From assembly GCA_963815195.1 (NCBI GenBank), contig CAWFGE010000019.1, positions 205,311 through 269,310 of the forward strand: a stretch of 64,000 nucleotides of DNA. The letters run 5' to 3'. Positions 1-64,000 of this stretch are shown in pieces. Made by a program: the position numbers and the translations under genes. The notes beneath the pieces were generated by a model that ran no database searches, was not told the origin of the DNA, and saw only the letters and a program-made list of their open reading frames with translations. The number at the start of each line of letters is the position of its first letter. Position 1 is the stretch's first letter. The stretch is from an uncultured Planctomycetaceae bacterium. GTDB taxonomy: Bacteria; Planctomycetota; Planctomycetia; Planctomycetales; Planctomycetaceae.

Positions 1-1553
1 CGCTCCACGAAGTCCGGGTGGCTCGTGCCGGTGTCGAAATCGTCGTCGAAGTCGTCGGCCCCTTCATCGAACACGTCGAGATCGTCGAGTTCGTCGTCCT
101 CGCCGACGACATCCTCCACCACGTCGAGGTCGTCTTCAAATCCGTCGGCTTCGTCGAATTCATCGGCTCCGAATTCGTCCCCGGAATCGAATTCGTCGAA
201 GGACTCGTCGAGATCGAACTCGTCCGCGTCTCCGGTCAGATCGAATTCTGCCGAGACGTCGCCCGATTTTTTGACGACCGTCGCCCCGCGGTCGTCCACT
301 TCGTCCTCGTCGTCGAACATGATGACGTTGGTGCCGTCGTGGTCGCTGCCGGGGTTCATCGTGAGTTCAAACTCGCTGTCGTCCTCCATCGCGGGGACAT
401 CCATCGCCGTGTCGTCTCGGTCTTCGATGTTGGCCTTTTGCTTCATCATGGGGATGGTGCGGTCGTCGGCGTCGAGGGCGATGCCGCTGTCTTCGAAGCT
501 TTCGAGGGCGATGCCGCTGTCGGCGGGGCTGAGTTCGATGCCGCTGTCTTCGGCGAGTCCGATGAAATCATCGGACTCGTCATCCATCAGCGAGATGCCG
601 CTGTCGTCGAAGCCTTCGAGCGAGATGCCGCTGTCGTCGGTGGCGAGATGCAAATCGCTGTCGTCGTCCGCGCCGGCCCCGTTGTCGCGGCCTTTCGTGA
701 GGCCGGAGTCGCTGCCGACTTTTTCCAAAGAGATGCCGCTGTCGGCCGCCAAGGTGATGCTGCTGCCGTCGCCCAGGGAGATGCCGCTTTCGTCCTCGTC
801 AAAAACCGAGGCGTCGGTGCCGGCGACTTCGAGGGCGATTCCGCTGCCCGGGGGCGGAGGCACCAAGGTCACGTCGCTGTCGGAGTCCTCTTCCATATCC
901 ATCGCGGGCATGTCGTGTTCCGTCTTGGGCGGTTCGTCGTCCGGCACGAGCTGAACGTCGCTGTCGGAATCGTCGTCCATAATCCGCACGTCGCTGTCGC
1001 TGCCGCCCACGATCAACACGTCGCTGTCGCTGCCGCCCACGAGTTTCACGTCGCTTTCACTGCCGCCGACGAGTTTCACGTCGCTGTCGCTGCCGGGATC
1101 CGTCAGCCCCGCATCGACGAGCCGCACGTCGCTGTCGGAATTGCCCATCGAGAACAGATCCGAGCCGCCGATGTCCGTGAGCAGCTCGTTGGGAATCAAT
1201 TGCACGTCGCTGTCGGAGGACATGCCCACCAGGAAGGGGTCGTCATCGTCGTCATCGTCGAGCGGATTGCTGCCCCGGATGACCGTCGGCTGCTCGCTGA
1301 CGAGATCCTCTTCCTCCATCCCCAAAATCGAACTGCCGGCTTCGAGTTCCTCGTCCGTCAACAGCGGGACGTCGGGGTTCGAGTCGGCTTGCTGCGTGCG
1401 TTTGAGTTCTTCGATGTCGTCGGCTTTGAACTTCCAGGTTCCGCCGTCGGAAAACCCGCGAATCTCACCGCGCTCGCGGAGTTGTTTGAGTTCTTCGACC
1501 GAGACTCCGGCTTCGCGGGCCGCTTCCTCAAGACTTAAATACTTTTTGGCCAT
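1..1553 (-). CDS. N-terminal excisionase/MerR-like HTH protein with a long acidic low-complexity repeat region (3' end outside the window)
   Basis: Not in the ORF track because there is no stop in the window. ATG at 1553 reads MAKKYLSLEEAAREAGVSVEELKQLRERGEIRGFSDGGTWKFK (HTH_17-like), then repeated SDSDV and DSGI(S/A)L motifs and D/E tracts, open to base 1. Confidence 0.85.
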   Translation of the reverse strand, partial: MAKKYLSLEEAAREAGVSVEELKQLRERGEIRGFSDGGTWKFKADDIEELKRTQQADSNPDVPLLTDEELEAGSSILGMEEEDLVSEQPTVIRGSNPLDDDDDDDPFLVGMSSDSDVQLIPNELLTDIGGSDLFSMGNSDSDVRLVDAGLTDPGSDSDVKLVGGSESDVKLVGGSDSDVLIVGGSDSDVRIMDDDSDSDVQLVPDDEPPKTEHDMPAMDMEEDSDSDVTLVPPPPGSGIALEVAGTDASVFDEDESGISLGDGSSITLAADSGISLEKVGSDSGLTKGRDNGAGADDDSDLHLATDDSGISLEGFDDSGISLMDDESDDFIGLAEDSGIELSPADSGIALESFEDSGIALDADDRTIPMMKQKANIEDRDDTAMDVPAMEDDSEFELTMNPGSDHDGTNVIMFDDEDEVDDRGATVVKKSGDVSAEFDLTGDADEFDLDESFDEFDSGDEFGADEFDEADGFEDDLDVVEDVVGEDDELDDLDVFDEGADDFDDDFDTGTSHPDFVE

Positions 1554-2092
1554 TGATTTCCGACTCCAGTTGTTGTGGGAATCCCGTCAGGCGCGAGAAA
1601 AGCAAGGGAGTGTTTTCGATGTATGGAAATGCCGGTGCAGTTTGACAAGATCGGCTCAAGAAACGAACCGCTTGATTGTCCGAGAATGGTGTGTCCATGC
1701 GGGGGAAAGGGGAAAAACCCTCTTCCCCGATAAGAATTCCTTCTCAATCCATTCTAAAGGCCAATGACGCGCTTGCAAGGGCTTTCCCAATCCAAACAGG
1801 CCGAAACGACGGAAATGAAGGCATGATAACACCTTTAGGGAAACCACCCCCCGTTGTGCGAAATACAACGGAGACAAAGTTCCAGCGCCACGTCGACACG
1901 GCGGCATCTTGCCGCCGAAGATCGCTACGGAAAATGGCCGGCGGCTGGAAGCCACCACTACGGAAATTGGCACCGCTTTCCGAGAAACAAGTCCCCAGTT
2001 TTTCTTTGATCGCCTGTTGAATTCGAACGGCGTTCTACGTTTGTCTTCCTGGGAACGGAGGAACCACACGTCAAAAGGCAAAGAGAACCCCC

Positions 2093-3403
2093 ATGTCCTT
2101 TCCATTCGGCTCCAGGATCATCATTCTCTGGCTCGCCATGCCCGGGTTGGCTTTGGCGGAACATCCCCGGCACGAATTGCCTTCGATTCAAACCCTCAAG
2201 ACCTTCCTGGAAGATGGAATTGTCCGGCAAGCGGATCTGGATCAAATACTGGCCGCCGCGAAACAGGCTCGGCTCTTGCATTCCAAAAGTCCGATTCCGG
2301 ATTACGCCCACGGATTGGTGCTCTTGAAGCGAGACGAGTTGGCGAGGGCTCTGGATTGTTTTGAAGCCTCGCTCAAGCGCGACCCCACGTATTTGCCGGC
2401 GTGGAGAGCCAGGCTCCGCACGCGGTTGCTTCGCGGGCAAACCGACTCCTTCCGGGCGGAATGCCTGTCGCTGGCCGAAATCGTCGGCGACGATGCGATG
2501 CCTTGGGAGAGCGAAGACCGTCACGAAGCCGCCGCCTGGCTGGGCCGGATTGCGGGGTTTCTGTCGCTCCCGGAAGTGGAACTCATGCCGGCGAATTCGC
2601 GGGATTATTTCGAATGGATGTTGACCTCGGCCTTTGGAAAGTCGCAGCAATCCGGCGACGCCAATTCCTATTATGCCGCCGGCCGGCAGACTCTGTTGGA
2701 AGATTATGAGCATTTCAAAAAAATCCTTAAGGAAGAGCTTGACGCAAAACTTCATCAGCAGGAAAGCCACCTGGCCGAACTGGAATTTCGCCGGCGGGAA
2801 CTCGAGCAAAGGGCCGAGTCGCTGGAGCGAATCGCGGAGCAGTTGAAAAACCGGCTGGCCGACCGCCGGGAAGACGCCGCCCGGGAGTTGAAAACGCTGG
2901 GCAAGGGCTACGATGCCTTAAATCAGACCAGATGGCGGGTCCTACAACTCATGCGGCAAACCCAACAGGATGTGGTGCGATTGCATCTCGAACTGGCCAC
3001 ACGAGGCATCTTCGGGCTTGAAGCCGAGCGTCAGCCGGTGATGCTTCAACTCCGGCAGGAGCTTCTCAAATATCGCAATCAGTATCTCGTGCTCCAATGG
3101 CAAGGAGCGAACGTGCAAACACAGGGCCGGCGAATCGTCGCGGACCGCGCGGACGCGGCTCGCCGATACGAACTGGTCAAGAAACGAATCGGACATCAGA
3201 TCGAGACGGTCAATCGGCGTCAACAACGATTTCAAACGGAATCGGAAAAAATCCAGGACGAGAGTCAAATCCTGTCGGAAACCTCTTTGCAGCAACAACT
3301 CTCCGATGCGTCCCGCTATTTGGAACTCGACGAACAGGCCGAGCTCGCACGGTTCATCGAACAAGCCGGCCGTCAACAGGCAACACTCGGTTTCTCCCAT
3401 TGA
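2093..3403 (+). CDS. Exported hypothetical protein with a TPR-like region and coiled coil
   Basis: 436-aa ORF; signal-peptide-like N-terminus, TPR-like ALDCFEASLKRDPTYLPAW, long Q/E/R-rich helical C-half. Confidence 0.75.
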   Translation: MSFPFGSRIIILWLAMPGLALAEHPRHELPSIQTLKTFLEDGIVRQADLDQILAAAKQARLLHSKSPIPDYAHGLVLLKRDELARALDCFEASLKRDPTYLPAWRARLRTRLLRGQTDSFRAECLSLAEIVGDDAMPWESEDRHEAAAWLGRIAGFLSLPEVELMPANSRDYFEWMLTSAFGKSQQSGDANSYYAAGRQTLLEDYEHFKKILKEELDAKLHQQESHLAELEFRRRELEQRAESLERIAEQLKNRLADRREDAARELKTLGKGYDALNQTRWRVLQLMRQTQQDVVRLHLELATRGIFGLEAERQPVMLQLRQELLKYRNQYLVLQWQGANVQTQGRRIVADRADAARRYELVKKRIGHQIETVNRRQQRFQTESEKIQDESQILSETSLQQQLSDASRYLELDEQAELARFIEQAGRQQATLGFSH

Positions 3404-3433
3404 ATCTCACACGAATACAAGGAACCCACTCCG

Positions 3434-5288
3434 ATGAAGAAACACTCCCTGTTGCTAACGGCCGGTGCCGCGATCACGTTGGCGTTCGCGCTGGCGGCGA
3501 ATGCCGACCGTTCCGGTCATGACAATCCGCCGGAGTCCCTGTTGGAAAAAGCCGCCCAGGCGGAAGTCCAAGGTTCTTCCGAAACTCGCGATCGGTTGTT
3601 GAACTCGATCGTCAGCGATGCGCCCCACGATCCTCAGGCGCTGGCAGTTGGGCCAGATCCGGCGGGACGGCCAATGGATCCGTTTTTCCGAACTGGCCGA
3701 TCAACTCAGACACGACAAAGCCCTCGACGAATACCGCGAGGTTCGCGAGAAATACGGCGCGACCTCCCGCGAGCAGTTGGATTTGGCCGACTGGTGCCGA
3801 TCGAATCACCTGCCGGAACGAGAACGCGCCCATTTGACCGCCGCCTTGGAACTGTCGGACAATCCCGACGACCCCGCATTGCGGGCAAGGTTGGGATTTC
3901 GGCAGGTCAACGGCCGTTGGCGGACCCAAGCGGGTTTGGAGGAACTTCAGCAAACCCGCACGGAGCACCAAAAAAACCTCAGGACATGGAGGCCCAAAAT
4001 CCAACGACTGTCCGCCCAACTCGACAGCTCGCGAACGGCGATTCGACAAAAGGCCCAGGCGGAGCTGAAAGCGATCTCGGACCGGGCGGCATTGCCGGCC
4101 TTGGAAGCCGTGCTGGGCCACGGGGACTTGGAATCGGGCCGGCTGCTGGTGGAGTTGTTGGGGAAATTTCGTTCCCACCAGGCGGCCGATGTCTTGGGGC
4201 GGGTCGCCGTACTTTCGCCTTGGGACGTTGTTCGGCAAGAAGCCGGGAAACAGTTGCGTTCCCGTCCCTACGGAGCCTACGTTCCGCAACTCTTGGCCTC
4301 GCTGAGCACGCCGGTGGCCGTGAAGACTCAATTGCTGGTGAATGCCAACGGCGTGCAATTGTCGGAGGAGTTTACGCGGGAGACGCAATCGGCCCGCCAG
4401 GTGCTCGACCGTCGCGGCAGAAAATACATTGTTCCCGTGAATCAGGGAGGAACTTCGTCGATCCTGGGATTGATCCGCGACAGGCGCCGCCTGGACCGAG
4501 CCGCCGCCAATGCCGCGCTGGAAGCCCAACTGCAAGCGGCGGCCTCCGAGAGCGCCGTCGATGCGCAGAACGGAAGGATCGACGCTTTGAACGACCGCGT
4601 CTGCGAAGCGCTCGCATCTTCCACGGGGGTCGGGCTGCCGGCCGATCCCACGGAGTGGTGGAAATGGTGGAACGACTACAACCAACTCACAACGGAGGAC
4701 AAGGCCTACCAGCACGTCCAATTTCAAAACGCCGCCGTGGAAATGGTGCCGGTCGGCACGCCGACCGCTTCGCAGGGCAGCGGCTCCGATTTCGGGTCCA
4801 GCTCCAATTCCGGATCGGGCTCCGCGACTCCGCCCCGCGAGTGCCTGGTGGCGGGAACGGCGATCTGGACCGACCGGGGCTCCATGCCCGTGGAAGCGGT
4901 TCAGGTGGGGGATCTCGTGCTGGCCAAAAATCCGGAAACGGGAGAGTTGGACTATCATCCCGTATTGCGGACGACCGTTCGCGAAGCCGAGCCGGTGATG
5001 AAAGTCACCACGCCCGGCCGTTTTCTCCGGGCCACGGGCGGACATACGTTTTGGATCTCCGGCCAAGGCTGGACGAAACTCCGCGACGTGAAACCGGGAC
5101 AGCGATTCCACACCGCCACCGGTCCGGTCGAGATTCAAGAGTTGGAGAATGACGGGACCGAAAAGACTTACAACCTCCTCGTCGCCGATGTCCACACCTA
5201 CTTCGCGGGCGAGGATTTGATTCTCAGCCACGATGTCACCGTGACCCGGCCCGTTGATGCCCAGGTCCCCGGCGTCCTGCTCGATTAG
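3434..5288 (+). CDS. Exported protein with a C-terminal pretoxin-type HINT domain (apparent frameshift near 3630)
   Basis: ORF 3434 gives the signal peptide; ORF 3618-5288 gives the body ending CLVAGTAIWT...VQVGDLVLA...ATGGHTFW...TYNLLVADVHTYFAG...LSHD, a Hint fold. Confidence 0.85.
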
Positions 5289-5355
5289 CCGCAAGCACGC
5301 CGGCGAGCCAACGGCGACAGCCGCGAACGGACCGGGCTTAAGAAATCCCCCCAAG

Positions 5356-5428
5356 ACCCAAGCCCTGAAACAGCGAAACAAGCCTCGGAAAATGGCTTGC
5401 TTCGCTGTTTCAGGGCTTGGGTTCTTTT
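5356..5428 (+). terminator. Long hairpin with T-rich tail after the HINT gene
   Basis: ACCCAAGCCCTGAAACAGCGAAACAAGCC (5356-5384) pairs with 5394-5422 with one mismatch; TCTTTT follows. Confidence 0.7.
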
Positions 5429-5457
5429 CTGTCCGTCCCGCACGCGCCTTTTTTTAA

Positions 5458-5493
5458 TTGTCTATTGACATAGTGAAATAGTACAACAATAAT
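5458..5493 (+). promoter_or_regulatory. Sigma70-type promoter overlapped by a putative GntR/YtrA operator
   Basis: TTGACA (5465-5470), 17-nt spacer, AATAAT (5488-5493); imperfect palindrome TTGTCTATT-N10-AATAGTACAA (5458-5486). Confidence 0.65.
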
Positions 5494-5537
5494 ATGATTG
5501 TTTCGATTCTCTTTGTCGGAAGGATTTCGTCCGCGGC

Positions 5538-5942
5538 ATGTCCCTCACGGTTCAGCTCAACAAGGAAAACGGCATTCCGCTGTATGTGCAGTTGGAGGAG
5601 CAGATCCGGCTGCTCGTGCATCGGGGCGAACTCGTGGCCGGGGATTTGATGCCCACCGTCCGCGAACTCGCGGTGCAACTGGAAATCAACAGCAACACCG
5701 TCGCGAGAGTCTATCGCGACTTGCAGCAGGACGGGATTTTGACGCTTCGCCGCGGAGTCGGCACGTTTGTTTCGCGGGACGCGAAAATCGAACCTTTGCC
5801 CCGGCGGGACCTGAAGATCCTGGAAAAGCAGGCGGACGCGCTGATCGCCACCGGCCTCCGCATGCAATTGACGCCGGTGGAATTACTTCAACTCATCGAA
5901 ACCCGCTGGAAGGAGAACGCCGATGTTCACGGGAAGCAATAA
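5538..5942 (+). CDS. GntR family (YtrA-like) transcriptional regulator
   Basis: PLYVQLEEQI...MPTVRELAVQLEINSNTVARVYRDL...RRGVGTFV; short C-terminal domain. Confidence 0.93.
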   Translation: MSLTVQLNKENGIPLYVQLEEQIRLLVHRGELVAGDLMPTVRELAVQLEINSNTVARVYRDLQQDGILTLRRGVGTFVSRDAKIEPLPRRDLKILEKQADALIATGLRMQLTPVELLQLIETRWKENADVHGKQ

Positions 5943-6789
5943 CGTGATTGCCTGGACTTTGCTGCTGCTCACCGGCCTGGGGTCGGCTTTGGCTTACGAA
6001 CAAGGCGTCCCGCCGGCATTTGTCGCCGGCGGCGCCTTCGCGGGCGTGCTCCTCAGTCTTTCCCCTCGAATCGTCAAGGAATGGGAGCGGGGCGTGCTCT
6101 TGCGGCTGGGCAAGTTCCGCCATGTGCTCCCGCCAGGGATTTCCTGGATCGTGCCCGGCGTGGATGCGATTGCATCCCGCGTGGACATGCGGATTCGCTC
6201 GACCACGTTCTCGGCGGAAAAAACGCTCACGCGGGACACGGTCCCGGTCAACGTCGATGCCGTGATGTTCTGGGTCGTGACCGATGCCCGCCGGGCGATT
6301 CTGGAAGTGGAGGAATACGCGAAGACCGTGGGCTGGGCGGCCCAGACGACATTGCGGGACATCATCGGCAAGGCCGATCTGGTCCGGATGATTTCCGACC
6401 GCGAAAACCTCGATGTGGAACTCCAGCGGGTGATCGACGCGAAGACGAGCGAGTGGGGCATCACAGTGCAGTCGGTGGAGATTCGGGACGTGCGGATTCC
6501 GCCCGGCCTGGAAGATGCGATGAGCCGCAAGGCCCAAGCCGACCGCGAAAAAGAGGCCCGCGTGATCCTCGCGGAGTCCGAGCTGTTGATCGCCGAGCAG
6601 ATGCGGCAGGCGTCGGAAGTTTACAGCAAAAATCCCGTCGCCATGAGGCTTAGGGCCATGAACATGACGTACGAATCGATCAAGGAACGCGGGGCGCTGA
6701 TGGTCGTCCCCAGCGGCATGGCGGATTCCATCAACCCCGGCATCATCGGCATGGCGGCCGCGGGATTCCGGCAGAACGGAGAGGACTAA
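5923..6789 (+). CDS. SPFH/slipin (band 7) family membrane protein
   Basis: EWERGVLLRLGK...LTRDTVPVNVDAV...AQTTLRDIIGK...WGITVQSVEIRDV...AQADREKEA; AGGAG RBS. Confidence 0.93.
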   Translation: MFTGSNNVIAWTLLLLTGLGSALAYEQGVPPAFVAGGAFAGVLLSLSPRIVKEWERGVLLRLGKFRHVLPPGISWIVPGVDAIASRVDMRIRSTTFSAEKTLTRDTVPVNVDAVMFWVVTDARRAILEVEEYAKTVGWAAQTTLRDIIGKADLVRMISDRENLDVELQRVIDAKTSEWGITVQSVEIRDVRIPPGLEDAMSRKAQADREKEARVILAESELLIAEQMRQASEVYSKNPVAMRLRAMNMTYESIKERGALMVVPSGMADSINPGIIGMAAAGFRQNGED

Positions 6790-7370
6790 ATGGACCGCTG
6801 GATTCTCGTCCGATCCAAACGCCTGCACGACCGCCGGGTCGTCACGCCGGAACGAACCGTCGATCGGGCCACGCTGATTCCATTCTTCGATCGCGAAGGC
6901 CGGAGCCAGTCGTTCCTGCTCGTCGATCCCGCATCCTCCGAACTGTTCCTCGGCGCTGGGCGGAATCGGTCCGCGTCCCGTTGTGGGGACCGATCCGCAT
7001 CAAAGACCCTTTGGAAATCCTGGCGGACGACAACATCGAAAACCTTTTGCCGCTTTGGCATTACGATCCTTGGTGGCTGCTGAGAGAACCCCGTTACGAA
7101 GATAACGAATTGGCGGCCGTGCTTCCCGGCACGAACTGCGTCAGCGACCTGGCCGCGGGCACCCAGAGCCTGCTGTTTTCCGGAAACCTCTTGCGGGTTC
7201 GCTGGGTAACTACGAAAACAAAGGATGGATGCCGGACCGACCGCTTTCGATCCTCGATGCTCCCCGAATACAATCGAGTCCCGCGAAGGGAAACAGGGAC
7301 GCGGCGGACCGGCTGGCAGTTGGCCCCGTTTTGGGAATCTTCCGGGCGGAATTCTCGTGAACCGTTTTGA
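6790..7370 (+). CDS. Hypothetical protein (apparent frameshift near 6975)
   Basis: ATG immediately after the slipin stop; two overlapping ORFs 6790-7083 and 6981-7370 read as one plausible protein. Confidence 0.5.
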
Positions 7371-7439
7371 AATGTGCCGCGTTAACAAAGACCACAGTCC
7401 GAGTGCAAACCAATCACTCTCTCAGGAAAGGATAACACG

Positions 7440-9321
7440 ATGCTTACGAGACATGTTCTGCGATTGATGTTGCTGGCCGTCCTTGCGGTGACATGGATGC
7501 AAAGCCCCATTGTCTTCGCCCAAGCCGACGCGAAGGCGGAAGACAAAAAAGAAGCGAAACAGGAAAAGAAGACCCCCACGAAAGTCGTGGTGCCGGTGTT
7601 TTCGCTGTCGTCGTCGATCACGGAAAAGCCCGCGGCGGAGGAGCTGATGTTCGCCACGAGCGGGAAGCCGGAATCGTTTTTGTCCTTTACCGAACGATTG
7701 CGGAAAGCGGTCGATGACGATGAGGTGAAGGGTGTCGTCTTCCTTTCGGGCCATGCGAGCTTCGGGATCGCCCAGACCGAGGAATTGCATCAGATCATGG
7801 CCGATCTCAAGAAGGCCGGCAAAAAGATCTACGCCCACGCCGACGACCTGGACACCAGGCGGTTTGTGCTCTTTTCCGGGGCGACGCATTTGGCGGTGTC
7901 TCCCACCGGGCATCTGTTTGTGACGGGAATCTACGGCGAGCAGCTTTATCTGCGGGGCTTGTTCGACCGCATTCGCGTCAAGCCGGATTTCCTTACTTGC
8001 GGAGCGTATAAAAGCGCTGCCGAGATGTTCATGCGAAAATCCGCCTCGCCCGAAGCCAAGGAAATGTACGGCTGGCTTTACGATGGGCTTTACGATTCTT
8101 ACCTCACCGCGATCGCCGACGGCCGCGGCGTGAAGAAAGCCAAGGCCCGCGAGTGGATCGATCAGGGTTTGTACTCCGCCGAGTCCGCGACCAAAGCCGG
8201 CTTGATCGATGCCGCCGAGTACCCGCAAGACTTCGAAGCCCGCATCCGCAAGGACCTGGGCGAAGGCATGGAGTTCGATCATCGTTACGGCAAGAAAAAG
8301 AAGAAGGAGATCGACCTCTCCAACCCGTTCGCGGCCCTGCAAATTTGGGCGGAACTGCTCAGCGGGGGGAAGAAAGCGGAGTCCACCAAAAACGCGGTCG
8401 CGGTGGTTTATGTGGAAGGCGCGATCATGCCCGGCAAAGGCACGCCGTCGCTGTTCGGCGATTCCGAAGCGGCGTACAGCGATCCCATCCGCAAGGCCTT
8501 GGACAAGGTCGCGGACGACAAATCGATCAAAGCGGTCGTGCTGCGGGTGGATTCGCCCGGCGGATCCGTCGTCGCCAGCGAACTGATTCTCAATGCGACC
8601 CAGCGGGTGAAAAAGAACAAGCCGCTGATCGTTTCGATGGGCAACGTCGCCGGCAGCGGGGGTTATTATGTCTCCTGCGGCACGGACACGATCTTCGCCG
8701 AGCCGGGCACGATCACCGGGTCCATCGGCGTCCTCACGGGCAAGCTTGCGACGCAACAGATGTGGGACCAGATCGGCATCAACTTCGAGCCGCGGGCCCG
8801 CGGCAAACGGCGCCGCCTTGCTCAGCTCCGCGTCGACCTTTACCGACGAGGAGCGGGCCGACCTGCAAAAATGGATGGACGAAGTTTACGAAGACTTCAA
8901 AGACCACGTGCTCGCGGTCCGCAAAGATCGGCTCACGAAACCGTTGGACGAACTCGCCGAGGGCCGGGTCTTCACCGGCAAGCAGGCTCTGGAATATGGC
9001 CTGGTCGACAAGCTCGGCGGCCTGAACGATGCGATCAAATTCGCCGCGAAACAAGCCAAGGTGGAAGATTACGAAGTCCGCGTCGTGCCCGAAACCAAGA
9101 GCTTTTTTGAAATCCTGGCGGAGGATTTGAGCGGCGAGACCAAAGAGAGCGACAAGCACCTGCGCCTGGGTGCGGGTGGCTCCCTGTGGGACGCCGTGCT
9201 GCCGATGCTCAAAGGCCTCGACCCCCACCGCGTCCGCGCGGTCCACCGAGCCATCCAGCAACTCGAGATCATCCAGCAAGAGCGGATGTCGCTCTCGATG
9301 CCGATCCTCAATTTGGAATAG
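7440..9321 (+). CDS. sppA: Signal peptide peptidase SppA, long form, S49 family (apparent frameshift near 8805)
   Basis: GAYKSAAEMF, AVVLRVDSPGGS, VSMGNVAGSGGYYVSC, TITGSIGV, and in the second frame AEGRVFTGKQALEYGLVDKLGG. Confidence 0.93.
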
Positions 9322-9341
9322 CGGCGGGCGACGACGGCTTC

Positions 9342-9381
9342 GAAATCCAGGCGAAGCGCCGCGGCGCTTCGCCTGGATTTC
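9342..9381. terminator. Perfect 40-bp palindrome between convergent genes, likely bidirectional terminator
   Basis: GAAATCCAGGCGAAGCGCCG/CGGCGCTTCGCCTGGATTTC. Confidence 0.7.
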
Positions 9382-9415
9382 TTGTTTTGCGCCTTCCGAG
9401 GCAATCGAACGAGGG

Positions 9416-12400
9416 CTACTCCGGCTTGACCAGAATCCACATCGGCGAAGCCCAGACGAGTTCGCCCGCCGCCCCTTCGAGATCGGGCACCTGCTCGCCG
9501 CGGACATAATAGTAGCTCGTCTTGCCGGCGGTCGGATGCGGATCGGTCCATTGGAAATGCACATCGTTCTGGTTCGGCTCGACGATGTGCACTTCTTCGT
9601 CGTCCTTGATGATCGTCACCTTGGCGATCTTTTCGCGCCGATCAGATGCACGTCAATCGTCGGGGCGGTCTTCGTGGTGAACTCCTCGCCCATGAAATGC
9701 ACCGTGCCGCCGACCTTGCAGCGGACGTCCGCGACGATGTTGTCCGTCGAGCCGTACACCCGGCGTTTGCGGATGGCGTCGAGGATGCCTTTCCGCGTCG
9801 GCTCGGTCACCAGGACGTTACAGTAGCTGAGGTGCGTGGAGATGTGGTCGCTGCTGGACTCGAACGCCAGGCGGTAGCCTTTGAGCAGAGCCAGATTGAC
9901 GAAGCCTTTGGGACGCCAGCCGCCGAGGCTTTCTTTCTCCGGCGTGGACTGTTTGAGACGGGCTTCGGTCACGGCGGACCGGGGCGCGTCGGGGCGTTCG
10001 TAGTTGTTGCGGTCGCCTTGATAGATTTCCACGAACGGCTCGACTTCGGGATCGTTGTTTCGCCAATCGGTGCCCATGTTGGTCGCCGACGTGTGTGAAG
10101 CGCAGATTCCGCCGAAGTAGTGCAAATACATATAGAGCAGATTCGTGTCGGGGGCGGGGGCGAACTTGTCGGGCGAGGAAATGGGCAGCCGGGGCAGCGA
10201 CCGCACGCCGCGGTAGGCGAACATGCAGTTGCGATGCCCTTCGGGATACCGCACGCTGCGTTCGTAGCTGTAAACGGGAACGAAATGGCCCGGCAGCGTG
10301 AACAGCGTGACGGCTTTCTGCGTGGTCCACCAGGAATACTCGCGGCCGTTGCCGAAATCGTGGTCGCCGTCGCCGATCCAATCCATGCAAGCCGCATCGA
10401 TGGCATACCGCCACAAGTCGAGCAGCCCGCCGTCGCCTCCGCCGTCGGGAGACAGTTCGGTGTGCCGGTGAAATTCGCCGCGCCAGATCCGCAGCGTTTC
10501 ATCGCCGAGCTCCACGCGATAAGCCCGCATGCGCTGGATGTCCTCGCGTTCGGCGGGCACGTCGGGGGCGATGCCGGCGGGCGTTTCCGCGGGAATCGCC
10601 GCCAGCTTCGGTTGGCCGGCCGCGTTCTCGAAATGCGTTCCCTCAACCACGCTGTAGAGCAAATTGTTGTTCGGATCGATTTGATTGAGATTCCGCCGGC
10701 GGATTCGCGGGGGGCGGTTGGGCTGTTGTTCCGCGGCCTTGATGTCGGCGTCGTCGCTGGTGCCCGGCAGATGCACATCCTCCATGTCGAGCGGGTTGAC
10801 TTCCCCGCGGCCGTCGCCCGAGAACACCGCCAGGATGTCCGAATTTCCGACCGCCACGAGAGCCGGGCGGTTGTCGAGAATATTGTTGGTGTGCGGGATC
10901 CACACCGCGTCCGCCCAGCCGTCCGCTCCCAGTTTCGTGAGATATTCGCACCACACCGAGCCGACGTTGACACGCCAGTTGCCCCCGGGCTTGCCGCGAA
11001 ACGCGAGCCAAACCTGGCCCTTGCCGTCGCAAGCCAGGCGGGGATAAGTCGGGGCGATGTTCACGATCGGCGACCGCCGGGGGCCTCGCTGTTGCCGATT
11101 CGGATTGCCCGCCGCACCGCGCCGCCGGGGCGTCGCCGAGGGGACGGCGTCCATCACGTCTTCGGGCTCGAACCATTGGCCTTTTTGATCCCGAACCTTC
11201 ACCGCCAGACTCCGGCCCGTCTGGTACAGCGGGATGCCTTTCTTCTTTAAGGCGCCGAAATCTTTGCCCCATTGGTCGCCGCTGGATTCATAAGCGATCC
11301 ACAACCGGCCTTCCGCGTCGTAAACCAAGGAGGGCCTGACTTCAAACCCCAAAGACGCGGCCACGGCTTCGGGCGGACTCAGACGTCCCTCTTCGCCCCG
11401 GCTCGCGACATACACATCGTAATCGCCTTTGTCGAACGTGTCCCAGGCGACCGCCAAGTGGCCTTTCGAATCCGCGGCGATCGCCGGTTCCCATTCGTTG
11501 CCCTTAAAGTTGCTCGCGCGAACCGGCTTAGAAAACCCGCTGCCGGTTTGATGGGACGTGAAGACGTGAAAATTCTCTTCGCGGGCGCCGACCCAGGCGA
11601 CCCAAACGTTTCCGGCAGCGTCCGCAGCCGCGCAGGGCATGAAGTCGGTGCCCGGCGTTCCACTGATATTTACGGGGTCGGCGGGGTTCTTGCCATCGGC
11701 ATCGAAGCTTCGCGCCATGACTTCCCAATTGCCGTAATCGAGGTTCTGGTCCGCATCGCGATGAGCCGAATAAAACACCCACACCCGGCCGTCGCCTGCG
11801 ACCGCAATCGCCGGCCGATAGAGTTCCAGTTTGCCGTCGGTGACGGGAATCGGATCGCTCCAGCGTCCGCCGCGGAGCATCTGCAAATAAAGCTGCTCGC
11901 CACCCGCGGGTTGGGCGAGATAATCCAGGTCGCCGGGCTGTTCGATCATGCGGACCGGCGTGTTGAAGTTATTGACCGGGCCGGACTCCTTCGTCGCCGG
12001 CCGTTCTCTGAGGCCCTGGAAATCCCGCCCGTGCGTGAACGCGAGATACACCACATACACCGTGCCGTCTTTGCCCGTCGCCACCGCTGGGTAATCTTCG
12101 TCGGCCATCGTCGCGGCGAGGGCGTGAACCGTCGGCACGCGCTCCACAATGACGTTGCCCGCCTTAAATGGCTGGCTCACGCCATAAGACAATTGATCGA
12201 GCCGAAACTTGACGGTGGCCGGTTCGGTCACGAACTCCAATTCTTCATTGGGCCGGCACCCGGTCAGAGTGACGAGGATCCCATTGTCGGAGATCGGCAA
12301 CTTCAGACCGGCCGCGATCCGCTGCCGCTGGGCCGCGTTCTGTGCATTCGCCCGCCGGGTGCGGACCTTCCAGGTGTTGTTCTCGGCGGAGTCGTTCTGC

Positions 12401-12621
12401 GACCACCGCCAACCGCGGATCGATTCCACCTTGCCCGATCCGGCGAGCAGCTTTCCGCTCCAGTCGGTCGGGGTTTGATCCTTCATGCCGAAGCGGATGC
12501 GGAGCGTGACCGGGTTCTCATCCGCGGCCCGGCCCAGGCCGCTCAAAACGACCAGGCAGAAAAGCATTCCGGGCACAAACGAAAGGACAAGGCCTTCACA
12601 AAACGGGGATTTGCGCTGCAT
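9416..12621 (-). CDS. Large exported protein: beta-propeller-like region plus PHP-fold (DUF3604/CehA-McbA-like) metallohydrolase (apparent frameshift near 9630)
   Basis: Signal peptide; repeated P-x-I-A-x-D-x-x-G-x-x-W units; metal motifs GEFHRHT, DHD, GHRN, SHT, SSDH; tail YYYVRGEQ...LVWASPMW in ORF 9416-9619. Confidence 0.8.
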
Positions 12622-12647
12622 GTTGCACCTCGAAAAGAATGAGAATC

Positions 12648-12686
12648 TGAGCGGTAGGCGCTAGCCTCCGGTCTCCGGCCGCTCAC
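12648..12686. repeat. Degenerate REP copy of the GAGCGG...GCGCTAGC...CGG type
   Basis: TGAGCGGTAGGCGCTAGCCTCCGG resembles the REPs at 46082-47008. Confidence 0.55.
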
Positions 12687-12722
12687 TTTGGCGGAATCTG
12701 CATTATCAACACATTCTGAAAA

Positions 12723-13952
12723 TCATCCGGCCACGAATTGTGACATCACGCGGGTCACAAGCCAATATCCACCAACCACTGCGACGGAAATCGATCCCGC
12801 CGGCACCAGGCGCGCCACGAGCTGCTCATTTCGCCTGGTGAGCCATAACAGGGGGAGAAAAACCACCGCCACGCCCAGTTGCCCGGCTTCGACGCCGAGG
12901 TTGAATTCCAACAGCGGCCAAAGCACGCCGCCGGGAATCGTCCCCAAACCGATGTCGCGGAGGGCCGAGGCGAACCCCAACCCGTGCACCAATCCGAATA
13001 AGCACGTCACCGCCGCCCGCCGCCAGAGCGCCGGCGTGCCGAACAGGTTTTCGATGGCCACATACACGATCGACAACGCGATCACAGGCTCCACAATCTC
13101 GCCCGGCAGCCGCACGACGTCGAGGGCCGCGAGCGCCAACGTGATGGAATGCGCCACGGTGAAACACGTGATGATCACCGCGGCTTCTTTGAACTTCGTG
13201 CACGTCAACAAGAGCGCGGCCAGAAACAACAAATGATCGTAGCCGGTGATGATGTGCTCGACGCCGAACAGAAAAAACGAGATTCGCGAAGACGGTTGGC
13301 CCGACACCGGCGCGGTCTTCGGCTTTCGAACCACGGGGGCCGACTCCTTGACCTCGGCGGACGATTCTTTCGAGCCAACGCGTTGGGCCGGTGGCCCGTT
13401 GGTTTGAGCGGGCGGCTTCACGGCCGAGCCCTTGGCGGGCGGCACGGCGGTGAATCCCGCGTCCCGCTCCACCGTCAACACATCCTCCAAGCGGATCAGG
13501 CCCCGCTCCCCATCGGCGGGCGTTTCGCGGCGATCTTCGATAAACAGCAATTGCCGATGCCCGCGCGGCATGTGGATCAGGTGCTTGGACCACACGAGCA
13601 ATTCCACGGTCTCGTTCGACGGAGAAAAATCGTAATCGACATCGACCTCGATCAAGCCCACTTCCAAAAGGAACGCCTTGACCTTCACGGGCCGGAGCGG
13701 CTGTTCGTCGATCTGCAATTCCACAACCTCGCCCGCCGACTTTTCCAATTCGCGGCACACGTCGGCGACGTAGTCGGGATATTTCCCCGGCGGAAACCAG
13801 TCTCCCAAATCCCGCGTGTGCAGCGTGAGCGCGGCTTGCATCCGTCCCGGCATGACCGTGACGTGCATCCCGCTGAATCCTTCCGGATGCGCGAACGCCG
13901 CCGAGACACAACACAACTGCAACAGCCCCGCCAAAAGCCAGCCAATCGCCAT
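12723..13952 (-). CDS. HupE/UreJ family protein
   Basis: Signal peptide ending AFA-H; GVEHIITGYDHLLF, FTVAHSITL, FGLVHGLGFA, FNLGVEAGQ; start chosen at the ATG after GAGGGGAGG. Confidence 0.9.
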   Translation of the reverse strand: MAIGWLLAGLLQLCCVSAAFAHPEGFSGMHVTVMPGRMQAALTLHTRDLGDWFPPGKYPDYVADVCRELEKSAGEVVELQIDEQPLRPVKVKAFLLEVGLIEVDVDYDFSPSNETVELLVWSKHLIHMPRGHRQLLFIEDRRETPADGERGLIRLEDVLTVERDAGFTAVPPAKGSAVKPPAQTNGPPAQRVGSKESSAEVKESAPVVRKPKTAPVSGQPSSRISFFLFGVEHIITGYDHLLFLAALLLTCTKFKEAAVIITCFTVAHSITLALAALDVVRLPGEIVEPVIALSIVYVAIENLFGTPALWRRAAVTCLFGLVHGLGFASALRDIGLGTIPGGVLWPLLEFNLGVEAGQLGVAVVFLPLLWLTRRNEQLVARLVPAGSISVAVVGGYWLVTRVMSQFVAG

Positions 13953-14180
13953 CCGCCTCCCCTCGCCGCCGGAACGAGGAGATCGATAAAGCCAAAACGT
14001 GGGCGGGTTTCGCCGCCGGGATGTCGATGCGTGTTCCAACCCCGATGACTCCGGCATCCAGGACGAGAGATGATAAGGAAAACGGTCCAAGGCCGATGGG
14101 ATGAGTAGATTCTACCGCGATTCTCAGCCCACGCAATTCAGCACGTTCCCCGGATCATCTTTCCGGCTCATGGAACCCGT

Positions 14181-15476
14181 TCACTTCTTGGCGGGCAATT
14201 CCAGGGACATGAGTTTATCGGCGTCGCGGACATAAAGTCGGCCGTTCGCCAAGGCGGGCAAGGCGCGGATGGTATTGTTGCTGAGGCGCGTGCGGGCCAG
14301 TTCGCGATAGGCGGCCGTGTCGAGGGCGGCCATCACGAGTTCGCCGTCGGTGGTGAGGATCAACAGTTTGCCGTCGGCCGCCAAAAGCGTGGCGTATCCC
14401 AGCCCGGCTTTTTCCCAGAGGACTTTTTGCGCCAAGGGATCGATGCAGCGGAGCACCGGTTCGCCCACATCCTGCCGGCCGTGGATGCCGATGAGCTTTC
14501 CTTTATGCTCAATGGGCGTTGTGTATTGGCTAGAAAGCAGGTCGTCGTTTTGCCAGAGGATCTTGGCGTTGTTCGGTTCGATTTTCGCGAACACCGCCCC
14601 GGCTCCGTAGCTGGCGGTGACGAAGAGCTTGTCGCCCAAAATCACAGGATTGGCCGCACTGACTTTGGGGCCGGGGGCATTATAGGGAAACCGAAACTGC
14701 AACTTGCCGTTGGCGGGATCGACCGAAACCACGCTCAGCCGCGCGATGACGAGCACGTGCCGGACGTCGTTCACGGTTGCGAGCATCGGCGAGGAATAGC
14801 CGGCCCGTTCCTTGGTGCTTTTCCAGAGTGTTTTTCCATCCTTGAGGGCGAACGCCACGATGCCCGCCTCGGCCGCGTCGCCGCCCACGTTGACGATCAG
14901 TTTGTCATCGACCGCCAGAGGCGTGCTGCCGATGCCGAAGTAACCCTCCGGCGGTTCGCCGCGGAACGGGCGTTTGGAATTGTAATCCTGATAGGTGTCG
15001 CGGTGCCAAATTTCGTTTCCCGTGGCGAAATCCAGACAGCGAAGCTGCCCCATTGCTCCGTAAACGTACACGCGGTTTTTGTGAATCAAAGGCGTGCACC
15101 GGGGGCCGTTGTCGGAAATAAACGAAGGCACATAGCTCGCCTCAAAATCTTTCTTCCACAACAACTTGCCGGTCCGGGCATCCAAGGCTTCCACACGCTC
15201 CGAGCCGCCCACGCGATGAAACACGACGAGTTTCCCATCGGCGACCGCGGGGCCGGCGAACCCGTCGCCCACTTCGTGAGTCCAGGACGTCTTCAACCCG
15301 CCGTCCGGCCAGCGGTCGGCCAGGTTTTCCTTTTCCGCGATCCCGTTCCGGTTCGGCCCCAGAATCTGCGGCCAATCCCCGGCCCGGCTCGTTCCGGTGG
15401 ATAATAAAAGAGCAACCGCGGTCGTCCCTGCCAAGAAAAAACGCATCGGATCGAAACTCGACAAAAGAGGGTTCAT
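14181..15476 (-). CDS. PQQ-binding-like beta-propeller protein
   Basis: DWPQILGPNRNG, repeated ALDAxTGKxxW units, PALANGRLYVRD. Confidence 0.9.
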   Translation of the reverse strand: MNPLLSSFDPMRFFLAGTTAVALLLSTGTSRAGDWPQILGPNRNGIAEKENLADRWPDGGLKTSWTHEVGDGFAGPAVADGKLVVFHRVGGSERVEALDARTGKLLWKKDFEASYVPSFISDNGPRCTPLIHKNRVYVYGAMGQLRCLDFATGNEIWHRDTYQDYNSKRPFRGEPPEGYFGIGSTPLAVDDKLIVNVGGDAAEAGIVAFALKDGKTLWKSTKERAGYSSPMLATVNDVRHVLVIARLSVVSVDPANGKLQFRFPYNAPGPKVSAANPVILGDKLFVTASYGAGAVFAKIEPNNAKILWQNDDLLSSQYTTPIEHKGKLIGIHGRQDVGEPVLRCIDPLAQKVLWEKAGLGYATLLAADGKLLILTTDGELVMAALDTAAYRELARTRLSNNTIRALPALANGRLYVRDADKLMSLELPAKK

Positions 15477-15569
15477 GGATTTTCAAACGCCGGCCTCTCA
15501 GAATAAAACAACAACGGCCAAATTGCGAATGTCCGCGTGAAACCTCTCCTGGAAACTTCCAAACGAACC

Positions 15570-16646
15570 ATGCCCCACACCAACACCACGACCGTGATCA
15601 TCGGCCAAGGCCTGGCGGGGACGGTCTTGGCCTGGCAGCTTCTGTGGCGGGGGGAATCGCTCGTGATGATTGACGACGGTTCCTTCCCCACCGCGTCCCG
15701 GATCGCGGCCGGCCTGGTGACGCCCATCACCGGGCAGCGGCTCGTGCCCAGTTGGCGGTTCGCCGAGTTCTGGCCCGCCGCGCTAGGCTTTTATCGCCGG
15801 GTCGAGCAGGAAACCGGCCGATCGTTCTTCCGAGAAGTGCCGATGCTGCGGCTCTTCGGAAGCGAACAGGAACGCCTGCGGTTTTCGCAATCACCATCCG
15901 CCGATTCCCCGGTTGCTGTCAAATATCCAGAACCACTCGTGGACGAGACCGCCTTCAAAAATGCATGGGGCGGATTTGAGATGCTCGGCGGACAGTTGGA
16001 TGTCTGCGGGTTCCTGGAAACTTCGCGATCCTGGTTTGAAGACCGCGGGCTGTTGCGAACGAGTCGTGTCAATCTCCCCGCGGACCTGGAGTTGCAAATC
16101 GAATCCGTCGCCTTTTCCAAGTGGTACCTTGAAGCGAAGCGGGTGGTTTTTTGCGAAGGGTTTGCCGGTCGGAGAAATCCTTGGTTCCAGCGGGTGCCGT
16201 TTGATGCGGCCAAGGGGGAGATTCTGACGATCCGCGTGCCGGGCCTCGAGGAACAGCGGATCATCCACTGCGGGATTTGGCTGGCTCCGTTGGGAGAGGA
16301 ACTGTTCCGCGCGGGAGCGACGTATGATCGGGAGAACCTGAACAACTTGCCCACAGAAAGCGGACGCGAGGAAATCTGCCGGCAGCTTCAAACCTTATTG
16401 CGATTGCCGTTTGAAGTCGTCGATCATCACGCGGCCGTGCGTCCCGTTGTGGTCGGCCGGCATCCGGTGATCGGATTGCATCCCCAATTTCCGCCGTTGG
16501 GTTATTGCAACGGCCTCGGTTCCAAAGGGGCACTCCAGGCTCCGTTCGTTGCGGAGCAGTTCGCGAGGTTTCTCCAAGGCGCGGGCGAGATTGAAGACAT
16601 CCTGAACCTCCGGCAGCGGTTTGGCGATATGTTATGGAACGATTGA
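15570..16646 (+). CDS. FAD-dependent oxidoreductase (DAO / MnmC oxidoreductase-like)
   Basis: IIGQGLAG, ASRIAAGLVTP, AKGEIL, GATY, AVRP, NGLGSKG. Confidence 0.85.
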   Translation: MPHTNTTTVIIGQGLAGTVLAWQLLWRGESLVMIDDGSFPTASRIAAGLVTPITGQRLVPSWRFAEFWPAALGFYRRVEQETGRSFFREVPMLRLFGSEQERLRFSQSPSADSPVAVKYPEPLVDETAFKNAWGGFEMLGGQLDVCGFLETSRSWFEDRGLLRTSRVNLPADLELQIESVAFSKWYLEAKRVVFCEGFAGRRNPWFQRVPFDAAKGEILTIRVPGLEEQRIIHCGIWLAPLGEELFRAGATYDRENLNNLPTESGREEICRQLQTLLRLPFEVVDHHAAVRPVVVGRHPVIGLHPQFPPLGYCNGLGSKGALQAPFVAEQFARFLQGAGEIEDILNLRQRFGDMLWND

Positions 16647-17200
16647 CTGAGAAAGCCCATCAAATCGTGCGCTCTCGTGTGAGGCCGGGCGATGTGGCGA
16701 TCGATGCCACCGCGGGGAACGGATACGACACCTTGTTCCTCAGCGAAGCCGTGGGAGACGCGGGGCTTGTGTTTGCCTTCGATGTGCAGCCGGCGGCTCT
16801 TGAGCAAACCGCCGCGCGGTTGGAAAATGCCGGCCGAAGCAACGTGCTGCTCGTGCCGCACAATCACGCGGAGTTGGCGAGTCACATCCCCGCCGAGCAC
16901 CACGGCCAAATCGCCGCGGTGATGTTCAACCTGGGCTACTTGCCGGGATCCGACAAATCGTTCCACACGAAACCGGAAACCACAGGGTGGGCCATCCTGG
17001 GCGCGTTGCCTTGGCTCCGCGCGGACGGCGTTTTGACCGTGCTCGCCTACACGGGGCATCCCGGTGGGCTGGAGGAAGCCGCCGCCGTGCACCAATTGCT
17101 GCAAAGCCTTTCTGGAGAGGAATTTACAGTCGAAACTCATGTCCCGGACCGGCCGTCGGCTCCACAACTGTTCGTGGTCGCCCGGCGGCATAATCCGTAG
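16634..17200 (+). CDS. mnmM: SAM-dependent methyltransferase, YtqB/MnmM family
   Basis: AIDATAGNGYDTLFL, FAFDVQ, MFNLGYLPGSDK, YTGHPGGLEE. Confidence 0.85.
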   Translation: MERLTEKAHQIVRSRVRPGDVAIDATAGNGYDTLFLSEAVGDAGLVFAFDVQPAALEQTAARLENAGRSNVLLVPHNHAELASHIPAEHHGQIAAVMFNLGYLPGSDKSFHTKPETTGWAILGALPWLRADGVLTVLAYTGHPGGLEEAAAVHQLLQSLSGEEFTVETHVPDRPSAPQLFVVARRHNP

Positions 17201-17322
17201 CGGATCGAGGATTTTCTTCCGAAAACGATGTTTCTCCGCGGTCGAAATCCTCGGAATTCGTATGATACAATGCATTGACCACGGAAGAATTAAAAACTCA
17301 ATAGTTCCAAATTACGGTAAAA

Positions 17323-17536
17323 AGGACCGAAGGTCCGGGCCTATGTCAGCCCAGGGCAAGCGCAGCGCCGCCCTGGGTTATGGATGATAAATGAAACGCA
17401 AGCCCAGCGGGGCGGCCCTAGAGGGCACGCGCAGGGGCAGCTTCAATCCCACGCACGCATTACGTATCTTCGGTTTAGGACCGCCCCTTTGGGCCTATTG
17501 CATTTTGTTTGTTCCTGGTCCCCAGGGCTGCGCCCT
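17323..17536. repeat. REP/REPIN-like inverted repeat cluster (family A); right arm interrupted by IS110
   Basis: CTATGTCAGCCCAGGGC (17341-17357) is the reverse complement of the reconstructed GCCCTGGGCTGACATAG formed by joining 17532-17536 to 19193-19204. Confidence 0.8.
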
Positions 17537-17550
17537 TATAGGATTTGCTG

Positions 17551-17833
17551 AGGGATGGATCGGCCGCGGGAGAGGGCGGGGGACGCAAGTCTCTCCCCAC
17601 GGACTCTTCCGCGCCGGAGCCGATCCAGCGCCGTTTTTTTCCTGTTTTTCCAGCCCCAACTTTGAGAGGATCAAAATCAGGCACGCGTCGCCCCGCTACG
17701 AATCGTGCGCCCCATCGCTTCAACGATTGAGCCCAGACTTTCGAGCGGGACGATGCTCTTGGGAACCAACGAATCACTCCAGATGATGACGCCAAAACGT
17801 CTCGGACTATAAGGTTTTCGCCCGCTCCCAAGA
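17551..17833 (+). ncRNA. Predicted IS110 bridge RNA with target-binding and donor-binding loops (ends approximate)
   Basis: Guides TGCGCCC (17706-17712) and AGCCCAG (17730-17736) match the target; CAGATG (17780-17785) and CTATAAG (17807-17813) match the circle junction; each pair brackets a small hairpin inside a closing stem. Confidence 0.85.
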
Positions 17834-17882
17834 TCGCGTGCCCTTTTTGATTGTGTTTCACTTTAACAGGAGACGATCCCCC

Positions 17883-19164
17883 ATGCACTCGAATTTGCTC
17901 GACCCCAATGCCTGTGTGCTGATCGGCCTCGATTGGGCCGACCGCGAACATGCCGTCTGCCGGCTGCTTCCCGACGGCGGAACCGAACACCGGCAACTCG
18001 AACACACGCCCGAAGCGATTGCCGACTGGCTCGCCGGCCTGCGGAAGCAATTCCCCGGTCGCCCGATTCGGATCGCGTTGGAGCAAAGCTGCGGCGCGCT
18101 GATGAGCGCTCTGCCGTTTCGCCGACCTGGAACTCGAACTGTATCCCATCAATCCCAAGCAGCTGGCCCGCTATCGGGACGCGATTCATCCTTCGGGAGC
18201 GAAATCCGATCTAGACGATGCGCAGCTCTTGGCCCGCTTTCTGCAAAACCATCAGGAGCAACTCCTCCCGTTCGTGGCGGACGATCCCGAAACCCGCCGC
18301 CTGGCCGAGTTGTCCGAACTTCGCCGCAAGCTGGTCGATGACCGCAAAACCCTTGTGCAGAAGCTCGAAGGCACGCTCAAGCTGTATTTTCCGCAACTGC
18401 TCGAATGGTGTGCCGGGAAGAGTCGCCAACCCCTGTTGCTCGCCGTGCTTCGCCGCTGGCCGAGCTTGGGCGATCTTAAGCGGGCTCATCCCAAAACGCT
18501 TCGCACGTTCCTCGCCGAGCATGGCCTGCGGAACCCCGACCAGCAAACCGAGTGGATCGACAACGTCCGCCCCGCCACCCCGTTGACCGAGGATGCCAGT
18601 TTGATCGAACCCCGCGCGATGTACGCCCAAAGTCTCGGCCGGCAAATCGAGGAACTGAACGAGGCCATTGCCAAATTCGAGAAGCAACTGGACGAGGCGA
18701 CCGCCGCGCATCCCGACCACGAACTGTTCCGCTCGCTGCCCGGTGCCGGCGACGTCCTCACGCCGCGACTCATCGTGGCGATGGGCTCCGACCGGGACCG
18801 CTACCAAGACGCCGGGGACGTGCAATCCAAAAGCGGCATCGCCCCGATCACCAAGCAAAGCGGGAAGACCCGGCTCGTGTTGTCGCGAATCGCCTGCCCC
18901 AAATTTCTCCGGCAGACATTCCACGAGTTCGCCGACCAGGCCCGCCGCTGGAGCGATTGGTCCCGAGCGTTCTATCAAATGAAACGCGCGGCCGGCATGA
19001 GCCACCACGCCGCGGTCCGCGCCTTGGCCTTCAAATGGATTCGCATCATCTTTCGGATGTGGCAAACCGGCACCCCTTACTCGGAAATGAAGTACCAGGA
19101 ACAACTCACAATCAGAAACAGCCCCGTCTGGAATTTATTGGAAACAACAACAGAAACCACCTGA
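17883..19164 (+). CDS. IS110 DEDD recombinase/transposase (apparent frameshift near 18115)
   Basis: IGLDWADREH, IALEQ, INPKQ, KSDLDDA, SLPGAG, SGIAPITKQSGK, AVRALAFKWIRIIF. Confidence 0.95.
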
Positions 19165-19190
19165 AACCCACTTGAAAAAACCTCAGATGT

Positions 19191-19222
19191 CTGGGCTGAC
19201 ATAGGGCCGGGCCTTTGGCCCT
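19191..19222. repeat. Distal half of the REP family A arm split by IS110
   Basis: CTGGGCTGACATAGGGCCGGGCCTTTGGCCCT. Confidence 0.8.
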
Positions 19223-19249
19223 CAGAATCCTCTCGTTCATTTGTCGCCC

Positions 19250-20104
19250 ATGAACCCTTTAGCTTCACAACAGAATTCCGTGATCGATCAGGAACCGCCC
19301 TACTCTCCCGCCTGGCATCAAATGTTGGAACGCATGCTGGGAGCGGCGGCGTGCCGGCAGTTGGGGTTTTATTCCATCCCCTCCGATATGCTGCTCTCGG
19401 TGGTGATTCCCATCTACAACGAGGAAAAGACGCTGCGGGAAATCGTCGAGCGGGTGCGGGCGGTGCCGATCCGCAAGGAGATCGTGCTGGTCGATGATTG
19501 CAGCCAGGACAAATCCCGCGAACTGATGCAGCAAATCGCCGCCGATGTCGCCGACCAGGCCGACGAGATGAACCACATCGTCACCGCCTTTCACGAAGTC
19601 AACCGCGGCAAGGGGGCGGCCCTCCGGACGGGCTTTGAACATGTCGGCGGCGATGTGGTGATTATTCAAGACGCCGACTTGGAATACGATCCCTCCGAAT
19701 TTCCGCGGCTGCTTCAGCCCATCATCGAGAACAAAGCCGACGTGGTTTACGGCAGCCGATTTCTGGGCGACCAGCCGCACCGGGTGCTGTATTTCTGGCA
19801 TTACCTGGGCAACAAGGTTTTAACGACGTTGTCCAACTGCTTCACCAATCTGAACCTGACGGACATGGAAACCTGCTACAAAGTTTTCCGCCGGCAGGTG
19901 ATCGACGATGTCACGCCCCGGCTCAAGCAGAACCGCTTCGGCTTCGAACCGGAAATCACCGCCCGCATCGCCCGCCGGCGGTTCCGGGTTTTCGAAATGT
20001 CCGTCAGCTATTCCGGGCGGACTTACGAGCAGGGCAAGAAGATCGGCTGGCGGGACGGCGTCAAAGCCCTGTGGTGCATCATCCGCTACGGCGTTGCGGA
20101 TTGA
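19250..20104 (+). CDS. Glycosyltransferase family 2 (DPM1-like)
   Basis: [60 protein letters not shown]. Confidence 0.95.
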
Positions 20105-20122
20105 AGGTGGTTCGAAGCTGTC

Positions 20123-20336
20123 GTGACAAAAAAGACTTCTTTAACTCTGAGTAACGCAGAAGCTTTAGTCCTCTTTTGATCTTGATTCGCAGCTCGAAGC
20201 AATTCTTGTCGAGCCTCTGAGAGAAGATTACGAGCACGCTGTGAGCCGCGCAAAAGATGCATTGAGAGAAATGCACCCCAGCGAGAAGCCACGATGGCGG
20301 ATTGAGGATGGCAACGCCTTCGGTCAACCTCTATAA
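20123..20336 (+). pseudogene. Remnant of a small hypothetical gene, lower GC
   Basis: VTKKTSLTLSNAEALVLF continues after a one-base shift as DLDSQLEAILVEPLREDYEHAVSRAKDALRE; AT-richer than the flanks. Confidence 0.35.
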
Positions 20337-20387
20337 TCCGCCTTCCAGCAAGAACCTTGCTCGAATATCCTCATCCAGGAGGTTCCG

Positions 20388-22148
20388 GTGTTTGCCGGTC
20401 CGATATTTCAACGCGAAACTCTGACCACGCCCCGGCAATTGCGGCATTTTCTGCTGCGGTCGGGTTATATCGCGGCGCTTTTGGTTTTGATGTACACGGC
20501 GGGGCAAGTGACGTTCGGCTGGCAGCAGGTGCGGAGCGTGGGGGCGCTCGCCCGCTTCGGGAACCTGGTGTTTCAGGTGTTCTCGCTCGTGCAGCTCTCG
20601 CTGGTTTTGTTTTTTGCGATGTTGTTCACGGCGGGAAACATCGCCCAGGAAAAAGACCGCCGGACGCTGATTCTCTTGTTGATGACCGACATGCAGGACC
20701 GCGAACTCGTCCTGGGCAAACTCTGGGCGAGCCTGCTCAACGTCGGGGTGCTGATCGCCGTCTCGGTCCCGGCGTTTGTTCTGGTGCATGCGTTTGGGGG
20801 CGTGACGTTAAGCCAAATCCTCTGGGCGGTCGCCCTCTGTGCGGCCACGGCGTTCGCCGCCGGGAGTTGGGGAGCGTTGGTCGCCTTCTGGCGGGAGAAA
20901 ACCTTCCAGACGCTCGCGGTGGGCGTGTTGGGGTTGGTCCTGTATTTGGGAATCCTCAAGTCGGCGATCCTGCTCGCCGGCAGCGAAACCACCGTCGGGC
21001 GATGGCTGGGCGTTTTTGATCCATACGACGCATTGATGGCCGTCCTCAATCCGCTGTCGCAATATACGGGGTTGGAACCGGTGCATGTGACCGCGCTGGC
21101 TCCGGTGCTGGCGATGCTGGGGTTGGGGATTGCGTTGAACCTGACGACCATCGCCCGGCTGCGGGTGTGGAATCCGTCGCGGTTCATCTACACCCAGACC
21201 GAGATGAAGTCCGAGGACGAAGCCGCCGGCGACGAGGCCCAGGTCCGCAAAACCCGCACGCGCAACGTGTGGGCGAACCCCGTGCTCTGGCGGGAAATCC
21301 GCACGCGGGCCTACGGGCGGAAAGTCATTTTCATCAAGCTCGCCTATCTGGTGCTCGCGGGGTTTGTGCTGTCGTCGCTCGCGGAAACGACCGCGGCGGG
21401 TGCCGAGTCCGCCGACAAAATCCTGGGGATGGTCTCGGCCCCCGCGTTTGCGTTTATCGCGCTCACGATCATCAGCTTGATGCTCATCAACGCCCAAGCG
21501 GTCACGTCCCTCACCACCGAACGCGACGGCAAAACCCTGGAACTCCTGCTGGTCACCGACATCACCGCGCCGGAATTCGTGTTCGGGAAACTGGGCGGCG
21601 TGCTCTATAACACCAAGGAACTCATCATCGTGCCCCTCTTGATGATCGGCTGGTTCGCCTACCGCGGCTATTTGACCTTGGAGCAGATGACGTTCCTCTT
21701 CGCCGGCTTTCTCACGCTCGTGGCGTTCGTGGGGGCGCTCGGCCTGCATGCGGGCTTGAGCTTCGACAACTCCCGCTCCGCCATCGCCAACAGCCTGGGC
21801 ACGATTTTCTTTCTGTTCATCGGCATTTTTATCTTTATGATGCTGCTCGTGGAAGCGAGTTCCTCGTTTGTCCTGCAGTTCCAGAGTTTTATCATCTTCA
21901 TCGGCGCGGGAAGCATCGCGCTCTATACTTCCCTGCGGCACAAAATTCCGTCCGTGGCTTTGACGATCTCCGCGTTCACGCTGCCTTTCTTGACGTTCTA
22001 TGCGATTACGTCGTTTTTGCTCGGGCATTATCTGGGGGTCTGCCTGGTGATTGTGACCGCCTACGGGTTCCCGGTCATCGCCATGCTGGTCCCCGCCGTC
22101 AGCGAATTCGATATGGCCCTCGGCCGCACGACCCTCGATCGCGGCTAA
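20388..22148 (+). CDS. ABC-2 type transporter permease (duplicated domain)
   Basis: Two copies of the motif EKDRRTLILLL / ERDGKTLELLL followed by GKL; many TM helices; AGGAGG RBS. Confidence 0.88.
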   Translation: MFAGPIFQRETLTTPRQLRHFLLRSGYIAALLVLMYTAGQVTFGWQQVRSVGALARFGNLVFQVFSLVQLSLVLFFAMLFTAGNIAQEKDRRTLILLLMTDMQDRELVLGKLWASLLNVGVLIAVSVPAFVLVHAFGGVTLSQILWAVALCAATAFAAGSWGALVAFWREKTFQTLAVGVLGLVLYLGILKSAILLAGSETTVGRWLGVFDPYDALMAVLNPLSQYTGLEPVHVTALAPVLAMLGLGIALNLTTIARLRVWNPSRFIYTQTEMKSEDEAAGDEAQVRKTRTRNVWANPVLWREIRTRAYGRKVIFIKLAYLVLAGFVLSSLAETTAAGAESADKILGMVSAPAFAFIALTIISLMLINAQAVTSLTTERDGKTLELLLVTDITAPEFVFGKLGGVLYNTKELIIVPLLMIGWFAYRGYLTLEQMTFLFAGFLTLVAFVGALGLHAGLSFDNSRSAIANSLGTIFFLFIGIFIFMMLLVEASSSFVLQFQSFIIFIGAGSIALYTSLRHKIPSVALTISAFTLPFLTFYAITSFLLGHYLGVCLVIVTAYGFPVIAMLVPAVSEFDMALGRTTLDRG

Positions 22149-22165
22149 CCTTTTGACGTTTCAGG

Positions 22166-23434
22166 ATGAGCGAGTTTTTGCAATTGATGGCGGGCGAGGC
22201 GCATTGGATGCTGACCATGTGCCTGTTGATGCTGGGGTCCGCGTTTTTTTCATCGTGCGAAACGGCGCTGTTTTTTCTGTCGCACGACGAACTGCGGGCG
22301 TTCCGCATGGGCCCGGCTCGCGAGCGGATCGTGGCTCAACTCTTGAGCCAGCCCGACCGCCTGCTCAGCGCGATTTTGTTCTGGAACCTCATCATCAACC
22401 TCACCTATTTCGCGGTGAGCGTCATCGTCGCCCATCAGTTGGCCAATTCCGGCCAGAACGCCGCGGCGGGGGCGTTTAGCCTGGTGAGCGTGTTCGGGAT
22501 CATTCTCCTGGGCGAGGTGCTCCCGAAAAGTTTCGCCGTCGTGTTTCGCCGGCGGTGGGCGAAGGCCGTAGGCTGGCCGCTGGCGGCGGCGGTCCGGGTC
22601 TTGGATCCCCTGCTGCCGAAGCTCGACCGGCTCACGCGGGCGGCCCGGCGGACGTTTTGGCCCCAGATCAAACGCGAACCCTATCTCGACGCGGACGACT
22701 TGGAACGGGCGGTCGAAGCGTCCAAACTCAGCGCGGACGTGGTCCGGCAGGAACGCCAGCTTCTGCACAACATCCTCGATCTCTCCGAGATCACGGTGGA
22801 GGAAGTCATGCGGCCGCGGGGCACGTATTTCTCGGCGAAGTCCCCCCTGAGCTTGTCCGAGTTCCACGGCGAAGTCCCGCCCGGCGATTATGTCGCGATC
22901 TATGCGCCCCAGTCGGACGAGATCACCGCCGCCGTGCCTTTGACGAGTTTCAGCCATGTCCCCGAAACGCACCTGGAAGAAGCCGCCGAGTCGGTGCCCT
23001 ACGTGCCCTGGTGCGCGGACTTGGCGTTTACCCTGCAACTCCTCCGCGAGCAGTTTTCGGGCATGGGGGCGGTGGTCAACGAATACGGCGAGACCATCGG
23101 CATCGTCCTGGCGGAGGACATTCTGGACACCGTGTTGATGGCCCAGCCCAGCCGGGCCCGCAGGCTGCTCGAACGCGAGCCCGTGCTGGAAGTCAGCCCC
23201 GGCAAGTATCATGTCGAGGGCATCACGACGCTTAGGTATTTGTGCAAACGGCTGGGGATCGAATACGATTCGGACGAAGAGGATTTCGTGACCGTGGCGG
23301 GCATGATGCACGAAGAACTCGAACACCTCCCCGCCGTGGGCGATGCGTGTTCCTGGAGAGGCTATGAAGTGAAAGTCATCGAAGTCATCGGCCGCGGCCG
23401 AGTCCGTGTGATGCTCTCGAAAGAGGAAGGATAG
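22166..23434 (+). CDS. CNNM (DUF21)-CBS-CorC domain protein
   Basis: SAFFSSCETALF, GEVLPKS, VEEVMRPR, VVNEYGETIGIV, C-terminal TVAG. Confidence 0.9.
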   Translation: MSEFLQLMAGEAHWMLTMCLLMLGSAFFSSCETALFFLSHDELRAFRMGPARERIVAQLLSQPDRLLSAILFWNLIINLTYFAVSVIVAHQLANSGQNAAAGAFSLVSVFGIILLGEVLPKSFAVVFRRRWAKAVGWPLAAAVRVLDPLLPKLDRLTRAARRTFWPQIKREPYLDADDLERAVEASKLSADVVRQERQLLHNILDLSEITVEEVMRPRGTYFSAKSPLSLSEFHGEVPPGDYVAIYAPQSDEITAAVPLTSFSHVPETHLEEAAESVPYVPWCADLAFTLQLLREQFSGMGAVVNEYGETIGIVLAEDILDTVLMAQPSRARRLLEREPVLEVSPGKYHVEGITTLRYLCKRLGIEYDSDEEDFVTVAGMMHEELEHLPAVGDACSWRGYEVKVIEVIGRGRVRVMLSKEEG

Positions 23435-23465
23435 ACGGCGGAACCGGCTCGCCGATTTCCCTTCT

Positions 23466-25530
23466 TCAATCCACCGGGCGGGACGGGCGCGGGCGGCGCA
23501 TGCGGTAGCGTTTGAGCTTGCGGTCCAACGTGGAGCGTTCGATGCCCAGGATCTGGGCGGCGCGGGACTTGTTCCAATCGGTCCAATCCAGCGTGGCCAG
23601 GATGTGCTCTCGCTCGAGAGCTTCCAGGCTCACCTCGCGGTAGCCGGCGGGTGTGGTCATGTCGGGCTGGTCGGGCTTTTCGGCCCGCAATGTCGAGAGC
23701 TGAATGTCTCCCGCCGTGACCTCATTGGCCTGGCAGAGAATCACCGACCGCTCGATGACGTTTTGCAGCTCGCGGACGTTGCCCGGCCAGTTGTAATGGA
23801 GCAGCGATTCGAGCACCCCCGGCTGAAGCCCGTGATCGGGCGGTTCGTCTTTTGGGCGGAGCGCTCGAGGAAATGTTTCGCGAGCAGCGGGATGTCCGAG
23901 CGGCGCTCCCTGAGCGGCACCACGACCAACTCCACGACGTGCAGGCGGAAGTAAAGGTCTTTGCGGAACGTGCCCTGGCCCACGGCTTCTTCGAGATCGC
24001 GGTTGGTGGCGGCGACGACGCGGACATTGACGGAAATCGGCGTGCTCCCGCCCACGCGCTCGAAGGGATGCCCTTCCAAAACCCTGAGGAACTTCGCCTG
24101 GATCGCCTGGCTCATCTCGCCGACTTCATCGAGGAACAAGGTGCCCTTGTGGGCCTGCTCGAACTTGCCGGACTTGCGGCTGGTCGCCCCGGTGAAGGAA
24201 CCTTTCTCGTGCCCGAAGAGCTCGCTTTCCAAGAGGCTCTCGCTGAGGGCGGCGCAGTTCATGCACACGAACGGCCCGTCGCGGCGGTCGCTGTTGAAGT
24301 GAATCGCCCGGGCCACCAGTTCTTTCCCGACGCCGCTTTCCCCGCGAATGAGTGCGGTGGCGTCGGTGGGGGCGATGCGGCGGATCGTTTCCCGCAGCTG
24401 CTGGATGGGCCGGCTTTCACCCACCAGCTCGCCGTCGAGCTCCAACTGCCGGCGGAGGGTTTTGTTCTCGTCGGTCGCGCGCACAGGCCGTCGGCCAGCG
24501 ATTCCCGCTCGATGAAATGTTGGAGCACGACCGCCATCTGATCGGCGACCGCGAGCGTGAACTCCAGATCGTCCGGCTTGAGCGGCTTTTCGGGATCGGT
24601 CGAATACAAATGCACGAGGCCGTGGAGCGTGTCGTTGTTGCGGATGGGAGCGCAAATCACGCTCTGCACGCGAATCTCTTCCAGGCTTTCGCGGTTGGAC
24701 AGTTTGGAATCGTCGGTGATGTCGCGGGCAAGCACGGCTTCGCGGCGATCGAGGACAATTTTGGAAAGGTATTCCGAAACCTGCTCGTAGGCCGAGTCGG
24801 TCTCCGCCCGGTACACGGCTTGATATAGCTGGTCGGGCGTGGGCGTGCCTTGGGAGGGCTCGTGCAACAGCAGAATCGCCCCGATGTCCGCCGGCGTCGC
24901 GGCAAACAGGCCCGTGAGCACCATCCGCGCGAGGGCCCGCGAATCGGAGGCGTTGCCCATCTCGAGGGCCAGGCGGTACAGGCTCGCCAGTTCCCGGCTG
25001 ATGCGTTCGCGTCCGACGAGTTCGTCCGCCGAGGCGTCGCGGAAGCGGGATTTGCGGGTGCGGTGGATGATCTCCGCGCTCGAGCCGCCCTCGGCGTTGG
25101 GCGAGATGATGGAAATATCGGTCGCCGTGTCGGTGGGGCGGTCCAGCATTTCCCGCTCGCTGCTTTCGACAAACGGGCGGAACGGTTTGGAGATGTCGTA
25201 GGTGAAGCCGATCTCGCATTCGCCGATCTGGATGATCTCGCCGTCCTCGAGTTCCCAATCCGAGGTGACCGGTTCGCCGCTGACGAGGGTTCCGTTTCGG
25301 CTGCCCAGGTCGCGGAGCGTCCAGTGGGGGCCGTTTTGAAGAATCTCGCAGTGGTTCCGGCTGCAGACTTCGTCGGAGAGCACGATGCGGTTCGTCGGCG
25401 CACGGCCGACGGTGGTGACCTTGCCGGGCATCAGGCGGAACACATCCCGCCAGGAGGACCCGTCGCGGATGAGCAAATACGCCGGGCGATCCCAGTCTTC
25501 GGAAGAAATGGAGGAGGAATCTGTGGGCAT
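23466..25530 (-). CDS. Sigma54-dependent activator, FHA-GAF-AAA+-Fis HTH (apparent frameshifts near 24480 and 23820)
   Basis: FHA VGRAPTN...SRNH...[66 protein letters not shown]. Confidence 0.93.
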
Positions 25531-25754
25531 TACCGCCAAGGGGATAAGAAAAAGGACAGGAAACCAAGGTCAGGGGTCAGGGAAAGCATATCGGACGCAA
25601 ATCGGAATCTGCAAGGACGCGCCCCGGCGCGGTACTCTTGCACTTGGCCCGCCCTTTTTGCATTCTAGTGTTTTGCCGCCCGGCCGGTGAATGGGGATGT
25701 TTTGATCTGAAGAGGAATTCCGTCACACTCTTATCATACGAAAGATTGCCTCCG

Positions 25755-27004
25755 ATGCCCACAATTTGCTTTGCGAACTTTCGCCGATTCACGTTTCTTC
25801 TGGCCTTGTTCCTCTTCGCCGGGTCCGCCCAGGCGGAGAATTGGACTCGCTTCCGCGGCGACAACGGCAACGGCGTCAGCGGACAGGAGGGGATTCCCGT
25901 CACCTGGAGCCCCGGCGATTACGAATGGAACATCGAGCTGCCCGGCCTCGGGCATTCGTCCCCGGTGATTTATGGCAATCGGTTGTTCGTGACCACCGCC
26001 GTCGACGATGGGGCGGTGCGGTACTTGTACGCCCTGGACGCCTCGACCGGGAAGGAAATCTGGTCTCAGGCGGTGGGCTACAACAAGAGCCATAAGCACA
26101 ACAAAAGCAGTTGGGCCTCGAGCACGCCCGCGACCGACGGCGAGCGGGTGTACGTCGCCTTCGCCGATGAGGAACGCTACACGTTGGCGGCGTGGGATTT
26201 TGACGGCCGGCTCGTCTGGCGGCGGAATCTGGGGCCGTTCGTCAGCCAGCACGGGCAAGGCGTGTCGCCGATGGTGTTCGAGGGGATGGTGATTATGGCC
26301 AACGATCAAATGGGCCGAACTCCATCATCGCCTTGGAGGCCAAGACCGGCAAAACCGTGTGGAGCACGCTGCGGGATGTGCGGCGGACTTCGTACGCGAC
26401 GCCGATGATCTACCAAAAGGAGGGCCAAAAACCGCAGTTGATCTGCGTCAGCGGCGCGATGGGCGTGACCAGCCTGGACCCGTACACGGGGAAGATGAAC
26501 TGGATGACGGGGGAGTTTCCGCTCCGCACCGTGGCGTCTCCGGTGGCGGGCGACGATCTGATCATCGCGTCCTGCGGAGGCGGAGGCGTGGGCAAACTGT
26601 TGATCGCGGTCAATCCCAACGCCAACGAAGCCGCGGGCGAGCCGCGGATTGTTTACGAGCGCGAACGCATCCTGCCCTACGTCCCCACGCCGGTGATTTA
26701 CGAAGGGCATCTCTACCTGTGGAACGACAACGGCGTGGTGAGTTGCGTGGAGCTCAAGACGGGCAAGAACATCTGGACCAAGCGCGTGGGCGGCAATTAC
26801 AGCGGCTCGACGGTCGTCGTCGACGGCAGAATCTACATCATGAGCGAAGAGGGCAAATGCGTTGTGATCGCGGCGTCGCCCAAGTTTGAAAAGCTCGCCG
26901 AGAACGACCTGGGCGATCCCAGCCACGCCACGCCCGCCGTCGCGGGCGGCCGGTTGTATCTCCGCACCTTCCACCGCCTGATGTGCCTCAAAGCCGAGGA
27001 ATAA
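25755..27004 (+). CDS. PQQ-binding-like beta-propeller protein (apparent frameshift near 26315)
   Basis: ENWTRFRGDNG, GHSSPVI, ASSTPATDGERVY, ATPAVAGGRLYLRT. Confidence 0.9.
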
Positions 27005-27054
27005 TGCCCGGCGACGGAAAAGTGCAAGCCGATACGCGCGAGATTCCGCGCTGC

Positions 27055-27094
27055 GCAAGAAACAACGGCCCAACGATGGGCCGTTGTTTCTTGC
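27055..27094. terminator. Hairpin between convergent genes
   Basis: GCAAGAAACAACGGCCCA-acga-TGGGCCGTTGTTTCTTGC, 18-bp perfect stem. Confidence 0.7.
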
Positions 27095-27130
27095 CGGCGG
27101 CCCGAAGCCGCCCTTACGGAAAACTGCGCG

Positions 27131-27334
27131 TCAATTGGCGGCCTGCCAGTTGTATTTGGAGAGTTCGACCGTGAGCAGGGCACAGCCTGTGACGACGGCC
27201 AGAAAGCCGGCCATCAACAGGGCGGTGTAGGCGTCGAGAGGCGGTTTGTCGGAAGAGGATCCGCCTTTGGCTTTTTTGGTTTTGGTGGTTTTGGTGGCTT
27301 TGGGCTTTTTCGCTTTAGATTTTCGTGGTGACAT
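27131..27334 (-). CDS. Small membrane protein with Lys-rich N-terminus
   Basis: 67 aa, one TM helix (DAYTALLMAGFLAVVTGCALL), overlaps the upstream gene's end. Confidence 0.7.
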   Translation of the reverse strand: MSPRKSKAKKPKATKTTKTKKAKGGSSSDKPPLDAYTALLMAGFLAVVTGCALLTVELSKYNWQAAN

Positions 27335-28256
27335 AATCTCCCCGCTGAATGATGCCGTTTTTCGATTTTTGGATCACCTTGCCGACGGCGCGGTCCGCCT
27401 GAACATAGACTAACTGCATCCGGCCAAGATATTGGCCTCCGTTCGTGGTGCGATAGATGTCGAGTTCGTGGCCTAGAGAAAGCCCGTCGTCGCTGCCGAT
27501 GGAGATTTCCACAAGCTCGTTGCCGCCCGTCCGCTGGGGGGTTTTGGTGTTAAAGACGAGGCCCCGCACCAGCGGCGGCGGTTCGTCCTTGGCCAAGGCT
27601 TCCTCTTCGTTGATACCTTCTTTGCGAATGACTTCCTGCAAATAGGCCACGTGCTGGAGCAAGCCCTTGTGCTTGGTGTTCATGCTGCGGGCCGCGGTCT
27701 CGTTGTTGAACAACTCGTCCTTCAGGGTGAAGACTTCATCCTGGAGGCCCGCGACCTGTTTGTTCAAGTTCTTGTTGGTTTCTTTGAGCTTGATCGCTTC
27801 CTCGGCGCGTTCCTTGGATTCCTTCTCGGCGTATTCGTTTTTAATTTTTTCGCGGTTGAAGTTGTCGTCGGATTCCATGAGTTCCTTCTCTTTGGCCGCG
27901 AGCTGCCGCTCCAGGTTGGCGGCTTTCGTTTCCGCAATTTCCGCCCGCGTGGCGAGGGCCGCGAGCTGCGTCCGCATGCCTTTGTCCTCGATATGACCCG
28001 CAAACGTGTCGATATTGGCGATGTAGCCCTCGATGTCCTGCTGGATCGACTGCGTCGCCGCCAGGTCCTTGTTGAGGAGCGAGATTTCCTCGTCCTTTTG
28101 GGCGATGTCCTGTTCCCTGCTCTGGAGGTCCGCGACTTTCTGGTCGTAGGCCGTCTTCCAGTCCTGTTGGACGGTATACACCGCCCCGGCGAACGCCATG
28201 AAACATAGACTCAAAATCACTTGCACAATCACCAGGACTTTGCCGACGAAAGTCAT
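27315..28256 (-). CDS. Membrane-anchored coiled-coil protein with C-terminal beta domain
   Basis: MTFVGKVLVIVQ TM anchor, long coiled coil, VEISIGSDDGL...IQRGDYV; GGAGA upstream. Confidence 0.85.
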   Translation of the reverse strand: MTFVGKVLVIVQVILSLCFMAFAGAVYTVQQDWKTAYDQKVADLQSREQDIAQKDEEISLLNKDLAATQSIQQDIEGYIANIDTFAGHIEDKGMRTQLAALATRAEIAETKAANLERQLAAKEKELMESDDNFNREKIKNEYAEKESKERAEEAIKLKETNKNLNKQVAGLQDEVFTLKDELFNNETAARSMNTKHKGLLQHVAYLQEVIRKEGINEEEALAKDEPPPLVRGLVFNTKTPQRTGGNELVEISIGSDDGLSLGHELDIYRTTNGGQYLGRMQLVYVQADRAVGKVIQKSKNGIIQRGDYVTTKI

Positions 28257-28349
28257 CCTCAGGTCTCCAAACAATTAAAGATTGGAAGTGTTTGCCGTTG
28301 TTGTATCCGAACCCGCACGAGTGGGCTTTTGACGGTGGTCCGCTGCGGC

Positions 28350-29101
28350 TTACGAGCCGGTTCCAGTTTGCGTCGCCGGGACCGGTTCGGGTTCTTCATA
28401 GTTCGAGCGCTTCCTGCGCTGACGAGCCCGCGAAGCTGCTGGTTTCGCTCTTTCAACCGCGCGATCACGCCCTGATACCGCTCCCAGGTGTCCCGCAGTT
28501 TTTTCTGATGTTCCACGGACCGGAACCGATCGGCGTCGGACTCGGCCACGTAATTCCGCAAGCGGTAGATGTCTTCCCGCCGCTCTTCCGCCGACGCGAA
28601 TTTCAACTCGGCGTCGCGGGCTTTCTGGCTGACCTCCTGCGTCGTCTGCACCAAAGCCGCGCTGAGGTTGGCGAGTTCCTCTTCCAACCGCTGGCGGTAT
28701 TGCTTGAGCGCCCGAATGTCCTGCAGAATCAGGGCTTTGATGCCTTCGTTGGGATCGTTGATGGAAAACTCGAAGCCTTCGATCCCCACGATGCTCTTCG
28801 CCTGATCCCCTTGCTCCAATAGCGCGATCCGCTGCTGCTGGCGGGTTTGGATGTCGTTGAGCACATCGACGATTTTGGGGGGGAGCGCCTTGTCGGCGCC
28901 GCCGGCCGGCTGCTGGTCGTCCCGGACTTTTGCCGACCACTCGGGATTTTCGCCGCCGGAGTTTTCGAAGGTGTAGTTGTCGAACTCGTGGGTCATGCCT
29001 TCCCAGTTCGGGCCGGCGACGAGGGACACCATCACAAATCCGAGAAACGCAAAGCTCGCCGCCGTGATGAAAAGTGCCAGGATCTTGCTGAGGGTGGTCA
29101 T
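28350..29101 (-). CDS. Membrane-anchored coiled-coil protein (3' end uncertain, possible frameshift near 28410)
   Basis: MTTLSKILALF TM anchor similar to the neighbouring gene, followed by a helical region. Confidence 0.75.
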
Positions 29102-29656
29102 CAGGATGACAATCTTGGGTGGACTTGGGTGAAATCGTGGGAACCCGGTTGGAAGTGCTTCGGCAAAATCTGACTATACCAGACTTTACACCAAAAATCA
29201 CCGAATATTCCCGCGGGAAGGGGAATTTCCCAAGGGAATGGAAAAAGGTTCGGATTAAGACAGGCTGATGCGACGGCGTTCATCAAACACCATCAGCGCT
29301 TGAGGACACCGCCCTCTGAAAGATTATAGGGGAGCGAAAAAACGAGAGTCAAATGGTAATCCGCGATTTTGTTCGACGACGCCCGTCTTGGAAAACCCAA
29401 AATCCGAATCTCGCAATCGAAACCTCGGATTTTCGTGTTTCGGATGTCCACGGGAAGGCCTCTCCCGCAACAATCCCGCACTTTTTGGCGGTTCTATCGA
29501 AGATTCCGGTTCTCCCGGTCGATACTTATGGTGCGGCGGATCCTGATCGTCAAAACCACGGCAGTCCGTGCCAACCACGCCGTCGTCGTCTTGTTCAATC
29601 GAGACGCACGAACACGCGTCTAGTTCATCCACACCGGGACGAGGGGTGTCTCTCTC

Positions 29657-29953
29657 ATGGATCGCAAAAAATTCACCCGCTGGTCGCAAGCGGCCGCCCT
29701 CGCCGGGGGACTGGGCGTGGCGGTACTCGCTACGGGCTGCCAAACCACTGTCGGCGGTCAAACGCTTCCCTCGGCCTATTACCTCCTGGACGATGTGCAA
29801 TACTTCCCCCACGGCCCGGAATTCGTGCTGACGAAAGAAGTCGAAGAGCACGAGAACTACCGGCTCAGGCAACAAGCCATCAATCAAGGGATCAATCCAA
29901 ACGCGGTGGCCCCGCCACCGCCCGCTGCGGGAGCCCCGCCCGTCGGTCCCTGA
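29657..29953 (+). CDS. Small lipoprotein
   Basis: Lipobox LATGC followed by GGQTLPSAYYLLDDVQYFP; GAGGGG RBS. Confidence 0.8.
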   Translation: MDRKKFTRWSQAAALAGGLGVAVLATGCQTTVGGQTLPSAYYLLDDVQYFPHGPEFVLTKEVEEHENYRLRQQAINQGINPNAVAPPPPAAGAPPVGP

Positions 29954-30371
29954 TGTTCGGGCCGCAATCCGAAACTCCCTCCAACTCACTTTCAGGCAGA
30001 CACGCGCAGTAATCGCGTGCGGCGGTCGGCCAACCGTGCGGACTTCTCTTGCGAGACACCGCACCGGCTTTCCGCCGCCAGGGGGGACGGTTCCCTCCGC
30101 AGGCCAGCGGCTTCTGATGTCCTGAGCTTTCAGGTCCGTCCGAAGCCGCCGGCCTGCGGAGGGAATTTCTCATTGGGGACGGGAGAAACTTGCGACGGGC
30201 TGAATCCTGCGCGCACAATTCGGCGCGTTTTTCGGTTAAAATCCGAAGCACGAAATCTTAAATCCGGCAACGAGAAGCCGGTTGACCCACTCCCGGGCGA
30301 TTGCGAACAATGGGGAACGCCCCGCAAACCCGGTAGAATTCCCAAGCCACTTTGATGCTATGGTTACTGAG

Positions 30372-30818
30372 ATGGAAGGACAACAAGCATTTCCAATTGG
30401 GCGACGCTGGCTGGCTTGGGGATTGATCCTGTTGGCCCTCGGCGGAAGCGTGCCGGTCGCGAAGGCGGATGTGCCGCCGGAGCCGACGCCGGCCCAGCAG
30501 GAGTTTCGGGAACCCGACGCCGGCGAACCAGAGCGGCTCGTGACGATCGCGATTTACCTCTTGATCGCGGTGACGGTGGCGATTGTCTCGCTGTTGATTC
30601 TGGTGATTCTCTGGGGAGCGCGGGTCCGCCGGCAAGCCCGAAAGCCTTTGCCCTCCACGACACCCAACGATCCGCTCTGGTATTTGAAAGGCAAAAACTC
30701 CAAACTCGCCGAACCGAACCCGGCCCCCGGCGTGTCCGAATCAAGTCAACCCGGCGAACAGGAGGGAGGACAAGCGTCTGCGAATCCCGGCAACTCCGAC
30801 GAACCGCCGTCCGCGTGA
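30372..30818 (+). CDS. Hypothetical membrane protein (start uncertain)
   Basis: Signal-like segment, one further TM helix, then DPLWYLK and a P-rich tail. Confidence 0.6.
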   Translation: MEGQQAFPIGRRWLAWGLILLALGGSVPVAKADVPPEPTPAQQEFREPDAGEPERLVTIAIYLLIAVTVAIVSLLILVILWGARVRRQARKPLPSTTPNDPLWYLKGKNSKLAEPNPAPGVSESSQPGEQEGGQASANPGNSDEPPSA

Positions 30819-30839
30819 TTTATCTTGTGGAATCTTCCA

Positions 30840-31241
30840 GTGACCGAACCCGTCGTCCGCTACAAAATCTCGAAGGCGCAGCGAATTCGCAGTTCGCGGG
30901 AGTTTGCGCGGATTTACGATCACAAGCAGCGGGTGGGGGACGAGCATCTGCTCGTGTTCGGTTTGCGGAACGATCTGGGCGTCACCCGGTTTGGGCTCAG
31001 CGTCTCCAAGAAGCACGGCAACGCCGTCCGGCGGGCGCGGCTCAAACGGCTGTTGCGGGAAGCGTTTCGATTGTCGCAGCACGAACTGCCCGCCGGCTTG
31101 GACTTGGTGCTGATTCCCCGCCAGGACTCCGGGGCGGCGCTCGCGGATTACCGCGCATCGCTCGAAAGGTTGGGCCGCCGATTGGATCGGCGGTTGGGCG
31201 AACCTGCGGAAAACTATCCGCCCAGGAGCCAACCGCGATGA
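30840..31241 (+). CDS. rnpA: Ribonuclease P protein component
   Basis: [40 protein letters not shown]. Confidence 0.93.
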
Positions 31242-31242
31242 A

Positions 31243-31473
31243 ATGGCTCAAACTCCCCGGCGATCGCCCGCGCTCTTTTTGATCGGGCTGGTGCGGCTGT
31301 ATCAGTTTTTTCTCAGCCCGTTTCTCGGCGGGCAATGCCGATTCCGCCCGACGTGCAGCCATTACTTCATCGAAGCTGTCGAAAAGCACGGGGCGATCTC
31401 GGGAAGCTGGCGGGGCATTCGCCGAATCCTCCGCTGCCATCCTTTCCATCCGGGCGGCTACGATCCCCCGTAA
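31243..31473 (+). CDS. yidD: Membrane protein insertion efficiency factor (true start may be the ATG at 31238 with an indel)
   Basis: YQFFLSP...[10 protein letters not shown]...[15 protein letters not shown]. Confidence 0.93.
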
Positions 31474-31494
31474 TCGGAGACCAGGACGCAAACC

Positions 31495-32403
31495 CTACCG
31501 CGCGCGGCGGAGGCGGGTTTTTTGGTTGAGGTAATCGATGAGCACCTCGGCCATGTTCCGGCGGGTGTCCACTTCCACGCGCTCGATGCGGTTTCGCTGG
31601 CAAAGCTCGTCGAATTTCTGGTTGAAGTTTTTTAAGGCCCTCAAATAGCCCGCGCGGATGTCTTCGCTTTGGGACAGGAATTCCTCATCGATTTCCAGGC
31701 CCAGAAACTTCACCATGCCATCGAACTCGAAATACAGCTCATCGTGATGCAGCACATGAAACAGCACGACTTCGTGCTGGTTGTAGCGCATCCGCTGGAG
31801 CGCCGGTTCGAGGGCCTCCAGGTCGGTGAAGAAATCGCTGAAGACCATCACGATTTCCCGGCGGCGGGTGCGGCCGGCAAGTTCCATCAGGCAGTCGGCC
31901 ATGTTGGTTTTTTCCACCGGCTGGATTTCGCCCAGGTGCTCGGTCATGCGGTGCACCTGGGCCATCGAGTTCGAGGGCGCGACGAAACCGCGCACGCGGT
32001 CATCGAACGTGGCCAGGGAGACTTTGTCGTTCTGCCGAATGATGGAATAGCCCAGCGTCGTCGCAAGCTGCGCGGCGTAAAGCAGCTTCTGCTCGGCTTC
32101 GTCGCCGTAGCGCATCGAGGCGCTCACATCCAACAGCAGATGGCAGACGAAGTTCGTCTCCATCTCGTACTGCTTGATGAAGTATTTGTCCCGCGTGAAA
32201 TATAGCCGCCAGTCGATGTGCTTGGGATCATCGCCCCACACATACTCGCGATGCCCGGCGAACTCGACGGCGAACCCGGCCAGGGGCGATTTGTGCGCCC
32301 CGGCGAGATTGCCCATCACCAGGCCCCGCGGATCGACGGGCCGATCCGCCACCCGGCTCAAAACTTCGGGATTCAAATAACGGGATAAAACACTATTGGC
32401 CAT
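31495..32403 (-). CDS. DUF58 domain protein
   Basis: GAHKSP...VEFAGHREYVWGDDPKHIDWR, LDVSASM, FSDFF. Confidence 0.93.
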   Translation of the reverse strand: MANSVLSRYLNPEVLSRVADRPVDPRGLVMGNLAGAHKSPLAGFAVEFAGHREYVWGDDPKHIDWRLYFTRDKYFIKQYEMETNFVCHLLLDVSASMRYGDEAEQKLLYAAQLATTLGYSIIRQNDKVSLATFDDRVRGFVAPSNSMAQVHRMTEHLGEIQPVEKTNMADCLMELAGRTRRREIVMVFSDFFTDLEALEPALQRMRYNQHEVVLFHVLHHDELYFEFDGMVKFLGLEIDEEFLSQSEDIRAGYLRALKNFNQKFDELCQRNRIERVEVDTRRNMAEVLIDYLNQKTRLRRAR

Positions 32404-32637
32404 GTTCGAGTCTCAAATTGGGTCAAAGACGAAAAGTTGGGAAAGGTTGGAAGCCGCCGGATTCCCCTTCGTGCGGAATCTCCCGGTCTTTCCTCCTCCC
32501 GATCTCCCCATCTCCCAGCGGGTTGGGGTTGTCGGAATTGAAATCCGCGAGTAATGTCCGCGGCTCAATTCTCTCTGGGTCACGTCTCTTGTGCAAACAT
32601 TCCCCCCTTCTCGATCGCTTGATGGAGGGTTTCTCTC

Positions 32638-33093
32638 ATGGTGATGTCTTCGTGGTTTGGGTTCCTCAAGCGGGCTGTCATTGCGTTGACGCTTTTCGCC
32701 GTGTTGTGCCAGTCGCTGGGTTGTGGGACGCTCCTCCATCCCGAACGCCGGGGCCAACCGTCCGGGCGGATCGATCCCGCCATCGCGGTGCTCGACGGCG
32801 TGGGATTGTTGTTGTTTTTCGTGCCGGGCGTGATCGCGTTCGCCGTCGATTTCGCCACCGGTGCGATTTATCTTCCTCCGCCTTGTTACGGCCAAAACGA
32901 AAACGTCCCGTTCGATCCCTCCCAATGCGAAGTCATCCACGTCCCGCCCGGCGAACTCACCCCGGAGAAATTGGAAACGGTTCTCCGCGAACGCACCGGC
33001 CGGCCGGTCAAACTCGACCCCGGCCGTTACAACGTTCGCCCGCTGAACGAGAAAGAAACAGAAACCATCCAAGTCCTCGGCCAATCCGAATAG
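32638..33093 (+). CDS. Putative lipoprotein
   Basis: SLGCGTLLHPERRGQ...LDGVGLLLFFVPGVIAFAVDFATGAIYLP. Confidence 0.75.
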   Translation: MVMSSWFGFLKRAVIALTLFAVLCQSLGCGTLLHPERRGQPSGRIDPAIAVLDGVGLLLFFVPGVIAFAVDFATGAIYLPPPCYGQNENVPFDPSQCEVIHVPPGELTPEKLETVLRERTGRPVKLDPGRYNVRPLNEKETETIQVLGQSE

Positions 33094-33193
33094 CCAATCG
33101 ATCCCCCCCCAAGGCCGTCTCCCAATCTCAGTCGTTCCAAATTTCGTATTATTGTGGTGCAACCGTCCCGGCGTCATGAGCACCAAAAGGTGG

Positions 33194-33270
33194 AGGACCG
33201 CCCCGTTGGGGCTTGTGCATTTTGTTCGTTCCGGTTCCCCAGGGCTGACATAGAGCCGGACCTTCGGTCC
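33194..33270. repeat. REP family A copy with a 12-bp internal deletion
   Basis: Aligns with 17477-17536 plus 19193-19220 but lacks CGCCCTGGGCTG. Confidence 0.75.
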
Positions 33271-33337
33271 TTTTTCTGTAATCTGGAACTACTGAATCTC
33301 CCTTTCTCCCCGTCTCCCAATCTCCCCGTCTTCTTCC

Positions 33338-34381
33338 TCACGCCGCGGGCTTTTCGTACTTCTTATCCGCGGGGATGGCTTCCATGAGCATTTCGATCAG
33401 GCGTTCGCTGTTGACGTCGGCGGCCTGGGCCGCGTAGTTGCCTGCGATGCGGTGCCGGAGGGCGGGCTTGGCGACGGCCCGGACATCCTGAACGGTGGCA
33501 TGATAACGCCCGTAGAGAATCGCCCGGGCTTTGGCACACGACACAAGCGTTAACACGCCCCGCGGACCGGCTCCCCAACTCGCCCACTGGTTGATAAAGG
33601 CCGGAGCCTCCACGGTGCCCGGGCGGGAGGCTCTGACGAGCGCCCACGCATAGCCCAGCACCTGATCGCTCACCGGGACCCGCTTGACGAGTTCCTGGTA
33701 GCCCACGATTTCATCGCCGGTCATAATCGCGGAGATCTGGCCCATGTCGCCCGTGGTCACCCGGCGGGCGATTTCCCATTCCTCCGCGCCGGAGGGGTAA
33801 TCGACTTTGATATAGAGCAGAAACCGGTCGAGCTGCGCTTCGGGGAGCGGATAAGTGCCTTCCTGCTCCAAGGGGTTTTGCGTGGCGAGGACGAAGAAGG
33901 GGCTGGGCACCTGGTGGATCGTCCCGCCGGCCGAGACTTGCCGTTCCTGCATGGCTTCGAGCATGGCCGCCTGCGTTTTGGGCGGCGTGCGGTTGATCTC
34001 ATCGGCCAGAAGCAGGTTGGCGAAGATCGGCCCGGGGAGAAACGTGTATTCCCGCCGGCCCGTGTCGAGGTTTTCCTGAATGATCTCCGTCCCGGTGACG
34101 TCGCTGGGCATCAGGTCGGGCGTGAACTGGATGCGTTTGAACGTCAAGTGCAGCGACTGGGCGATGGAACTGATTAAGAGCGTCTTCGCCAGCCCCGGCA
34201 CGCCTTCCAACAGGGCATGCCCCCGCGAGAAGATCGCGATCAGCACTTGTTCGATGACTTCATCCTGGCCCACGATGACTTTCGATAGCTCATCGCGAAT
34301 CCGGTTGTAAGCCTGCTCGCAGCGCTGCACGGCGGCCAGGTCGTCTTGGGACGGAGAAACGGTCTGCGGGTGGTCGGTCAT
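33338..34381 (-). CDS. moxR: MoxR family AAA+ ATPase
   Basis: LEGVPGLAKT, RIQFTPDLMPSD, LADEINRTPPKTQ, ATQNPLEQEGTYPLPEAQLDRF. Confidence 0.95.
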   Translation of the reverse strand: MTDHPQTVSPSQDDLAAVQRCEQAYNRIRDELSKVIVGQDEVIEQVLIAIFSRGHALLEGVPGLAKTLLISSIAQSLHLTFKRIQFTPDLMPSDVTGTEIIQENLDTGRREYTFLPGPIFANLLLADEINRTPPKTQAAMLEAMQERQVSAGGTIHQVPSPFFVLATQNPLEQEGTYPLPEAQLDRFLLYIKVDYPSGAEEWEIARRVTTGDMGQISAIMTGDEIVGYQELVKRVPVSDQVLGYAWALVRASRPGTVEAPAFINQWASWGAGPRGVLTLVSCAKARAILYGRYHATVQDVRAVAKPALRHRIAGNYAAQAADVNSERLIEMLMEAIPADKKYEKPAA

Positions 34382-34414
34382 GGTGGAATTCCAGAGGGTT
34401 CTGTAAGTAATTCA

Positions 34415-34517
34415 GGCGAGCGGCCTGCGTCAGCGGGCCGGTGACTCACGAATGGTTCCGCATGTGGACCTTCTTGAGCGTTCCACATGACCGGGGGGCT
34501 GACACCCCCCGCTCGCC
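34415..34517. repeat. Inverted REP pair (GGCGAGC type)
   Basis: GGCGAGCGGCCTGCGTCAGCGGGCCG and inverted CCGGGGGGCTGACACCCCCCGCTCGCC. Confidence 0.75.
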
Positions 34518-34547
34518 TTGCAACGGACAACGGACCAATTTGGACTT

Positions 34548-37500
34548 TTACTCGATGCTTTCAAAGTAGCGTTTCAAACGTTCTTGATAAGCCCGGGGGG
34601 CTTCTTGTTGGGCGTTGGCGCGGATGGCGTTGCGGAGGTTCGGCGGAAGCTTGGCGAACCAGGCATCCCGGCGGAATCGCCGCTGCCCGGTCTCGTCTTG
34701 TCTCGGGCCGGCGTTCGCCGTGCGGCTATCGCCCAGGGAGCCTTCGGTCGGCGTGGACTCGAGCGGGCCGTCTTTGAGGCCGTCGTTCTCGGCGAAGTTC
34801 CCGCCGCGTGATGTGCCGCCGCCTTGGGCCGTCGCCGAGGTGGAACCGAGTTGCGGCATCGGACTTTGGCCTTCGCCTTGTCCTTGACCGGGTTGTCCCG
34901 GCTGCCCCGCTTGTCCCGGCAGACCGGCTTGAGCCTGTCCGGGAGTTCCCAAGGCACTCGCCAGCATCGCCGCGATCTGGGAGGCTTCGGCCCCGGCCAT
35001 CATCCGGGCGGTGAGTTCCGGCGAGTTCGGAACGAAGCCCGTGCCGAGTTCCGCATTCGCAAGTTGTCCTTGACCGGGTTGTCCTTGTCCCGGCTGCCTT
35101 GTCCCGGCTGGCCTTGTCCGGGTTGTCCTTGTCCGGGTTGTCCTTGTCCGGGTTGTCCTTGTCCGGGTTGTCCTTGTCCGGGTTGCCCTTGTCCGGGTTG
35201 TCCTTGTCCGGGTTGACCTTGGCCGGGTTGTCCTTGGGCGGGTTGTCCTTGGCCGGGTTGTCCTTGGGCGGGTTGTCCTTGGGCGGGTGGGTTTTGTCCG
35301 GGTTGTCCTTCGGCAGCCTGAGCCGGTCCGGCCTGCGGCTGTTTGGCGGGTTGCAGGTTGGATGCGAGTTCCAGCGCTTCGCGGATGGGCACGTTCGCCA
35401 CTTCCGTTTGCTTGGCGATCTCGGCGGCTCCCTGGCCTGTGGCGCGTTGGGCCTCGGCGAAGGTTTTCGTCGCTTGAGCCAAGGCTTTCGCCGCCTGCTT
35501 TTGGGCCTCCGTCAACGCCGGTTTGGTTTGGGCGGGATTGGCTTGGCCCGCGGGCGGGTTGCCCGTGGGATTGGCGGGGGCTTGTTGGTTCGGCTGGCTT
35601 TCCAAGGCATTTCGCTGTTGGGCGATTTGCTGGGCGGCTTGTTGCTGTTGGCGAGTCAGTTCCGCGAGACCCGCGGCGATCGCCTGGTCTTTACGAACCT
35701 GCTGTTCCTTGGCCGCCAGGTTCGCGGCGGCGCGTTCGAGGTTTTTCTGAACGGCTTCTTCCGCACCGGCGGCCTGGGCCGGCGTCGTGTTTTGACCTTG
35801 GGCGGCGGTTTGACGGGCGGCTTTTTGAGCTTCCCTGAGGGCTGCCGTCGCGCCCGGATCGACCGGAGCCGTCTTCGCGGCGACTTCGCCTGTCTTTGCG
35901 GCTTGCTGGGCGAGCTGGGCGGCTTCCTCTTCGGCGAGGGCTTTCATCGCCTGGGCGATCTGCTCGCCGGCTTGTTTGAGGCCTTGGGCGGCTTGCTCTT
36001 GGGCCGTTTTCGTGGCTTCCGCGTTGTCCGCTTTCGCGGCCTGGGCGGCGGCATCGATCGCGGCCTCAGCGGTTTGCTCTAACGTGTCCGCCGCGGGCTG
36101 GGCGTCTTTCATGGCTTTGTCCCCCGCCTCTTTCGCGGCCTGGGCGACTTGTTGTTGCGCCTCGGCGTCGGGTTTTTGCGTGGGGGCGGCTTTCATGGAT
36201 TTCTCAGCTTCCGCCGTCGCGAGTTGCCCGGCGTTCTTAAGCGCCTCTTGAGCTTCCTGGCGGGCGGCGGCGGCTTGGTTGCTGTTGCCGTCGAGCGTCT
36301 GCCGGGCCGCTTCCGCGGCGGCGGCTTGGGCTTTTTGAAGCGCCTGCACCAACGCGTCCGAAGGTTTTTGATTTTCATTCGGATCGGCGGGATTGGGTTT
36401 ATCGGGCGCGTTCTCTTTATTCGCGGCCGGTCGTTTGGCGGCGGCTTCTTTTGCGGCTTTGGCGAGGTCGGCCACTTCCTGCTGCTTGGCCGTCGCATCG
36501 AGCGGCGTGTTCGCTTTGCCTTCCGCCAGATCCTTCGCCGCCTGGTCCGCGGCGGCTTGATGTTCCGCGGCCTCGGCGACTTGTTTGGCGAGCGCCAATG
36601 CGTTCGCGGCTTCCGGCCGGCCCGCGGCTTTTTGCTGGAGCATCGCCGCTTCCCCGACCTTGTCCTGGGCTTCCTTGAGTTGCTTCAGGCGATCGGCGAT
36701 CGACTCCGGCTGCTCGCCGGCAACCTGCTCGACCGCTTTCTGGGCTGCGCCGATCTCTTGGAGTTGCTCTTCGCTGAGTTCCGCGAGCTTGGTGGCGGAG
36801 TCTTCGATCTCCTTCCGAATCGCGGCCGCCGCTTTCGCCAGCTTGTCCGCGGCGCTCTCGGCCTGTTTCGACGCGTCTTTGGCCGACGGCTTCGATTGTT
36901 CGCCCGGAGCGTTCTTCGCGGTTTCGAGAGCTTTCTCCGCGGCGGCGGTGTCTTTCATCGCGTCTTTCAAAGCATCGCTCGCCTTGGGTGCCGTCTGCTC
37001 GACGCCCTTCGCGATCTTCTCGGCGATCTGGCCCACGTCTTTTTGCTGCTCGGCGAGATGTTTTGCCTCTTCGGGTTTGAGGCCTTCTTCCGCGGCGGCT
37101 TTCTTCGCGGCCTGGGCGATGTCGCGTTCGGTCGCGGCGGCGCGCTCCAGGGTCTCCGCCGCCCGGGCGAGTTCGCCGATCTTCACCGCGGCCTGGCGGC
37201 GTTTGGCATCGGCGAGAGCCGCATCGATTTCCGCCGCCGCCCGTTCCAGGGCATCGGTGGCTTTCTCGACGGCCTGTTCCTGGGCGGCTTTTGTTTCTTC
37301 AGGCTCGGCGTTCTTCGGCGGGTTTTCCAAAGTTTTCGCGGCGGCGGTCGCGGCTTCCTCGGCCTCGCCGAGGCGGGATTTCACGTCCTCCGGCAGGTCG
37401 CGGTCCTTGGCCGCAGCCTCGGTTTTTTTCGCCACCGCTTTTTCCGGCGTGGCGGCTTCTTGGGGCTTGGATTCGGCTGTCTTCTGGGCAGCGGTGTCTT

Positions 37501-38740
37501 GCAATTTTTTCGCTTCGGCGACGTCTTTTTTCGCGGCTTCCAGATCTTGGACCTGTTTCGCATATTCATCGGCACTCTTGTCGGAATTGTCCACGTCGGA
37601 CATGCGTTCGAGTTCTTCCGCGAGTGCCGCGAGATGCCCGAGAACTTTGCTCTGCTCGGCGACGGCCTGGTCTTTTTCGCCGTCGAAAATCTCCGTCGTC
37701 GCTTGCCCGGCGGCGGCTTTGGCCTGATCGAGATGCGTCTCGGCGCGGGGCTGTTCGGTGAGTTCCTCCGCCAACTCGCCCAGGGCCTTGCGGATCGCGT
37801 TTTGCTCTTCGATCAGTTCCCGCTGTGGGGGATCGGTGAGCTTCGTGGTCTTGGTTTTCTCGCGGAGGTCGTGCTGGCGGTCTTGGAGGGCGTGGATTTT
37901 GTCGAGAGCCGCCTGCCGTTCCGCTCCGATCAAACCCTGCGTCCGCTCGATGATTTTGAGGAGCTGGCTGAGGCCGTTGATGGCTTTGGTTTGATGGATC
38001 GCGGCCGAGGTGTATTCGGTGTCCGACAACGTGCGGACGGCTTCATCCAGGTGCGCCCCCGTCTCGGCGGCGGCGAGAATGCGGATGCCGTTGGCCGCTC
38101 CCGTGGCGATCGCCCCGTCCCAGCGGCTCACGTCGGTGAGCGTTTCCAACAGCTGCAAGAACAGCTTGTTGATGTCCCGCTGGTCCTCGATGGTTTTGAG
38201 GGCCTCTTGTTCCCGGCGGGTCGGCGTCTGGGCGGGCAAGGCCTTGGTCGTGCCCAAGGCCGCGGTCTCCAGGCGAATCAAGCGGCGGACCTGCTCGGCG
38301 ATCTCGGCGGTCTTCAATCGGCGGAGCAGCTTCTGCCGTTCCACCGCGAGTTGGATGATGATCTGCCGGATGAGCTTGCGGGCTTCGAGGAACTTTTTCT
38401 CCTGGACCGCTTCCGTTTTCGCTTCCTGGGCTTCGACCAGAAGCTCGACGACCTGCGTCATTTCGGTTTTGACGAGTTCGCCGATGTTGGCCTGCATGGT
38501 TTTGATGTCGCGGTAGATCTGCATCTCCTGGAGGCCGTTTTCCTCGAGCTGCCGAATCTGCACGCGGAGGATGCTGTCGACCAGTTCGCCGGCCATGCGG
38601 CGGGCCCGCTGCTGGTTTTGCTGCCGGCGTTTGAGCGTCTCCCCATCGACCACCTGGGCCGAGACCGGCTTGGCGAACAGGCCGATCGCGAACAACAGAA
38701 CGACGGACGCCATCAAGATAAGTCTTCGTGACGTGTTCAT
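34548..38740 (-). CDS. Very large exported Ala/Gln-rich coiled-coil protein with GQPGQ repeats (apparent frameshift near 35090)
   Basis: 1246-aa ORF plus ORF 34548-35003 ending WFAKLPP...PRAYQERLKRYFESIE. Confidence 0.85.
35072..35310. repeat. 15-bp coding tandem repeat (GQPGQ / GQPAQ)
   Basis: Repeated GGGTTGTCCTTGTCC units. Confidence 0.9.
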
Positions 38741-40551
38741 TTTGTGTCTCCACTGCTGATTTCGATGATGTGATCGAGGCTTTGAGCCGAACGTTCGTCC
38801 GTGTTGCGCATCCCCATCAGGATGCCTTGAACATCGGTCACTTTCAACACCAGCGGCTCGCTGATGCTGGATTGCGGTTCGAAGGGCCCCCGGTAATCGA
38901 AGGCTTCGAGCGTCACTTTGAGTTCATCGCCGGGGCTGAGCTTGAAACTTTCCAAGACGAGCGCATACCGCCCGGACAGCGAGCGCTCGGGCTGCTCTGA
39001 GGGCTTCACGATGAGCATGTCCCGCGAGATGTGATCGACCTGGTCCATCATGTCCGTGGGGTCGTCCTCGGTGAGCGGAACCTTGCGGACCACCTGCACC
39101 TTGACGGCCAGCCGGGACAGGCCAAAATCGTCCGAGACATGAAAATCCACCGTCGGTTTCGCCTTGGGGAGCACGAGCTGCGTGACGAGTTCGGGCGGTT
39201 GGATCCGCGGGTTGCGGTCCGCGCGGATGCGGATGTAGCCTTCGATCGGCTGCTCCAAGGCGAGGCCGTCTTGATCTTCGACCTGAACCCGATACCTGAG
39301 CGGCTGGCGGATTTCATGCAGCGGCGAAGCGGGGCCGGCCAATGTCCACCGCCGGCCTTTTTCATCCCGGCGGGTGAGCGGGTAGGTTTTCTCGTCGACG
39401 GTGAGCACGGCTTTCGCCAGCGGCTTGTTGGTGGACTTGAGATCGACCGTCACGCTGCTGCCTTCCACGACCGCGATCTGGCGCGTGCCTTCGCGGACGG
39501 CTTCTTCCTTTTCCCCGGCGACCGCATAGCTCGGCGGGTGGGGATCGAGCGTGACCGTGACCACCGGCAGCGGGATAACTTTGACTTCCAAGGGTTCCGT
39601 CCACGTGTCGCCCAGATACACCAGGCAAGACACCGAATTCACCAGCCGCGGCAATCGGCCGTGATAGACGGCCTGCCCTTCGGTCTTGTTTGCAGGAGTT
39701 TCGATTTCAGCCGATCGCGAGGCACCGGACGACTGTGTTCCTGGAATCCTTGGATTTTTCACGGCGGGATCGGTGGCCATCGCGGGTTCGGCCGAGACGC
39801 CTCGGTTCAGTTCGATCTCCACGGCGTTTTCCAGCGATTCGGTTTGCAGGCGAACGCGGCCTTTTTCCGGGAGTTGGCCTTGACCCAAGACTTCAAAGTC
39901 CAAGGGACTCCCGTAGGCGCAGGTGATCGTCACCGGTTCGCCGCCTTGGACGAGGACCGTTTTCCCATTGAGGGCCACGCGCTCGATCTGCGTGTCGGTG
40001 GGATACCGCATCGACCCCAGGAGCATGCGGTTCGCGAACGCCTCGGCGTAATCGGGAAAGATCAAGACGGCTCCGATCAATACCGCCACCGTGCCTGCGA
40101 GCCAGGCCAGTCGGCGTTTGAATCGGCGATAGGTAAAGCCCTCGAACACGTCCAGCGACGGGCTGAACTCTTCCACGTAGCTGATGACCGCCGACTCCAG
40201 CTGCGGCGAGCCCCAGTCGGCGGCTTCGGTTTCCTGAAACTGAAGCGCGGCCACGAGGTCGCTGTCGATGTGCTGATGCTTCTCGACCAACAGGGCCACA
40301 TCGATCAGATCTTCCTTCACGCCGACCCAGGGTTTGGTATAGCGCCAAAACGCCCAACCGACAATCAAAACGCTAAGGCACAAAGCCACCAGCCGCTGCG
40401 GGATGTCCATGAACAACAGCAGATCGACCACAAACACCGCCGCCACCAGCCACAAGACGGCCAGGACGACCGCGCTCCAGGCGGTCGTCTTCCGAACCAT
40501 CGCCCGCCGGCGTCGCAGCCGATTCAATCGCGATCGCAAAGTTTCGAGCAT
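38737..40551 (-). CDS. Membrane-anchored hypothetical protein (DUF4175-like N-terminal architecture)
   Basis: 604 aa; three TM helices, SDLVAALQF, beta-rich region, SDDFGLS; overlaps the next gene by 4 bp. Confidence 0.8.
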   Translation of the reverse strand: MLETLRSRLNRLRRRRAMVRKTTAWSAVVLAVLWLVAAVFVVDLLLFMDIPQRLVALCLSVLIVGWAFWRYTKPWVGVKEDLIDVALLVEKHQHIDSDLVAALQFQETEAADWGSPQLESAVISYVEEFSPSLDVFEGFTYRRFKRRLAWLAGTVAVLIGAVLIFPDYAEAFANRMLLGSMRYPTDTQIERVALNGKTVLVQGGEPVTITCAYGSPLDFEVLGQGQLPEKGRVRLQTESLENAVEIELNRGVSAEPAMATDPAVKNPRIPGTQSSGASRSAEIETPANKTEGQAVYHGRLPRLVNSVSCLVYLGDTWTEPLEVKVIPLPVVTVTLDPHPPSYAVAGEKEEAVREGTRQIAVVEGSSVTVDLKSTNKPLAKAVLTVDEKTYPLTRRDEKGRRWTLAGPASPLHEIRQPLRYRVQVEDQDGLALEQPIEGYIRIRADRNPRIQPPELVTQLVLPKAKPTVDFHVSDDFGLSRLAVKVQVVRKVPLTEDDPTDMMDQVDHISRDMLIVKPSEQPERSLSGRYALVLESFKLSPGDELKVTLEAFDYRGPFEPQSSISEPLVLKVTDVQGILMGMRNTDERSAQSLDHIIEISSGDTK

Positions 40552-40563
40552 CGTTTTATCCTA

Positions 40564-40704
40564 GGCGAGCGGGGGGCGTCAGCCCCCTGGTTACGCCGAT
40601 CGTTTATATCGTTTGAATGTGTTTCTAGTCCCAAACGTCTTACTTGGATTTCGAAGCGGTCTCTTCGTTGCGAGCAACCAGGGGGCTTACGCCCCCCGCT
40701 CGCC
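40564..40704. repeat. Inverted REP pair (GGCGAGC type)
   Basis: GGCGAGCGGGGGGCGTCAGCCCCCTGG and inverted CCAGGGGGCTTACGCCCCCCGCTCGCC. Confidence 0.8.
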
Positions 40705-40706
40705 TT

Positions 40707-43264
40707 TTAGGGGAGATTGATCACCTTCCGGGCCCACCATTCTCCCAGCATGAGGGCGATCAGCAGGGCAAAACAAGGCCAGGTGCTCCACAGCGGGCGA
40801 ATATCGACCGTCCGCTCGGTGAGGGCCGGGGGTGAAAAATCTTGGAGGAGGTTCTTCACGTCGGTCAGTTCGTAAGCCCGGCCGCCGGTGAGATCCGCCA
40901 GCCGATTTTGCACCGTGCTGTCGCGGACGGCGCTTCTCCTTTCGGCGGACAGGCTTGTCACTTGAAAATGGATCGGGTCGGCGTATTTGCCCGTGATCGG
41001 ATCCCGCACGCGGACGCTGTATTCGCCCGCCTGAAACACAGGAATCCGCGTCTCAAACACGCCGGGCCGCAAGAGCGACACGCGGGCTTGCTGCTTCACA
41101 GTGGACGTGGAAGAGCCCGGCCCCGGCAGGCGGATTTCGTATTCCAGCGATTTCTGCTGGGTGCGTTTTTCGACCTCGGCTTCGCTTAACGGATTGAAAT
41201 CCTCATCGTAGGCTTCCACGGTGAGAAGCACCTTATCGTCGGCCTGGTATTCCTTGCGGTCGGTCCGCGTGACGAACCGCTTCTGCCGGCCGAGGGCATG
41301 GCTGAGGCCGAGCCGTTTGATCAAAGGCCCCCAGAAGTTCCGGTAATACTTTTCGCCGTAGAGCCGGCGGAGCCGCCACATTTCGTCGAAGGCGATATAG
41401 ATGACTTCGCCGCGGCCGTATTGCCGGATCGCGATCAGCGGCTGTTTGGTCTTGCCGTTGATGCAGGTGTCGGTCGGATGCTCGGCGAGCACGGTCGTCG
41501 CAGAGGGCTCCACGCTTTGCACCGGCTGATACCAGGGCAGGCGGCCCATGTTCTCCCAGGCCATCGCGGTCTCGTCCGGCGTCTGGCCGAGCTGCATGAA
41601 ATCGTATTGGGCCAAGGCCGCCATCGGGGTGAGTTCCAGACGAAACTCCCGCTCGTCGCGGGGGCGGGCGTCAGGATCGACGAACACCGGCAGCATGTCC
41701 GCGAGCGGCGTTTTCGCCAGCTGCCCGGGACCGAACCTTGGCCCGGCCATCACCACCAGCCCGCCGCCGAATTCCGAGACAAACTCCTTCGTCATCTCGC
41801 AAAACCGCGTGGAGAGCACATCCGCCGGCATGTCGCCCAGGAAGATCACATCGTTCTGAAAGAACTCGCTTCGCGGCAACGTCAAGCTGGGCACAAAAAG
41901 TTCGTTGTTCTCGCGGACGATCGGATCGGAGGACCTGAGGAACGTGCGAAACCCGCGCAGTCCCACCAGTTCATCCCGGTGGAAAACTTCCTTCACGAAC
42001 CGCCATTCCCAGGTGGGTTCGTACTCGACGAACAAGAGCCGCATGAAGTCGTCGATGATGGTGACTTCGCGCCCGGCGGAGTTGTTTTGATCGACGACTT
42101 CGCCTTCCAGCGGGTCCAGCCGGGCGAAGCCGCGCTCGTCGGTGCCGGCGCCGAGTTTGCCGGCCTCGGCGAAGAACAGAAACCGCCCCGTCTCTTTGGG
42201 TGTGAAGGGAAAATCGACCGAGACTTTGTTATCCGCGAGCGTGATGTCTTTCTCGCCGACGAGGATCGGCTCGGTTTTTTCCTCGGCGTCGATCTTGCGA
42301 GCGGTCAGGCGGATGTGCACACTTTGGCCCTCGAGATCCTGATGGCGGAGTGTGACCGTCAGCGACGATTCCTCGGCCTTTTTCATTTTGACGGGGGCTT
42401 CGAGATGATCGAGAGCCAGATCGACTGCGGTCTTGGCCCCCACGCCCACGGCGAAGATGGGCACTTTGAGCTTCTTCGCGGCCTCTTCGGGCAGCGGGCC
42501 GGCGTTGCGGTTGAAGTCGCTGACGACCAGCAGTCCCGCGAGATTGCCCGTCTGATGCCTGAGGGCCAAATCCTCAAACGCGGTGCCCAGGGCCGTGACT
42601 TGCCCTGCGGTCGTCAGTTCGGGGAGCGTCTTTTCGGGGTCGAAGTCATCTTCATTTTGGCCGAGCGAAATCGCCCGCACGCCGTCGGCCCGGTCCAACA
42701 CATAGCCCCGCAGCCGATATTTCTCGGCGAGGTTTTTTAGGAGGTTATCGTCTTTCTTTTTCACCCACGCCCGCACGTAGTCCATCCGCGATGCATGATA
42801 CGCCTTCCGCGGCCGGCGGATGATCCAGAATTGTCGGGCGGGATTTCCAGCGAGACGCTCTTCGCGAGTTCCCGCTGCCCTTGCTCGGGGAGTTTGTCTT
42901 CGATGGCCATGCTGTCGGTGCCGTCGAACAGCACCCAGAGCACCGGCTTGGGCTGGTTGACGAGTTGGATCTCGAGGATCGGATCGGCGAGGATCACGAA
43001 CAACAGGCACAGAAGCGCTCCCCGCAGTCCGGCGAGCAGCATCCGCGATTTGGTTTTGCCGTGGCGCTGATAGCGGCGGTAGAAGAAAAACGCGAGCCAA
43101 CCGAAGAGCAGGCAGCCGAACAGCACCCACGCGGGGCCGGCCTGGGCCCATTCCGCCCCGAACGTGATTCGCCAGGATTCGATCCGCGAGACGTCGTCGT
43201 AGCCGAGCGCCCAGCCGAGCGCGCGGGTGATTTGATCCATGAGAGAGAAACCGGTGTTCGTCAT
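40707..43264 (-). CDS. Membrane protein with vWA and class I glutamine amidotransferase-like domains (apparent frameshift near 42800)
   Basis: LFDGTDSM, LLVVSD, PTWEWRF, GGGLVVMAG, YGRGEV, C-terminal LGEWWARK. Confidence 0.85.
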
Positions 43265-46051
43265 GCGGCCTGCTCCTTGGTTGGTTCGGCGGAGTCCTTG
43301 CCGGCCGCCGATGTCACGTCCTGTTTGACCGCGGGCCAGGCGAGGACGAGCATTTCCAAAACCAATCCGCACAGCACGATCGTGATTAGAGTTTTCCAAT
43401 AGTCCCGGCCGCGAATTTGGGCCCCTTCGAGCGAAATCTTTTCGCCGGGACCGATCCAGCGCCACCGGCCCTTTTCGCCGGGCGCGCCGAGCCGTTCTTC
43501 CAAACCCTCGCGGCCCAACAGCGTGAGGTCGGATTCCGCCGCCAGCCCGTTGACCGCAAACCGCACGGCGGGCTGAGCGCTCGCCGCACTCGGCAGCCCT
43601 TCGCCGCTCGGCTGTTTGGCGGTGATTTGATAAGCCCCGCTCTGAAGCGCCTGCGGCACGGCGAGGCCATACACATCCGCCCCGAGCGCGCTTCACGGTC
43701 AGGGCTTCTTCATCGCCAGAGGGCCGGGTGAGCGTGTACCGCATTCGCCGATCCGGTTCGATGGGCAACACGATGGGTTCGCTGGTGTCGAAATTCCGCT
43801 GGGGCATCGTGTCTTCGATCAATCGCCGGAGAATGCGGTCGAACAGGCTGATGTTGCTGTTCTTCCCGGCCAGGGTGTTCCAACTGGAATATGTCCCCGA
43901 CGTAAATAAGAGCACCTTGCCCAGACCGATTCGGCGTTCGATCAGAAATGGAACCCCCGCCGCTTCGCCGACGAACTCGGCATCGTCTTTCACATCGTAC
44001 CGGGCCAACACGCGGGGCAGCGATTCCTGCACGATCTGCTCGACAGGCTCGGAGAGCCGATCGTTAATCCGCCCGGTCTGCCACAATAGCCACTGCGGTG
44101 CGATCTGCCGCTCGCGGGCCGTGTCCGCGGCTTCTTGGGATTCCTCCGTTTTGCCGAAGGTGCCTTGCTTTTGCATGTCTTCCCAAGCGGTTCGGCGCCG
44201 AGCGGCTTCGGCGAGGAATCTTCGCTGTTCGGCCAGCCGTTTTGTCTCGCGGGCTTTGAGATCCTTTAACAGCCTGGAAGAGACATCGGCCTGGGCCGCC
44301 TTGAAGAACATTGTGAGGCCGTACCAGCTTTCCAGGTCGTCGGGCTTCGCGTTTTCCAGGATGAAGTACGGATGCTGCATCGTGGCGAAGTCCATGTAGA
44401 ACGGCTTGATCTGATTCGATCTTCCCGGCGAGCGCCCATTCTTCGGGCGTCTTGCCGAAGGGCTCCGGCCGGAGTGGCACCGGCAAAATTCCGGCCCCGT
44501 CTTGCCACGCGGCTTGGGTCCATTGGGCGGGATCGAACTCTGCCCCGGCGGTGATCACCACCTGGCCCCCTTGTTGGACGTATTCCCTTAAGAGCGGCAC
44601 GGCGTCGCCGGGATTTTCCACGCCGCCGATGACGACGAGCCGGGCATCCTCCAAGAGCTTTTGATCGAGCTGATCGATCGTGACGTGCCGAATTTCGATG
44701 AGTTGCCTCTGGTATTCCTCGCGGCTCAGCCGGGGGCGAGATACCGGCGGAGCGGATAGGTCTCGCCGACTTCGCCGGCTTTGACATCCTCCCGCGGGCC
44801 GAGTTGATCGACGAACACCACCGGCAAAGCCGCCACGACGGGCACGACCAGATGCCTTGTGTTGTCGGACTTCAAGCGGTCGCCGGCGATGGTCGCGGTC
44901 TGGACTTCGACGGACGCGTTCACGAACTGCGGATGCCCCGGCTCGGCGGGCACGTCGATTTGATATTTGAACTCCAAGAGCCGCGACTGCCCCGGATCCA
45001 AATCGACCGTCTGGCTTGCGACCGACACGCCGTCCACCGTGAGCGCGACTTGCACGTCTTTGAGTGGCTCCGGGCCTTGGCAGTCCACGGTCGCGAGGAA
45101 GGTGGAAGGCGTCTCGATGTCGGCGATGCCGTCTTGGATGTGAAAATCCGAAACCCAGACATTCTCCGGCCTGTCGGCGGCGATTTTGACGACTTGCAGT
45201 TCGGGGATTTTGGACAACTCGGCTTTCAAAGACTCGGCCGGCCAGTTGCCGACTTGTTGATCGCCCAAAAACACAACCCGCTTGGCGGGGAGCTCGGGCA
45301 TTTGCTCGCAGGCCTGAGCCGCGAGTTGGACGGCCATCGCCGCGGTACCCCGGCGGTCCACGACTTCGATGCTGCCCAGCGCATCGCGGGCGTCTTCCTT
45401 GCTGCGGTGGGCGTCGAGGCTATGCGCGTTCGGCGAACCGCACAGCGGAATGATCGAGATCGAACTCTCCGGCGGGAGTTCGTCGATGAACTCCGCGGCC
45501 TTCGCCTTCGCCCCGTCAAGCAAGCTGCCTTCGAGCGTTTCGTAACCCATGCTCTGGCTGTTGTCGATCACCAAGACCGCATGCACGGGATGCCGCTGGC
45601 TGATCGCTTCCTCGCCGCCGATGAGCCGGCTCTGGACCTGGCGAAAAAACCCCAACCCGGCAATGCCGGCGAGAAATAAACAACCCGCGGCGACGGCGAA
45701 TTTCGTCACGCGGACCGAAGCCAGCACCGCCCAAATCCCCAGCCCGAGCGCCAGAGTCCCCACGAGCCAAGGCCAGACTTGCTGAAACACCGATTCCCCG
45801 GTCGCGGTGGCAAAAAACGGCCGGGCGAGCGCGAAGCCGATCAACAAGACGCACAAAACTCGCAGCACGAGCAATATCAAATCCCGCATCTGCAGGATTT
45901 TGCGGTTCCGCTGGAGGGCTTCGCGGAGAAAATCCATCGCCGCCCAATCCACCACGCGAAACCGCCTGCGGTTCAAGAGGTGAATCAAAATCGGCCCCGC
46001 CGCCGCGATGATCCCGGCAATGGCAAAAGGTTTGGCGAAGAAGTCCAGCAT
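43261..46051 (-). CDS. BatA domain plus vWA protein (apparent frameshifts near 44725, 44410 and 43690)
   Basis: PILIHLLNRRRFRVVDWAAMDFL (BatA), VIDNSQSM (MIDAS), YVQQGG, IGLGKV, VN...ESDL spread over four ORFs. Confidence 0.85.
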
Positions 46052-46081
46052 GGTTTTTGTCGGTTGTCCGTGGCGGTATCT

Positions 46082-46275
46082 GTGAGCGGCACGGCGCTAG
46101 CCGCCGGCCTTACGCTATTAACTCTCGAATGCGATCCTGTGAGCGGCACGGCGCTAGCCGCCGGCCTTACGCTATCAATTCCACGGCGATCCCATGAGGC
46201 GCACGGCGCTAGCCCCCGGCCTTATGCGGCAGACATTCAATTATTGGAACCCGGCGGCTAGCGCCCAACCGCTCA
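46082..46275. repeat. REP cluster downstream of the RAYT gene
   Basis: GTGAGCGGCACGGCGCTAGCCGCCGG at 46082 and 46139, degenerate copy near 46196, inverted copy 46252-46275. Confidence 0.9.
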
Positions 46276-46749
46276 TAATTTCCGATCCATTCGGTCTTGT
46301 GCTTCCACGATGTAAAGAACCACTTTTGCCAAATCTTCTTCATCATCAATAGACTCAATGTCTCCTCCACGCGTCCAAACTTTTTTATTCAAAATCGGAT
46401 CAGGCAATTCGCGCAAAACTCGCGTCGCATTGGCTTTGAATTGGTCTCGTGTTTTTTTCGGATCTTCGTCTGCCGTGACGGCAATATGAACATGATTCGT
46501 GCGAGCATTTACGGCATGCAATTCCCACCCTCTTATCTCTGCATGTTCGCGACAGACTTTTTCAACCTCATGTCGGTGGGTTTCGCTTAGGATAACCGCG
46601 TTTTCATTCATCCGACCCCGACCCCATTGTTCCAATTGCGGCCGTGGCTCTTGGTTTCCTCGTTTCCATTTGCGCCATCCCCGATGATCGCCGGGAAGCC
46701 ACGCGCCATAGGTTGTCCACGTGATGAAATAGGCAATGGTGTCGGGCAT
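46273..46749 (-). CDS. REP-associated tyrosine (HUH, IS200-like Y1) transposase, RAYT/TnpA-REP
   Basis: YFITWTTYG, HUH motif TNHVH, KVWTRG, catalytic LYIVEAQ; lower GC than the flanks. Confidence 0.88.
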   Translation of the reverse strand: MPDTIAYFITWTTYGAWLPGDHRGWRKWKRGNQEPRPQLEQWGRGRMNENAVILSETHRHEVEKVCREHAEIRGWELHAVNARTNHVHIAVTADEDPKKTRDQFKANATRVLRELPDPILNKKVWTRGGDIESIDDEEDLAKVVLYIVEAQDRMDRKL

Positions 46750-46818
46750 TTTCGTTACTGCCGAAGTCAGAGATTGAAAAATCCGTGACTCCTTATTTTA
46801 CAACACACTCTCCATCCG

Positions 46819-47008
46819 GCCGGCGGCTACCGCCGTGCCGCTCACCGGATCCAATCCCTAATTCTTGATTAAACTCGCCAAGTTATGACTTACTCTCCAT
46901 CCAGCCGGCGGCTAGCGCCGTGCCGCTCACCGATCTAAAAATCCTTGTGATGACTCCCTGCTAGGACTGACGCTCTTTAAAACCGGCGGCTAGCGCCGTG
47001 CCGCTCAC
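46819..47008. repeat. REP cluster upstream of the RAYT gene, inverted orientation
   Basis: CCGGCGGCTA(G/C)CGCCGTGCCGCTCAC at 46820, 46905 and 46983. Confidence 0.9.
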
Positions 47009-48154
47009 CTATTCCAACCCTAGATTCTTGCTGAGGTCCTCGATCTTGCCTTCCTGCAAAATCGGCAAGTAGCGGTTGGGAATCGCCAGGATGAAACAGG
47101 CGACTGCCGTTCCGTAGAGCCGGCCGGGTTTGCCGTGGACGTGGCGGGTGTCGGTCCAGTGGCCGTCGTCTTCGGGTTTGCCCGGGCTTTGGTATTGGCA
47201 GCGGGCGATGTAATCCCGCAAGGCGGGGTACGAATCCTGCCAATAGGTTTTTCCGATGTCCTTGCGGTCGCCGACCTGATACAGAGCCTGCCCGACGTAA
47301 TACAACGTGTAGGCATCGAAGGGCAAGCGGCCGTCGCGTTTTTTGGGCAGCTTGAGCCGGCGGATTTCCTTGGTGATCACGTCCATGTTTTTGGGAATCC
47401 GCCAGTCCTGATATTGCCCGAACTCCTGCATGCACACCACGCCCGCGGCCGCCATCGCGGTCGTGCCGCGGTTGCCGTCGTAGGTGAATTGGCCTTCGCC
47501 CTGTTTGATGCGGGGATCGTTCGGGTTCCGCGCGCCGTTCTGGGCTTTGTAATGCTCGCGCACGCTTTGAATGGCGAGGGGCACCACGCCGGGCGGGACG
47601 GCGAGGCCGCTGTCCGCGGCGCTGCGAATGGCTTTGGCCTGCATCACCGCGAGGCTCAGATCGTGGCCGTTTCGCTGCCGGCGGGCCCGGTAATCCCAGC
47701 CGCCGTCTTCGCATTGCGTGTTGTAGATGAGTTTAAGTGCGAGATCGAGCGTCTTGCCGATCTGCGGGTCGCCCGTCATTCCATGGGCCTGCCCCAGGAC
47801 GAACGTGGTCAAGCCGTGGTTGTACATGTCCCGCTGCGGGTCGGCGATGTTTAAGAGCCCCGAAGGCTTGGCGTTTCTCAAGATGTAATTGAGCGACTTC
47901 TCGACGACATCGCCGTACTTCCCGCGGCCCGGCATATGCCCCGCCGCGAGGAACGCCAAGGTGCCCATGCCCACCAGGCCCAGGTCGTTGGATTCCCAAT
48001 TGCCCTCCGGCCCCTGGTTGCGGGCCAGCCATTCCAAGCCCCGCTCCAGAGCGAGTTCGCTTTCGGGCGTGATCTCCCAAGGCCCTTCCGCCCGCACGGG
48101 GGCGGCGAGAACGGAAACGATCAGCATTGTGAAAACAGGAATGCGATTTTTCAT
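47009..48154 (-). CDS. Prenyltransferase/squalene oxidase repeat protein
   Basis: GLEWLARNQGPEGNW, LAFLAAGH, MYNHGL, QCEDGGWDY, signal peptide. Confidence 0.9.
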   Translation of the reverse strand: MKNRIPVFTMLIVSVLAAPVRAEGPWEITPESELALERGLEWLARNQGPEGNWESNDLGLVGMGTLAFLAAGHMPGRGKYGDVVEKSLNYILRNAKPSGLLNIADPQRDMYNHGLTTFVLGQAHGMTGDPQIGKTLDLALKLIYNTQCEDGGWDYRARRQRNGHDLSLAVMQAKAIRSAADSGLAVPPGVVPLAIQSVREHYKAQNGARNPNDPRIKQGEGQFTYDGNRGTTAMAAAGVVCMQEFGQYQDWRIPKNMDVITKEIRRLKLPKKRDGRLPFDAYTLYYVGQALYQVGDRKDIGKTYWQDSYPALRDYIARCQYQSPGKPEDDGHWTDTRHVHGKPGRLYGTAVACFILAIPNRYLPILQEGKIEDLSKNLGLE

Positions 48155-48180
48155 GGGGAATAATCGGACCGTGATAAACC

Positions 48181-48262
48181 GGCGAGCGTAGGGCGTCAGC
48201 CCCATGATTCCTGGGTTTCACAAGCTTCATAGAAATCATGGGGCTGACGCCCCACGCTCGCC
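48181..48262. repeat. Inverted REP pair (GGCGAGC type)
   Basis: GGCGAGCGTAGGGCGTCAGCCCCATGA and inverted TCATGGGGCTGACGCCCCACGCTCGCC. Confidence 0.8.
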
Positions 48263-48366
48263 TTATCAGGAAGTCGTCATAAATTTATTTGCCTCTCCCG
48301 TCCACTCGTTACGGGAAATCTGCGGCGATTCTCTGTTTTCTCAGAATTGCCGGGGCTTGCCAAGCA

Positions 48367-50221
48367 TCACGGCAGAAACGGCCACGCGAAGGGCGCGATG
48401 GCGAGCGTAAGCACCGCGATCAGCAAACTCAACGGGCCGCCGACGCGGAGGTAATCGCTGGCCCGGTAACCGCCGGGGCCGTACACCATCAGGTTCGTTT
48501 GATACCCGACGGGGGTTGCGAAGCTCGCGGCGGAGGCGATCATCACCGCGACCGCGAACGGCATCGCGTTCACTTCCAGCCGCGCCGAGGTCGCCATCGC
48601 GATCGGAAAAAACAGCACCGCGGCCGCTTTGGCGGTAATGATGTTCGTGAACACCATCGTCAATCCGTAAATCACCGCGAGGCTCGCCCACGGATGCGAT
48701 CCCGCCGCCGACACCAGTCCCTCGGCCAGAAACCGGTCGGTCCCGCTGGACTTGATGCCTCCCCGATGCCCAGCCCGCCCGCGATCGTCAGCAACACGCC
48801 CCAATCCACGGAGCGTTTGGCTTCCGAGCCTTTGCAGCAGCGGGTGATGATCATCAAGCCCGCCGCGATCATCGCCGCCTTGAGCATGCTCACAAAACCC
48901 GTGGCGACGCCGACGATCATCGCCGCCAAAATCAACAGCGAGATCCACGCCCGCTCGTGGCGCGGCGGCGTCGAATCTTCGATCCGGCTGATCAGAAAAA
49001 AATCCCGCGAGTTCCGCTGCAGCTCGATAAAGCCCGGCGGTGCTTCCAGGAGCAGCGTGTCGCCCGGCTCGAGGCGGATGTCGCCGATCTTCTTTTGAAT
49101 CCGCTGCCCGTTCCGGGCGACGGCGAGCACGGCCGCGTTATAGTGGCTGCGGAACTGGGCTTCGCGGATCGTCATGTTCAAAAACGGATAAGTGTTCGAG
49201 ACCACCGCTTCCACCAGCGAGCGTTCGTTCCGCGGGCCTTCCAATTTGAACATCTGGTCGGTTGCAGGTTTGAGGCCCGGCATCCGCTGCAATCGACGAC
49301 CGATTCCACAATCCCCACAAACACCAGCCGATCGTTGGCCTCGAGGCGTTCGTTCCGCGAGACCGCCGCGAGGATGTGCCCGCCGCGGTCGATCTCCGCC
49401 AGAAACACGCCGGGCAGATGCCGGAGCCCCGCGGCTTCGATCGTTTTCTCCACCAGCGGGCTGCCCGGCTCCACGATCATCTCCACCGTGTACTCCCGCG
49501 GGTTTTCGAGTTGCTGCATGACGGGTTTGCGCTCCGGCAAGAGCCAGCGGGCAAAGATCAACAAATACCCCACGCCCAAAACCGCCGCGGCGGCGCCGAC
49601 GACCGCGATCTCGAACATTCCCAGCCCCGGGCGGTCCTCCGCGCGGTCCAGAAAGAGCAACGGCCGCGCGGTCTCGTCGGCCGTCTTCGTTTCGGCTTCT
49701 TCCGCGGCCCGGCTTTGGGCATCGATCAACAGACCATTGACGACCAGCGTCGTGCTGGTGCCGACCAAGGTCATCAATCCGCCCAGGATGGTTGCGTAAC
49801 TTAATGGCAAGAGCAGATGCGAAACCGAGAGGCGGAACTTCTTGGCCCAGTCGTTGACGATCGGGAGCCCCATCGCCACCACGGGGGTGTTGTTGAGGAA
49901 GGCGCTCATCACCGCGGAGGGAATCATGATTCGCGCCTGGGCCGAGCGGAGCGATTTCGGCTTGCCCAGAAGCGCCTGCCCGATGCCGCTCAGTCCCCCC
50001 GTTTGCCGCATGCCTTCCGCGACGACGAACAGCACCGCCACGGTAATGAGGCCTTCGTTCGCAAACCCGCTCAGTGCGCGCTTCGTATCGACGATGCCGG
50101 CCACGAAGAGCAGCGTCAACCCGCCCAACAGGACAAACTCCGGCCCCACGCGCAGGAACGTCAAGGCCACGACCACGACGGCGAGCACCAACAGCGTGAA
50201 CAGAATGGGGAATTCGATCAT
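48367..50221 (-). CDS. SLC13 family permease with TrkA-C domains (apparent frameshifts near 49290 and 48740)
   Basis: SAFLNNTPVV, TLVGTSTTL, two TrkA-C segments, SFATPVGYQTNLMVYGPGGY. Confidence 0.92.
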
Positions 50222-50618
50222 TGTTCGGGCGTGAAACGCGGTATTTGAGGCGGGGGGAAGGCCACGATGGCGCAAAGACCACAAAACGCCGGTCAGCCGA
50301 AATCGGGAAAACAGATCAGCTCTGCCCGCCTTCCCCAGGGATCCTTTGGCCTCGAGCCTTCCAAAGCCGCTGTGACGACACGCCCGCTTATAGCAAAACG
50401 AGCCTGCGACTTACAGTTCGCGGCATGATGTGCTTCATCCGCCCGAACGGACGGAACCAAACAACAAGATCGCGGGGCACAAAATCCGCCGCGAGAATGC
50501 TCCTGCGGTTATCCAATGAGATCAGACACCCTTTTCCTTCGCCGAGGATATCACCCTTTGCCTCGCGCCCGATGGAATCCGGTGTCTGAATCCTTTTGAA
50601 AACTTCAGAAACCGGCCG

Positions 50619-51953
50619 CTACGACTGGGCCAGGACCTGTTCGATCGGTTTGCCCTCGGCGATGCGGAAGGGGCGGCCGATGTCGGAGAGGTTTTGCTTT
50701 CGCGGATCGATGCCCATCGCCCGGCAGAGCGTGGCCAAGAGATCGCCCACGTCGGTTTGGCCCTCGGTGACGCTCATGCCGTCGGGACTGGTTTTCCCAT
50801 AAGCCTGGCCGCCTTGGATGCCGCCGCCCGCGAGCACCGTGGTCCACGCAGCGGGGAAATGATCGCGGCCGGCGTCGGAGTTGATGCGGGGCGTGCGGCC
50901 GAACTCGCCCATCCAGAGGATCGTCGTGGATTCGAGCAGTCCGCGGTCTTTAAGATCGAGAAGCAGCGAACTCCAGCCGGCGTCGAGGCTTTCCGAGAGG
51001 GCTTTGACCGTCTGAAAGTTCTGCTGATGCGTGTCCCACAAAGCCGAGTCGCCCAGCGTGACTTCCACGAACGAAACGCCTTTCTCCACCAGTCGGCGGG
51101 CGAGCAAACAGCCCTGCCCGAACACCGTGGGGCCGTAGCGTTCGCGGACCTCCGCGGGTTCTTTCGAGAGGTCGAACACCTGCGATTCCTTGCCGTTCAT
51201 CAACTGCACCGAACGGTTTAACGTGGTCGTGTGGGCGTCGGACAGCGGGCTGCCGTTTTTCGTGTTGAAATCGTTTTGGACTTTGTCGAGCAGTTTTAAC
51301 CGCTCTGCGGATTGCTTCCGGCCGACGCCTGCCGGGGGTTTCAGATTGTCCACGCCGAATTCGGGGAGGTTGCCCCCCGGCCCGAAGGGGGCCCGCTTGG
51401 TTTCCACGATAAGCGGTGCAAACCTCGGACCCAAAAACCCCGGTGAACCGGACTCTGGACTGAACATCGACGCCGAGGCGATGCTCACAAACTGGGGCAG
51501 CGGGCTTTGTGGGTTACCCAGCTCTTTGGAGACCAAGGAACCCAAGGTCGGAAACGCGACGGGACCGCCGGGAGGCCGGCCGGTCCGCATGAGAGACGTG
51601 CCGCGCCCGTGGTCGCCTTCGCGGGTGTTCATGCCGCGGAGAATCGCCAGATGCTCGGCCTGTTTCGCCAGCTTCGGCAGATGCTCGCTGATCCTGAGGC
51701 CCGGCACGCTCGTGGCGATCTCGCGAAACTCGCCGCCGTTCGGGTGATTGGGCTTGAGGTCGAACGTGTCGATCTGCGAAGGCCCGCCGGCCATCCACAA
51801 TAAAATGCAATGCCGGGTCTTTTGCTGCTCGCCAATCGCCGCCGCGAGCGCAGGCATCCAGGAACAAAGCCCCGCCGCTCCGGAAGCAAACGACACATAC
51901 CGCAGCCAATCCCGCCGCGACAAAACCCTTCGATTGACAAGTTGAGTTGGCAT
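50619..51953 (-). CDS. DUF1501 domain protein with Tat-like signal
   Basis: SRRDWL, ILLWMAGGPSQIDTFD, CLLARRLVE, WDTH, GEFGRTP, GRDH. Confidence 0.93.
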   Translation of the reverse strand: MPTQLVNRRVLSRRDWLRYVSFASGAAGLCSWMPALAAAIGEQQKTRHCILLWMAGGPSQIDTFDLKPNHPNGGEFREIATSVPGLRISEHLPKLAKQAEHLAILRGMNTREGDHGRGTSLMRTGRPPGGPVAFPTLGSLVSKELGNPQSPLPQFVSIASASMFSPESGSPGFLGPRFAPLIVETKRAPFGPGGNLPEFGVDNLKPPAGVGRKQSAERLKLLDKVQNDFNTKNGSPLSDAHTTTLNRSVQLMNGKESQVFDLSKEPAEVRERYGPTVFGQGCLLARRLVEKGVSFVEVTLGDSALWDTHQQNFQTVKALSESLDAGWSSLLLDLKDRGLLESTTILWMGEFGRTPRINSDAGRDHFPAAWTTVLAGGGIQGGQAYGKTSPDGMSVTEGQTDVGDLLATLCRAMGIDPRKQNLSDIGRPFRIAEGKPIEQVLAQS

Positions 51954-51977
51954 AAGAAGCTCCTGGAAAGAAAACAT

Positions 51978-52054
51978 TAGCCGCAGGGCGCTAGCCCCGG
52001 TTCGTGTGATTCACCTGGCGTTCGCCGAACCGGACGCGAGCGCGTGCCGGCTGA
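51978..52054. repeat. Degenerate inverted REP pair
   Basis: TAGCCGCAGGGCGCTAGCCCCGGTT and inverted AACCGGACGCGAGCGCGTGCCGGCTGA. Confidence 0.55.
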
Positions 52055-52059
52055 TACAT

Positions 52060-53608
52060 TCAATGATTCAACAAAAACTCCGAACTATTGAGCAGCACCC
52101 ACAGCAAGTCGCCGAGTTCCTGGCCTTGGCTGCCGGCTTTGCGGCGCTCGGCGAGAAATGTCTCCGCCCGTTGGCGTTCCGCATCTGTCGGTGGGCGGCT
52201 TAATGTCGCGAGGTACAGAATCTCCAACCGGTCCCGGTCGGCGAAGAACGGCCCGTCTTCGAGGGCGGCGAGCAGATCGCATTTTTGCACGTCGGTCACG
52301 CGGGCGACCAACGGGCCGTTCAATAGGCTGAGCATCTGCGGGATGCCGGCTTGAAACTCCGTGGCCGACTGCGTGGGCGCGGTGAGGCCCGCGACGAAGA
52401 CTTGCTTCTCCATCGCCCGAAGTTGCAATTCGCCGCCTAAGGGACGCCGGCCCGAAACCGCTTGCATCAGGCAATCGTAGATCTGCTCCGCGGTCAGACT
52501 TCGCACGGCCATCACGTGAAATAGCTCCGGCCGCACCGAGGCCCGCGGTTCCAAATGGCTCGCCAATTGATAGGCCCTCGTGCCCGCGATAATTCTTAAT
52601 AGCCGATTCAGATCGAAGCCGTTATCCACGAAATCTTTCGCCAAGAGATCCAAAACGTTTTTGGTCACGGCGGCGCCGGCGGCGGTCAGATCGTCCACCG
52701 GCTCGACCAGTCCGCGGCCGAACATCAGCGACCACGCGCGGTTGACGGCGGCTCTCGCGAACCAGGGATTCTCCGCCGCGACCATCCACGCCGCCAATCG
52801 GGAGCGGTACGTTTCGCCGGTGGGTTCAAGCGGTTCCTTCGTGCCGGGAAACTGCGGCTGGGCGAGCTGGTTGGTGTCGGGAATCATCAATGGCTTTCGG
52901 CCGCTCTTTTGTTCGACCACAATTTCCCGGCCGAAGATCACTTCCTGTTGGGGGGAAACGTCGGAGAAGAACGCCGAGAAGTTCCAAAACTCCTCGCGGG
53001 TCCATTGATGAAACGGATGGTCGTGGCACTCGGCACAGCCCATTTGCAGCCCCAAGAACACCGCGCGGTCACGTCCGCGATTTTTGCGGTTGGTTCCCCG
53101 CGCTGCCGGTCAACACCGCGGCCCCCTGTCCCTGCATCGGTCCGCTTCCCGCTTGGGGATCGACGAGGTTGATCGTCAGATCCTTCCAGGAGGCCCCTTC
53201 TTCGAGCCGGCGAAACAGCCAGGCTTCAAACGTCGGCCCGCCCAGGCGAACATCGGGCAGGATCACGTCCGTCAACACGCGGGCGAGATGGGCGGTATGC
53301 TCGGTCGTGCCCAAAAGTTCTTCGATCAACCGCTGCCGTTTGTCGGGCCGCCGGTCCGTGAGAAATTCCCGCACCCGCCGGACGTCGGGAATCGAGCCCG
53401 TCAAGTCGAGCGAGACCCGCCTGAGAAAGGCCGCATCATCCGCCAAAGACGCGGGTCGGGCGCCTGCTTCGGCCCACAGCTTGAGAAAGACTTCATCGAT
53501 CTGCCGGCTGACTTCGCCGGGCGGAACGGCCGGCTCCGCAGCGTCACTTCCGCGAGACAGTCCCAACCCAATAGAGCCCAAGAGCAGCAGCCAGACGAAT
53601 CGCGGCAT
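52060..53608 (-). CDS. DUF1549/DUF1553 domain protein (apparent frameshift near 53065)
   Basis: FLRRVSLDLTG, FLGLQMGCAECHDHP, NPWFARAAVNR, GRGLVEPVDD, LLNSSEFLLNH. Confidence 0.92.
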
Positions 53609-55073
53609 GGTTAGTTCTCCTGTTTCGATGAGGCTTCGCGAAACCCGGCATCCGCCGCGAGGGCTTCTTTCAAGGTGACGATCCGATCGCGGTTTTGATC
53701 CAGCCGATCGAACAACGCCTTCTCGCCGGGAAACTCGTCCGGGGACAGGGTGCCGTCCTGATTGCGGTCCAGGCGATAAAACCAAGGCGGGCCGGCGTTG
53801 GGTTGATCCGGGGAAAGATAAGGCAAGTCGGGCATTTCGCGGTCGAGCATGATCCGCACGATGAACGGAATCTCCGCCTGCGAAAGTTTTTGATCCTTGT
53901 CGGCGTCCAACGCCGCGACGATGTGTTTAAGTTTCCGAAAGTTCCCGCGGCGAAAGGCGGCTGTCGTTGTTTTCATCCAGGCAGGCAAACAGGCCCATCA
54001 GCGTCGGCGAACTGCGAAACATCACCCGGCCGCTCATCGCGGCCACGCGGGCGGGCAGGAGTTCCGCGAGATAACTTTCCAATTCTCGCTCCGAAAGTTT
54101 CCCGTCCGCATCGGCATCCATCAGCGCGGCATGTTCGCGAAGGAACGCGGGAAAGTTTTCGTCCTCGGCAATTCGCCGCTCCTCGCCGAGCGAGGAAAAC
54201 TCCCGCCGAAGCACTTGCCGCATCTGCTCCATAACCCTGAGTGAAGGCGGACGGACGGAAAACTCCACCTGCAGCGATCCTTGCCGAAGAATCACGCGGG
54301 CTGCATCGGTCTGGGATGTTTTGGTTGTCTTGACGGCTGAGAATTTCCACTCGGACAACGTCGTGCCGGACAGTTCGACGCGAACGCGGGCGTCGGCGGC
54401 GGTGCCTTGCGCGAGGATTTCGTGACGGACGGGATAATTCGCCAACGTCGGCAACGTGTAGGGCGCGGAGGTCGCGATATTCTCGCCGGCCGGCGAAATG
54501 TCATCGGGTGTGGGTTCGAGTTCTGAGGCCGACAACAGGCCGTCGGCATCGCGGTCCCGACGCATCAACTTCGCCGCGGCTTTGATCTCCTGGGCATCGA
54601 GATAAAAATCCCGGTTTTCATCCAAGAGCAGAAACAGTTGCATCCCGGAGCCGGCGGACTGCAAAGAACCAAACGCGAGCGGGCCGTCGGCATAGGCGGC
54701 GTAATAGGCTTTCAGTTCCGGCGGGCTGACGAAGCCGTCGCCATCGTCGTCGAGAACCAGAAAGTTAAACGCAATGTGCGTTTCGCTGCTGTTTTTGGCT
54801 TGCAAATCCTCCAAGCGAAACAGCGGCGCGGGCGTGCGCCGGGCTTCATGTTCCGTCAGCCGGCCGTCAGCGTCTGCGTCCAAGCGGGCAAACAAGAGAT
54901 CGTGATAATGGTCCTGCACGGTCTGAAAATGTTTGGCCCAAGCCTCGCCGTCGGCCGAGATCGAAACCCGCAATCGAAACGGCGGATCGGAGCCGATCAG
55001 TAAATCGACGTCCTCCGCAAACACGGAAGACCGCGAGAGAATTGCCAGTCCGATGACGGCCCTCACCCAAACA

Positions 55074-56637
55074 GTGTCTGGCCGTTTTCTATGGCGCGAA
55101 CTGGGTAGAGTGTGTAAAGTAGGCAATCCTGTCGTCCGCGATGTGCGGGGGCGAGTTGATTTCACTTCCAGAGGAGGGATTGCGATGCAGGAACCCCGAG
55201 TTGCCAAAGAGGTTTATATCGAGTCAATGCGGTCGGAGCTTGAGGGCTTGTTGGGCGAAGTGATGGAGGCCGTGAATGCGGCGCCGGGCGGTCGCGTGAT
55301 TGCCGACAGTGAGGAGCAAGTGCGGCAGTTGATGCACGAGTTTCGCCGCCGGGCTTACGAGCGGGCCGTGCAGATGCGAGCGGACTCAGCCGAGTCCGCT
55401 TTTCCCCCCTCCGGAGAACGAAGCGACGGGAACACCCATGCGCAACAAAGGTCGCCAGAAGCACACCGTGATGACGGTCAACGGGCGGGTTAAGCTTCGC
55501 CGGATTCGCTGGCAACCAGCCGGCGGCGGCAGCGTGACGCCGCTGGATGAGTGGTTGGACGAAGCCTGCCAGCAGTTCACGCAAGGCGTCGTCGAATTGG
55601 CCTGCCGATTGAACCGTTGCGAAAGCAGTTTTCTGGAACTGTCCGTGACCCTGAAGCGTGCGGCGGGGCTTTCGATCGGCAAGGAAACGCTCCGGCAATT
55701 GATCGAAGCCGAAGGCCAAACGGTCTTGGAACAAACGCGTCGCAACGAACTGAGGCCCGACTGGGAGGCGTCGGATTGCCAAACCCCTGAGGGCGAAACT
55801 CGCGTGTATTTCGGTTGTGACGGCGTGAAGGTTCCCGTGATCACGGAGACGGAAAAGAAGCAGCGGCGGGCTCAGGTCGTCGAGAAACGGAAAGAACGCA
55901 AATCCGAGGGCCGCTCTCTCAATCCGTTGGAACGATTGAAGCCGGGCGCCGACGGCCCGTACAAGGAATTTCGTCTGGTGCAGTTTTATTCGGAAGACCA
56001 GGAAAACCGCTGGATCAGCGTCAGCCGGGGCGACCATGAAGTGGTCGGGCGGGTGATGCGCCGGGACGCCTCGCGGATTCAGTTGGATCAGGCGGACGCT
56101 TCGATCGGGATTTATGACGGGGCCGTGTGGATCGATCGCCAAGCGGAGAAACAAGGCCTGCGGTTGACCGCCCGCGGACTCGACTTCTGGCATCTTCGGG
56201 ATTACGCGCAAAAGACGCGGCGGTCGCTTTACGGAGACGACGAAGCCGGCAAAAGCTGGCTGGACGAATTGATGCACACCTTCAAGCATGAAGGTTACGA
56301 AACAGCGTGGGATCAGCTCACGACCCAGCGGGCCCAACTGGAAAACGAAACGAAAAAGCAAGCCCTGGATGGACTCTTGCACTACATGGCCGAACGCAGC
56401 CATCTGATTAAATACCCCGAGTTCCGCGCCAACGGGTGGCAAATCGGCAGCGGTCCAACCGAAGCCCAATGCCGCACGACCACCAGCCGCATCAAAGGCA
56501 AAGGCCGCCGCTGGGATCCCGACAACGCCCTGGCCGTAATGGCCTTGGAAGCCCTCCACCAAAGCCACGCCTGGGACTCTCACTGGAACCTCAATTGACC
56601 AACCAACTTAACCCCGCCAGAATTTCCGGCCACACAC
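55074..56637 (+). mobile_element. ISKra4-family insertion sequence
   Basis: Ends GTGTCTGGCCG / CGGCCACACAC; 8-bp target duplication CCCAAACA (55066-55073, 56638-56645). Confidence 0.88.
55184..56598 (+). CDS. ISKra4 DDE transposase in two frames joined near 55405
   Basis: ORF1 MQEPRVAKE...ESAFP; ORF2 with CDGVKV, YDGAVWI, LDFWH, IGSGPTEA. Confidence 0.88.
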
Positions 56638-56897
56638 CCCAAACACGGCCTATCGAGTTACCATTGAAGTCGAGGCGCATGATTCGCTTCCATCAAAGAA
56701 TCGGTTTTCCGTTCGACAGCCAACACCGTCACCCCGGATTATTCACCAAAAAAGCTGAAGAAAGAAGGAACCATCGCGTGACCCCCTGCGTTTAAGTGTT
56801 ATATGCAATCCCAACACCAAACGGAGGAATCACGCGATGGGTGAAGCTCAGCCTAACATTTTCGAACCCGATTTCAATCGTTCCATCAAGGTCAAGG

Positions 56898-58145
56898 CAG
56901 GGCTGCCCGCTTTTATAAGATGCCCAGTTTGGCAAGGAGTTGGTTGACTTTGAGGGCATTTTCCCGGAGGGCGGCGGCGATATTCGTGTGGCCCAGGCGG
57001 CGCAACAGGCCGATGGCGGCGTTTCGGACCGTCGCCAGGTTCTCGGGGGCCGAACCCGTGCGGATGCGGCTGGCGTCTTCTCCCATCGTGACATCCCGAA
57101 CATAATGCAATTGGTTCTCGATCTTCCAATGGTCTCGCGACCAGGTTAAAAGTGTTGCCGCATTGGCCTGGGAGCGGGGCACGCTCGTGATGGCGTATTC
57201 CACCTCGCGAGTGGTCTCGCCGCCGCGGGTAACCGTTCGCGTGATTTGGCAAACCTGGCCCACGTGCGGCCAATCCAGATAATCATTTAAGCTCGTCGAA
57301 CTCACCAGCCGGCGATGTTCAACGCGGCCCCGTGATTTTTCGAGCGTCTCGAACTCATCTCGCTCGGCCTGGTATTCCCGCTGGACGTAGGGGGGAAAAG
57401 GCCTCCGTGTTCACGAAGGCCGATTCGATGTTTTGCCGAAGCGTGGGTTGGTTGTCCTTGACCACCACGAAATAATGGCCGCCGCGGTCCCGAATCTTCT
57501 CGCACACCTCACGCTGGCAAAAGATGGCATCCCCCACAATCACACGGCCCTCGAGCACCAGCGATTCCAAGAGTTCCATCGCCGCCTTATGCTCGTTGGT
57601 CTTCTCATCCACCGGCATTTGGCTCAGCACACAGCCTAATTTGTGATCCAGCGCCGAGAGCAGATGAATCGCGCGCTCATGCGCCGTCAGCGTGCCCCGC
57701 AACGTCTTGCCATCGATCGAGGTCGCCGACAATTCCTCGTCGAGAGATAGTTCGAGTCCGTCCTGCACCCAGCGGGTCAGGGCGTCGGCGAACGCCTCGG
57801 CCGAAAGCCGCGAGAAGAGTTCTTCAAAACAGGTGGACTTTGGCGGGATTCGCTTGAACCCAAGCCGATGCCAGGTCGAGACGGGCTGCAAATGCAACCA
57901 CTGCACAATCGCTTGATAACTGCGGGAACCACAGAGCACCGCGCAGACAACCGTGGCCAGCATGGCCGAGAGAGGGTGACGTAGTCCCTGACGCCCCCGT
58001 GGATCAGGAACTTGCGCCACAAAGGCCAGCAAGCTCCTCCCGGGAGCAGAAGCCATCGAATCCATCCTCCAAGGGAGAAAAAATGTTCCGTCAAACTTCC
58101 AACATTCTACCCAACACCCGCCTCATAAAAAAGCGGGACGCCCTG
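56898..58145 (-). mobile_element. ISAs1-family insertion sequence
   Basis: IRs CAGGGCTGCCCGCTTTT / AAAAGCGGGACGCCCTG; 10-bp duplication AAGGTCAAGG (56888-56897, 58146-58155). Confidence 0.93.
56913..58065 (-). CDS. ISAs1 transposase in two frames joined near 57392
   Basis: [34 protein letters not shown]; second frame [24 protein letters not shown]. Confidence 0.93.
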
Positions 58146-58707
58146 AAGGTCAAGGCCGTCGATGGGCGGCTCACGTCACACTCCGGTGCCGTTCTGCTGC
58201 GGGACTTCGATCATCGGCTCGGACTCACCGAATCGCTCGCGGATCAACTGATCGATCCTCGCCGGCAAGACCGCGTCCGCTATCAAGGCGTCGAACTGCG
58301 GCGGGAAAGAATCTACGCCATGGCCCTGGGAGAGTCCGATCAGGATGATCTCGACCGGCTCGCCCATGATCCCGCCATGAAGATGGCCGCCTGGGACCGG
58401 CCCGGCGAAGAAGTGCTCAACCAACGCCTGGCCAGCCAGCCCACCCAATCCCGGCTCATCGATTGGCTGGCCGACTGCCCCAAACCCCCAGGATTTTTCG
58501 CCTGGGGTCCAAAGCAGGTTGGGGAAGACAAGAAGGGAAGCGAACCCTGTGGCGCGCTCCCTCCTGCTTCGGACCCCACGCCGGCGCTCGGGTTGCTTCC
58601 CAGCAGAGCCCTATCCTCCTCGTGGGTAAGGCAGTCTTCGGCGCTTTAACCGGAAGGTCTTTAAGAGTTCTCATCATCGTGTTGAGTTCCAACCGAAACT
58701 GAAGTCC

Positions 58708-58752
58708 AGCGCCACCCATGTCCTGACCTAAAAGCGCCACCCATGTCCTGAC
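58708..58752. repeat. Tandem 20-bp direct repeat, probable end of another IS
   Basis: AGCGCCACCCATGTCCTGAC twice, 25 bp apart. Confidence 0.7.
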
Positions 58753-59007
58753 TGTTCCCCGCGGTGGAGCTCGCCCGCGGCCCTACACACCTCTCCCACG
58801 TCACGCCCATGAGCAACTGGTTCTTCGGGACTGAGCAGTTCGCCATCGTGGCATCCGCCTTTCTGCTTCTTTCCTTCACTCACCCAACGATCGCCAGGCC
58901 CCAGGGGGAAAGGGGGCGGTCCGCCCATCCTCCGCTCCCCAACCACCCTGTGCACTTTCCGCCACGGAAATACTCACCACGCACGGACCTGATGAATAAT
59001 CCGGGGT

Positions 59008-59925
59008 CAGTCCGCACTGCTTCGGCTCTGGATAACGTCCATGCTGCGCGCCGTGGTGAAGGGTGGCATAAAAAACAGCAAAGTGCATTTTGTGCTGGAC
59101 GAGGCGGCCATGCTCGGCCCGATGAAGTGCATCGACGATGCGCTCGACAAATACAGAGCCTACGGCGTGCGACTGCTGTTTTTCTATCAATCCATTGGTC
59201 AGCTCAAAAAGTGTTTCAAGGAAGGGCAGGATCAAACCCTGCTCTCGAACTGCACCCAAATCTACTTTGGTGCAAATGACCTGGAAACATCCGAAATGGT
59301 GAGCAAGCGGATTGGGGAAGCGACCATTGTGGTAAAGAGCGGCTCCAGTTCGCGCGGCGGGTCAAAGCAATATCCGCATCTCATGACTGCCCAGAATCTT
59401 GGCTCGTCCGGCACCTCGTGGAACGAATCCTCTAGCTGGCAACAAGTGGGCCGATCCCTCCAGAAGCCGGAGGAAGTCATGCAACTGCCTGAGCGGGTGG
59501 CGATAACTTTCACCCCCGGCGTGCCGCCGATCATGACGCGACTCGTCAGATATTACGAAAGTGAATTCAAGAAAATTCTTAAGCAACCAGGCCAGATTCG
59601 CTCGTTTTGGCGTGGATTCAAAACGCTGGCCGCGTCCAGCGCACTGGCGGTGTTCTCTGGGGTGATAGCCTTAGGGCTTGGGGCTGTGTATCGCGAGCAA
59701 CCCCAACCCACTCCTGCCCCGTTCCAGCCGCCCATAGAGCCGCAGTTCATCCCGGATTTTCAACCGGGCTTCAACCAGTTCCCTTTACTTGAAGAGGAAT
59801 CGTCATGGCAAAGCAGAATGAAACCGTCGCCCGCCACCAGCAGGAATCCGAGCAATACCTCAATTCCGGGCCAAAGGCGCAGGAACCCGCAGAAAAATCA
59901 GTGGAGCAATCCGGACCCAAGATAG
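59008..59925 (+). pseudogene. 5'-truncated VirD4/TraG-type coupling protein (C-terminal part)
   Basis: ALLRLWI...HFVLDEAAMLG...RAYGV...YQSIGQL...NDLETSEMVSKRIGEAT...GRSLQKPEEV; begins right at the IS1380 right end. Confidence 0.85.
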
Positions 59926-60242
59926 GCGAAGGTCACGCCGAAGCCATGTTGCGATTAGGTTTCCGCGAAATAAGAAACGCCGCAAACCCCAGCCGCGAGT
60001 CGGTGGCCGACAACGAATTTGGGCTATACGGCACAAAAACTCAGGGAGAGATAGGAGAAGACCGGAAGCCGGAGAAGCAAAGCAATTCGCAAGAAACCGT
60101 CGGAATGTATCAAAACCCCGGCAGTATGTCTCAGCAGTTTCAGGCAATCAGGGCCGGGCAGGAAGTCCAACGGGATAGCTCCTCTCAGAGCATGGACGCA
60201 CAGCAACAAGAACGGGAGCGTAAAAACAGTCGCGAGATGTGA
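59805..60242 (+). CDS. Hypothetical protein of a conjugative-element region
   Basis: 145 aa, GAGGA RBS, hydrophilic, GHAEAMLRLGFREIR...FGLYGTKTQGEI. Confidence 0.65.
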   Translation: MAKQNETVARHQQESEQYLNSGPKAQEPAEKSVEQSGPKIGEGHAEAMLRLGFREIRNAANPSRESVADNEFGLYGTKTQGEIGEDRKPEKQSNSQETVGMYQNPGSMSQQFQAIRAGQEVQRDSSSQSMDAQQQERERKNSREM

Positions 60243-60305
60243 AGCGAACGATTGCTGTTTAGGGGATTCAATTCTCAGGAGTCTTTTTTACCAAGGAAAT
60301 GAACC

Positions 60306-60594
60306 ATGCAGAACTATTTCCCAATTGACTGGATGAAGCGGCACCGGGGACTCGTGGGGTCCGCGTTGCTGCTGGTGGTGGTTTTGATCGTGTACTTGTC
60401 CTTTTTCACACCAGAACAACGGACGGTGCGACGGCATCTTGCCGAAGCCGATCAGAAATCAGTGGAAGCAATCGATAGGTGGATGAGTCCCGTCCATGAT
60501 GTGTTTAAGAAGGGCCGCGACAACTCAAATCGTTTTGCGAGAGAGGCACTCTCCTGGTCGGGCAAGTTCGCCTTGCTTCAGGGAATGCTCCGTC
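60306..60594 (+). pseudogene. Membrane protein N-terminus truncated by IS3
   Basis: AGGA RBS, TM helix; the stop comes from the IS3 end TGTAA. Confidence 0.6.
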
Positions 60595-61390
60595 TGTAAC
60601 GGCTCAGTTCGAACTGGAATTTCTGGCTGGTTGGGTTAGTCTATTCTTATGAGAGGACCGACCCATGAGCAACAGCAAACGACGTCATTTTACGCCCGAG
60701 CAGAAAGCCGAGGTTGTCAGGCGGCATCTGTCGGGGAAGGAACCCGTCTCCAAACTCGCTGAGGAGCTTGGGGTGCAGCCGAGCCAGATTCATGCGTGGG
60801 TGAACCTGGTTCTGGCGCAGGCGGAGCGGGCATTCGAGAAGTCTCAGCAGAATGGACGTGCGCGGACGGACAAGGTCAAGGACCGCCGCATCGAACAGCT
60901 CGAAGGTAAGATCGCCGACAAGAACGAAGTGATCGCCGAGTTAATGGAGGCGAACGTTCGCGCAAAAAAAGAGCTTGGGGAACTCTAACTAAAAGGAGGC
61001 TGGGTTCCCCACGACACGCGCGACGAGATCGTGGATTACATCACGTATTGGACGGACCGCGCCGAGATTCCCGCCAAAACCCTTTTGGGTTGGTTGGAAC
61101 TGGGCACGAGCAAGTACCACTCGTGGAAAGACCGCTACGGAAAAGCCAACGAGCACAACGGGAAGATTCCCCGGGATCATTGGCTGGAGGATTGGGAGAA
61201 GGCGGCGATCGTCGACTATTTTGACCAGCATCCCTTGGAAGGCTATCGCCGGCTGACGTTCATGATGCTCGATGATGACATCGTCGCCACAAGCCCGGCG
61301 ACGGTGTATCGCGTGCTCAAAGCGAACCGGCGATTGGACCGCAGGAAGTTCTCGCCGTCCAAGAAAGGCACAGGCTTCGTGCAGCCGTTG
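60595..61390 (+). mobile_element. Truncated IS3-family element (orfA 60665-60988, partial orfB)
   Basis: Starts TGTAACGG; orfA RRHFTPEQKAEVV HTH; A7G slippery site at 60964-60971; orfB GYRRLTFMMLD...TVYRVLK breaks off near 61390. Confidence 0.88.
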
Positions 61391-61702
61391 GTCTTTGTAC
61401 CTCGGGCCGAAGCGAGCCTTCCTGCAAAGGCGATTCAGGAAACGGCCGAGGCGGTCTTTAGAAAGTTTGGAAGCAAGGCGGCCAAGAATGCTCCGGCCCT
61501 CGCCTCCAAAATTGAATCTCTGGCCGTCCGTTATGGAGATGATGCCGTACTCGCGGTGCGGAAAGTCGGTCCCAAGGCATTTGCGATGGCTTCCGGGCCG
61601 CACGCAGCGCAGGCGGTGCGTGTTTTGGCACGGCATGGAGAGCAAGGGGCGGTACGTGTCTTATCCCGCCCCACGGCCATGAACCACTTTCTTCGCTATG
61701 GG
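61391..61702 (+). pseudogene. Fragment of a hypothetical gene between IS3 and the recombinase remnant
   Basis: AKAIQETAEAVFRKFG...RYGDDAVLAVRKVGP...LARHG...FLRYG reads as coherent protein, cut at both ends. Confidence 0.5.
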
Positions 61703-63322
61703 TTCGGTATGCACTCCTCCTTGCCAGTGCAAATGCAAATCATGTTGCGGAGGATCGTCTTGGCTGTTGACGACGATTTCGACAAGAACCGTTCGCAAGA
61801 TGCGTTTCTTGGTTTCCGCGGATGTGGCGGAGTGGCTCCAGAGTTTCTTCAAGTCCGCCCCCAGTTTGAGCAATTGTTGCCGATCCTGGTCGCTAAGAAC
61901 GGTGACGTGGGAATCCAACTCGGCCAAACGTTTTTCCATCTCCGCCACATGTTTGAGTGCTGCGTTCCATCGTGCTTCGAGTTCCGCCGCCACGAGTCGG
62001 TTATCAGGATCGACCAAGTCGTATTGTTTTTGGGCTCGTCCCGCCTCATACCGAGCTTTCTCTAACGCCAGTTCGAGGGAGCGCCGCTTGTCTTCGTCTT
62101 CATGCAGCACTTGGTCCATCGCGGCGAGGGCGGCTTGGACTCCCGCGGGTTGGATGGCATCCAGAACGGTCTCACTGACCGCTTCATCCAAACGCAGACC
62201 TCCGATGGCCAAGCAGGGAGCCGAACCGCGATGCGTTCTTCCGCCGCTGCAAACATAGCGCGGCACATTGCCGTCCGCGCCGCCGTACTTGGTAAACATC
62301 ATCCGGCCGCAGCGACCGCAACGCAGCAATCCGGCCAGAAGTGCGGGTCCGGTTTTGGCTGCCCCTCGTGTGGTTCCGTCAGGCATGTTTCGATTCGACT
62401 CCAAAACCTGTTGATTTTGCAAATACTCTTTCCAAGTGATGTACCCGGGATGGTGATCCAAAATCAAGACTTTCCATTCCTCACGAGGCCGCTTTTTTCG
62501 ACCGTTACTCTTCGCGCGGCCGTTCTCGACCACTGTTTGTGAGACCGTCCGTCCCCAGGCAAAAGCTCCCGCATAACACGGATTCTTTAGGATTTGCAGA
62601 ATGCGGTGCCGGCCTGGAATATGCTACTGAGTCTCGCGACCCGAGGTGCCGGGGACGGCTTCAGGAAGCCGCAGTTGCTCTTGAGCGTACCAGAGCGCTG
62701 TCTGACGCGCACTGCCCAGTTCGCGAAACTTGCGAAAGACTCCGCGCAAGGCGTCTTGCACTTGCCGATCGGCAATCATCTCCACCCGATGATCTTCCGT
62801 CTTCACGAAACCCACGGCAGGTTCCCAAAGGATATGACCCCGGCGAACTTTCTGTTCATAGGCGGCTCGGGCACGTTGCCGCAATAGTCCCAGTTCAAAT
62901 TCCGCCAAACTGCCCTTGAGCCCCAACAGCAATCGATCATTGAGTTGGCGCGGATCGTAGACGCCGTCTTCATCGATGATTAACGTCTCCGTGATCGCAC
63001 AGAGATCAATCAAGTGATGCCAGTCCCGGTTGTTTCGCGCCAAACGCGAAGCCTCCAAAGCCAGAACGGCCCCCGCTTCGCCTTCGCAGACCGCCGTGAG
63101 CAATCTTGCGAATCCCGGGCGGTCTTGAAGTCCGCTGCCCGAGCGGCCGAGATCATCATCAATCACCGTAACCTTGCGGAACTTGGGCTGCCTGGCGTAA
63201 TCCGCCAGAGCATATTGCCGTTTTTGACCTTCGCGGTGCTCCCGCACTTGGTGATCACTGGATTGCCGGACATAGACAAAAGCGGTTCGCTCTCGGTGTT
63301 CAGATCGAATCTTCTCGTTCAT
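61703..63322 (-). pseudogene. Large serine recombinase (resolvase-recombinase-zinc ribbon) with in-frame TAG and truncated C-terminus
   Basis: YVRQSS, DDLGRSG, EASRLARN, DRLLLGLKG; TAG at 62624-62626; ILKNPCYAG, HHPGYI, LLRCGRCG; ends at HWQGGVHTE. Confidence 0.9.
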
Positions 63323-63489
63323 CGACGTTCTCCTGTTGAGATTGAGAGGGGAAGGATTGTTTCAACTGCTGTGTGATTAAACGTTGGCACTCATCGCGGA
63401 CGGCTTGCGGGAGCTTGTCCCACAGATCAAGCCGCGCAAACGCAAACACCTGTTGTTTAGGAGGAGGGTGGACTTCGTTTCGCGGCATG
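63312..63489 (-). CDS. Small protein upstream of the recombinase (boundaries approximate)
   Basis: MPRNEVHPPPKQQVFAF...WDKLPQAVRDECQRLITQQL, between the two neighbouring genes. Confidence 0.5.
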
Positions 63490-63771
63490 AGGATCTCCTT
63501 GAGGAATTGAGTTTCCCTCAGTCGTAGAGTCTGCCTCCGCGTGAAACAATGGTTGGTGGTCCAGAAGTCGACGAAGCTCAAGCAGAGCCGCGATCCCGAT
63601 TCGCGGATGGTCCGCATCAGGACAATGACCGCAGGCGATGGGATCAAGCATCCAACACGGAATCGCGAGTTGCACATCGTCTCGCAGTCGTACGAGATGA
63701 TGAGCCGCATCAAATCGGCGAACGACCTCGACCTCTTCGCCATAGAAAGCGTGATAACGATAGCAGATCAT
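63457..63771 (-). CDS. Y4bD/Y4pK (DUF5372)-like small protein
   Basis: ICYRYHAFYGEEVEV...LAIPCWMLDPIAC...ALLELRRLLD, located upstream of a large serine recombinase. Confidence 0.6.
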   Translation of the reverse strand: MICYRYHAFYGEEVEVVRRFDAAHHLVRLRDDVQLAIPCWMLDPIACGHCPDADHPRIGIAALLELRRLLDHQPLFHAEADSTTEGNSIPQGDPHAAKRSPPSS

Positions 63772-63812
63772 TACTCGGGGCGATTCATGAGCAGTGTGTT
63801 GATGGATAGGGG

Positions 63813-64000
63813 CAATTGTTTCATGCCCATGTCGTCGATGATCAACAGGTCGGGCTTGAGGTATCGCATCAACGTTTTGTCATCGCCATCGAACGCGGCC
63901 TCGTGCAGGAAGTCGCGGACCACGTCGAAGATCGAACGGTAGAGCACCGAAAAGCCCGCCTTGATCGCGCTGCGGCCCACGGCCTGGCAGCAATGGCTCT
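63813..64000 (-). pseudogene. istB: IS21 IstB ATPase fragment, interrupted
   Basis: AVGRSAIKAGFSVLY...YLKPDLLIIDDMGMKQLP, after which similarity stops. Confidence 0.8.

Follow-up and report, generated by a model that had tools for sequence, protein, structure and literature searches.

The segment 17537-19190 of the window (the whole 64,000-nucleotide stretch of DNA analysed) is very probably an insertion sequence of the IS110 group whose left end encodes a bridge RNA (core, 17680-17842) that would operate under an IS621-like mechanism. This reading is carried by the anatomy of the element, a conserved and covarying fold, covariation of the guides with the flanking DNA, a single shared target, and the family membership of the protein. 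The element body is 1654 bp long (1656 bp with one copy of the core), and the copy in the window is degenerate. A CT core flanks the element on the left (17535-36) and on the right (19191-92), with no other target duplication. The left junction reads GCTGCGCC-CT-TATAGG (GCGCC-CT-TATAGG), and the right junction reads CAGATGT-CT-GGGCTGAC (CAGATGT-CT-GGGCT). The element, its ends and the two halves of its target were assigned as follows.

17521..17536, + strand, left half of the REP-like target: arm CCCAGGGC (17521-28), loop TGC, then GCC and the core CT (17535-36)
17537..19190, + strand, body of the IS110-group insertion sequence, with five genomic copies of 99-100% identity
17537-17882, + strand, non-coding left end of 346 nt, upstream of the transposase gene
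17539..17544, + strand, -10-like TAGGAT, which has a -35-like partner, TTGAAA (19172-19177), across the circle junction only, with a 17-nt spacer
17556..17627, + strand, long 5′ hairpin (z, -2.76) within the non-conserved leader
17883..19164, + strand, gene for an IS110-family DEDD transposase, a pseudogene here: it is split into two frames by a frameshifting deletion of 2 bp near 18105
19165..19192, + strand, short right end of 28 nt, with the -35-like TTGAAA (19172-77), the left donor CAGATGT (19184-90) and the core CT (19191-92)
19193..19222, + strand, right half of the REP-like target: GGGCTGACATAGG, then the hairpin CCGGGCCTTTGGCCC

The target is the 3′ arm of the hairpin CCCAGGGC-TGC-GCCCTGGG; next come CTGACATAGG and another hairpin. 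The same left flank was carried by 5/5 copies, and an unoccupied site at C12 reads CCCAGGGCTGCGCCCTGGGCTGACATAG; the two flanks of the window copy, when joined, reproduce this unoccupied site. The joined-flank 18-mer GCTGCGCCCTGGGCTGAC was searched for elsewhere in the same genome and gave one exact, seven one-mismatch and 11 two-mismatch occurrences, whereas the reversed pattern, used as the control, gave 0. The empty target that had been proposed by an earlier reading of the sequence alone (hereafter, the sequence-only reading) is thus a real site, found unoccupied in this genome. Mapping of the other genomic copies, which the same reading had proposed as a check, placed 5/5 in the 13-mer TGCGCCCTGGGCT. 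Unoccupied exact TGCGCCCTGGGCT sites were found only twice in 8.87 Mb, once in the repeat (at C12) and once in unrelated, non-REP sequence (C13:264238). In a census of the genome, 28 hairpins of the repeat family were counted, most of them with a 12-nt loop; because of this loop, most census hairpins are without the left target word, and the variant with the TGC loop was found unoccupied only once. The bridge-RNA reading explains both the five-copy repeat of this genome and the common location of its copies in one variant of a REP-like hairpin.

The REP-like repeat itself consists of a hairpin, GGCTGACATAGG, and a hairpin with a CCTTCGG-type loop. On the REP flanks, sub-threshold matches to the Rfam motif Acido-Lenti-1 were obtained at 17323-17356 (- strand) and 19182-19222 (+ strand), scoring 17-18 bits where the gathering score is 37, and the motif and the REP-like target may belong to one type of repeat. 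As context for this match, many relatives of the window element are from Acidobacteriota and one is from Lentisphaeria.

In the alignment of the five copies, the window copy alone was without a G near 17577 and without AC near 18105, and had five private substitutions. Damage was found in 3/5 copies, namely the window copy, the C15 copy (one additional A) and the C13 copy (a 301-bp internal deletion), and a full 427-aa open frame was found in two copies, one on C18 and another on C13, with one intact form lying at L002:1849-3129. The sequence-only reading had called for a repaired transposase in a recombination assay; with two intact copies elsewhere in the genome, this need does not arise. 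The window copy cannot make transposase. The region 17685-17833 is identical in 5/5 copies, and since the RNA and the ends of the window copy are those of the intact copies, it could be mobilised in trans. A tblastn search of the genome for further relatives of the transposase gave none beyond the five copies. At L007 1500-1578 (G000:C15:246467-246544), an isolated 80-nt remnant from the 3′ terminus of a related element was observed, with 77% identity and the last 20 nt identical; it terminates in CAGATGTCT, followed by unrelated ACTTACTTG instead of the REP target.

In the transposase, the Pfam domains PF01548 (DEDD_Tnp_IS110) and PF02371 (Transposase_20) were found, and the intact copy scored 171.9 bits, against a cut-off of 140, with NCBIfam NF033542, 'IS110 family RNA-guided transposase'; the NCBI family model thus already names such proteins 'RNA-guided transposase'. 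Among 30 homologues, D17, E67, D110 and D113 are invariant and S327 is nearly invariant (at least 90%). Among solved structures, the transposases of ISCro4 (E, 2e-9) and IS621 (E, 2e-7) are closest in sequence, both of them distant. The best match among these, ISCro4 (PDB 9t56), has the same two-domain layout; compared with it, about 80 extra residues (168-245) lie between the two matched parts. The ISCro4 and IS622 bridge recombinases are used for genome rearrangement (preprint 10.1101/2025.05.14.653916). PDB 9t56 probably belongs to this work.

The bridge RNA lies in the non-coding left end, and its parts were assigned as follows.

17680..17842, + strand, conserved core of the bridge RNA, a closing helix (P0) around two stem-loops
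17681-84 / 17838-41, + strand, closing helix P0 (GCAC / GUGC), 89% paired, with 4/4 pairs covarying in homologues
17685..17756, + strand, target-binding stem-loop, from the fold and from covariation in homologues
17706-12, + strand, left target guide UGCGCCC, the left target plus the core C
17714-17727, + strand, loop 1 hairpin ATCG-cttcaa-CGAT, between the two target guides
17730-36, + strand, right target guide AGCCCAG, reverse complement of CT+GGGCT
17737-38, + strand, handshake bases AC, directly 3′ of the right target guide
17757..17833, + strand, donor-binding stem-loop, from the fold and from conservation in homologues
17780-85, + strand, left donor guide CAGAUG, 6 nt (d1-d6)
17788-17801, + strand, loop 2 hairpin GACG-ccaaaa-CGTC, between the two donor guides
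17807-13, + strand, right donor guide CUAUAAG, 7 nt, reverse complement of the core plus the right donor
17814, + strand, handshake base G, directly 3′ of the right donor guide and matching target t7

The stems that close the loops are GCGTCG/CGATGC, CCCGCT/AGCGGG, CGAA/TTCG and TCTTGGGA/TCCCAAGA. The minimum-free-energy fold of 17680-17840 as RNA contained both stem-loops (-54.6 kcal/mol; z, -2.32; 5/200 shuffles as good). The guide words, hairpins and closing stems of the sequence-only reading were all found in place, and the fold returned the same two stem-loops. Its RNA extent (17685-17833) held good for both stem-loops; the core is wider, and that reading had included neither the 5′ hairpin nor the closing helix nor the handshake bases. 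The word AGCCCAGAC is the reverse complement of GT-CT-GGGCT, i.e. of the right-end/target junction, and CTATAAGG is the reverse complement of C-CT-TATAG, i.e. of the target/left-end junction. The left donor guide stops short of d7 and the core (RNA AUG versus DNA TCT), and the left target guide matches the core C and not the core T. Dinucleotide shuffles of the 347-nt left end were used as the null for the guide words. Single words were weak, the observed length being reached in 865 (left target), 486 (right target), 1339 (left donor) and 21 (right donor) of 5000 shuffles, whereas all four together were reached in 0/5000. Each guide word alone is within chance; the case rests mainly on the homologues.

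No bridge RNA family was matched over 17300-19400 in Rfam 15 with E up to 1. The U-run after 17842 was tried as a terminator and rejected: it pairs with the A-run 17670-76 in the full-length fold and is not conserved in homologues. This pairing (17670-17676 with 17845-17851) extends the closing helix in the window element, and A-rich 5′ and U-rich 3′ flanks of the RNA core recur in several homologues.

Homologues were drawn from thousands of protein-search matches, the best with 55-70% identity and mostly on metagenome contigs of 1.7-2.4 kb. From these, 80 metagenome and 77 genome loci were taken; most of the named records come from Planctomycetota and Acidobacteriota, with which the planctomycete origin suggested by the sequence-only reading is consistent. 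Conservation of the left end at the DNA level was limited to positions ~145-306 (17680-17841 of the window), with blastn matches in 33/157 loci. In an alignment of 17 sequences, loop 1 was hypervariable and loop 2 kept CAGATG and CTATAAGG; RNAalifold gave 37 pairs for this alignment, 23 of them with compensatory changes. A covariance model was built from the same 17 sequences and located the RNA immediately ahead of the transposase gene (76 matches/92 sources, and 76/77), so that about 150 homologous elements carry the same RNA (152 covariance-model matches, a count that overstates independence since the homologues are related). In a second set, the alignment of which was fitted to the covariance model and thereby favours the structure, 95.1% of cells were paired and a compensatory change was seen in 31/37 pairs, with a stem covariation score of 0.523 versus 0.168 in shuffles (0/500 as high) and 0.086 or less with partners slid; an independent MAFFT alignment agrees. 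The closing helix P0 was 89% paired in 60 distinct rows, with a score of 0.566 versus 0.215 in shuffles. G-U pairs are frequent in the stems (e.g. GU in 13 and 11 of 60 rows in helix 1), and because they would be C-A on the other strand, they point to an RNA of the + strand. In some genomes, tandem copies of a related element were observed 1.7-2 kb apart: L145 (984, 2715), L198 (1003, 3001) and L156/L159 (overlapping loci).

For the comparison of guides with flanking DNA, the loop sides were taken by column from the model alignments, and the element ends were located by loop 2 alone, using a match of at least 7 nt upstream to the reverse complement of its 3′ side and a match of its 5′ side downstream of the gene. 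From the 152 model matches, nine short or incomplete rows were removed, and the remaining 143 rows gave 115 distinct loop-1 guide pairs, 95 of them with a left flank and 84 with a right junction. The longest word shared by the loop-1 5′ side and the left flank averaged 6.8 nt for an element's own flank (n = 95) and 3.4 nt for those of other elements, and a word of at least 6 was present in 74/95 own and 261/8922 other comparisons. For the reverse complement of the loop-1 3′ side and the right junction, the corresponding means were 7.7 nt (own, n = 84) and 3.6 nt (other), with a word of at least 7 in 70/84 own and 137/6948 other comparisons.

Position by position, the right side agreed at 0.85-0.99 over the core and r1-r5, against 0.25-0.31 for non-cognate r1-r5, and was at background at r6 and r7; the right target guide is therefore 7 nt long. 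On the left side, agreement was 0.69-0.86 over t7-t2, versus 0.26-0.47, and 0.51 at t1. The base opposite the core T was at background in the family (0.23 versus 0.27), and the core C is the second-last base of the loop-1 5′ side in 53/74 well-matched elements, as it is in the window. From this profile, the UGCGCCC of the window (t2-t7 plus the core C) is typical of the family. The two bases after GATG in the left donor guide vary freely. In 52/59 elements, both junctions and both right guides have CT as the core. Non-CT cores were found in four relatives and had changed at all four places together (GT in L168 and L174; CC in L191; TG in L188). In 3/59 elements, the ends of which were called by script, the cores were inconsistent, and these are probably mis-called ends.

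These results bear directly on what the sequence-only reading had put forward. It had given both loops 7-nt right guides; CTATAAG is 7 nt long in the window, and the right target guide is backed at each position of the core and r1-r5. Its expectation that guides and targets would covary was borne out, loop 1 following the flanks of the element to which it belongs, with conservation of loop 2 and of the ends. Homologues with other targets and identical loops would have counted against it, and the opposite was found. One distant relative of the same phylum (L030, G244; 34% protein identity) has guides for, and is located in, GGGCTTCGCC-CT-GGGCT, almost the same repeat, and the variant GCTTCGCCCTGGGCTGAC is also present unoccupied in the genome of the window.

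In IS621, each right guide is followed on its 3′ side by two bases that, once strands have been exchanged, pair with the other DNA; pairing with their own DNA inhibits the reaction (Hiraizumi 2024, PMC11208158). In the window, the AC after AGCCCAG is the reverse complement of the donor GT (d6-d7), the 9-mer equalling the right-end/target junction, and the G after CTATAAG matches target t7. Handshake agreement in the family was 0.96 (own) versus 0.54 (non-cognate) at d7 (n = 71), and 0.88 versus 0.48 at t7 (n = 95), the t7 figure being perhaps slightly inflated, as the t7-matching base may form part of the word by which the left end was found. With their own cognate DNA, the handshake bases agreed at only 0.08 and 0.04. 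Only the core-adjacent base covaries on each side; d6 and t6 were at family background, including the second match of the window (d6).

The structure in the left end could be taken for a mere leader of the transposase mRNA, serving translational or stability control, with guide matches due to chance or composition. The ribosome-binding site and start codon come directly after it, and each guide word is reached by 0.4-27% of shuffles. Among the sequencing runs listed as containing the stretch, no RNA run was found. In such a leader, however, the letters of loop 1 need not follow the element's own flanks, on opposite strands for the two sides and stopping exactly at r5, nor need loop 2 match both element ends or the core change at four places at once, and we consider this explanation extremely improbable. 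The many G-U stem pairs, which point to + strand RNA, also speak against the proposal that the guide-like words act as DNA (subterminal transposase sites or DNA hairpins) and not as RNA. Words that match the ends are classically found at the DNA sites of transposons, but the target lies outside the element, and words matching it would serve no purpose as protein sites within. In its architecture the element moreover equals IS621, whose RNA was shown to be required (Durrant 2024, PMC11208160), and an action as DNA is accordingly rated as very improbable.

A different question is whether a genuine bridge RNA family is represented here by an element that is inactive in this genome, its copies being relics of past spread. 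The damage in 3/5 copies would fit, as would the result that no circle junction or empty-site joint was found in four metagenome DNA runs, where the search covered contigs only, which drop rare forms, and detected no circle or empty-site polymorphism. The copies are nevertheless 99-100% identical, two of them have the full 427-aa frame, and the RNA region is identical in 5/5. Near-identical elements were also found in soil and wetland metagenomes from several studies, and in the four DNA runs they are of the intact type, with G at 17577, two bases more than the window copy at 18105, and the majority letter wherever that copy has a private substitution. Inactivity is thus judged unlikely.

Under the preferred reading, i.e. 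an element with a working bridge RNA, RNA production, the circle, its promoter, the chemistry and programmability would be as in the rest of the family. The element would be excised as a circle, with the predicted junction CAGATGT-CT-TATAGG formed by its two ends, and the joining of the right end to the left end would create a promoter-like site reading into the left end. The transcript would fold into the 5′ hairpin and then into two stem-loops closed by a short helix. The internal loop of loop 1 would pair with both strands of the target TGCGCC-CT-GGGCT in the REP-like hairpin, that of loop 2 would pair with the circle junction CAGATGT-CT-TATAG, and the DEDD/serine transposase would exchange strands at the CT core.

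For IS621, excision reconstitutes a promoter (Durrant 2024, PMC11208160). In the window element, the junction site obtained in silico, TTGAAA-17-TAGGAT, has 9/12 matches, is weak, and is 2 nt out of the family register. Using a script with the same criteria as the promoter tool, a junction-spanning sigma-70-like site was found in 48/69 unique reconstructed circles versus 4/69 integrated left junctions, the family site being typically TTGAC[A/G/T]-17-TATAGT. A promoter scan of linear 17300-19400 gave 0 promoter-like sites. Between the left end and the conserved RNA lies a non-conserved leader of ~135 nt, and the leaders of 102 homologues were more structured than shuffles (median z, -1.67; 44% below -2).

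The sequence-only reading had likened the two-loop layout, the CT core and the REP targeting to IS621, and the strand rules do match those given in Durrant 2024 (PMC11208160). IS621 (E. coli) has in common with the window element a long left end that carries the RNA ahead of the gene, a short right end, and an RNA layout in which a 5′ hairpin precedes two stem-loops, each with an internal loop. Also shared are a variable loop 1 and a conserved loop 2, 5′ sides in top-strand sense and 3′ sides in antisense including the CT core, handshake bases after the right guides, and a REP-like target; a promoter at the circle junction, predicted here, would be a further point in common. Membership of the window element in this known class of RNA-guided recombinase mechanism is supported, and the known mechanism is unchanged by it.

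The two systems differ in several respects. The IS621 protein has 328 aa versus 427 aa here, with distant similarity (E, 2e-7), and the right target guide is naturally 7 nt here versus 4 in wild-type IS621. The left donor guide here is without the core and d7, the left target guide is without a match to the core T, and a leader of ~135 nt precedes the RNA core. The covarying closing helix found here was not found described for IS621 in the consulted portions of Durrant 2024 and Hiraizumi 2024.

The ISfinder cluster ISCfr13/ISCps4/ISCps5/ISEsa2, which is row 373, a 'Multiple Phyla' cluster, of Supplementary Table 1 in Durrant 2024 (PMC11208160), shares the motifs ALEQSRGAL, PSGAKSDPSDA and PKFxRQTFHE with the transposase in a by-eye comparison of the printed domain strings, and is probably the nearest named clade. 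Because the printed domain strings of this cluster share transposase motifs, the clade is taken to be already in the Durrant 2024 data set. The exact N-terminal transposase motif was not found in the searched part of that supplement, where related motifs only were present; the tree table of the same paper contains 31 Planctomycetes proteins. A literature search found no paper combining IS110, Planctomycetes and 'bridge RNA'.

Among other elements, ISPpu9 and ISPpu10 of Pseudomonas putida, IS110 elements with REP sequences as insertion sites, likewise occur several times per genome, each copy within the same conserved palindromic repeat between genes (PMC12288879; 10.64898/2026.03.19.712850), but belong to another host phylum and another repeat. 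The IS1111 group shares the DEDD transposase family and the RNA-guided logic. Elements of that group have long right ends, short left ends and subterminal inverted repeats of 7-17 bp (Durrant 2024, PMC11208160), and their RNA lies downstream of the gene. With its left end of 346 nt, its right end of 28 nt and a conserved RNA upstream of the gene, the window element is therefore not of the IS1111 type.

It is possible, though on balance doubtful, that the element stands for an uncharacterised clade of bridge recombinases, common in soil Planctomycetota and Acidobacteriota, in which recognition geometry and specificity could differ from those of IS621. Such a clade would be marked by a 427-aa enzyme with an extra segment of ~80 residues, a covarying closing helix that ties the two loops into a three-way junction, a right target guide that is naturally 7 nt long, handshakes of one base each, and left guides by which the second base of the core is not read. 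Bridge recombinases are under development as programmable tools for the insertion, deletion and inversion of DNA without double-strand breaks. The window element is a well-supported natural example from a distant clade, in which target, donor, handshake bases and core can be read directly, a reading confirmed by ~100 natural pairs of guide and target from homologues. Together they form a ready sequence set for probing the effects of guide length, core pairing and the closing helix on specificity.

In four related elements of Acidobacteriota type, two tandem target-binding stem-loops per left end were observed, at L091 253-347 and 405-580, L185 827-935 and 978-1153, L170 881-945 and 1022-1189, and L182 ~893 and 1002-1180. 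Such relatives may have two target specificities and may thus carry a natural two-target bridge RNA. Their tandem loops share the right target guide (reverse complement of CTATCCTC), and the left guides differ, being CGCAGAGCC or CGCGGAGCC, and CGCGTTGCC. The sites of L091 and L182 match the second loop, and the flank of L170 fits the first loop somewhat better.
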